Source: an uncultured Candidatus Bathyarchaeia archaeon (GTDB lineage Archaea; Thermoproteota; Bathyarchaeia; Bathyarchaeales; DTEX01). From it: a DNA stretch of 38,216 nt. The DNA is taken from NCBI GenBank assembly GCA_964580405.1, contig CAZOKM010000004.1, positions 1 to 38,216 of the forward strand, read 5' to 3'. The notes beneath the pieces are model-generated. The model worked only from the letters and a program-made list of their open reading frames with translations, had not been told where the DNA came from and ran no database searches. The first letter of the stretch is position 1; every line of letters begins with the position of its first letter. Shown here piece after piece: positions 1 to 38,216 of the stretch. A program made the translations under genes and the position numbers.

Positions 1-332
1 TCCTCACGCCGCCGCAGCTGGTCAAAATAGATTCGCCGAAGGAATACCCCTCTAAAATCGAGGTTGGAGTCGACGGGCTAATCGCCGAAAACGGGCTGTA
101 CAAGGGGCTTCTCCTCCCGCAGGTGCCCATCGAGTGGAGATGGGACTCGGAAGAGTTCCTGTGCCAGTGCTGCATAAAGGCGGGTTTGCCCCCGGACTGC
201 TGGGTGATGAAGGGGACAAAAATCTTCAAGTTCACGTCCATCATCGCTCAGGAGCTCACGCCGAACGGGCAGGTGGTCACTGTCGACCTCCGAGAAAAGG
301 GCGGCGGAGAAGAGCTGAAGAAGCTCCATTAA
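1..332 (+). CDS. AMMECR1-domain protein (TIGR00296 family), 5' end outside window
   Basis: Frame open from position 3: LTPPQLVKIDSPKEYPSKIEVGVDGLIAENGLYKGLLLPQVPIEWRWDSEEFLCQCCIKAGLPPDCW. GLLLPQV and KAGL are hallmark AMMECR1 motifs. Confidence 0.92.
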   Translation, partial: LTPPQLVKIDSPKEYPSKIEVGVDGLIAENGLYKGLLLPQVPIEWRWDSEEFLCQCCIKAGLPPDCWVMKGTKIFKFTSIIAQELTPNGQVVTVDLREKGGGEELKKLH

Positions 333-353
333 TCACGTTTTTTCCGTGAACGT

Positions 354-1556
354 CTAAACCTCAAGTATGACGGGCATGTCCGTGAGGTTGTTGCAGCCCC
401 TCTTCGCGATCTCGACGATGTCCTCAATCCTCACGCCGCCGACCTCGGGATCGTAAAGCCCGGGCTCAACTGAAACCACGGAGTGCTCGCGGAGCGGTTC
501 GCTGCTGTACTCGCTCATGGAGGGGTTCTCATGGATTTCCAAGCCGACGCCGTGCCCCAAGCTGTGAACGAAGCCCTTGGCCGCCTTCTTTCCGCCCCTC
601 AGCGTTTCGTACCCAGCCCTCTCCAAGACGTCGCAGCAGAGGTCGTACATCTCCTTCCCTAAGACCCCAGCGCGCAAAGCCTCGATGCAGGTGTCCTTAG
701 CCTCAGAGACAGCTTCGAACATCCTCTTAACGGCACCAGATGCTCTCCCCTTGACGACGGTGCGGGTCATGTCCGCCCAGTAGCGGTAGCTGATGTTCCT
801 CGGAAACAGGTCGAGTACTATGGGCTGGTCAGCCCTGATCCTGTCCTCCGCGACTCCGTTGTAGTGCGGGTCCGACGAACGGGGACCACAGGCTACTATG
901 ACCTCCTCCTCGGCGGAGCACCAGCCGTCCAAAAAACTGTGCCCGATCAGAGCCTTCAGGTCGCCCACGGTCAAGAGCTTCTTCTTCCCATCCGTTTTTT
1001 GCATGAGGGTCCTGTTCGGTCCGACATCGCAACTAGATATAGTGCTGATGGTTTCCGCCATCGCTTTCTCATTGACCCTCTGAGCCTTCACGATTTCCTC
1101 GATCTCATCGGGCTCCTTCGTCTCCCTCGCCTTTTCGACAACGTCGTACATGGGTTGAATCTTCAAGCCCTCGCGCCTGAGCCCGTCAGCAACCATCAAC
1201 GGGAAGTTGGTTGGCACGCAAACAATCGTTTCCTTGCCTAGTTCACGTTCCACGACCGACGCTAGGAATTTCTGGAAGCCAAGCCTTGGTTCCTTGACTG
1301 CTTTAACGATTTCCGCGTAATTATTATCCGAGTACGACCTCACGTCCTTGACGGCGGACTCCTTCTGCGCCCTTGGGAACTCCATCGGATTGAGGACGAT
1401 TGTTGGAGGACAGTCCGTCTTCTTGATGAAAATGAACGGATCAGGAGCAAGAAACTTCGTCAGGTAATACATGTTCGGGTTCTTGAAGCTCTCTGAATAA
1501 AGGAGCAGCCCGCCTGCGCCCTTTTCAGCCAGAATCGCGTCGAGGTTCTTCCTCAT
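354..1556 (-). CDS. Xaa-Pro peptidase family (M24B) metallopeptidase
   Basis: Metal-ligand motifs DLFP, YWADMTRT, HSLGHGVGLEIHE, VEPGLY, GVRIED. The ORF-track GTG at 1568 lies inside an AGGTGG SD, so ATG 1556 is preferred. Confidence 0.93.
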   Translation of the reverse strand: MRKNLDAILAEKGAGGLLLYSESFKNPNMYYLTKFLAPDPFIFIKKTDCPPTIVLNPMEFPRAQKESAVKDVRSYSDNNYAEIVKAVKEPRLGFQKFLASVVERELGKETIVCVPTNFPLMVADGLRREGLKIQPMYDVVEKARETKEPDEIEEIVKAQRVNEKAMAETISTISSCDVGPNRTLMQKTDGKKKLLTVGDLKALIGHSFLDGWCSAEEEVIVACGPRSSDPHYNGVAEDRIRADQPIVLDLFPRNISYRYWADMTRTVVKGRASGAVKRMFEAVSEAKDTCIEALRAGVLGKEMYDLCCDVLERAGYETLRGGKKAAKGFVHSLGHGVGLEIHENPSMSEYSSEPLREHSVVSVEPGLYDPEVGGVRIEDIVEIAKRGCNNLTDMPVILEV

Positions 1557-1697
1557 GGTTTCTTCCACCTGAATACTCCGTGAATCGTCAAACGGTTCAA
1601 CATAATAGGTTTCTAGCTACATAAAAGAACTTGCGATTAATCGAGCCTTTTCGTCACTGCAAATAACCGATTTACGGACGCCTGATAACTGCTTGCG

Positions 1698-2210
1698 TCA
1701 CCAGTGCTCATGCTTGATTATCTCGTCAAGTGGCTTACGGTCGGCCACGGGACCCTTGTCCTCAGCGGGATACCCTAGAGGCGTCATCGCGACGATGCGG
1801 ACGTTCGGGGGCACGCCTAGGGCTTTCTTCGCCTCGTCCTCGTTGAAGGCTCCAATCCAGCACGTCCCCAGCCCCTCCTCCCAAGCAGCCAAGATAAGGG
1901 TCTGCATGGCGATGGCGACATCCACCTTCCAGTATTCCTCCCCGTCGAACCTCTTCCAAGCTTTGTCTAGGAGTGCGCAAGCCACGATTATCACAGGCGC
2001 GGAGATGAACCAGTCAGCGCCGTAGGCTGGCTTGAGCTTCCGCTTCATTTCGGGGTCGGTTACGACGATGAAGGTCCACGGCTGGAAATTGACCGCTGAA
2101 GGCGAAAGCCTCGTTAACTCAAGAATCTTTTTAAGATTCCTTTTCGCTACGGGTTTGCTCTTGTACTTCCTGATGCTCCTTCTCGCCCTGATTGCCTCAG
2201 ACACGTCCAT
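1698..2210 (-). CDS. Nitroreductase family protein
   Basis: RRSIRKY, SPSAVNFQPWTF, GLGTCWIG, LGYPAE motifs. Confidence 0.95.
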   Translation of the reverse strand: MDVSEAIRARRSIRKYKSKPVAKRNLKKILELTRLSPSAVNFQPWTFIVVTDPEMKRKLKPAYGADWFISAPVIIVACALLDKAWKRFDGEEYWKVDVAIAMQTLILAAWEEGLGTCWIGAFNEDEAKKALGVPPNVRIVAMTPLGYPAEDKGPVADRKPLDEIIKHEHW

Positions 2211-2284
2211 CCTTGTTCACGCAACACGATTTGTGTGAACGTAAAATAAGGTTTTTCCTGATATCCGTGTTTTTCATAAAAAAT

Positions 2285-2330
2285 ATTGTGAAAATGGCGC
2301 ATTAATCTTTATTATCGCCATTTTAACAAT
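2285..2330. promoter_or_regulatory. 15-bp inverted repeat bracketing a TATA-like element in a divergent promoter region
   Basis: ATTGTGAAAATGGCG (2285-2299) and CGCCATTTTAACAAT (2316-2330), one mismatch, 16-nt AT-rich centre. Confidence 0.55.
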
Positions 2331-2345
2331 TATAAATAGAAAGCC

Positions 2346-2786
2346 ATGCAAGACGTTAGAATGGCGAGAGAAATTTTCGACAACGAAAAGGCGGCGTTAG
2401 TGATCGTCAAGGAGGGGAGGGTCCTTTTCAAGTCGGACTCGTCGGGAATACGTGGACTGCTCCAAGCCATCGGGAAGCTGGGGGAAGAAATGGCTGGCTC
2501 CTCAGTCGCAGACAAGGTCGTGGGGAGGGCAGCTGCACTTTTACTGGCATACTCCAGCGTAAGAGAGGTTTACGCCTCCGTCCTTAGCAGAGAAGGAATG
2601 AAGGTGCTTAAGGAGAACCGTATAAAAATCGAGCACCAAACCTTAGTCCAAACGATCCTTAACCAAACGGGAAAAGACACCTGCCCCTTCGAGAAATTCT
2701 CATCCCAAATAACATCGCTGGACACAGCCTACGAACAGTTGAAGAATTTTGCTGAGGAATTTTGGAGAACAAAAGAATTTTCTTAG
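2346..2786 (+). CDS. DUF1893 (TM1506-like) protein
   Basis: GIRGLL, VADKVVGRAAALL, ILNQTGKDTCPFE motifs typical of DUF1893. Confidence 0.88.
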   Translation: MQDVRMAREIFDNEKAALVIVKEGRVLFKSDSSGIRGLLQAIGKLGEEMAGSSVADKVVGRAAALLLAYSSVREVYASVLSREGMKVLKENRIKIEHQTLVQTILNQTGKDTCPFEKFSSQITSLDTAYEQLKNFAEEFWRTKEFS

Positions 2787-2827
2787 GATTAGTTTCGTCA
2801 AATCACTTTTTCAAGATTATAAGGTAA

Positions 2828-3109
2828 TTAGGTGACTTTTTGCTTGAGCTTGGACAGTTCTTCTATTAATCTTTCGGTGTAGGTTATACCCTTGAACTCG
2901 AGTCCATACTTTTTCAGGAGAAAAGCGAGTGACAGGAAGCTCCTCGTCCGCCAGTGCTCCTTTATCGCCTCGTAGTCTTCGGAGGACAAGGCGTTCATCA
3001 AGCGTTCCGCGTCCTTTCGGACCTCGGCATCATTAACGTACCCTTCGAGATTGAAGGGAGACTTCTTCGCTTCAGACTTGAGGAATTTCTTGAACGCTTC
3101 GTCCGACAT
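2828..3109 (-). CDS. Hypothetical small helical protein (93 aa)
   Basis: Clean ATG ORF with protein-like composition and an AT-rich TATA-like element upstream (about 3140-3150). No family recognised. Confidence 0.65.
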   Translation of the reverse strand: MSDEAFKKFLKSEAKKSPFNLEGYVNDAEVRKDAERLMNALSSEDYEAIKEHWRTRSFLSLAFLLKKYGLEFKGITYTERLIEELSKLKQKVT

Positions 3110-3168
3110 TCTTAGTCAATCTTTTCTTGCCTATTTTTACGTATAAATAATGCGATATTCCGCGTCGA

Positions 3169-4965
3169 CTAGAGGTTGTTTTTGAAGACCTCTTCGAGAA
3201 CCTCTTTGGGGTCAAACGTTTCCTCGGACCTCACCGAGGCCTCCTCGACGTAGAGCTGGGTCGCATACCTCAAAGCCTCGTCGCTCACTGGTATAAAATC
3301 CGTGTCTGAGCCGAAGTACTCCATAAGGGAAGCCGCGCCCGCGAATCTGAGCGCCTTGTCCTCGAGCCTCGCCGAGAACTTGACCACCTTCTTGGGAATC
3401 CGCTCTAGAATCGCTGCTCTAGCCCTTCCGAGGACATCGAAGACCTGAGGCGTAATCATGACGGGCTTGAACTTGATGCGGTCCTTCACGAGGGGGTGCT
3501 CCGTTTCTATGGCGTAGATCAGGGTCAGGTGGTCCCGTATTTTCTGGGCGTCCTTTTCTATATCGATGGCTCCAAGCGCGAGCTTCATCTGGCTCTTCGT
3601 CAGCTCGATGAACCTCTCCTTCGTCAGCCTGTGCAGGCGGCAAAGCATCCTGTCCTCGATAGCATTAAAGTTCGGGTCCTGAATCGTCACCTCGTAGCCC
3701 CTGTCGTGTATCTCCACGTTGTAGTTCACCGAAAAGAACGACGAGAACCTGTACGGTCCAACGACCTCAGCATGGGTCTCGTACTTTATCTCGCCCTGCT
3801 CCATCGCGATCTTCAACGGCTCAACCATGCCCTTGTACCTAAAGAAGTCGTTGAACTCGGGCACGATGAAGTTGTAGACCTTGCCACTGTAGGCCTGACC
3901 GATCCTGATGAAGCTCGCCGGAGTAATGCCGCCGCAGTACCTGTTCCTGCCCGGGATGCCGTGCGCCCCGATCTTGGCTCTTGGGCTCCCTAGAATCATG
4001 TCCCTCGTCGAGAAGCTCTTCCCGGTGCCAGGGTCGCCGAACAAGGCAAGGGACCAGCCTGTTCTTTTTCCCGTTCCGCCGTGCTCGTGGGCGATCTCGA
4101 TGTTCGCCAAGCCGTACTGCTGGGTGATGCTCAGCAGGCTGTCGAAGTAGAGGACTTGTCCGAAGAGGCTCTTCAGGTAACCCGACAGGTACTCGAGGTT
4201 GAACTCTTTACCGAACTTGATTGTGCGGTCAAGCCTGTGCCTCAGGACGTCCTCCAAGTACTCGTCGAACTCTCGGTCCATCTCATCCACCTTCCCCATT
4301 TCGTCGAGGAGGTAATCGGCAACCTTCGGTTCTTCCCCAGAGGCGGTCTTGGACGCGTTTTCTGCAAGATGCGTGACCGAGATTGCTAGCTTCTGAGGCT
4401 TTTTCCTCATCCCGAGCTCATATTCTACGATGGAAACCGTCTCGTCGAGAATTTGCCACTCTTGGTAGGTGTCGCCCTTGTACGAGGTGACGATGACCTT
4501 TGACCTCTCAAGGTCCTCGAGAGCTTCGCGAATCTCGTCCGCCTTGACCTGCGTCTTCAACTCCTCTAGACTCATGGGTCCGTGGCTTTCGACCAAAGCC
4601 TTAAGGATAGAAACTGCCAGCGAGCCGTAACGGGCTTTAGCTCTGCGGACGCCGTTCTCAACCGTCCTAGAGGCTGAGTCCGTTGAGATAAATCCGTCCT
4701 CATATGAATAGAACCTTCCTCTAAAGGCTGCCCAGCCCCGCGGTTTGAATTCAGTAAAAACTGTTCTTAGCGCATTGTCGTCCAGTTCTTGGGCAATCAT
4801 GAACGAGGCTTCTTCCTCGTTTCCGATTCTCCACCCGTTCGCCAGTTCCCCGAAGTACGGTATTTTGAGCCAGTTGCCGATGCTGTAAAGGTCAGCCCTC
4901 GAGAAAACTCTCTTCAGGAGCATGGCTTTTTCGATCAGTTTTTCGTTTTCCTCAGGGTCGGGCAA
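3169..4965 (-). CDS. Uncharacterised P-loop AAA+ ATPase, MCM/clade-7-like C-terminal module, N-terminal wHTH-like region
   Basis: Walker A LFGDPGTGKS, Walker B-like FIVPEFND, KIAMEQGEI, sensor-1-like SVNYN, R-finger-like IEDRML, sensor-2-like FSARLEDKALR. wHTH-like ILKALVESHGPMSLEEL..IREALEDLERSKVI. TTG start. Confidence 0.75.
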   Translation of the reverse strand: MPDPEENEKLIEKAMLLKRVFSRADLYSIGNWLKIPYFGELANGWRIGNEEEASFMIAQELDDNALRTVFTEFKPRGWAAFRGRFYSYEDGFISTDSASRTVENGVRRAKARYGSLAVSILKALVESHGPMSLEELKTQVKADEIREALEDLERSKVIVTSYKGDTYQEWQILDETVSIVEYELGMRKKPQKLAISVTHLAENASKTASGEEPKVADYLLDEMGKVDEMDREFDEYLEDVLRHRLDRTIKFGKEFNLEYLSGYLKSLFGQVLYFDSLLSITQQYGLANIEIAHEHGGTGKRTGWSLALFGDPGTGKSFSTRDMILGSPRAKIGAHGIPGRNRYCGGITPASFIRIGQAYSGKVYNFIVPEFNDFFRYKGMVEPLKIAMEQGEIKYETHAEVVGPYRFSSFFSVNYNVEIHDRGYEVTIQDPNFNAIEDRMLCRLHRLTKERFIELTKSQMKLALGAIDIEKDAQKIRDHLTLIYAIETEHPLVKDRIKFKPVMITPQVFDVLGRARAAILERIPKKVVKFSARLEDKALRFAGAASLMEYFGSDTDFIPVSDEALRYATQLYVEEASVRSEETFDPKEVLEEVFKNNL

Positions 4966-5121
4966 ACTGTTAGTTCCTCGGGTTTTGGACAGTCACGAAA
5001 GAATCGTCAATGCATTCAATATCGGAAAGTGATGCTTTAAACCTAACGGATGCGCGGATGATGAAATTGTTTAGCCGCAAAGACATAATATGGTATATTG
5101 TGCAAAGAATTTTAAAATGGC

Positions 5122-6759
5122 TTATTTTGTTGTTGCGACGCTTTGGATGCTTTCCTTTTCTTTTTGGTTCAGCCATCCTTCGGCTTCGAGCTCGGACAGC
5201 CCCATGGCGATCTGGCTCTGAAATTCTGGTCTTAAGAGGATGTTTGCTGTTTGCGCGGCTTTTGCCACCTGTTCTTTCAGGGCTATGTTCTTTGTGAGGT
5301 TTCTCTCCAAGTTGTCGAAGAAGGCTTTGTCTAGGTCCTTCGACCTCGGAGTCAGAAGGAGCTGTATTCGGGACTCCAAGCTGAACGAGAAGACGGCTTT
5401 CTGGATTTTCCTCACTATGCCCTTGTAGCTCGCTGCCATCACAGGGGGATAAACGTCTATCCTGGTTTTTTGCTGTTGTCTGTACTGCACGACGTAGAAT
5501 GGTATGCCAACGAGTGAGGGTTCGTCGGCTTTGAGCGGAATCGTTGTGTTCCTGAGGGTCTCCGCGTCTTTATCTTTTTGGGCGGTGAGGCTGTTGATTT
5601 GGGCTTCGATCTTCTGGGAGAGGTCTTGGGTCTTTTTCTGCTCATCCGTCTTCTTCAACATCTCGGCGTTCCTCGAACGTTCCAGAGCCTCAAGTTTCTC
5701 AGTCTCCTTCGCGAGTAGACTCTGGAATTTTGCTTCAATCTGCCCCAGCTGCTGTCTGCCGTTGGCGCGCGTTTCTTCTTGTAGGTTTGACATTCGGCGG
5801 AGCTCCGAATCCGATTGTTCGATTTTTTCCTTCACGAGAGAGATTCTGTTGTCGATTCGCGTCGTGCTCCTTTTTGGGTAACTATGCTGTTGGGTTCTTT
5901 TTTGGGCGAGAATCAGGTCGAGTGAGTGGCGTAATTCGCTGTTCTTTTTACGTAGTTTCCTTTCTTCGATGGCGAGTTTTTCCATGTCTTTTTTGATGAC
6001 TGCTTCTGCCCTTGCGACTTCTTTGATTCGATTCTTCTCAAGCGACTTGACGTTCTTATTGACTTCTTTTCGGACCTCGGATATTCTTTCCTCGTAGCTT
6101 CCCCAGATTTGGTCGAGCTCCACCGAGGCCTTCTCTTTGTGGCGGCGCGTCTCTTCCCTCAAGATTTTTGTCGCATACTGCAACGCGTCAACGTCAGTCT
6201 GAGCCCTAAGCCACTCGCGGCGCAGTCTTTCCGCGACATCATCCGACCTTGCTTTTTCGAAGACCTGCGGAACAAAGACAACGTTGGCTTCTGGCGACCC
6301 ATTTAAAATTTTATGTTCATTAATCAGGAGCGAAAGGGCTTCGAGGACTTGGGTGTCCGAAACCAAGGCGTCTAGTCCCACTTTTTCAGCCTGAAGGAAC
6401 TTCTCAAACGTGCGCTCGTGCTTCTGCAGGGTCTCCGCGAAGAGTTTGAACGACGTTTTACTCCTCTCAAGGTTCTCCGTGAACTCCTGCACCGCCGGTA
6501 TCTGGCTGTGAGCTGTGGTCGTCGATGTTAGGCCGAGTCCGTCGACGACGACGCATCTTCCGTTCCACGGCACCGCCCACAAGGGATAGCAGAGCTTCGA
6601 GATGCATTCGGTTTCCTCAGCGGAGCCTCTCAGGAGGGACTGTTTTTTTCTTTTCGCCTCGGTTAGGCACAGGATCGCTGCTTCTTCCATTTCCTTGGTG
6701 AAGGCTTTTTGCCTGTTTGGGTCTTCCTTGACGAATTGTGCGACGAACATAATCAGCAC
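5122..6759 (-). CDS. Hypothetical protein with long central coiled coil (545 aa)
   Basis: E/K/Q/R-rich heptad region at about aa 170-400, flanked by beta-rich segments (CYPLWAVPW; GIPFYVVQY). No Walker motifs. Confidence 0.8.
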   Translation of the reverse strand: MLIMFVAQFVKEDPNRQKAFTKEMEEAAILCLTEAKRKKQSLLRGSAEETECISKLCYPLWAVPWNGRCVVVDGLGLTSTTTAHSQIPAVQEFTENLERSKTSFKLFAETLQKHERTFEKFLQAEKVGLDALVSDTQVLEALSLLINEHKILNGSPEANVVFVPQVFEKARSDDVAERLRREWLRAQTDVDALQYATKILREETRRHKEKASVELDQIWGSYEERISEVRKEVNKNVKSLEKNRIKEVARAEAVIKKDMEKLAIEERKLRKKNSELRHSLDLILAQKRTQQHSYPKRSTTRIDNRISLVKEKIEQSDSELRRMSNLQEETRANGRQQLGQIEAKFQSLLAKETEKLEALERSRNAEMLKKTDEQKKTQDLSQKIEAQINSLTAQKDKDAETLRNTTIPLKADEPSLVGIPFYVVQYRQQQKTRIDVYPPVMAASYKGIVRKIQKAVFSFSLESRIQLLLTPRSKDLDKAFFDNLERNLTKNIALKEQVAKAAQTANILLRPEFQSQIAMGLSELEAEGWLNQKEKESIQSVATTK

Positions 6760-6835
6760 ATTACACTATCTGTTGTGTTCAGTCATATGCTTTAAGGTTA
6801 GTTGCTGGCTGCCTGCTTGTTTAAGCCTTTTTTTG

Positions 6836-7573
6836 TTATTGGCTTTGGGAGAAGTGCCTTTCGGCTTCGTGGTAGCTTTCGAAACTGCCGATGTCGAACC
6901 AGAAGCCCTCGAACACGTAACCATACACCCCATCGTTCCGGTACAGCCACTCGATGTAGTGACCCATCTTGTCAGGCTCGTTTCCTTCCTCCAAGTAGCG
7001 GTGCAAGTTCCCCACGCCGTCCCTCGAGAACGCGTAACAAGCGGTTGATACGAGGGTGGACTTGGGCTCAGCAGGCTTCTCTTGGAAATCGACCACGCGG
7101 TCGTTGGGGTCAATTTTGACGACGCCATAGAACCTCGCTTTCTCTGTCGACTTCAGGTCGAACAGTGCGACGATGTTTGCTTTTTTCTGCCTGAAGAATT
7201 TTACGAAGTCCTCGGTGTCGAAGCTGAAGATGTTGTCGCCGCCAAAAACGAGTAGCTCGTCGTTCACGCCGCACTTCCTGACGAGGTTGTCCAGCGCGCC
7301 TACGCTGCCCAGTTTCTCTTCTTCTCTGTGGCTGTCCTCGATGAAAAGCGAGACATTCTTGAACCCAACAGTGTCGAGGTACTGTCTGAAGTGGCGCTCG
7401 AAGGCGGCGTTCGTCGAAATGTAGATGTGGTCCACCGCTGCGAGGGGTTCGAGCTTCGCCAGAATGAAGTCCAGCATCGGCCTCCCTGCGACGGGCAGCA
7501 GGTGCTTCGGCTTGTCCTTGGTCAGGGGCCACATCCTCTTGGCGAACCCTCCTGCGAGAACCACAGCTTTCAC
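6836..7573 (-). CDS. Sugar-phosphate nucleotidyltransferase (NTP_transferase family)
   Basis: KAVVLAGGFAKRMWPLT..PKHLLPVAGRP, GDN, FQEKP, WFDIG. The GTG at 7582 is within an AGGTG SD, so GTG 7573 is preferred. Confidence 0.93.
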   Translation of the reverse strand: MKAVVLAGGFAKRMWPLTKDKPKHLLPVAGRPMLDFILAKLEPLAAVDHIYISTNAAFERHFRQYLDTVGFKNVSLFIEDSHREEEKLGSVGALDNLVRKCGVNDELLVFGGDNIFSFDTEDFVKFFRQKKANIVALFDLKSTEKARFYGVVKIDPNDRVVDFQEKPAEPKSTLVSTACYAFSRDGVGNLHRYLEEGNEPDKMGHYIEWLYRNDGVYGYVFEGFWFDIGSFESYHEAERHFSQSQ

Positions 7574-7691
7574 GGCGAACACCTGAGTCGGTATATTCTG
7601 TTCAGGTACGCATATAAATTATGTTCAGAATTCTAGGTTTTGGCTCGTTACCTACAAGAGCAAGAAATTGTAAAAAGGAAGGACGTTTAAA

Positions 7692-7982
7692 TTACTCTTT
7701 CTTTGGGGGCTCTGTTTCTGCAGTTTCCGCGGTTTCCTTGGCTTCTTCGGTCTCTATTTCCTTTTCGAGCTCCTCAATCGGTTTAGGAGGCGGCGTTGTC
7801 GCCATCGTCCAGCCTATCCATGCTCCGATTCCGAGTATGGCGAGTATGGCGATGAAGCCCGTCAGTTGAAGTACGAGGAGGCTCCATCCTGGGAGGATGT
7901 CGAAGACGAGGACTCCGTACAATACGATTCCCGCTAAACATACGACAAGCACAAGTGCGCCTATGGATTGGTCTTTGCTCAT
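7692..7982 (-). CDS. Conserved small two-TM membrane protein with acidic tail
   Basis: Two hydrophobic helices, then WIGWTMATTPPPKPIEE, a pattern I recognise from TACK small membrane proteins. TATA-like CTTATAAA about 40 bp upstream. Confidence 0.85.
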   Translation of the reverse strand: MSKDQSIGALVLVVCLAGIVLYGVLVFDILPGWSLLVLQLTGFIAILAILGIGAWIGWTMATTPPPKPIEELEKEIETEEAKETAETAETEPPKKE

Positions 7983-8038
7983 GCGTTATCTCACCGTGTT
8001 GATTGCATGATTAACCTCAGAAAGTTTATAAGGTTTAC

Positions 8039-8476
8039 GTTCTGGCCTGTTTTGTGTGACAATACCCTTTAGACCCGTCTAATTTGAGTGGCAAATTCTT
8101 TTTTGGTTTGAGTGGCAAAACGCGAAGACCCTATCTGATTTGAGTGGCAAATTTTTTTTGCGTTTGAGCGTCATTCATTACTAGCGAAGACCTGTCTGAT
8201 TTGCTGAGCAAGTTTTCTGTTGTTTTGGAGTGCAAATTTATGCAGGTTTTTCCGCTTTAAGGGGGACCGTGTGTAATCTCGTCCGATTGTCGGACCATCT
8301 CTCAGAGTCTGGTCTGATTTGATCAACATTAGATTTTTTTGTTTGAACAACATACGCTTAAGCTGAATAGACCAGTTTGTTTTGTTCAACAATAATTCTG
8401 CAATTTTGACTAACAAACCGCAGCCTAGGACCTGTCTGTTTTGCGGCGCAAAATTTCCGTCGTATTGGAGCGCAAA
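8039..8476. repeat. Degenerate direct-repeat array: six ~49-bp units plus one truncated unit
   Basis: Units start at 8071, 8126, 8188, 8306, 8369 and 8428, with a partial at 8039. Consensus RGACCNGTCTGW-TTTG-N5-CAAA-N11-TTTG-N5-CAAA. Box pairs at 8083/8107, 8139/8163, 8200/8224, 8318/8342, 8381/8405 and 8440/8464. Confidence 0.85.
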
Positions 8477-8511
8477 AAAGGTTGACTCAGAACAGTTTTT
8501 GAAAGGTTTGT

Positions 8512-8790
8512 TTAGTCTTCGTGGAGGACTTCGAGTCTTTGGACTGAGGTGAGGTTTATGAAGACTTCGCTTCGGTCCTCGCGGCTTACGACCTGTGGTA
8601 TGGGCTGCGCGATGGTTGACCTGAGGACGGTTGCCTTGCCCTCTGAGAGCCAGAGTCCGGGCGGGTCTCTTGACACTGCGGCTAGGATTCCCTCGTACCC
8701 GTAGGATTGGTCTAGAACAACGTGGATTTTCCGCCCCATGTGGCGTTCAAGCATCAACAAAACTGAGGGCGGAGGCGCATTGCCCGACAT
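8512..8790 (-). CDS. Divergent Sm/LSm-fold protein
   Basis: Sm1-like LERHMGRKIHVVLDQSYGYEGILAAV...LWLSEG and Sm2-like SEVFINLTSVQRLEV. GGTGAAGG SD-like sequence upstream. Confidence 0.7.
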   Translation of the reverse strand: MSGNAPPPSVLLMLERHMGRKIHVVLDQSYGYEGILAAVSRDPPGLWLSEGKATVLRSTIAQPIPQVVSREDRSEVFINLTSVQRLEVLHED

Positions 8791-9018
8791 TAACCTTCAC
8801 CAGAAAAGAGTTATATTGGGATAATAAGGCTTTCTGTTCCTCTTTCGGATAGACTAGAGCAGATTAACGGCTTTTACTATCACAGGAAATGAAGGGTTTT
8901 TACCTTTTTGGACCAAAATCGTTTGCTCAGTTCACTTGTTTGAGCTGAATCGTGTAAAAACCTTAAAGTTTTTGAACAGGTTATCTGCACTATCGTATGA
9001 TGCCTTGGAGACGCCGCG

Positions 9019-10821
9019 TTGCAGAGAGACCACGTTGATAAAGCCGTCAGCCGATATTCGCTGCTTTTCACCCTCCCATCATACGAGAGAATAGTGGCAC
9101 TCCTGTGCGTCCAATGCGTCGCAACAGGCGTTATAGGGCAAATGAGAATCTCGTCTTCACCGCAAAGCATTGCGTGGGGAGCTGCGGTCGGCATAACACT
9201 TTTCGTGGCAAGCTTCGCTGCAGACTACTTGATGGGCAAAATCGTTTTGAAGAACGACTTGATTCTCGGCTTAAGAAGGTGCTCTTTTATTTCTCTAGCT
9301 TCAAACCTGATTGTCACAATGACTGCTTGTGTTGCAGCTTTAACTTCGTTCTGGTTTGGCGACGTTGTCATTTACCCTAAGGTTGTGGCTGTGGGCTTTT
9401 TTATCTCGCTCTCGCTATGCTTCCTCGTTTACTGCGTTCTTTCGTTCATGAGCCCTGCGAGAATTATCCTCGTTGCGACGTTACAGCCAACACTATTTGT
9501 GTTTCTGTTTCTAGCGAGCATTCAACCCTCCGCCATTTTCGAATACTCGCTTTACGTGCTTCTTTCGGGTTTGTTGGCTTACGTCGGTGTAAAAACTTTC
9601 ATCGCTGACATGAACACTTTGCGTTCCAAGTCGCTTGGAGTCCCGTCAGTGAAGCTGTTAAGGGCGTTTCTCGCGAACTGGACCGAGGGGGTCGTGAAGC
9701 CGTTTGAGGACGTTCTTGAGCAAGTCAGCGAAGAAAAAGACGTCATGGCCTCGCTCGTAGCTTTCAGAGCTAAAAGCGGCTTAAAGACCGTGATGGTTGT
9801 CCCGGCCATCCACCCGGGGCCATTCAAGAATATCGGGAGCAGCGAAATTCCAGGCGTGATTCAGGCGGCCTTGGAAAAGAAACTCGGATGCGTCGTGTCT
9901 GTTCCGCATGGCATCTCCGGCCACGAGCTCGATTTAGCTTCCAAAAACCAGAATGCGAAATTTGTGGACAACGTCCTCGAGTCTGTCAGGTTCGAAACCT
10001 TCAGCCCGAAGGCGACACCCTTCAAGACTGCTAAACTAGACGGCGCCACTGCTGGATGCCAGATATTCGGAGAATGCGGGTTGGTCACGCTGACGCTTGC
10101 GCCTGAGACGATGGAAGATTTACCTTTAGAACTTAATGACGCCATTTTGCGGGAGTCCAAAGAAACGGGGCTGTCCTGGGTCGTGGCTATCGACGCCCAC
10201 AACAGCATCCAAGGACTCTTCGACGTCGAGAAAGCCGTTGAGCCTGTGGAAAAAGCAGCCAAGTCAGTTATTGAGCTCACATCCGGCCTTAAGCGGTCAC
10301 GTTTCGAGGTCGGCATCGCGAAGACCGTGCCTGCGGAGTTTAGCGTCGAGGAAGGTATGGGGCCCGGCGGAATAACCGTGACCGTGGTCAGGGTTGGTGG
10401 TCAGACAGCCGCTTACGTCACCATTGACGGCAACAACATGGTGTCCGGCCTGCGGGAAGAGATACTTGAAAGCTTGCGTGAGCTGGGCATAGATGGAGGC
10501 GAGGTTCTCACGACGGACACTCATGTAGTGAACGCTGTGGTCATGAACGAGATGGGGTACAACCCAGTCGGGAAGGCTATGGACCACCAGAGACTCATAA
10601 AAATCGTTAAGCAAACCGCTTCACAGGCTTTGGGGAACCTTGAGACTGCGGAAGCCTCTTGGCAGCGGATTACAGTCCAGAGCGTGAGGGTGATAGGCGA
10701 GAGGCAGATCGACGAGATGTCGCTGATTGTCGACGAGGGGGTGAGAAAGGCGAAAAAGGCCTCAGTCATCGTGTTCCCAGCGTTCGGGTTCGCCTTAATT
10801 GTGTTACTTTCTCTGCTTTAA
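9019..10821 (+). CDS. DUF2070 family membrane protein (predicted neutral-ceramidase-superfamily hydrolase)
   Basis: N-terminal TM helices, then IHPGPFKNIGSS, PHG..HELD, IDAHN, DGNN and TTDTH motifs, with a C-terminal TM. Confidence 0.92.
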   Translation: MQRDHVDKAVSRYSLLFTLPSYERIVALLCVQCVATGVIGQMRISSSPQSIAWGAAVGITLFVASFAADYLMGKIVLKNDLILGLRRCSFISLASNLIVTMTACVAALTSFWFGDVVIYPKVVAVGFFISLSLCFLVYCVLSFMSPARIILVATLQPTLFVFLFLASIQPSAIFEYSLYVLLSGLLAYVGVKTFIADMNTLRSKSLGVPSVKLLRAFLANWTEGVVKPFEDVLEQVSEEKDVMASLVAFRAKSGLKTVMVVPAIHPGPFKNIGSSEIPGVIQAALEKKLGCVVSVPHGISGHELDLASKNQNAKFVDNVLESVRFETFSPKATPFKTAKLDGATAGCQIFGECGLVTLTLAPETMEDLPLELNDAILRESKETGLSWVVAIDAHNSIQGLFDVEKAVEPVEKAAKSVIELTSGLKRSRFEVGIAKTVPAEFSVEEGMGPGGITVTVVRVGGQTAAYVTIDGNNMVSGLREEILESLRELGIDGGEVLTTDTHVVNAVVMNEMGYNPVGKAMDHQRLIKIVKQTASQALGNLETAEASWQRITVQSVRVIGERQIDEMSLIVDEGVRKAKKASVIVFPAFGFALIVLLSLL

Positions 10822-10925
10822 TTTCATTTTAAGCCTACAGAAAGACATAAGAAGACCAACGGTGCTGATATGCTAACTACCAACAAACCGGCATACCCAA
10901 CAAACATTAAGGAGGAAAACACGGT

Positions 10926-11333
10926 ATGACTGAAGGAAAAAACGTGAAGAAGACAGAAAAGAAACCTGCGAAAAAACCTGCTGAAAAGCCAGAAGCCAAA
11001 CCAGTCGAAAAGGCAGCTGCCAAGCCGGTTGAGAAACCGGAACCTAAGCCTGCAGCGAAGTCTGAAGAGAGCTACGTCCTAGTGGGCCAGAAACCAGTGA
11101 TGGCATACGTGGTCGCTTGTCTAACGTCGTTCAACGCCGGCACCAAGAAGGTCGTGGTGAAGGCCAGAGGAAGAGCTATAAGCAGGGCGGTCGACACAGC
11201 GGAGCTTCTACGACGTGTCTTCATGAAGGACGTCGTGATCGAGAACATCGTCATCGGCACAGAGGAACTTTCAAGCCCAGACAGACCGAAATCAAACGTG
11301 TCTTCGATGGAAATAGTGCTGGTCAAGAAGTAA
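10926..11333 (+). CDS. albA: DNA/RNA-binding protein Alba with N-terminal K/P/A/E-rich extension
   Basis: VLVGQKPVMAYV, KARGRAISRAVDTAE, NVSSMEIVL. AAGGAGG SD upstream of ATG 10926. Confidence 0.95.
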   Translation: MTEGKNVKKTEKKPAKKPAEKPEAKPVEKAAAKPVEKPEPKPAAKSEESYVLVGQKPVMAYVVACLTSFNAGTKKVVVKARGRAISRAVDTAELLRRVFMKDVVIENIVIGTEELSSPDRPKSNVSSMEIVLVKK

Positions 11334-11384
11334 GCAAGGTTCAGACAGACAGAAGCTTCACTAGGTTTGCTAGGGAAAGATTTT

Positions 11385-12554
11385 TTATATTCTGTCTATC
11401 CCTGTTCCTGAGCTGGAGGAAAGAGTAAACTTTCCATACGAGCCGTAGTTCACGTAGACACACCGCAACCTAATTTTTTTCCCCATTTCCAAATTTTCAG
11501 CAAGCGCTGCATGTTCCCGCCAAAGAATAACTTTGGCCCTTCCAGTCCCGTCGCCGATTTCGAAAGTGGCAAGCTTGACCTTCTCGTCCTTGGAAGTTGT
11601 CACTTCCCTAGTTTCGGGCTGGGTCACGACGTCTCCCTCAACCGTGACCTTCAAGCCGGGTCTGAGGTTCCGAACCTTGACAGAGTCTGTCGATAAATTC
11701 TCGTAGCCTACGGGCAGCTCCCTCAGAAGGGCAAAGCGGACGGACGAGTCCACGTGCAGCTCCACGCCTCCGGTGAGCGATTCCTTGATTTTCGCCCCGT
11801 AAACCTGCAGTAAACAGCCGCTCTTTACGTCGGTTGAATCCTCAACCTTCGAGCCCCAGAAAACAACCGTCACAATTCCCGTCTCGTCCTGCAACTCAAG
11901 TTTTCTCAGCGTCCCTTCCCTGCCGTCCTCACGGCTGAACGTGGAGGAAGGGTAGACCTCAACCACTCTGCCGATCACGTTCGCTCTCTTGGCGTCCTTT
12001 TTCAGCTCCCCGATTTTCCTGTGAAAATCGGTCAGAAGTGGCAATCCACCTTGGGCGTCATCGGACGAAGCGGCTTCGACGCTTCCTTTCGAGCCGATGC
12101 TCAACTCGAGCCTCCCGTTGTAGCCTGCGCGGACGTAGCCGTGCGTGAACTGGGCAACCCGTCCGAGTAGGTTCGTCGAATCGGCCAAGTCAGCCTTGTC
12201 CCCCCAAACAACGACCCTCAGCTCCCCCGTCTTGTCAGCAATGACAAATTGCTTCATCCTCACTTCTCTTTCGTCCTGACTAGGGAATTTCTGGAGAGGA
12301 CCAACATAGACTACGTGGCCCGTAATCGTGACGTCACCGAGGCCAGAAACCAAGTCCTTGATGGTAATCCCGTGTGCGGATGGGACTTTTGGCTGTTCGA
12401 CGCCGAGCTCCACCGCGACCGCCCGAGCCGCGCTTTCGTGCGTAAGGAAGCCCTTGGCCTCCTCAACCTTCGCCTCAATCATCCCTTGCAACTCCTCGCG
12501 CGTCTTGTCTGGGCGGGAACTGAGAATCTTCTGTACAATATCCTCAAACGGCAT
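11385..12554 (-). CDS. rpa: Replication protein A-like ssDNA-binding protein, three OB folds
   Basis: N-terminal helical domain (A..AVAVELGV), then three repeats of I.DL....V...G.V / D.TG.....W (ADKTGELRVVVWG, QDETGIVTVVFWG, GDGTGRAKVILWR). ATG 12554 preferred over 12596. Confidence 0.88.
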   Translation of the reverse strand: MPFEDIVQKILSSRPDKTREELQGMIEAKVEEAKGFLTHESAARAVAVELGVEQPKVPSAHGITIKDLVSGLGDVTITGHVVYVGPLQKFPSQDEREVRMKQFVIADKTGELRVVVWGDKADLADSTNLLGRVAQFTHGYVRAGYNGRLELSIGSKGSVEAASSDDAQGGLPLLTDFHRKIGELKKDAKRANVIGRVVEVYPSSTFSREDGREGTLRKLELQDETGIVTVVFWGSKVEDSTDVKSGCLLQVYGAKIKESLTGGVELHVDSSVRFALLRELPVGYENLSTDSVKVRNLRPGLKVTVEGDVVTQPETREVTTSKDEKVKLATFEIGDGTGRAKVILWREHAALAENLEMGKKIRLRCVYVNYGSYGKFTLSSSSGTGIDRI

Positions 12555-12692
12555 TGTCGGCACTTCGACCTTTTCAGAAAATTGGCGGAAGGGCATTAAA
12601 GCCTATCTGAAGCGAAACGAATTCCAGTCTTTGCACCTTGGCAGATTTGGTAATCTTACCAAGTACCTCAGACTCTACAAAATTTCATTCAT

Positions 12693-12884
12693 TTACAGGA
12701 ATGCTGAAATCCTGTTTGTGAACTTGAAGAGGTGGCTCGCGACTGCCGCCTTTGTGGAGCTCGAGTTTTCGGTCGCTTCGCCCTTTTCGCCGTAGATCAT
12801 GTACAAGAATATGAGGGAGATGGCGACGAAGGTGAGCCCCATCAGGATCCAGATGATCGTGCTGAAGTATTCCTCGACGGTCAT
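12693..12884 (-). CDS. Small single-TM hypothetical membrane protein
   Basis: 63-aa ATG ORF with one hydrophobic helix (IIWILMGLTFVAISLIFLYMIY), co-oriented with its neighbours. Confidence 0.6.
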   Translation of the reverse strand: MTVEEYFSTIIWILMGLTFVAISLIFLYMIYGEKGEATENSSSTKAAVASHLFKFTNRISAFL

Positions 12885-12923
12885 AGTTCGTCCAGCCTTC
12901 TCTTATTGTGTTTAAGCGGATAT

Positions 12924-13337
12924 TTAAGATGTTACTTCTTTCCACTCCCTCATCAGGACATCGTAAAGTTCGTCGTCGTCCTCGATCCGATCGAACCGCC
13001 CCAAGGACTCAGCAAGCCTCTGGCTGATGAGGTGGTAGCAGAGGAAGGCCTTCCCCTCCATGACGCTGAAGTAGAAGTCGTCGCACGAGCAGTAGCCAGC
13101 AGAGGGCAGAATCAGGTAGTCCCGCTTCCTCCCCACGACAATCCAGACCACGCGCCCACTCGGCCTGAAAACGTACCTCTTCACGCGCGAGTCCTCAACG
13201 GCCTCCCAAGCGTTGCTGAACCGCTGGCCGAAAACCGCCTTTAAAGTAGCCATGTGGTCTTCGGTGAGCTGCCCGTTCGCCTTGGCTTGCTCGCAGACTT
13301 CCTGAAGAGACCGGGTTTCAGCCTTGCCCTTTTCCAT
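12924..13337 (-). CDS. SWIM zinc-finger protein
   Basis: YCSCDDFY...CYHL matches the CxC-xn-CxH SWIM signature, preceded by WIVVG..RDYLI. Confidence 0.88.
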   Translation of the reverse strand: MEKGKAETRSLQEVCEQAKANGQLTEDHMATLKAVFGQRFSNAWEAVEDSRVKRYVFRPSGRVVWIVVGRKRDYLILPSAGYCSCDDFYFSVMEGKAFLCYHLISQRLAESLGRFDRIEDDDELYDVLMREWKEVTS

Positions 13338-13384
13338 ACAGCCTTCACTTTAGTAAAAATGTTGTGGAACCTTAAGCGTTTACC

Positions 13385-14254
13385 TCAACTGAGTCTTCTG
13401 AGCTGCTTAATCGTCCCCAGGAAAGTCCCGTCCAGAAGGTAGGTTTCAGCCTTGTCCAGGTTGACGCTTCCCGAGCGCAGGACGGGGCCGATGAAGCCCT
13501 CGAACTTCTTCCTCTTGGGAATGGAGGAGCCGTTCACAGCCTGCCCGCCGAGGTAATCGTTGAACGAGGGCACAATAACGAACGCCTCAGTCCTGAGATC
13601 TATGCCAAATTTGGTTTTAAGGACAGCTTTAGGCTCCTCGCCCTTCCTGACGCGAACACCATTTCCCTTAAGCACAGACTTCGCCAAGAGAAGAGTGTCG
13701 CACGGCGCGCGGACCCAAACCTGCCTCGTGATTCGGAACCCCATGGGGTCGGAAAAGGCGACGACGGGGTGAACGTGCCCAGCGACCAGCGTGGTGCACC
13801 CGAGCATCTTCACGTCGGGCCAGGTGTGACCGTGGAAAAGCCCCACGCCCCCGATTACGGTTCCGCGCGGCGAAAGGAGCTCCACGGACTCGGGCAGCAG
13901 CGCCTCCAAGTCGCCGTCGTGGTTGCCGGGCACAACCTGCACCCTAGGAACGCTTTTGATGGCCTCCTCGAAGAACCACGGCACGTCCCGCCACTCCTCA
14001 ACGCCGATTTTGGAGACGGTGTGCTTGACGTCGCCGAGGACGACGAGCCGGTCGGGCTTCTCAGAACCGAGGATGCTCTTCAGCTTGTCGAGAAGCCTTC
14101 CGGACTGAGAGGGCACGTGAACCCCCTCTTGGGCCAGCGCGACCTCCCAGCCTATGTGGAGGTCGGAAATCACCATGACCCTCTCCGGACCGTTCCGCAG
14201 CATGAAGGCTGCGTCGGGGCTCAGAAGCGTCGACTGCGTGACCCTCAGCGCCAT
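13385..14254 (-). CDS. Calcineurin-like metallophosphoesterase (COG1407/ICC-like)
   Basis: SDLHIG, LGDVKH, GNHD, HGH, GHVHP and PSFN motifs. Confidence 0.92.
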   Translation of the reverse strand: MALRVTQSTLLSPDAAFMLRNGPERVMVISDLHIGWEVALAQEGVHVPSQSGRLLDKLKSILGSEKPDRLVVLGDVKHTVSKIGVEEWRDVPWFFEEAIKSVPRVQVVPGNHDGDLEALLPESVELLSPRGTVIGGVGLFHGHTWPDVKMLGCTTLVAGHVHPVVAFSDPMGFRITRQVWVRAPCDTLLLAKSVLKGNGVRVRKGEEPKAVLKTKFGIDLRTEAFVIVPSFNDYLGGQAVNGSSIPKRKKFEGFIGPVLRSGSVNLDKAETYLLDGTFLGTIKQLRRLS

Positions 14255-14280
14255 AAACCCTCACGTGAAATCAGCAAATC

Positions 14281-15087
14281 CTAAGTAATATTGGATACGA
14301 GTTCAGCGTAAATGTCTTCGTTCGCCGCAGCCAGCACGGAGAAGCGGTTCAGCTCGCTCAAACGGTAGCCACCGAACCCTCTGCCGTCGGGCTGGACGAA
14401 GATTCCCTCGGCTTCTCTAGTAATCAGCATCGCTGCTGCGAAGTCGACCGTCCGCAGCATCCCCCTCAAGTCCACGTAGGCGTCCAGACGCCCCGAAGCC
14501 ACGTAGCAAATTTCCAACGCCGCAGAGCCGAAGGACCTCACGGTTTTAGCTTTCTGCATGAAAGGAGCTGAAGTCTTCACGGAGTTGGGCGAACGCGAAA
14601 CGTCGACACCAATCACCGCGTCTCTAAGTGAAACAGTGCCAGAAGTTCCGATTACTTTACCATTGCGCCTCGCGCCATTGCCCTTCTCGGCCTCGAACGT
14701 CTCGCCGTCGCACAGATTCATGACCACGGCGGCCTCTATGCAGCCTAGGTCGTCCTTCGGAGCCACAGCCAAAGACGTCGAGACGAAGTTTATGCCCCTC
14801 GTCGCGTTGGTTGTCCCGTCGACGGCGTCGGCGATGAGGAAAAACTCGGGCTTGTCCCCGACTGTTTGGACGCCTCGTTCCTCGCCGATGAAGGTGCAGT
14901 TAATCCTGTGCCTTTCTAGGTAGTGGATTATCGCCTCTTCAGCGGCCTCGTCGACAAGCAACGTCTGGTCCCCGCCGAATCCCTCGCCCACGACCCGCCT
15001 AGAATCACTTGTTCCGAGAAGAGGTTTTACAGCGGAGCGCACTTCCTCTGCGATTTCTCTCAGGCAGTTCACGTCTTCAATGCTCAA
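14281..15087 (-). CDS. Inositol monophosphatase / bifunctional FBPase-IMPase family protein
   Basis: GEE, DAVDGTTN, RSFGSAALEICYVASG.LDAYVD, RTVDFAA. The GTG at 15096 is part of a GGTGA SD, so TTG 15087 is preferred. Confidence 0.92.
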   Translation of the reverse strand: MSIEDVNCLREIAEEVRSAVKPLLGTSDSRRVVGEGFGGDQTLLVDEAAEEAIIHYLERHRINCTFIGEERGVQTVGDKPEFFLIADAVDGTTNATRGINFVSTSLAVAPKDDLGCIEAAVVMNLCDGETFEAEKGNGARRNGKVIGTSGTVSLRDAVIGVDVSRSPNSVKTSAPFMQKAKTVRSFGSAALEICYVASGRLDAYVDLRGMLRTVDFAAAMLITREAEGIFVQPDGRGFGGYRLSELNRFSVLAAANEDIYAELVSNIT

Positions 15088-15229
15088 ATAGTTCACCGAT
15101 TAGACTGTGCACGTCATAATCTGAAGGGATTATGGATTTGCCTACGGACAGTGTTGGAATGGATTGCCTTTGACCGAAGTTAAGTTTAAATGGTCTACGT
15201 GGCTGTGAAGCGCTCTTCGAAGTTTACTC

Positions 15230-15307
15230 TTACTTCTTTTTTACTTCTTTAGCCTTCTTTTCCTTTTTCTTGTAGTAGTAGTGTTTCTTCTTTTTCTCTT
15301 CACTCAA
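15230..15307 (-). CDS. Putative 25-aa lysine-rich peptide (MSEEKKKKHYYYKKKEKKAKEVKKK)
   Basis: TTG...TAA ORF below the ORF-track cutoff. Purine-rich GAGGCGAAGAGGG immediately upstream and an AT-rich TATA-like element at about 15357-15371. Confidence 0.55.
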   Translation of the reverse strand: MSEEKKKKHYYYKKKEKKAKEVKKK

Positions 15308-15419
15308 CGCCCTCTTCGCCTCGCATTTCTTATATCTGATAAATGGGTTGCCTTCCTAATTAACTTTCAAAAATAGCAACCATTTGTTCAGGGACCGAAA
15401 AACCTACGTTTGAATGAAA

Positions 15420-16190
15420 TTAATGCGGATAGAGAAACCTAGGCAAGCACTTTTCGTCATGTACTGGGTCAAAGTCTTCTAGCTCTTTAACCTTAATGGG
15501 AACCGCGATTCGCGAGACCATCCCGTGAAGGCTGAAGGGCAGCCTTATGAGCCTCATGGTGCCAGACGTTACCCATTCGTCTATGCGGAACCCGTCCTTC
15601 TTCAGTTTTTTAGCCATCCTATACCGTTTCTGGTAATTCCAGTCGTAAGCGTCGCTGTCGAGAACGTGTATGTGGAACCCCCGACCGGAATAGACCAGTC
15701 TCATTTTTGAAAAAATCGAGATAAGATTCTCGTAAAGTCTAGCTGCTTCTTCCTTTGCCATTTTGAACTCGGTTTCGCAGAAGCTGAGCCCTTGTCGACG
15801 ATTCATCTTGTCTTCCAACGTCCCGTGAATGGGGCATGTGAGGTTCTCTGGGTCAACGTCGAACGCCAGCTCCTGACCTTGAACTTTGCCTTTTTCGTCA
15901 TAGACGTTTCTGTCGTAGTAAACTGCCTCGGGTGCGAACTCGACAATTTGGCGCCTAACGTCGTTCAGGTTCCTGTATTCGTCGATGAGGATTGTCGTGG
16001 ACTTGTCCTCCGCGTACTCGGGCGGAAAAATCCTCGTGTGCCTACCGATAATCACGGCGAAAACCACGTTCTTTATTCGTGCCCCAAACCATTCGTTGAC
16101 CTTAGATAAGTCAAACTCGTCCTCGTAGAACAGCCGCCTCTCCTCCAAGGTTGAGTACCGCATTCCCCGCGGCAGCTGATACCTCACCAT
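15420..16190 (-). CDS. Stand-alone archaeo-eukaryotic primase small-subunit-like (PriS-like) protein
   Basis: AEP motif I ELAFDVD, motif II YSGRGFHIHV, and RLIRLPFSLH. Possible Zn ligands CPIH...C. Confidence 0.85.
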   Translation of the reverse strand: MVRYQLPRGMRYSTLEERRLFYEDEFDLSKVNEWFGARIKNVVFAVIIGRHTRIFPPEYAEDKSTTILIDEYRNLNDVRRQIVEFAPEAVYYDRNVYDEKGKVQGQELAFDVDPENLTCPIHGTLEDKMNRRQGLSFCETEFKMAKEEAARLYENLISIFSKMRLVYSGRGFHIHVLDSDAYDWNYQKRYRMAKKLKKDGFRIDEWVTSGTMRLIRLPFSLHGMVSRIAVPIKVKELEDFDPVHDEKCLPRFLYPH

Positions 16191-16264
16191 TCGTTCACTT
16201 CTTCCCTTTAGCAGACCGTCCTGATAGCATTGTAAAAGACTGGAAAAGGATTACGTGGAGGTTC

Positions 16265-17527
16265 CTAGATTGTGCCTGACTCCCAGCTCGTGACATACTT
16301 TTTCTGTTCATCGGTCATCTCGTCTATGCGTATCCCCATTCCGCTGAGCTTCAGGCTCGCGACCTTCTCGTCTATCTCCTTCGGGACGCTGTAGACTCCC
16401 GCCTTCAGGTTGGGGTTCTTCGCCAAGTACTCGACGCACATGGCCTGATTCGAGAAGGACATGTCCATGACCTCAGAGGGGTGCCCCTCAGCCGACGCGA
16501 GGTTCACCAGCCTACCCTCCGCAAGCAGGAAGATTTTTCGCCCGTTCTTCAAGGTGTGTTCTTCAAGGTTTGGTCTAATCGTCCTTTTAGAAACGGTGAT
16601 GTCCGCGAGGTCGCTTACGCCGATTTCGACGTTGAAGTGCCCGCTGTTGGCCAGCAGAGTCCCGTCCCGCATCTTCAGCATGTGCTCCTTCCGGATGACG
16701 TTGACGTTTCCGGTCGTCGTCACGAAGATGTCGCCGTTCTCCGCAGCCTCGGACATGGGCAGCACCTGGAAACCATCCATCACTGCTTCGAGCGCACGGA
16801 GCGGGTTTACCTCGGTAACAATTACGTTTGAGCCTAAGCCTCGTGCTCTAGACGCGAGGCCCCGTCCGCACCAGCCGTAGCCGCAAACCACGAACTTCTT
16901 GCCCGCTAGAAGCACGTTCGAGGCTCGGAGGATGCCGTCTATCGTGCTTTGGCCCGTCCCGTAGCGGTTGTCGAAAAGGTACTTCGTGAAGGCGTCGTTC
17001 ACCGCGATAATCGAGTACTTGAGGTCGCCCTTCTCGCTCATCGCCCTAAGTCTGACCACGCCCGTCGTGGTTTCCTCCGTGCCGCCCCTGACAGAAGCGA
17101 GAGCCTCTTTCCTTGACGTGTGCAGCGTACCGACGAGGTCCGCGCCGTCGTCCATCGTAATCATGGGCTTCTGGTCAATCACCTTGTTCAGGCTCCAGTA
17201 GTACTCATCAGTCGTCTCCCCCCGCCAAGCGTACACGCTGACGCCGCTTTTCGCTTGGGCAGCCGCAACCTCGTCCTGGGTCGAAAGCGGATTGGACCCG
17301 CAGAGCGCGACTTTGGCTCCGCCTCCCTGTAAAGTTTCGACCAAGACCGCAGTCTCCTTGGTCACGTGGAGGCACGCGCCAATCGTCAAGCCCTTGAGCG
17401 GCTTCTCCTTCTCGAACCTTTGCCTAATCTGGTTCAAAGCAGGCATGTGCTTCGAAGCCCACTCGATGAGGAGGACGCCGTCCTTCGCGAGTTCGATGTT
17501 CTTAACCTTGTAATCGGCCATCTTCAA
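16265..17527 (-). CDS. ahcY: Adenosylhomocysteinase (SAH hydrolase)
   Basis: [64 protein letters not shown]. Confidence 0.98.
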
Positions 17528-17672
17528 TTCCGTCCATCAGTGTTCACTGAACCCGTCCTTTCATTTAAAGCTATAACATGAAAACAGTACGCAAGACGCC
17601 CGAACAGCGAACTTCGATGCCCACAAGTAATGCGGATGAACGCAACTAAATAGAAGACGCAACGAGCGACAT

Positions 17673-17870
17673 TTAGCGGGCTTTGATGCGCTTCACGATG
17701 GGCGGCCTGACCTTCATGAGGACGCGGTAGCGGCAGAACGGGCACCTTACCCCGAGCTCAAGGTCCGTGGACTTGACCATGGCGCCACACTTCATGCATT
17801 GGTAGAGTATCGCTGAATGCTGTTCAGGCTGCTCGGATTGCTCCGCCACTTTTTTCACTTCCAAGACCAA
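17673..17870 (-). CDS. rpo12: DNA-directed RNA polymerase subunit Rpo12 (RpoP)
   Basis: YQCMKCG...VRCPFCRYRVLMKVRPPIVKRIKAR zinc ribbon. Exact start uncertain (TTG 17870 or a downstream GTG). Confidence 0.93.
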   Translation of the reverse strand: MVLEVKKVAEQSEQPEQHSAILYQCMKCGAMVKSTDLELGVRCPFCRYRVLMKVRPPIVKRIKAR

Positions 17871-18025
17871 ATGCTCAATTCGAGATTTAACCTTTATTCC
17901 TCTAAAGGAAGAAGCGAGAGTATTTAAACAAGCCGGTGCCCAGGTTTTGTAATAGTAGAATCTGAAGCAGGATGGGTTCTGGCAAATACTTGATGTTGAA
18001 TCCTAATGCCATACATGAGAGCCAA

Positions 18026-19144
18026 TTAGTATTTTTTAAGAAGATTATTGATTTCAGAAACCACTCGTTCTTGATCTTCCTTGGTCATGGAGTGGCACAT
18101 CGGCAGCGCAAGCAAGTTCTTATACAGCTTCTCCGACCTCTCCAGCTTTCCGATTTTTTTGACCCCCCTATAGCTTGGCTGCAGGCTCAGCGCGTATGTG
18201 CCGATTTGTGTTTCGATGTTCTTCTTTTTAAGGTCCGCAATTATTTTGTCTCTAATATTTTCCTTTTCTATATATATCGCGTAAGTTTGATAGACGTGCT
18301 TTGTGTTTTTCCTTTTTTCTGGTGGTCTGATAGAATCTATCTCAGCGAGTAACTTGTCGTAGTAATTGGCCAATTCTATCCTTCTTTCGATTATCTCATT
18401 GATTTTCTTCATCTGCGCCATTCCAATGGCACTCAAAACGTCGCTTAACTTGTAATTAACCCCGAACTGAACAAACCTACTTCCGTGATCATTCGTTTCC
18501 ATGCCAAATATCTTCAGTTTACTAAGTCTTTCCGAATAGGCAGCGACGTTGGTTACCGCCATTCCGCCTTCGCCAGTCGTTATTATCTTTCGCGGATGAA
18601 AGCTGAAGCAGGTGATGTCGGCCAGTGTTCCCGTTTTTTTACCTTCGTATTCTGCGCCCAAGCTGCATGCAGCATCCTCCACAATAAACAGGTCGTGTTT
18701 CTCTTTCAGTTCCAGCAAGGGTTCCATATCCAGTGGGTTTCCGCCCCACGACACGGGGGCAATGCATCGCGTTTTTTTCGTGATTGCCCCTTCGACTTCT
18801 TCTGGGTCAATATTGTACGAGAAAAGGTCCACGTCAACTAGGACTGGCTCTGCCCCAACCCACTTAACGACGTTCCCCGTCGCGGGATGCGTGAAGTTGG
18901 GCACAACCACCTCGTCACCTGCACCTATGTCCAACGCCCTTAGAGCTAACTCAAGGGCGGTGGTGCAAGACGTGGTTGCTGCAGCGTATTTTACGCCGAC
19001 GAACTTTTTGACTTCTTCTTCGAATTCTTTTGTCACTTTTCCCTCTGTTAGCCAGCCAGACTCCAGCACCTTCTGAATCATCTGCAGTTCGTCTTGCCCA
19101 ACGACGGGTTCAATTAATTTTAGTTTCTTTTCGTATGTCGTCAT
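18026..19144 (-). CDS. DegT/DnrJ/EryC1/StrS sugar aminotransferase
   Basis: SCTTALELAL, GDEVVVP.FT, EDAAC, FSFHPRKIITTGEGG (PLP lysine). Confidence 0.96.
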   Translation of the reverse strand: MTTYEKKLKLIEPVVGQDELQMIQKVLESGWLTEGKVTKEFEEEVKKFVGVKYAAATTSCTTALELALRALDIGAGDEVVVPNFTHPATGNVVKWVGAEPVLVDVDLFSYNIDPEEVEGAITKKTRCIAPVSWGGNPLDMEPLLELKEKHDLFIVEDAACSLGAEYEGKKTGTLADITCFSFHPRKIITTGEGGMAVTNVAAYSERLSKLKIFGMETNDHGSRFVQFGVNYKLSDVLSAIGMAQMKKINEIIERRIELANYYDKLLAEIDSIRPPEKRKNTKHVYQTYAIYIEKENIRDKIIADLKKKNIETQIGTYALSLQPSYRGVKKIGKLERSEKLYKNLLALPMCHSMTKEDQERVVSEINNLLKKY

Positions 19145-20136
19145 GCACGTTTCCCCTTTTTTGCCAGTTGCTCCCTGTACCAGTCTATTGTCCTTTGCAG
19201 ACCCGTTTTGTAGTCGATCTTCGGAGAATAGCCGATCAGTTCCTTCGCGAGGGAGATATCACCGAGGTGGCGACGAATGTCTCCAGGTCTGGGAGCCGTG
19301 TGGATCACGTTCCCAGAGTAGCCCATCAGATCCATGATTTGGTAAATTAACTCTTTTATGCTGATTTCTCTGCCGCTGGCGATGTTGATCACTTTGCCCT
19401 TCGTTGAAGGCACCTCGTAGAATCTGGATATCGCCTCCGCCACGTCCTCAACGTACGTGTAGTCCCTCGTCTGCAGGCCGTCCCCATGGATTATGGGTGG
19501 TCTACCAGACAATATCCGACTTATGGTAATCGGTATCACGGCAGCATAGCTCTTTTCGTTCTGCCTCGGACCATAAGTGTTGAATGGTCTAGCAATCGCT
19601 ATGTCCAAGCCGAAGACCTGACGGTATGAAAGCGCGATGTGGTCGCAGGCGAGCTTGCTGGCTGCGTAAGGTGTGGTCGGAAACGTGGGATGATTCTCGT
19701 CCATTGGTCTACGTTTCGCGTAAATTGCGGTCCCGTACGCTTCTGATGAGGAGGTATGAATCAGCGTTTTGTACTTTCCTTTGCGGAGAAGTTCACACAA
19801 CGTGGAGGTGATGAGTATGTTCGTGTCAATGGTCTTCTTCGGCTTGGTCAACGAGGCGGGAAGAGGAACCACAGCCAGATTGAACGTCACGTCCACATTC
19901 TCTTTCTCGTAGAACTTCGATGTCAGCCTATATTTGGAGGCGTCAACCTTTTGGATGGCGACGTTTTTCTTCTTCCGAAGGTTCTCAATGTTCCTTTCTT
20001 TACCAAGAGAAAAGTCGTCTACAATAATCAGCTTCTTGGGAGCATATTCCATCATCTTGTCGCACAGATGGCTTCCGATAAAACCAGCTCCACCCGTCAC
20101 AACGACCGTCTTGTTCCTTAATTCGATGAGAACCAC
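19141..20136 (-). CDS. NAD-dependent nucleotide-sugar epimerase/dehydratase (extended SDR)
   Basis: VTGGAGFIG, SSSEAYG, YAASK, RPFNTYGP, GDGLQTRDY. True start may be ATC 20127. Confidence 0.95.
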   Translation of the reverse strand: MVLIELRNKTVVVTGGAGFIGSHLCDKMMEYAPKKLIIVDDFSLGKERNIENLRKKKNVAIQKVDASKYRLTSKFYEKENVDVTFNLAVVPLPASLTKPKKTIDTNILITSTLCELLRKGKYKTLIHTSSSEAYGTAIYAKRRPMDENHPTFPTTPYAASKLACDHIALSYRQVFGLDIAIARPFNTYGPRQNEKSYAAVIPITISRILSGRPPIIHGDGLQTRDYTYVEDVAEAISRFYEVPSTKGKVINIASGREISIKELIYQIMDLMGYSGNVIHTAPRPGDIRRHLGDISLAKELIGYSPKIDYKTGLQRTIDWYREQLAKKGKRA

Positions 20137-20202
20137 CTTCTAGTTCCGAAAAATGCGTTTTTATATGGTGACAACAAAAATATAAAACCTTCATTTCCAG
20201 TT

Positions 20203-21318
20203 TTAATCAATTATTTTTTCATCTTCATACATTCTCGGAAGACGGTCTGCAGGACTATTCTGTAAAGCATACTTTATCGTTTCAGTAACCGACATTCCAC
20301 TCAGCCTGCATCTGGAAGCCACTTCAGCGACTTTTAAGCTGGCAGCGATAAGCTCCATGGTGCATCGTGCTCCGAGATAGTCGGACGAGACTGACATGTA
20401 CCCGAATGGACGAATATTCTCAGGATATAGGTCTATGCCTTCCCTGAGAATGTTTTTTTCGTTGACATTGCCAGCTAAGTGAATTATTTGAACAAAGGGA
20501 TTCAGTTTTTTGAGCAGCTTCACTGGGATGAAACCTTCATCCGACATTATATCAACGTTGTGCAGAAGCTCATTCACGACGATTGCGTCGTACGAACCGA
20601 GATTACTTAGTACTTCTTTACGACTGCGTACGAATGTTTTTTGTTTTGCTGGAACGTTGTCGTCAAACGTTACACGGTCAACCGAAACCTTGTTGTTCAT
20701 GAAGAATTCAGCGGGATAGTTGCAGATGTCTCCGCTGCCAATGAGAAGCAACCTGTCTTTGTAGACAGAAAACCCCTTTTCGAACAAGACCTTACAGATT
20801 TTAAACCCGCTTGATGCAAGCAGATTGAGCTCAGGGTGATTTTCATTCGTTCCCAGAACGATTATTCCCTTTTCGCGGCATGCCAGCAGGTCAAGCTCCT
20901 TTGGCCGAACCTCGTTCGCGAACCGCATCAGCGGAATCACCGCGGTGGGTTTCATGTGTGAGACCATCTCCCTCGTGATGGGGCGCACGAACCCAGAGTT
21001 CGTAATGACGTCGCTCTTGGAGAGGTATTTTCGGTCCTTCTTGAAAAGGACAACGACCTTTCCATCAACCCCGAGCTCTTTAGCTTCTTTAAGGGTCTGT
21101 TCTTTTACTTCTTCCTTTTTTCCGTACCCAGAGTCAGACGTGACGGCGAACACGTGCTCAGCGCCAGACAGGGCTACCATAATCGGCGTGTAGAGGTAGT
21201 TGCCCGTCGCAGCCTCTGTGAAAACAGATAAACCGTGGAGGTTAACCTCGAACTTGTCTATGGCGTCCTGCACGATTTTCCGTTTTCTTTCTTTAGCCAC
21301 GTCTACTGAACGCATCAC
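20203..21318 (-). CDS. Hypothetical protein, divergent D-2-hydroxyacid-dehydrogenase-like fold
   Basis: SDVITNSG..RPITREMV, ELDLLACREKGIIVLGTN and a Rossmann-like LLLIGSGDI. Translationally coupled to the upstream gene. Confidence 0.6.
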   Translation of the reverse strand: MMRSVDVAKERKRKIVQDAIDKFEVNLHGLSVFTEAATGNYLYTPIMVALSGAEHVFAVTSDSGYGKKEEVKEQTLKEAKELGVDGKVVVLFKKDRKYLSKSDVITNSGFVRPITREMVSHMKPTAVIPLMRFANEVRPKELDLLACREKGIIVLGTNENHPELNLLASSGFKICKVLFEKGFSVYKDRLLLIGSGDICNYPAEFFMNNKVSVDRVTFDDNVPAKQKTFVRSRKEVLSNLGSYDAIVVNELLHNVDIMSDEGFIPVKLLKKLNPFVQIIHLAGNVNEKNILREGIDLYPENIRPFGYMSVSSDYLGARCTMELIAASLKVAEVASRCRLSGMSVTETIKYALQNSPADRLPRMYEDEKIID

Positions 21319-22025
21319 TCATCTCCAGAGGATTTGACCCATTCTCGGTATATATCTTTGCAGGTGTACGATTCAGCGTTGTTTTTAATGTGTCTTAGTA
21401 ATTCGACGAAAAGGGTTTGGGTTCCGCCATTCTTTCCCCTCAATCTGGTCAACTTGTCCACTTGGTTGTAGAAAGGCTTGAATTCTCTGTAATGCTCCTC
21501 CGACTGCGTGTTCGCGAAGACGTGTATGGGGTGAAAAATGTACACTTTCAAACCATTCTTGGAAAGGTGTAGCTGAGACGGTTCAAAGGGGAGTCCGCTC
21601 GAAAACATCGTGTCATCAGCCCAATAGAAGGGGATGCAGACGAGTTTCTTGAGACGCCACCAAGGGTAGAGACCTTCCCTGAGCGGAATGTAGGTGCTTG
21701 AGTCGTACTTCAACCCATTCTGAATGTAGAGGCGGAAAATGTTGGTTGACTGGACGCACCCGTGGCAACGCACCCCGATCGATTTAGGATAGAATCTTAA
21801 AAGCTCGTCAACCGTCTTCTCGTAGTCATCGCTAGCAGCAAGATTAGGGTGTATTCCAACCTCGAACTTCTTTGGGTCCAAAGACTTCAGGAGGCTGGAC
21901 TCGTGCGTGGCAAAGATCGTTGCTTTTACGTCGTACTCTTCTAGAAATTGGATTGAGTACTCGATTACCTCGTCGCACGCCCAATCAGCATCCAATGTGA
22001 CACAAATTTTGTCGAAGAGCGTCAT
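21315..22025 (-). CDS. Polysaccharide deacetylase-like (WbmS-like, NodB-type) protein
   Basis: VTLDADWA, TIFATH, EVGIHPN, RCH, YDSS, FHPIH. ATGA overlap with the upstream stop supports ATG 22025. Confidence 0.85.
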   Translation of the reverse strand: MTLFDKICVTLDADWACDEVIEYSIQFLEEYDVKATIFATHESSLLKSLDPKKFEVGIHPNLAASDDYEKTVDELLRFYPKSIGVRCHGCVQSTNIFRLYIQNGLKYDSSTYIPLREGLYPWWRLKKLVCIPFYWADDTMFSSGLPFEPSQLHLSKNGLKVYIFHPIHVFANTQSEEHYREFKPFYNQVDKLTRLRGKNGGTQTLFVELLRHIKNNAESYTCKDIYREWVKSSGDE

Positions 22026-23110
22026 TCCGTCTCCTTCCTCAACTCGGTGAACGGAAGAACGTAGAACCACTCGTACTCAGACAGTATCTCCTCTTCCTGA
22101 AGGTTCCGTATTCCGCTGGTGTCCCCATAAGCGTTGATGAGCAGCTGGTAAGGATAATCCTTTGCCCCCCAGCTCCGTTTAAACATGTAGACGCCCTCGA
22201 GCGCCTTTCTCGTTCCTCCGAAGTTCCAGATGGTGTAACCATTATTCAGGGAGTCCTTCATGGCTTCGTAGATAAGCAACGCGACGGGTTGCAAACTGCT
22301 GTATTCAAGTTTGAAACATGGAGTAAAGTAGTCAACAATATTCTTGTAATAGAGCAGCAGGAGGCTGCCTATGATCTCGTTGTCCTTCCAAGCGAACAAA
22401 ATCTTGTAGTCCTTGTTTTGAGAACCATAGAATGCATCAAACAGGATTTCGAAGAATCTAGGGGGTTTATAGACGCCGTGCTTCCTTTCCATTCCAACCT
22501 TATGCATCTCAAAGAGCTCGCCCAAATGACTCAAGTCCTGCGCGAATTCAACCTTGATGTCATTCTTCTGCGCTTTTCGGATGGCAGTCCTGCACCTCTT
22601 TTCGATCGTGTTGAACATGATCTCGTTTTCGACGTCAGCCACTTTCTCGGGAAACACGGTCATCTGAGTAATCCTTGGGTCAATGAAGTTCGGTTTTAGA
22701 GCTTTCTGGATGAAGTCAGGGTCGGATTCGAACGGCGTCGTGATGATTGTCGAAAAGACGCAGTTATTCTCCTCAGCCAACTCCTTAAAGGAAAGCAGCA
22801 GTTTTTCCTTAACCTCAAGACGTTCTCTTTCATTAAGCTCCGGTAAAACGACCGGCCCGCCGTGTGTTCCGAAAAATGGAAGAGAATTCAACACGTTGCC
22901 GTGCTTGGTGTTCTTTTTCATGAGGGATGGTAGTATCCCAACTATTTTTTCCTCACTTTTAGCAACGAGATAGAAAGGTTCTGACACGGTGAAGAGCTGG
23001 AGGAGTCTGGTCCACCTGAGCGTGTGTGCACGCATGCCACTCTTTGACAGCCTAACCACGTTGTCATATTCTTCACGGTCTTCTGGTCTCAGTTTCTCTA
23101 TCTGAATGAT
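22022..23110 (-). CDS. FemAB-like GNAT-family acyltransferase
   Basis: NSLPFFGTHGG, RTAIRKAQK, WNFGG....GVYMFKRSWGA. The frame extends from GTG 23059 to ATC 23110, which follows a GGTGGTGA SD. Confidence 0.85.
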   Translation of the reverse strand: MIQIEKLRPEDREEYDNVVRLSKSGMRAHTLRWTRLLQLFTVSEPFYLVAKSEEKIVGILPSLMKKNTKHGNVLNSLPFFGTHGGPVVLPELNERERLEVKEKLLLSFKELAEENNCVFSTIITTPFESDPDFIQKALKPNFIDPRITQMTVFPEKVADVENEIMFNTIEKRCRTAIRKAQKNDIKVEFAQDLSHLGELFEMHKVGMERKHGVYKPPRFFEILFDAFYGSQNKDYKILFAWKDNEIIGSLLLLYYKNIVDYFTPCFKLEYSSLQPVALLIYEAMKDSLNNGYTIWNFGGTRKALEGVYMFKRSWGAKDYPYQLLINAYGDTSGIRNLQEEEILSEYEWFYVLPFTELRKETE

Positions 23111-23143
23111 GGGTACTCACCACCTTAGGTTCTCAAATCGCGG

Positions 23144-24178
23144 TTAGTAAATGAGCTCGTCGAGAGTCTTGCCATACCTTCGGTACAACACTTCTTCCTG
23201 CTTTGCCTCCAGATGCCTGAATCTACCCGACTCCATTTCTTTCTTGAAATCCCTCATCGCAGCTTCGTATGAGTACTTCGGGACGTACCCAAAGTCTCTC
23301 TTGGCTTTCTCGATGGAAAAAATCTGGTCCTTCCTTTTCACTTCCGCTATGTCTGGCCTGTACACGATTTTCGAGGGCTTGTCGGGCGGAGAAAACGCTG
23401 CTATAATGGCCTTCGCTTCCTGATCTATCGTGAGGCCCACCCCTGACCCGATAGTGTATAGTCCTGACGCTTTTTCGCTGTTCAACGCTCCGATGAAGGC
23501 CGCAACGACGTCTTTTACGTAAACCAAGTCCCTGACGGTCTTGTGCTCGCCCCAAATCTCAATCGGTTCTCCCCTCATGGCCTTCGCGACGAACATCCGG
23601 AAAACGCTCACTTCGGGTCTTCCGTCCCAGAAAGAAACGTACCTGCTGCCGTACCCCCTCACTCCGGGAAGCCTCAGGCTTATTCCCCTTATTCCGTAGT
23701 CACGGCTGTAGCTCTCAATGAACTTCATGGCCGCAATCTTAGACACGATGTACGGCGTGGTCGGTCCCGAGAACTCTTCGGGGGTGTCCTCCGTGATGAC
23801 GACGCTTTTGGACCTGTTAACGTCGCTGTGAGTCATGGAAAAAACGATTTTTCCGACACCGTTCTTCCTACAAAATTCAAGCATATTGTACGTGCCTAGG
23901 GCATTAACCATGAGATAGTCGCGGGGAGTGTACATGTCGATGCTGAGGAGACCAGCAATGTGCGCTACGGCGTCTATGTCCTTGGGAAGATTATCGAAAT
24001 CCTTTTCCTCAGTGAGATCCAGATTCACGAAGGGTATCGCCCTTTTCCTGTAATACGCTTCTCCGTCTTCGCTCCTGCCGACGGCTACGACGTCAACGCC
24101 CTCTTTAGCCAACTGGTCGGCAAGATAAGTCCCAATAAACCCAGTCGCCCCAGTGACCAGTATTTTTTTATTTTTCAT
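23144..24178 (-). CDS. NAD-dependent nucleotide-sugar epimerase/dehydratase
   Basis: LVTGATGFIG, YIVSK, RDLVYVKDV. Confidence 0.92.
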   Translation of the reverse strand: MKNKKILVTGATGFIGTYLADQLAKEGVDVVAVGRSEDGEAYYRKRAIPFVNLDLTEEKDFDNLPKDIDAVAHIAGLLSIDMYTPRDYLMVNALGTYNMLEFCRKNGVGKIVFSMTHSDVNRSKSVVITEDTPEEFSGPTTPYIVSKIAAMKFIESYSRDYGIRGISLRLPGVRGYGSRYVSFWDGRPEVSVFRMFVAKAMRGEPIEIWGEHKTVRDLVYVKDVVAAFIGALNSEKASGLYTIGSGVGLTIDQEAKAIIAAFSPPDKPSKIVYRPDIAEVKRKDQIFSIEKAKRDFGYVPKYSYEAAMRDFKKEMESGRFRHLEAKQEEVLYRRYGKTLDELIY

Positions 24179-24189
24179 CTTTTCTTCAC

Positions 24190-25335
24190 CTAGTGGCCTT
24201 GATTAGCCGAACCTTTTAGTTCGTGATAAGTATTTTCCCATTGGCTTATTATTTTTTCTTGATTGAAGATCACCAGAGCTTTTTTCCTCGATTTCTGCCT
24301 AATCGCCTCTCTGCCTTCATCATCGTTAAGAAGTTGAACTACTTTTTCAGCCAAATCCACATGGTCAAGCCGTTTGTACAACACGCCGCAGAACCAGTCA
24401 AGCGATTTCGTTCCAGGTCGGTCGCTGAGCACCTGAGGGGTTCCGCACGCCATAGCTTGTCTCGTAGTCTGGCCTACTCCTGAAGTTCCGTGCACTACCA
24501 TGGTGCGGCCAGATTGGTCCACTCTAAGGTCGCAGAACGTGTCAATGTACACGTCAGCGCTCGCTAAGTACTCGGGCATTTCCCTTTCAGGAACCCTCCC
24601 AATGAACGATATGTCTTCATAAACACCCAGTTCTCTAGCCAACTCTTTCAATCTTTGTTCTAGGGAACCTCCCCCCAACATGACAAACTTCACGTTTCCC
24701 ATTCTCTCAAAAATTATGGGGGCGGCTTTAACGAAAACCTCTGCATTATTCAGTGGTTCCCAATTCCTAGCGCTAAGAACCAAATATCCAGAATCGACGC
24801 CTAATTCACGCCGTAGAGATTGGGATCTGGCTTTCGGTGAAAATAGGTCTGTGTCAACGCCCCACTGTTGGACAAGTATCTTCTTCGGGTCGCAGCCTAA
24901 CTCTATTAATCGCGCACTTGCACTCACGGTATGAATTAGGTCTGCCTTTTTTATGGCGTATTTTACCATCATCTTCATGATTCTGGATTTTTCTGGCGCT
25001 TCGAAGATGTCAGATCCGTAAGCAGTCAAGACGTAAGGATGGAACCCAGTGAAAGCGCCATAAACTCCATAATGGGATATGTAGTGCGCGTGCAGAACGT
25101 CAGGGCCGATTTTTTTAACCGTTTTCCTTACGTCCAGTATCCTTTGAAGATAGCCTAGTTTCCCAGAGTATTTCAGTTCGTGAGTTTCGACGCCTTTGAT
25201 GGGCTTCGGCGTAAAAGTTAACAAATGAACATCGTACCCCTTCTCTACAAAATACGTCAACCATCTCTTTGTGTGGTCGCTTTCCCCGTTAGCTAAAAAA
25301 GCCAATCTAGGATTCCCTACGTCAGCCATCAACAA
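24190..25335 (-). CDS. Glycosyltransferase family 4 (GT-B)
   Basis: PDVLHAH, TAYGSD, GVDTDLF, GRVP..EMPEYLASADVY, AMACGTP. Confidence 0.92.
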   Translation of the reverse strand: MLMADVGNPRLAFLANGESDHTKRWLTYFVEKGYDVHLLTFTPKPIKGVETHELKYSGKLGYLQRILDVRKTVKKIGPDVLHAHYISHYGVYGAFTGFHPYVLTAYGSDIFEAPEKSRIMKMMVKYAIKKADLIHTVSASARLIELGCDPKKILVQQWGVDTDLFSPKARSQSLRRELGVDSGYLVLSARNWEPLNNAEVFVKAAPIIFERMGNVKFVMLGGGSLEQRLKELARELGVYEDISFIGRVPEREMPEYLASADVYIDTFCDLRVDQSGRTMVVHGTSGVGQTTRQAMACGTPQVLSDRPGTKSLDWFCGVLYKRLDHVDLAEKVVQLLNDDEGREAIRQKSRKKALVIFNQEKIISQWENTYHELKGSANQGH

Positions 25336-26137
25336 TTCCAGCGACAGTCTTTCTTATTCTCCACTTATACATGTTCTCGACGAAACAGACACTATCCAGC
25401 CTTTCTGGTCTTCTGATCATGCACTCCAAATAACCCAGCGGGATGGATATAGCGTTGAGGGGCGTGTGAATGCCCAGAATCAATGACTTTGTGGCGCGCA
25501 ATAAAATAAAGATAAAAGGAACACCATTAACGTACGCGCTGTACCCGAAGGTTCTCGTGCTTGCGAAGGAATACTCTCTTTTATGCTCATACCTTAATGG
25601 ATATATTGCCGTCTTTCTACCCAAACTTTGGGTCTTATAAATCATCCAGCTTTCCCAACCTATGCTGGTGGGGAGGGGCGTTATCCTTTTGAATAAGGGC
25701 GCTGCTACGAGTCGTCCGCTTCCACTCGGCTGGGTAAGATGCCTAAAATCCTCAACACCGTGATAACCTGATGCGAGGTCGACATTGTCATGTTTCATGA
25801 GGCTAATCATTTTTTCTAGATAGTCAGGTGGGTAGATGCAGTCGTCCCCGCTGATCATGTAGTAGTCTGCCGGGGGTGCAATAGCCAGCAGCGTGTTAAT
25901 GAGGACGGGTACCCGAGAATAGTTTCGAGGCTCTCGCCTAGGGTATCTTACAAACCGAACTCTTTGGGTCCTCGATAAATCCTCCAAGATCTTAGGGGTG
26001 TTGTCTGTGCTTGCATCGTCTGCAACAGTTACAAATGTATCAATTGTTTGACCTAAAAGACTGCGAATCGTGGCGGGAAGGGTTTTTTCTCCATCTCTGC
26101 AAGGAATAAGAACAGTGACCTTAGGCTCCCATGTCAT
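25322..26137 (-). CDS. Glycosyltransferase family 2 (GT-A)
   Basis: VTVLIPCRDGE, ADDASTDNT, GDD (DxD-like), GWES. Confidence 0.9.
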   Translation of the reverse strand: MTWEPKVTVLIPCRDGEKTLPATIRSLLGQTIDTFVTVADDASTDNTPKILEDLSRTQRVRFVRYPRREPRNYSRVPVLINTLLAIAPPADYYMISGDDCIYPPDYLEKMISLMKHDNVDLASGYHGVEDFRHLTQPSGSGRLVAAPLFKRITPLPTSIGWESWMIYKTQSLGRKTAIYPLRYEHKREYSFASTRTFGYSAYVNGVPFIFILLRATKSLILGIHTPLNAISIPLGYLECMIRRPERLDSVCFVENMYKWRIRKTVAGIVDG

Positions 26138-27282
26138 AAACCCTTCACTTTAAGCCACATCTCAAGTGCCAGCAGACCTAGCATTTTGCTGATGTACCGA
26201 GGGTCATGCTCATCCGCTTTTTTAAAGCCCTTGGGGATCCATTGCTTGTTTATGATTCCTTGCTCAACGAAGCGTGGTGAATCGAAAAGGCTCAGGCACA
26301 CGTCCTTGAAGTGCTTGTCCCACATTTCGACTATGTTCATGCCCCAGCCTATCTTGACTTTGGTCGCAGGCTTATATCCTGAGTTCTCAAGTAGAATTTG
26401 CCTCAGTAACACTTTTCCGAGGTTGTTTTTTTCGTCGTACTTCAGATTGTATGGTATGTGCGTTGCCACGTGCAGCACTTCAGGCTCGAGCATTGGAGCT
26501 GCCACTTTCAACCCGAAGTGTTTTGAGAAGGCAGCGTTCGTTCTCGCGAAATCGTAGAGTAGTTTCCCGTTGTAATCCGCGAGGAAAACCTTCCCAAGAA
26601 GCGTCAATTGGTTCTCGAAATATGGTTTCAGAAGACTATAAATGTCGTTCCAAATGAACGGGAAGGCGAAAAGGTCAGTTTGGTCCTCAACCCAATCGCG
26701 GTTGTGGGCTTCGAGGTACCTTCGCATCAAAGGTTCAGTGCTGTTGTGCAGAAAATAACTGTACCTAAAGACGTAACCCCCAAACAGTTCATCTCCACCA
26801 TCCCCCGTGATAAGTATGTCGCAGGATTTGGAAACCGCCGAGAACAGGTAGTATGGGTACAGGTTCCAGCGTGGCTCGTTAATGATGCTGACCTGTTCCT
26901 TCAAGTCCGCAGACGGATCCTCTATCACTACGTGTTTATGGTTTGTTGAGTAGAGTTCAGCAACATGCTCAGCATCCTTTACTTCCCTGTCATCCTCTCC
27001 GAAGGTGACGCAGAACGTGTTGATCTCTAGTTTCGGGAAACACTTCCTAAGTATCGAAAGCACTGTTGTGCTGTCTACGCCCCCGCTTATGCCTATGCCG
27101 ATTTTTCTTGGCGTATTTGCCTGAATTACCTTCTTCACAGATCCCTCCAAGAGGTTCGGTACGAGACCTGCTATTCCGCCGTATTCAATAAAGTCCTTCG
27201 GATTCAGTTTGGGAAGTGAGGTTGGACCGTGCGGATCATAACGCAAAGTCAGAATATTCCTGATAGCCTCGATGTTTACCAT
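26134..27282 (-). CDS. Asparagine-synthase C-terminal-domain-only ATP pyrophosphatase (putative glycan amidotransferase)
   Basis: ISGGVDS PP-loop, TGDGGDELFGGY, APML, GK.LLR. No N-terminal Cys1 Ntn glutaminase domain. Confidence 0.85.
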   Translation of the reverse strand: MVNIEAIRNILTLRYDPHGPTSLPKLNPKDFIEYGGIAGLVPNLLEGSVKKVIQANTPRKIGIGISGGVDSTTVLSILRKCFPKLEINTFCVTFGEDDREVKDAEHVAELYSTNHKHVVIEDPSADLKEQVSIINEPRWNLYPYYLFSAVSKSCDILITGDGGDELFGGYVFRYSYFLHNSTEPLMRRYLEAHNRDWVEDQTDLFAFPFIWNDIYSLLKPYFENQLTLLGKVFLADYNGKLLYDFARTNAAFSKHFGLKVAAPMLEPEVLHVATHIPYNLKYDEKNNLGKVLLRQILLENSGYKPATKVKIGWGMNIVEMWDKHFKDVCLSLFDSPRFVEQGIINKQWIPKGFKKADEHDPRYISKMLGLLALEMWLKVKGL

Positions 27283-27338
27283 AGGTTTTACCCCTTATTC
27301 TTTCCATTTCTACGTTCTAAGGGTTAATTAGTTTTTAA

Positions 27339-29585
27339 TTATTCAGTTGGGTACTCGACTTCGTACACGCATACCAATGGAACGTAGCTTGTCCCTCCAG
27401 CCCCTGACGGTGAACCTATTGTCTGTGAAAAGTATGCCTCCTTAAAGCACTGCAGAATGATTGAGGAATAGGTTTGCATGACCACGTCTCTTCCGTAGCT
27501 CATAAGCCTGTAAAGCGTCGTATTCTGTCCTAGGCTATTTTTGAAAATCTCATTAGTGTCAACGTATCCGCTTGAGGTGTAATAGGTTCCGTCGCCGTTA
27601 ACGTCGAACCAGTCGTACCCAAGCGTGAAGTTGCCGAAGTCTGCGTCATTAAGCCCCGGAATTCTCGCCATCCACTGCCACTTCGCGTTGTCGCCGCCCA
27701 GTTGGACGAAGGAGCCATACGTCTTTTCGAACGTGACGAAGACCACCACGTGGGTCACGTTGTAATGCCTAAGAATCTTGACCGCTTCGGTCTCGTTCGA
27801 CATGAACATCAAGCCTATCTGCTGTATCTGCGTCATGTTCCACGAGCCGTTGTCCGCCAGGGACGTCCTGTTCGCAATCGCCGTAATCCAGTACCCGTAG
27901 TCCCACCAGCTTGCAATCACTGTGCCGTTCATTCCTGGAGCTGCGGGCGACGGTGGCAGATTCTCACGCATCCACGCCAGTGCGTTTAACCAATCCTTGG
28001 CGGTGGATGATATTTGCCCCACTGACATGGCGGCAGCAGAAATCGTTGTAGGCGAATAGGCCTGACTGAAGACTCTTGGTCCCACTCTGGAGGATGGTGA
28101 AAGCATGAAATCAGTGCCTATGACATATGTTAAGTTGAGAAAGACGAACATGAGTATGATGATTCCAGCAGCGGTCTCCTTCCCGATGACCCCTCTGAAC
28201 CTTGTCTTCCGCTTACTTGCGTCCGAGGGTTCTCGCAGAAACAGGATGAAGGGCTTCATCAGCCGCACAAGCGCCAAAGCCCAAAGCAGGCTGATGACGG
28301 GGGACACTATGACCGTAATACGGATTAGCGAACTAGCGAAATACAGCGACGTTAATCCGAAGATCGCCATAAAGATGCATGGATTGGTCGCGGACAACAC
28401 TGCAAAGAATAGTCCAACAGGCAAAAAGAACGCGCCTATTCCCCAGTTGTAGTAGAAGGTTCCCCAAGCTGAAGGTCTGTGTTCAGCAACGGACTCGAAG
28501 ATTGTGCTTTCGAAACGGGCGAACGGGTTGAGAACCACCTCGAACTTTGTACCAAGTTCGTTAATTAACCCTCTTTCCCATATGAAAGCAAACAGAACGA
28601 TAAAGAGGCAGGCGAAACCCAGGTACATTAACATTTTTCTCGTTTTTAGTCGCTGCCTCAATTCAGCAATGCATAACAGAAGCAGAACTCCATAAACTGG
28701 CATGACCACTGCGTCCATTAGGTATGAGGTACCAAGACGAGGGACACAAGCGGATATTGGTAGGGTTATGGCGAAGATGATTATGTACGATATAAAAAGG
28801 TGCGTTGAGTACCTACCGACCAATAAAAGACAAAAAGCGAATAGTGCGGTCATCGCGATCGGGTATCGAGCTGCACCCCACGAAGCACTCAGGAAAGTTA
28901 AAACGAAGCCAGCAGTCACCGCGTACAAGAGCCTCATCTTCCACGGCTTCTCCTTCTCGATGGACCTCAGGAAAAAGAGGCAGAAGAGGATCAGGCTCAA
29001 GATTCCGACGCTTTCATCGTCAAAGAACCCAAGCGCCGTTCGGCTGATATACGAAGAGTCCAGTGCGAGGAACAACGCAGCGAACATACCGACTGGTTCG
29101 CCCCCAAGGTCCTTTCCGAGGAAGTATATCGCCAGAGACGCCAAAGTCGCCATGACCGTTGGGAAGATGACGCAGAAAACGTAAATTGGGTCTGAAAGCA
29201 GAGGATCAAGCGTAGGAAAGTAATTAAACGGAACCCCTAACGTGCTTAGTACCGTGTACATCGTTGCCGCGAGCGTTGGCAGACCTGGGTACGAGGCATA
29301 CCGTATTACGTTGCCCCATGGGTACCAGCTGAGATAGTCGTGCCACGAGATCCAGCCGTTCGCCCCAAGCAAGCCATTCTGTATGATGTATTCTGTCTGC
29401 CTGAACTGGTAATAAGGGTCGAACTCGTTCAGGTAGTATCCCCACCTCACGGGCAACAGCCTAACCAAGAACGCTATCGCGAGAATCAGAACCATCAATG
29501 TACTTTTAAGTAGCGTGGAATGCGAAAATTTCGGTCGCAAAGACGAAATTTTCAGGTCCTTAATAGCCCGTATTGCCTTCGACAC
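27339..29585 (-). CDS. aglB: Oligosaccharyltransferase AglB (STT3 family)
   Basis: NEFDPY, GFFDDE, SVAEH, SWWDYGYWI, ADN; multi-TM N-terminal region. Confidence 0.97.
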   Translation of the reverse strand: MSKAIRAIKDLKISSLRPKFSHSTLLKSTLMVLILAIAFLVRLLPVRWGYYLNEFDPYYQFRQTEYIIQNGLLGANGWISWHDYLSWYPWGNVIRYASYPGLPTLAATMYTVLSTLGVPFNYFPTLDPLLSDPIYVFCVIFPTVMATLASLAIYFLGKDLGGEPVGMFAALFLALDSSYISRTALGFFDDESVGILSLILFCLFFLRSIEKEKPWKMRLLYAVTAGFVLTFLSASWGAARYPIAMTALFAFCLLLVGRYSTHLFISYIIIFAITLPISACVPRLGTSYLMDAVVMPVYGVLLLLCIAELRQRLKTRKMLMYLGFACLFIVLFAFIWERGLINELGTKFEVVLNPFARFESTIFESVAEHRPSAWGTFYYNWGIGAFFLPVGLFFAVLSATNPCIFMAIFGLTSLYFASSLIRITVIVSPVISLLWALALVRLMKPFILFLREPSDASKRKTRFRGVIGKETAAGIIILMFVFLNLTYVIGTDFMLSPSSRVGPRVFSQAYSPTTISAAAMSVGQISSTAKDWLNALAWMRENLPPSPAAPGMNGTVIASWWDYGYWITAIANRTSLADNGSWNMTQIQQIGLMFMSNETEAVKILRHYNVTHVVVFVTFEKTYGSFVQLGGDNAKWQWMARIPGLNDADFGNFTLGYDWFDVNGDGTYYTSSGYVDTNEIFKNSLGQNTTLYRLMSYGRDVVMQTYSSIILQCFKEAYFSQTIGSPSGAGGTSYVPLVCVYEVEYPTE

Positions 29586-29667
29586 GTTCTAGACTCTCGT
29601 GCTGATTTTTTCTGTGATACAATCCGAAACCGTTTATATTTAGCTTATGGTTTTTAAAAAAGGCGGT

Positions 29668-30519
29668 TCAAGGAGTGACTGCCGGTTTTTCGTGAGATTG
29701 GACTCTTTCCTTGATTTTCTTTATTTCTTCTGCGATTTCTGGATTTTTGATTTCTTCTTTACGTTTTTCGTTGGACTCAAGAATTAATTCTAGAAACTTT
29801 GAACGATGAGTCTTCATGAGGAGCTCTGTGTTTGGGATTTGGCAATGCCCACCTATGACTCCCGGAAACATTACTGGCCTGTCATACCTTACATTGTGAG
29901 TGTCCTCGATAAAGTCCACAACATCGTTGAAGCTTGCACCAATGTCTCTGCTTATGCGGTGCATTTCTTGAAAACACGTGATCATCCAAGCGCGGTAAGT
30001 CGTCTCGAACAGCTTCGCCAGCTCAGTATCGATGCAGCTGTTCAGGACCTTGGTTTTCAGATCCAAATGGCTGAAGTGCTTCTGAGCTTGTATAGCAGCC
30101 TCAGGAGTTGCTCCGCCAATGTATTTTGTCCACCGTCTGAACTCCTTTTTCATGTATTCAGTGCTTTTGTGTACTCCGCGGATAGGTGAATGCGCAACTA
30201 GACAATTTGTGCAACATTTACGAATGTCCATCGTTGTCCCGAGCTGGACTGTACTGTTGATGATAGTCAACTTGGGATTGAACCTATGCACGTAACCAAC
30301 GACAGTATCCACGAATTTGGTCTTGTCAAAACACGGGATGCAGATATGCATGACATCGACTTCTGAAGGGAAATCTACTTCGCGTTGCCCGATGATGCGC
30401 AACTTTTCTTTATCCAAGTCCAAAGCGTAGACGTTAAATTTCTGACTCTCTTTCAGCAGCTCAAAAAGTGGCTTCCCAACCTCGCCTAAGCCGACGACAA
30501 GTACGTTTTCCTTCGCCAA
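29668..30519 (-). CDS. Short UDP-glucose/GDP-mannose dehydrogenase-family protein lacking the C-terminal domain
   Basis: VVGLGEVG, INSTV, ELAKLFETTY, GVIGGHC. Ends about 55 aa after the catalytic Cys (283 aa). Confidence 0.85.
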   Translation of the reverse strand: MAKENVLVVGLGEVGKPLFELLKESQKFNVYALDLDKEKLRIIGQREVDFPSEVDVMHICIPCFDKTKFVDTVVGYVHRFNPKLTIINSTVQLGTTMDIRKCCTNCLVAHSPIRGVHKSTEYMKKEFRRWTKYIGGATPEAAIQAQKHFSHLDLKTKVLNSCIDTELAKLFETTYRAWMITCFQEMHRISRDIGASFNDVVDFIEDTHNVRYDRPVMFPGVIGGHCQIPNTELLMKTHRSKFLELILESNEKRKEEIKNPEIAEEIKKIKERVQSHEKPAVTP

Positions 30520-30595
30520 AAGTCATCAACCCTCATGCGATGCTAAATCAATATTACCGATTGTTACCTTTTTAAATTACGAATAAGTCATATCT

Positions 30596-32098
30596 GTGAA
30601 TTATATGGTTAACGGTGAAGTCCGACTCAAGTACTCGGGCATAGTCATTTTTCTCGCACGGTTGCTTAGCGTAGGAACTGGTCTCGTCTTCACGTTGATG
30701 GTCACACGTAGCCTTAGTTCTGAGATATTCGGCATTTACGGAAATCTTTCAGACGTTCTTGCTTACTTCGCTTTGGCGACTGGGATTTTCCCTTTTTGGG
30801 CAGTAAGGTTTGCTGCGAGGGATCATAAAGGTTCTTTATCAACAGTGTTGTTGGCCAACATCGCCATAGCTGTTCCTTCTTCAATTATTTACTTGGTTTT
30901 GTTGCCTACAGTTTTACCGATACTTCAGGTAAGCATTGATTACATGGCCGTGTATCTTCTAATCAGCATCCAGATAATCGAAAATTATGTCCTTACCGCC
31001 ATAGAAGCAATGTTGCAGGCAAAAAAACCTCAAACAATCGGTTTTGGCCTGATAGTTCACGAAACATCGAAGGTTTGCATGGGCTACGTCCTGATATTAT
31101 TGTTTGAGAAGGGGCTCTTCGGGGTTGTCTTCAGTATAATAATGGCAATCTTCCTGCAACTCCTATTCTACATTAAAACAATTATTCCTGCGCTTCACGA
31201 GAAAATCAATTGGAGTTACGCCAAGGAATGGATAAAGGCTTCCCCTTTTAACATGTATGGCATATTAGGTCAGCGGTTGGCTGATTCAATCCTTCTTCTG
31301 CTCTTCATTTACGGGGGGAAGGTGGCTAGAGGTTATTACGGGGCAGCCTTCACCATCGCAAATATAGTCGGATATTCCTCGTTGATCGGTTATGCGCTTT
31401 ACCCGCGCCTTTTATCAAAGAACCGGCCAGAAGACATCACCTCCTCTTTAAAGATGGTTCTGATGTTCGCAATGCCTATGACCTTCGGCGCCATAATTAT
31501 GGCTGACTCGCTTCTGACGATTCTGAACATCGAATATAGTGCCGTTATTCCAATTCTCGTCCTGCTTTCAATCGACATGTTAATCTCGTGTTTTTCGTCA
31601 GTTTTTGGATCTGTTGTGTATGGTGCGGAAAGGCTGGACGCTGAGGCGAAGATTCCGTTGAGAAAGATGATTAAGAGCAAACTGTTTCTTCTGTTGTCCC
31701 TTCCGTACATTCAAGCTGCAATATCTCTGCCTCTCGCATATTACGCTTTAAATTATGTTGCAGCAACAGCTGTTGACTCCGCATTTTTTGTTGCCTCGAT
31801 CATTTTGGTGATTGACTCGGGATTAATCACAATCCGTTACATTCTCGCCCAGAAAAGCCTCCCTTTCCGGATGCCTCTGAAACAAATATTGAAGTACGTC
31901 GGGGCAGCGGCTGCGATGGCTTTACTGTTGTATGTCCTCCCGCGTCCGACGAGGCTAACCATGACCGTGGCTTTAACCTTACTGGGGGGATGCGCGTACT
32001 TCGTCGTACTCGTAGTTATCGACTCGGAAAGTAGAGGCGTCGTTAGGGACGTGCTCAAGGAAATTCTAAGAAAAATCAGGCCTAACGAGAGTGCCTAA
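30596..32098 (+). CDS. Polysaccharide/lipid-linked-oligosaccharide flippase-like MOP transporter
   Basis: About 14 hydrophobic segments, TRSL...FG.Y, GYYGAA, LYPRLL. Divergent from the aglB operon. Start may be ATG 30605. Confidence 0.82.
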   Translation: MNYMVNGEVRLKYSGIVIFLARLLSVGTGLVFTLMVTRSLSSEIFGIYGNLSDVLAYFALATGIFPFWAVRFAARDHKGSLSTVLLANIAIAVPSSIIYLVLLPTVLPILQVSIDYMAVYLLISIQIIENYVLTAIEAMLQAKKPQTIGFGLIVHETSKVCMGYVLILLFEKGLFGVVFSIIMAIFLQLLFYIKTIIPALHEKINWSYAKEWIKASPFNMYGILGQRLADSILLLLFIYGGKVARGYYGAAFTIANIVGYSSLIGYALYPRLLSKNRPEDITSSLKMVLMFAMPMTFGAIIMADSLLTILNIEYSAVIPILVLLSIDMLISCFSSVFGSVVYGAERLDAEAKIPLRKMIKSKLFLLLSLPYIQAAISLPLAYYALNYVAATAVDSAFFVASIILVIDSGLITIRYILAQKSLPFRMPLKQILKYVGAAAAMALLLYVLPRPTRLTMTVALTLLGGCAYFVVLVVIDSESRGVVRDVLKEILRKIRPNESA

Positions 32099-32104
32099 CG
32101 CTAT

Positions 32105-32947
32105 ATGAGCTTCAAGAAGAGACTGGGCGACTTTTTTGAACCTTGGGAACTGAAGAAAATTAGCAAATCGTACGACATCATCGGGGACATCGCAGTCGTC
32201 AAAATCCCAGAAGTAATGGCTGACAAAGCCCAACAAGTCGCCATGGTATTGCTGCAAAGCTACCCCTATGTCAGAACTGTCATGCGCCAAACAGGTCCAG
32301 TTACGGGTGAACTTCGCCTCAGAGGGCTCGAGTGGCTTGCGGGCGAAAGGAAAACCGTTACTGTTCATAGAGAGTTTGGGTGCCTCCTTAAGGTTGACTT
32401 GGAGAAGTGCTACTTCTCTCCGAGGCTCGGATACGAAAGGATAAGAATAGCTAAGCAAGTTAAAGCAGACGAAGTGGTCGTCAACATGTTCGCGGGAGTT
32501 GGTTGCTTCTCAATCATCATCGCCAAGCACGTGAAGCCCCTGAAAGTGTATTCGATAGACGTGAACCCTGACGCAATCAGGTTCATGAAAGAAAATGTCA
32601 ACTTGAACAGGGCGAGGTACACTGTCGAGGTGGTCAAAGGAGACGCAAAAAGGGTCATAACAGAGAGACTGAAGAACGTTGCTGACAGGGTTCTGATGCC
32701 TCTGCCCGAAAAAGCCTTCGAGTACCTCGACGCCGCATTAGCCGCTTTGAAGCCAGATAAGGGAACAATTCACTACTACGATTTTGTACATGCCAAGAAG
32801 GGAGAGGACCCTATCGGGAAAGTCGAGGAGAAAGTTTCAGAAAAACTGAGAGACAGGGGCGTTGCCTTCGAGTGCACGTTCGGAAGGATAGTTCGATCCG
32901 TCGGTCCAAGGTGGTTCCAAGTCGTCCTCGACCTAAACGTTCATTAA
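32105..32947 (+). CDS. Trm5/Taw2-family class I SAM-dependent tRNA methyltransferase (no D1 domain)
   Basis: YDIIGDIAV, T.HREFGC..KVD..KCYFSPRL..ER.RI, NMFAGVG.F, DVNPDA, DRVLMPLP, IHYY. Confidence 0.9.
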   Translation: MSFKKRLGDFFEPWELKKISKSYDIIGDIAVVKIPEVMADKAQQVAMVLLQSYPYVRTVMRQTGPVTGELRLRGLEWLAGERKTVTVHREFGCLLKVDLEKCYFSPRLGYERIRIAKQVKADEVVVNMFAGVGCFSIIIAKHVKPLKVYSIDVNPDAIRFMKENVNLNRARYTVEVVKGDAKRVITERLKNVADRVLMPLPEKAFEYLDAALAALKPDKGTIHYYDFVHAKKGEDPIGKVEEKVSEKLRDRGVAFECTFGRIVRSVGPRWFQVVLDLNVH

Positions 32948-33009
32948 AAGATTAATAGGACAAATCCACCTTTCATAGGTAACAAATACAACTAAAGGAG
33001 CATCATGTG

Positions 33010-33282
33010 TTGAAGAGAAAGTTGATGGACATTCTGGCTTGCCCGATTGACAAGTACTATCCGCTTGAGCTCCACGTGTTCGAGGAAAAAGAGGAAATCG
33101 TCGACGGCATGATAGTCTGCCCCAAGTGCCTGCGGTGGTACCCAATACGGGACGAGATTCCCGAGATGCTGCCCGACGAGCTGCGCGAAGAGAAGGACGA
33201 AATGCCCTTCCTCCAGAAATGGAAAGAAAAAATCCCGCAAAAAATTTTATCTGAAGGAAAACCGTTCAATTTAAAAGGATAA
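33010..33282 (+). CDS. trm112: Trm112-family methyltransferase activator
   Basis: LMDILACPIDK.YPL...G...CPKC.RWYPIRDEIPEMLPD. AAAGGAG SD upstream. Confidence 0.92.
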   Translation: MKRKLMDILACPIDKYYPLELHVFEEKEEIVDGMIVCPKCLRWYPIRDEIPEMLPDELREEKDEMPFLQKWKEKIPQKILSEGKPFNLKG

Positions 33283-33309
33283 ATCGTTTCGAACCTCTAT
33301 ATATTATAT

Positions 33310-34266
33310 TTAGAATGTGAGCTTCAATAAACGTCCGTTCTCAGCGGATTTTAAGGCAGCTTCAGCAATCTTCAGTGCCTTCAAACCGTCCAGTCCTGAC
33401 ACCAACGGCGTTTTATGGTTTATCACACACTGAACAAAGTGTTGCAGCTCAAGTTTCAATGGCTCTTCATACTCGAACCGAGGAGTCAACGTTTGGCCGA
33501 GGGTCTCAATCGTCATCTCCTGCGTGATGTAGTCCAACGAGATTATAGCGTCGCTTCCGGTGACCGTGAGTTTCCTGATCTTATACGGAGTCAGCCAGTT
33601 TGCCTCCAGAAACGCTGACCTTCCCTTTGAGAAGGAGAGCATGATCTGCGCGTAGTCCTCGAACTTCGAGTGCCTGAGGTGCCCCGCCCTCGCGTAGACC
33701 GAGGTTGGGTCCTCGTCGAAGATGAAGCGGACGATGTCGATGTCGTGGATGGCAGTGTCCTTGACTACACCGACGTCGCCTATCCTTTCAGGCCATTTCG
33801 TGACCCGTCTCACTGTTGCTGAGACGGGTGACCCGATTTTCCCCTCTTTCAAAGCTTCCTTCAGCCTTCGAACAGCAGGATTGAACCTCTCGATAAACCC
33901 CACCGTCAAATGGAGCTTCTTTTCCCTAGCAAGGTCGATTATTTTGCGTGCTTCCGTTGATGACCTAGCCATAGGTTTTTCCACAAGCACATGTTTCTGG
34001 GCTTTCAAGGCCTTCATTGCTTCTTCGGAGAGCCGAGTTGACCAGACGCAGAGGTTCACGGCGTCAAGTTCCTCTTTACTGTACATTGTGGCGCTGTCGC
34101 TGTACGCTTTTAGCCCGTACTTCTCTGCTATCGTCGCTGTCCTCTGCTGGTCCACGTCGCAGACTGCCACCAATTCGACCTCTGGCAGCTCGCTGAGGAC
34201 TCTCACGTGGTTTCTTCCCCAGAATCCCACTCCGACTACTGCCATTCTCAACTTCTTCATTTTCAA
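33310..34266 (-). CDS. Gfo/Idh/MocA oxidoreductase, UDP-GlcNAc(A) 3-dehydrogenase-like (WbpB/WlbA type)
   Basis: VVGVGFWG.NH, HVLVEKP, VGFIERFNPAV, RIGDVGVVKD.AIHDID, EPLKLEL. Confidence 0.92.
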   Translation of the reverse strand: MKMKKLRMAVVGVGFWGRNHVRVLSELPEVELVAVCDVDQQRTATIAEKYGLKAYSDSATMYSKEELDAVNLCVWSTRLSEEAMKALKAQKHVLVEKPMARSSTEARKIIDLAREKKLHLTVGFIERFNPAVRRLKEALKEGKIGSPVSATVRRVTKWPERIGDVGVVKDTAIHDIDIVRFIFDEDPTSVYARAGHLRHSKFEDYAQIMLSFSKGRSAFLEANWLTPYKIRKLTVTGSDAIISLDYITQEMTIETLGQTLTPRFEYEEPLKLELQHFVQCVINHKTPLVSGLDGLKALKIAEAALKSAENGRLLKLTF

Positions 34267-35633
34267 GATGCTCCTATTCCTAAGCTGCGGTAAACGAAGC
34301 CTTCGTTAGCTGCCAGTGAGGGGCTGACTACGTGAGCCAAGTCCACGAGGGCGGAAGGCTTCTTCATGAGCACGCTAAGTCTCCCCAAAGATAGACGTTT
34401 GAACCTGTTGTGTCCCACGGCGATGAGTAAACAGTCCGCGCCCTCCGCCAATTTTTCCAGAGTCGGCTCAGTTGTGTACCCTAAGTCACGTAGCTCCTTA
34501 TATGTGAAGTAGGGGTCGAAGACGCTGACCCGTGCGCCCATTCTCTTCAGAAGCCTGACCAGCTCAGGCACAAGGGACCCTCTGGCTTCCTTCACGTTGG
34601 GGCGGTACGACGCTCCCAGCACTACGACGCGCGACCTTCTAACAGGCTTGTCGCAGTGCCGAAGGGCGTCCTTAACCAAGTTGTAAGCATGTTTCAGCAT
34701 GTCGTCATTGATTTTTTCAGCCAAAGCGGTCATCCTCAATTTTTCGCCCAGCTCCTCGGCTTCGCTTATGAGTAGAAACGGGTCTTTGGGGATGTTTCCA
34801 CCCACGATTCCCGGCTTGTGCAGGTGGCAGAATGGCTGCGTGTTGGCTGCTCGTAGAGCCTGGAAATAGTTTATTCCCGCTGATTCGCAGAACTGCGCGA
34901 ACTCGTTGGCTAGCGAGATGTTGACGTAGCGGTAGACGTTCTCGAAAAGCTTGGCGGCCTCAGCTGTCCTGAGATTGGGGATTTCGATTATATCGCCCTT
35001 CGTCACCGTTTTGAGCACAGCTTTCGCAGCCGTAAGGCTTTGTTTGTTTATTCCCGCCACGATTCTGGCATACTCCGTCATGTCCTCGATTGCTCTGCCG
35101 ACGGTTGCCCGGATTGGACTGTAGGCTAAGCCGAAGTCTGCGCCTGCCTTTAGTCCAGAAGAGGCTTCTAGCGTTTCTTTTATCAATGTTTCTGTGACAG
35201 ACGGTCCGACAGTGCACTCTACGATGAGTAAAGTTCCGCGTTTCATGTTCAGCCCGACGTTTCTGCATGATTCTTCTAGGCTTGAGTAGTCGGGCTGCTT
35301 TTTTTCGTCGAGGGGCGTGTTAACCGTCAGGATTACGATGTTGCTTTTCGCAACAGCTTCTTTGGGGTCCGTTGTCGCTGAGATGCGTCCCTCTTTCAGG
35401 TTTCTTTTTAATTTCTGGCTTAGCCCAAGCTCGATGAAGGGTGTGATGCCCTTGTTGATTTGGCTCACAACGTAAGGGTCAGCGTCCAGACACGCGACCT
35501 TGAACCCTGCGTCAGAAAACAAGCATGATATGGGCAGACCCATCCTTCCGCACCCGACCACTGTAATGGCGTAGTTTCCGCGTTCTTTGGAGTCCGCCAA
35601 GTCTTTTTCCTTAAGCGCCATCGCGTCCGTCAT
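34263..35633 (-). CDS. Nucleotide-sugar dehydrogenase family protein (WbpA/WecC-like), catalytic Cys absent
   Basis: VVGCGRMGLP, V.TP, AAKLFEN.YR.VNI.LANE, LG.SYRPNV.E.R. The active-site loop reads PGIVGGNIPKDP instead of GPGVGGHCxPxDP. Confidence 0.88.
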   Translation of the reverse strand: MTDAMALKEKDLADSKERGNYAITVVGCGRMGLPISCLFSDAGFKVACLDADPYVVSQINKGITPFIELGLSQKLKRNLKEGRISATTDPKEAVAKSNIVILTVNTPLDEKKQPDYSSLEESCRNVGLNMKRGTLLIVECTVGPSVTETLIKETLEASSGLKAGADFGLAYSPIRATVGRAIEDMTEYARIVAGINKQSLTAAKAVLKTVTKGDIIEIPNLRTAEAAKLFENVYRYVNISLANEFAQFCESAGINYFQALRAANTQPFCHLHKPGIVGGNIPKDPFLLISEAEELGEKLRMTALAEKINDDMLKHAYNLVKDALRHCDKPVRRSRVVVLGASYRPNVKEARGSLVPELVRLLKRMGARVSVFDPYFTYKELRDLGYTTEPTLEKLAEGADCLLIAVGHNRFKRLSLGRLSVLMKKPSALVDLAHVVSPSLAANEGFVYRSLGIGAS

Positions 35634-35736
35634 TTAATGCCTCCAAACTGGTCGAGTCTTGTATCGTCTGATGAATGGAACAATATTCTATCGGTCTGGA
35701 TATTTTAAGGTTAATAAAAATTTATGGTTGAGGACG

Positions 35737-36804
35737 CTAACCGATTTTTTCGGCTTCCCCTACAATAACATCTATTGGGTCCTCAAAGTCCCTAACCATC
35801 TTCTGGACCCTTTCAGCCTGTGCCTTTCTGGTGGCATCCAGATTGTTTAGGGCATAATTGAGCTTTTTTAGTAGTGTGTAAGGATTTTTTTCGAGCGAAA
35901 CCAGTTTGTTTTTAACGAGGTATTTCAGCACCAAGAATGGCTTAGTCGGGTAGCACGAGAAGGTTGGGACGCCCAGCAACGCGGACTCCGCGGTCATGGT
36001 TCCGCCTCCCCCCACGAACGCCGACGAGTAGGAGAGGAGGCTTTGCCCGTCAACCGCGGATTCGCAGACCTTTATCGCGTCGCCGAAGGATTCCACGAAG
36101 GGCCGTTTCTGGTCTTCGTACCTTGGGACAACAACGACCTGAACGCTACTCCCTTTTTCCAAAATCTGCTTAATCAACGTCATGATTGCTGGTTCTGCTT
36201 GGTCCTTGCCTAAAAGGTACGATGCAAAAGCCTCTTCGGTTCTAAAGGTTATTATGGGTCTCGACTGGTCCAGTCCGAGTTGACCGATGATTCGGCGGTC
36301 GGGTTTGAAATCTTTAAGCCACACCCAAGGGTCCAAGGCGTTGTATTGCACGATTTTTTTGGCATCTATTCCGTATTTTGTCCAAGCCTTTTTGGGGATT
36401 ATCTTCGGTGTAAGAAGCCTTTCGGAAAGTGGAACCGTAAGCCTGGCAACCGCTTCCGCGTGGGGAGAATCGTTAACACAAACGTGAGGCACCCCCAACC
36501 CGAATGCGGTCCGAGCCATCTCGGGAGACGAGAACGAAACAGCCACGTCAGGTTTGAACTCATCTATCACGTCTGTTAGTTCGGAGATTCTTTGTGAGCT
36601 GGCTTTCAGTTTGCCAGCTAGGTTTCCTCCGCCGTGTTCTCCAACGACCTTGGCGTCCATCCCCTTCAACGCTAGCAGCTGGTTGACTTCGCGGTATTTC
36701 CTGGTGGTTCTTAGTACTTTATGGCCTCTGCCTTCGAGCTTGGCGGAGAGCCTTGAAAAGAGCATGCATTGTTTTGGGGTGAGGATGTCGATGGCGATTT
36801 TCAT
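35737..36804 (-). CDS. DUF354 family protein (GT-B-like, COG1817)
   Basis: IDILTPKQ, VGEHGG, SFSSPE.AR.AFGLG, ND.PHA, GGGGTM.AESALLGVP. Confidence 0.9.
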   Translation of the reverse strand: MKIAIDILTPKQCMLFSRLSAKLEGRGHKVLRTTRKYREVNQLLALKGMDAKVVGEHGGGNLAGKLKASSQRISELTDVIDEFKPDVAVSFSSPEMARTAFGLGVPHVCVNDSPHAEAVARLTVPLSERLLTPKIIPKKAWTKYGIDAKKIVQYNALDPWVWLKDFKPDRRIIGQLGLDQSRPIITFRTEEAFASYLLGKDQAEPAIMTLIKQILEKGSSVQVVVVPRYEDQKRPFVESFGDAIKVCESAVDGQSLLSYSSAFVGGGGTMTAESALLGVPTFSCYPTKPFLVLKYLVKNKLVSLEKNPYTLLKKLNYALNNLDATRKAQAERVQKMVRDFEDPIDVIVGEAEKIG

Positions 36805-36857
36805 CGTCTACCACTTTTCTGGATAAATCCCATTATTGGAGGGTTGTTCATATAGCC

Positions 36858-37094
36858 TTATTGTTTCCTCATTGCGCGCCAGAACATCTTTTTTACGATT
36901 TCCCTCCACAGCCACAGCCAGAACAGGACCAAGCCCGCGCTGGCGCCGACTTTGAGGGCGCTCGTGAGGAGGCCTTCCGCGATTCCGGGGAGCCGCATGG
37001 GCACGATGACCCCGTCGATCACCCACAACCCGAGTATCATGCATACCCAGACAAATAGAAGGATGAGGACGAAGTCGAGGATTCTGCGAATCAT
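36858..37094 (-). CDS. Small two-TM hypothetical membrane protein
   Basis: Two hydrophobic helices; ATGA overlap with the upstream gene. Confidence 0.72.
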   Translation of the reverse strand: MIRRILDFVLILLFVWVCMILGLWVIDGVIVPMRLPGIAEGLLTSALKVGASAGLVLFWLWLWREIVKKMFWRAMRKQ

Positions 37095-38077
37095 GGTGTC
37101 ACCATAATCAAGTACGCGGTTGCTAACGCGAGGACCCCCGAAATCGTGGCCAAAACGAGGAAAATCTTCGCAGCCTCGTCTTCGCGCAGTGGACCTCGGG
37201 CAAGTACCACCCTCGCAAGGGTTATCGGCGCCGTCGGGTCTTTAGTCGCCATCAGCCTCCCGTCCTCGAGGATTGCCACGGGTCGCGAGACTTCTCTCCT
37301 TTCGTAGAGTCTTCCCATAGACGAAAGCCCGTAGAAGGCGTTCATTATTTGGGGCATCAAGGCGACCAAGGCGACCACCTCGAGCCTGCCGATTATGGCG
37401 ATGGCTCCCAGCGCCGCGCCGATGCTGAGGCTTCCGACGTCGCCGGAGAACACTTTGGCGGGAAACTTGTTGTAAAAGAAGAACACCAGTAGCGGTCCGA
37501 GGAGGCAGAGGCACAGGACAAGGGCTTCGCTTCGCCCGAGCAGGAGCGCCGACAGCAGCATGATGATGGTTATTATGGTGCACGGTCCCGACATTGTTCC
37601 GTTGAACGGGTCCATCATGTTCACGGCGTTGGAGGTCACGGCCATCACGAGGGGCACCAAAAACGGGTAAATGATCGTCATCCGCGTCTGTCCGATGAAC
37701 GGGAAAACCAAGCCAGTCGGATTGTAGGTATGCAGGACAAGTATGGGTAACCCAGCGAACAGTGTGAGGAAGGGCTTAACCTTAGCGTTTAAAGTCTTGA
37801 AATCGTCTACAGCTCCGACTAATCCCGTTATGAGGATGGTTGCGAGAAAACTCATGCTTGTACTGAGTGTTTCCGGCGAAAGCATTACTGCAACTAGGAT
37901 GCTTGCCGTTATGCCTGCTAGGACTACTAAGCCGCCCATTTGCGGGATGAAAGGTTTATCTTTCTTGTGTACGTCTATGCCGCCGATGTGCTTTTCCTTC
38001 ATCTTTTTTATGTGAAATGGCATAACAGCGAGAGACACTGCAAATCCTGCGGCGAAGATTATCGTTTCGTTGAGCAT
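37091..38077 (-). CDS. aglH: UDP-GlcNAc:dolichol-phosphate GlcNAc-1-phosphate transferase (MraY/GPT family, AglH-like)
   Basis: G.DVHK..KP.IP.MGG, GAVDD, NAVNMMDPFNG, YNKFPAKVFSGDVGSL; multi-TM; located in a glycosylation locus. Confidence 0.85.
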   Translation of the reverse strand: MLNETIIFAAGFAVSLAVMPFHIKKMKEKHIGGIDVHKKDKPFIPQMGGLVVLAGITASILVAVMLSPETLSTSMSFLATILITGLVGAVDDFKTLNAKVKPFLTLFAGLPILVLHTYNPTGLVFPFIGQTRMTIIYPFLVPLVMAVTSNAVNMMDPFNGTMSGPCTIITIIMLLSALLLGRSEALVLCLCLLGPLLVFFFYNKFPAKVFSGDVGSLSIGAALGAIAIIGRLEVVALVALMPQIMNAFYGLSSMGRLYERREVSRPVAILEDGRLMATKDPTAPITLARVVLARGPLREDEAAKIFLVLATISGVLALATAYLIMVTP

Positions 38078-38216
38078 TCATTTCGGCGCTTCTAGTTTTC
38101 AGGGGTTCAATTTTGTTTAAGAATGGTAACCTATAAACATATATACGTAATTAAAAAAGCCATAGGGCTTAAGCCCCAAAAAAAATTAATTAAGGACACG
38201 TCGTAAAATATTGCTC

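Follow-up and report, generated by a model that had tools for sequence, protein, structure and literature searches.

A genome-wide family of modular intergenic repeats with paired palindromic boxes in Bathyarchaeia, with a possible role as DNA-binding sites

The array of repeats at positions 8039-8476 of the window (the whole 38,216-nt stretch of Bathyarchaeia DNA analyzed here) is best read as part of a mosaic repeat family of the BOX/BIME kind whose function, as we infer it, is to provide binding sites on double-stranded DNA. We give roughly an even chance to the full form of this reading: modular intergenic repeats confined to one lineage but spread through the genome, with the window array as their largest local copy, would serve as a protein-binding platform at the DNA level. 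The family is apparently undescribed, and full-text searching of the literature found no account of comparable elements in Bathyarchaeia or other archaea. The overall interpretation proposed in the initial annotation of this DNA was partly supported.

Organization of the array

Read directly from the letters, 8039-8476 contains six units, each made of a head followed by two boxes. Heads start at 8071, 8126, 8188, 8306, 8369 and 8428 (spacings of 55, 62, 118, 63 and 59 bp) and box a starts at 8083, 8139, 8200, 8318, 8381 and 8440, with box b exactly 24 bp after box a in 6/6 units; the six units, head spacings, 24-bp offset and N5 cores described in the initial annotation were thereby confirmed. 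Its description of all boxes as TTTG-N5-CAAA held exactly for 6 of the 12 (1a, 1b, 2a, 3b, 5b and 6a), the remaining six being one or two letters off at one end, and a seventh, lone box had to be added at 8051. When the box-pair pattern was searched in the 38-kb window allowing up to one mismatch, 10 matches were obtained, all within 8083-8476, against 0.24 expected (sd 0.53; 0/100 shuffles reached 10); 6 were on the plus strand and 4 on the minus strand, the latter being explained by the palindromic nature of the boxes. The window array was absent from the TRF output.

All parts of the array lie on the plus strand. The lone box TTTGTGTGACAAT (family D2; 8051-8063) is a half unit of the type-3 kind placed 32 bp before box 1a, and a similar lone box is present at the orthologous loci of two relatives, G002 and G004. 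Unit 1 (8071-8119; head 8071-8082, box a 8083-8095, box b 8107-8119), with cores AGTGG/AGTGG, and unit 2 (8126-8175; 13-nt head 8126-8138, box a 8139-8151, box b 8163-8175) are both of type 4, forming one of only three same-type neighbor pairs genome-wide. Unit 3 (8188-8236; head 8188-8199, box a 8200-8212, box b 8224-8236) is a type-1 variant, type 1 being the one with which arrays usually end. The slot that follows (8237-8305) is filled by a decayed copy of a module termed P, described below; it displays a G run (8261-8265), a mutated TATATATA position (8266-8275) and, at 8281-8295, the palindrome GTCCGA-TTG-TCGGAC, the hairpin noticed earlier in this odd slot. Unit 4 (8306-8354; head 8306-8317, box a 8318-8330, box b 8342-8354) is of type 2, the commonest array-opening type, while the slot of unit 5 (8369-8417; head 8369-8380, box a 8381-8393, box b 8405-8417) holds type 6 here, type 5 in G002 and type 3 in G004. 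Unit 6 (8428-8476; head 8428-8439, box a 8440-8452, box b 8464-8476) is of type 1 and terminal; the array at this locus ends with a type-1 unit in G002 and G004 too.

Two minus-strand genes flank the array: one for a predicted small membrane protein of 96 aa (7692-7982) and one for a conserved 92-aa protein without Pfam match (8512-8790), whose 3' end abuts the array and which was used as the anchor for finding orthologous loci. Since only repeat-made frames (81 and 56 aa) are found between these two ORFs, the array is non-coding as judged from its context, in line with the initial annotation. The left neighbor is a different gene in every relative examined, thus the window array sits at a synteny break. 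Breaks of synteny between the genome under study (G000) and G002 at arrays may be real rearrangements or short-read mis-joins at repeats, and they carry no weight in the readings below.

A genome-wide family of seven unit types

The proposal of the initial annotation that its units represent variants within one family of repeated elements proved right. A unit HMM seeded from the six window units and searched against their own 1.85-Mb genome gave 206 matches at E<1, 164 of them at E<1e-3. Assembled from same-strand matches, the 206 units group into 70 arrays of 1-7 matches each, the window array being the largest; its seven matches and the other arrays that were printed all read on one strand. 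At about 60 bp per unit the family occupies roughly 0.7% of the genome.

Each unit consists of a 12-nt head ending in GTCTGA or GTCTGT and, directly after it, a 37-bp core in which two 13-bp palindromic boxes of similar sequence (TTTGnn-N-nnCAAA) are set at a distance of exactly 24 bp. Seven sequence types of unit were recognized genome-wide, with 41, 34, 31, 31, 21, 19 and 14 members (15 units were untyped), and the unit-specific cores that had been pointed out in the window are these seven types.

The order of types was analyzed in the 55 arrays with at least two units. Type 2 comes first in 17 of the 55 (8.9 expected; 5/5000 shuffles reach 17), type 1 comes last in 25 (10.8 expected; 0/5000 shuffles), and neighbors of the same type were found only 3 times when 17.8 were expected (0/5000 shuffles). 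This polarity was found again in a sample of G002 arrays, with type 2 first in 40/74 and type 1 or 3 last in 51/74, and in a hand-picked sample from G004, with 12/20 for each of these positions. The module order is partial, the best linear order fitting 228 of 324 ordered pairs (null mean 197.6) and being violated by 30% of them. A single master array decaying by deletion was rejected as a sufficient account, since only 27 of 57 arrays fit the best order.

The four classes of array orientation relative to neighboring genes are nearly equal in size (17, 15, 14 and 13), indicating that arrays are independent of those genes. A crude ORF call is overlapped by more than 30 nt in 16/70 arrays, an overlap inspected for the window array only. 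Regarding tRNAs, 4/71 arrays lie within 600 bp of one of the 30 tRNAs, a weak signal.

Repeated palindromic boxes at fixed spacing, with an RPA-like gene (11385-12596) and an Alba gene within 4 kb of the array, are what might be seen at a locus-specific replication or partition site, either as iterons, as origin recognition boxes or as a centromere. We regard this as very improbable: there are about 70 such arrays per genome, no such boxes surround the single Orc1/Cdc6 gene (the only Cdc6_C match, C20:10360-11544), and the window array shows no AT-rich unwinding stretch flanked by inverted boxes. Because it is one of about 70, the window array does not amount to a local centromere, origin or set of iterons, nor to a record confined to its own locus. 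The alternatives listed in the initial annotation, a protein-loading or recombination-site array, come close to the reading favored here.

Distribution and turnover among relatives

Among the 7 genomes of the genus that were compared, units are present in only three (G000, G002 and G004), G001, G003, G005 and G006 being unit-free; viral contigs gave 0 matches to the type-1 pattern. In related species the flanks and the end units are retained and whole units are gained, lost or replaced exactly at the ...TCTGA|TTTG junction. This was seen at the window locus against both G002 and G004, in agreement with the earlier proposal that the locus changes by whole-unit events, as well as in pairs of orthologous arrays, 8 of them shared with G002 and 7 with relatives from metagenomes; an array reading 4-P-1, for example, has 4-P-7-1 as its counterpart, a difference of exactly one unit. 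In the case of near-identical strains, 19 alignments with at least 99.4% identity cross 15 arrays, the window array not among them, with 0 gaps inside. An assembly artefact is an unlikely source of the window array, because its orthologous locus bears related arrays in two independently assembled genomes and because independent metagenome contigs traverse those 15 other arrays without a gap.

Constraint on the units was gauged from 21 retained orthologous units, conditioned on at least 70% identity. Box a and the spacer are each 84% identical, box b reaches 89% and the head 77%, as against 73% in the 150-bp flanks. The one empty-site comparison (G002 L091 vs C72) has ragged edges, which makes the insertion boundary unreadable.

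Mobile-element readings

The initial annotation favored a stack of same-orientation IS6-like ends that one element after another had left behind, or else an array acting as a transposase decoy. Transposon ends are commonly designed as a terminal motif with repeated boxes behind it, and head plus box a resembles the pattern GGnnCTGT...GCAAA that the initial annotation named for IS6-family ends; this is a resemblance only. Copies adjoining mobile-element genes, whose absence had been named beforehand as the refutation of this model, were not found. G000 has no IS6 (PF13610), Y1 (PF01797), TnpB (PF07282) or rve (PF00665) match, the search having covered the genus for the first three and G000 for rve. 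The only PF13610 (DDE_Tnp_IS240) gene in the 7 genomes of the genus belongs to G002 and has 0 units in the 3.4 kb around it, and Y1, with 0 matches in G000, G002 and G004, occurs only in G005, itself unit-free. Other enzyme families were represented in G000 by single matches: DDE_Tnp_1 (PF01609) on C90, where no unit was detected; a resolvase domain (PF00239) on the 2.2-kb contig C185, again with no unit detected, and with none in G002 or G004; and a tyrosine recombinase (PF00589) on C76, 5 kb from an array.

Neither does the arrangement of the arrays suit transposon ends. No two of the 70 arrays face heads outward around a gene, and in the 5 contigs with arrays on both strands every neighboring opposite pair is minus-then-plus, with heads inward, 7-21 kb apart. 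Flanking direct repeats of 4, 5, 6, 7 and 8 nt were found in 8, 4, 0, 0 and 0 of 61 arrays, with mismatched partners used as control giving 15.3, 5.4, 1.4, 0.5 and 0.1, and comparison of the first 20 nt with the reverse-complemented array end gave a mean of 6.15 matches (6.20 for shuffled partners); hence neither target duplications nor terminal inverted repeats exceed control. There are, moreover, about 200 units and no element bodies, and we find the stack of IS6-like ends, or the decoy array, scarcely credible.

A rather unlikely reading, though one with more in its favor, is that of miniature mobile units, namely a non-autonomous element of ~60 bp running from TTTG to TCTGA and inserted one-way just 3' of TCTGA by an unrecognized enzyme. 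Each insertion would recreate the target, so that arrays would become growing insertion hotspots. Indels between relatives indeed comprise entire units with ...TCTGA|TTTG as their boundary, conserved neighbors can come to enclose a unit of another type (C14 vs L229), orientation within arrays is strictly single, and unit types have species-specific spacer versions, which fits ongoing copying. The direct order of the two similar boxes is also reminiscent of the paired sub-terminal structures in single-strand transposons; a possible likeness of the head to serine-recombinase binding motifs is given no weight. However, the absence of Y1, TnpB, IS6 and rve from G000, and of Y1 from G002 and G004, leaves the process without a recognized enzyme, the resolvase domain being confined to G000 and to its short contig devoid of detected units. 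In the 13-bp boxes the palindrome arms do not exceed 6 bp and enclose 1-5 nt, which would make hairpins weaker than those that such enzymes use, and the folds are ordinary. Furthermore, no unit-level change was seen in 15 arrays at 99.4-100% identity, first units bear a full head and not a bare target, the sole empty-site comparison has the ragged edges mentioned above, and on the long contigs of G004 the strands are mixed, with no replication-linked bias.

Protein binding or transcription

If the arrays are platforms on double-stranded DNA, each unit would provide two palindromic sites in a fixed geometry, to be occupied by a dimeric DNA-binding protein or a few paralogues, and the array would thus be a combinatorial protein-binding platform. 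The probable cause of turnover is recombination or gene conversion between arrays at different places in the genome, by way of the heads and units that they have in common, with adjacent identical units probably lost as unstable direct repeats. It counts against this account that homologous import of a unit of another type would rest on only ~16 bp of shared junction or on the neighboring units, and that seven specificities would need several proteins.

The co-variation within box a, which is palindromic beyond its outer TTTG/CAAA, points to recognition as double-stranded DNA and not to a structured RNA. Positions 5 and 9 form a Watson-Crick pair in 118/182 units (60 expected) and positions 6 and 8 in 84/182 (43 expected); since the latter pair encloses a single base, a hairpin is impossible there. 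Over the six pairs of box a, G-T combinations (31) are not in excess over A-C (37). Array folding energies are ordinary, with mean z of -0.35 for the sense and -0.50 for the antisense strand in 35 arrays. The window has no Rfam match at gathering level and no tRNA; at E up to 10 the best Rfam hits reached 14.7-18.5 bits against gathering scores of 50-140, a chance-level result. Pairing of box a with box b in one long hairpin, looked at by eye, was discarded because the inner positions of one box do not co-vary with those of the other and folds are ordinary.

Several observations do not sit well with a binding platform. None of the gene families next to arrays is enriched, symmetric protein sites need neither single-strand orientation nor a G+T-rich sense strand, the spacer is conserved as much as the boxes, and the palindrome is less perfect in box b than in box a. 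With respect to possible binders, a search for paralogues brought up an 11-member Lrp/RAM family; a small winged-helix family of five members has 2 of them beside arrays, which could be chance.

The promoter-like P module, which points into the units, and the T runs in many G000 spacers also speak against a binding platform, as they suit transcription. P is composed of a G run, TATATATA and a palindrome and recurs in some arrays; it looks like a real archaeal TATA promoter. According to a reading that we hold as tentative and improbable on balance, arrays would be transcribed, from P promoters or by read-through, into multi-unit precursors giving RNAs of about 50-65 nt in seven classes, weakly structured and U-rich, which would be cut at the GUCUGA|UUUG junction or terminated at U runs. 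This is consistent with the units of one array being all on one strand and with the orientation of arrays, independent of neighbor genes like that of free-standing RNA genes. The G run and TATATATA of P resemble TATA-type hexamers enriched 25-60 nt upstream of G000 genes; P is always directed into units, is kept in 5/7 genomes of the genus (0 control matches), and in G001 has behind it about 45 conserved nt ending in a T run. The T runs of G000 spacers are 5-8 long.

On the other hand, only 12 P modules are available in G000 for about 70 arrays, and the window copy has lost its TATA. Fold energies are no better than those of shuffles, there is no G-U signature, the co-variation at pair 6-8 cannot reflect a hairpin, and units have neither an Rfam family match nor a C box. 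T runs are largely absent from the G004 versions of the units. With T runs in each unit, an archaeal polymerase would terminate too early to yield a multi-unit precursor.

A broader possibility, to which we also attach a low probability, is an as yet unknown archaeal system that handles 60-bp modules as cassettes, either by site-specific exchange at GTCTGA|TTTG or as clusters of seven classes of ~60-nt RNAs. It would call for an exchange enzyme outside the recognized transposase and recombinase families, or for RNAs made from P promoters and cut at the junction; if it were true, the ordered arrays with one unit of each type would be functional and not a by-product of repeat instability. Protein binding at the DNA level is nevertheless the reading that we prefer.

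Implications

Modular mosaic repeats such as BOX and BIME have been described from bacteria; the present family is from Bathyarchaeia. Its grammar is rule-like, with seven types, polarity and an almost complete absence of identical neighbors, and whole units turn over with no recognizable mobilizing enzyme. Boxes serving as binding sites would point to a regulator or chromatin protein with about 400 sites per genome; if the units are RNA genes or cassettes, they would represent a new system. The repeats also break up MAG assemblies of this uncultured lineage, as 8/71 module groups (arrays plus lone P modules) are no more than 150 bp away from the end of a contig. Unit DNA of the seven types also offers a defined sequence handle in a group without genetic tools.

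Comparison with known repeat systems

The likeness to IS6-family ends put forward in the initial annotation lies in a GG..CTG head followed by a ...GCAAA motif, but the present arrays lack a cognate transposase, inverted partner ends and target duplication. With MITEs they share being short, non-coding, multi-copy, intergenic and limited to close relatives; unlike MITEs, they have no terminal inverted repeats, target-site duplications or parent IS, and they are modular and shuffled inside. Arrays on one strand with a ~60-bp period, whole-unit turnover and sometimes a leader-like promoter module are reminiscent of CRISPR, although unique spacers between copies of an invariant repeat are lacking: what varies falls into seven recurring classes spread over ~70 loci, and TRF reported no CRISPR-type tandem array in the whole G000 genome. 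In comparison with archaeal C/D-box sRNAs, CUGA is present in most heads, but no C-box motif (RUGAUGA) is found in units.

The REP/BIME elements of Enterobacteria and Pseudomonas are, like the present arrays, high-copy extragenic palindromic motifs in lineage-specific mosaic clusters. Features given for the bacterial elements in PMC2817692 include known protein binding and lineage specificity, as well as longer imperfect stem-loop palindromes, alternating orientation in BIMEs and an accompanying Y1 (RAYT) gene. The present units differ in lying on one strand, in having arms of at most 6 bp and ordinary fold z, and in the lack of Y1 in unit-bearing genomes.

In the case of BOX elements, composite repeats of the form boxA-boxB(n)-boxC, the account in PMC3049150 includes terminal inverted repeats, target duplications, predicted RNA stem-loops and tandem runs of the same boxB, whereas our arrays show no inverted ends or duplications above control, no fold signal and avoidance of same-type neighbors. 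Each module described here is, in addition, a pair of palindromic boxes at 24 bp in an archaeal host, with no sequence relation to BOX. Nevertheless, the BOX elements of Streptococcus pneumoniae and S. suis, the latter with seven sub-sequences in particular permutations as stated in the same source (PMC3049150), and the present arrays are alike in being interspersed intergenic modules of about 45-60 nt. Both are composites of different modules, with one module type characteristic of the 5' end, another of the 3' end (the order being only partial here) and variable internal modules, and in both the number of modules changes, between strains in BOX and between species in the arrays of Bathyarchaeia.

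The repeat array at 8039-8476

Direct reading of the sequence bore out the six-unit bipartite array that the initial annotation had placed at 8039-8476. Each unit comprises a head of 12 nt (13 nt in the second unit) ending in GTCTGA or GTCTGT and a 37-bp core with two 13-bp palindromic boxes, a and b. The heads start at 8071, 8126, 8188, 8306, 8369 and 8428 and the boxes a, directly 3' of them, at 8083, 8139, 8200, 8318, 8381 and 8440, all on the plus strand; as first described, the start-to-start distance from box a to box b is exactly 24 bp in every one of the six units. A seventh box, at 8051-8063, stands alone. The box consensus proposed earlier, TTTG-N5-CAAA, is exact in 6 of the 12 boxes, the others differing at one or two end letters. 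When up to one mismatch was allowed, the two-box pattern had 10 matches in the window, every one within the array (0.24 expected), a number reached in 0 of 100 shuffles; searches of the window for Rfam families and tRNAs gave no match of either kind.

The array is flanked by a 96-aa membrane-protein ORF (7692-7982) and a conserved 92-aa ORF (8512-8790), both on the minus strand; the window makes up the entire contig C4 of a 1.85-Mb genome of 192 contigs. No Pfam family matches the 92-aa protein at E up to 0.01, yet it is kept at 32 loci with 62-96% identity, all but one from Bathyarchaeia/Bathyarchaeota MAGs; outside this genus its gene has a close downstream neighbour and a short intergenic gap. 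Two other minus-strand ORFs, at 5122-6759 (545 aa, lysine/glutamate-rich, coiled-coil-like by eye) and 3169-4965 (598 aa), show no Pfam family above threshold, the sole match of the latter being a sub-threshold FokI_D3.

A genome-wide family of units

A position matrix was built from the six window units, and an HMM from its 137 best genome matches; the latter detected 206 units in the genome at E<1 and 164 at E<1e-3. Same-strand matches within 200 bp of each other were grouped, giving 70 arrays with 1-7 HMM matches each (one match in 10 arrays, two in 18, three in 19, four in 14, five in 8 and seven in one), the largest being that of the window. The repeats are real and form a wider family than the initial annotation supposed, with a function that is so far putative.

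Arrays are located in intergenic space; crude gene calls gave an overlap of more than 30 nt with a called ORF in 16 of the 70, the one case inspected, that of the window, being a frame made of the repeats themselves. The four classes of orientation relative to neighbouring genes hold 17, 15, 14 and 13 arrays, the remaining 11 reaching a contig end. Array direction is therefore independent of that of the neighbouring genes, which speaks against arrays serving those genes as promoters or terminators.

For 8 of 71 module groups a contig end is no more than 150 bp away (C41, C93, C100, C113, C134, C146, C181 and C188); the repeats therefore probably fragment the assembly, and real copies probably outnumber those counted. 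Several arrays of the congeneric genome G002 have flanks mapping to two different contigs of ours, with an array on each, reflecting either real rearrangements or mis-joins. Two genes for winged-helix-like proteins have arrays nearby, at distances of 115 and 147 bp. They belong to a family of five, 84-110 aa in length (C5:14351-14638, C69:10-342 and three paralogues), and their proximity to arrays may be accidental, since ~7% of genes flank arrays.

Unit types and their order

The 37-bp cores cluster into seven types with 41, 34, 31, 31, 21, 19 and 14 members, 15 being untyped; cores initially called unit-specific do differ between units but are not unique, belonging to types found family-wide. 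Within each type the two boxes of a unit are near-copies of each other, which explains the co-variation of N5 cores inside a unit seen from the start.

Arrays behave as ordered sets. Among the 55 arrays of two or more units, type 2 stands first in 17 (8.9 expected; as extreme in 5 of 5000 shuffles) and type 1 last in 25 (10.8 expected; 0 of 5000), while identical types are adjacent 3 times (17.8 expected; 0 of 5000), the window's 4-4 pair being one of these exceptions; a type is used twice in only 7 arrays. The best linear order of types fits 228 of 324 ordered pairs (null mean 197.6, maximum 212 in 30 shuffles), with full agreement in only 27 of 57 arrays; because the order is only partial, decay of a single master element by deletion is insufficient. 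Arrays ending in type 3 carry downstream a conserved tail of ~45 nt (e.g. at C80:4530-4580, C14:20150-20200 and C30:4770-4820) with a small AAAACA...TGTTTT inverted repeat, resembling a decayed type-1 unit.

The P module

A second, promoter-like module, P, combines a G run, TATATATA and a GGTCnG-N5-CnGACC-type palindrome; it recurs within arrays, on the array strand in every case. Its pattern has 12 matches in our genome and, among related genomes of the genus, 20 in G001, 16 in G005, 8 in G002, 5 in G003 and 0 in G004 and G006; reversed-pattern controls gave 0 in all genomes searched. The slot of the window array reported as holding different sequence is indeed non-unit and hairpin-bearing, with GTCCGA-TTG-TCGGAC at 8281-8295 as reported; alignment to the orthologous G002 copy and others now identifies 8237-8305 as a decayed P (P') with its TATA positions mutated and its palindrome retained, a form shared by a sister copy on contig C2. 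Genes of our genome show an enrichment of TATA-like hexamers at 25-60 nt upstream, which makes P plausible as a putative promoter.

In G001 and G005 P is present and units are absent. In 19 G001 copies (L046-L064; see also L011 and L013), P commonly precedes ~45 conserved nt that close with a T run; a second TATA-like motif comes next, and after it about three TGTGGAA repeats ~10-11 nt apart. This element looks like a sister repeat family with P as the only common part. At C9:7540-8390 of our genome, a type-4-like unit and P precede a 230-aa ORF (7696-8388) by ~70-100 bp; the orthologous G002 site (L093) lacks this ORF and has a 2-6-1 array in place.

Distribution and turnover of arrays

Of 31 related genomes searched by BLAST with the window array, 3 had matches, namely our own, G002 and G004, which belong to a single genus. 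With up to one mismatch, the two-box pattern matched 230 times in G002, 96 in G004, 3 in G001, 1 in G005 and 0 in G003 (controls 0-1). Across one genome for each of ~185,000 species, the type-1 pattern matched 19 stretches, all in the G002 record, and the generic unit pattern at least 90; among the generic matches listed, each of the 28 stretches matched at least twice comes from the G002 or G004 record, and ~29, each a single match, are from unrelated organisms. Viral contigs gave 0 matches to the type-1 pattern; metagenome contigs held 58 stretches with 205 units, many 99.4-100% identical to our genome.

The window locus was compared across genomes by anchoring on the 92-aa gene. Listed from the far side towards the gene, its modules are lone box, 4, 4, 1, P', 2, 6, 1 in our genome; 2, 7, lone box, P, 2, 5, 1 in G002; and lone box, 2, 3, decayed 1 in G004. 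G001 and G005 have only their own P-type element, and G003 and more distant relatives nothing comparable. A gene-proximal 2-x-1 with a differing middle type is common to the three species, and the distal part and the far-side gene vary among them. The same turnover was seen at eight further G002 orthologous pairs and seven pairs with metagenome relatives (76-92% flank identity), in which flanks and end units are retained and internal units are gained, lost or replaced whole; such changes are bounded by ...TCTGA/TTTG, the cleanest being 4-P-1 versus 4-P-7-1. In 21 retained orthologous units (conditioned on at least 70% identity), box a and spacer are each 84% identical between orthologues, box b 89% and the head 77%, all above the 73% of their 150-bp flanks.

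No strain-level unit change was found in 19 alignments (at least 99.4% identity; 0 internal gaps, 0-6 mismatches) spanning 15 arrays, that of the window not among them; this gap-free spanning by near-identical contigs speaks against an assembly artefact. The orthologue of array C20:3407-3742 in metagenome contig L236, whose flanks are 87-90% identical, carries an insert of ~600 bp, which splits P between TATA and palindrome and bears an opposite-strand 145-aa ORF.

Possible nature of the units

The earlier proposal of a stack of IS6-like transposon ends was rejected. Neither IS6 nor Y1, TnpB or rve had a match in the genome, which has one gene each of the DDE_Tnp_1, resolvase-domain and tyrosine-recombinase kinds, none of them next to an array. 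No units lie near the IS6-like gene of G002, our genome has no head-outward array pairs, and target duplications and inverted ends at arrays are not above controls. Transposition of single units by an enzyme of no recognised kind seems to us improbable. The resolvase-domain gene (C185:1033-1479, minus strand), the only one in the genus sample, has a frame of 499 aa, and its contig is 2.2 kb long; it may belong to a mobile element or have strayed in through binning. REP/BIME elements were rejected, there being no Y1 gene in any unit-bearing genome, a single unit orientation and no stable stems. So were a replication origin, given ~70 loci and no similar array beside the sole Cdc6_C gene, and a replication-oriented signal, strands being mixed along a 1-Mb contig of G004.

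The units show a fixed head/box a/box b geometry and constraint on their cores. The 13-bp palindrome of box a reaches further in than the outer four base pairs: complementary bases stand at pair 5-9 in 118 of 182 units (60 expected) and at pair 6-8 in 84 (43 expected). The inner pairs differ by type; in type 1, pair 6-8 is G-C (21), A-T (9), T-A (2) or G-T (3). Since pair 6-8 encloses one base it cannot be a hairpin pair, and G-T showed no excess over A-C across the six box-a pairs (31 vs 37). The P modules point toward transcription, as would suit arrays that are small-RNA clusters, a reading we hold to be rather unlikely given pair 6-8 and ordinary fold energies over 35 arrays (mean z = -0.35 sense, -0.50 antisense), by which a structured RNA was also rejected.

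Box palindromy is of the kind read by dimeric DNA-binding proteins, and the unit is thus taken as a pair of such sites. We give about an even chance to the reading in which each unit would hold two predicted dimeric-protein sites 24 bp apart and the array would be a platform of several binding specificities; units would turn over by recombination or gene conversion among arrays, and adjacent identical units would be lost as unstable direct repeats. Counting against this platform, its partner protein is hypothetical, symmetric sites leave the single-strandedness of arrays and their G+T-rich sense strand unexplained, spacers are as conserved as boxes, and P modules suggest transcription.

Comparison with known systems

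Full-text searches of open-access papers and preprints gave no account of comparable elements in Bathyarchaeia or other archaea. Among known systems, the modular BOX elements of streptococci come closest, followed by BIME mosaics (as treated in PMC2817692). BOX elements, in the portion of PMC3049150 consulted, have a composite build, polar end modules and variable internal modules, with seven sub-sequences in S. suis; the Bathyarchaeia family resembles them in its composite build, polar ends and variable interior, and its seven types may be set beside those seven sub-sequences. Unlike these nearest kinds, it lacks inverted ends, target duplications and RNA stems, avoids identical neighbours, builds each module of two palindromes and resides in an archaeal host.
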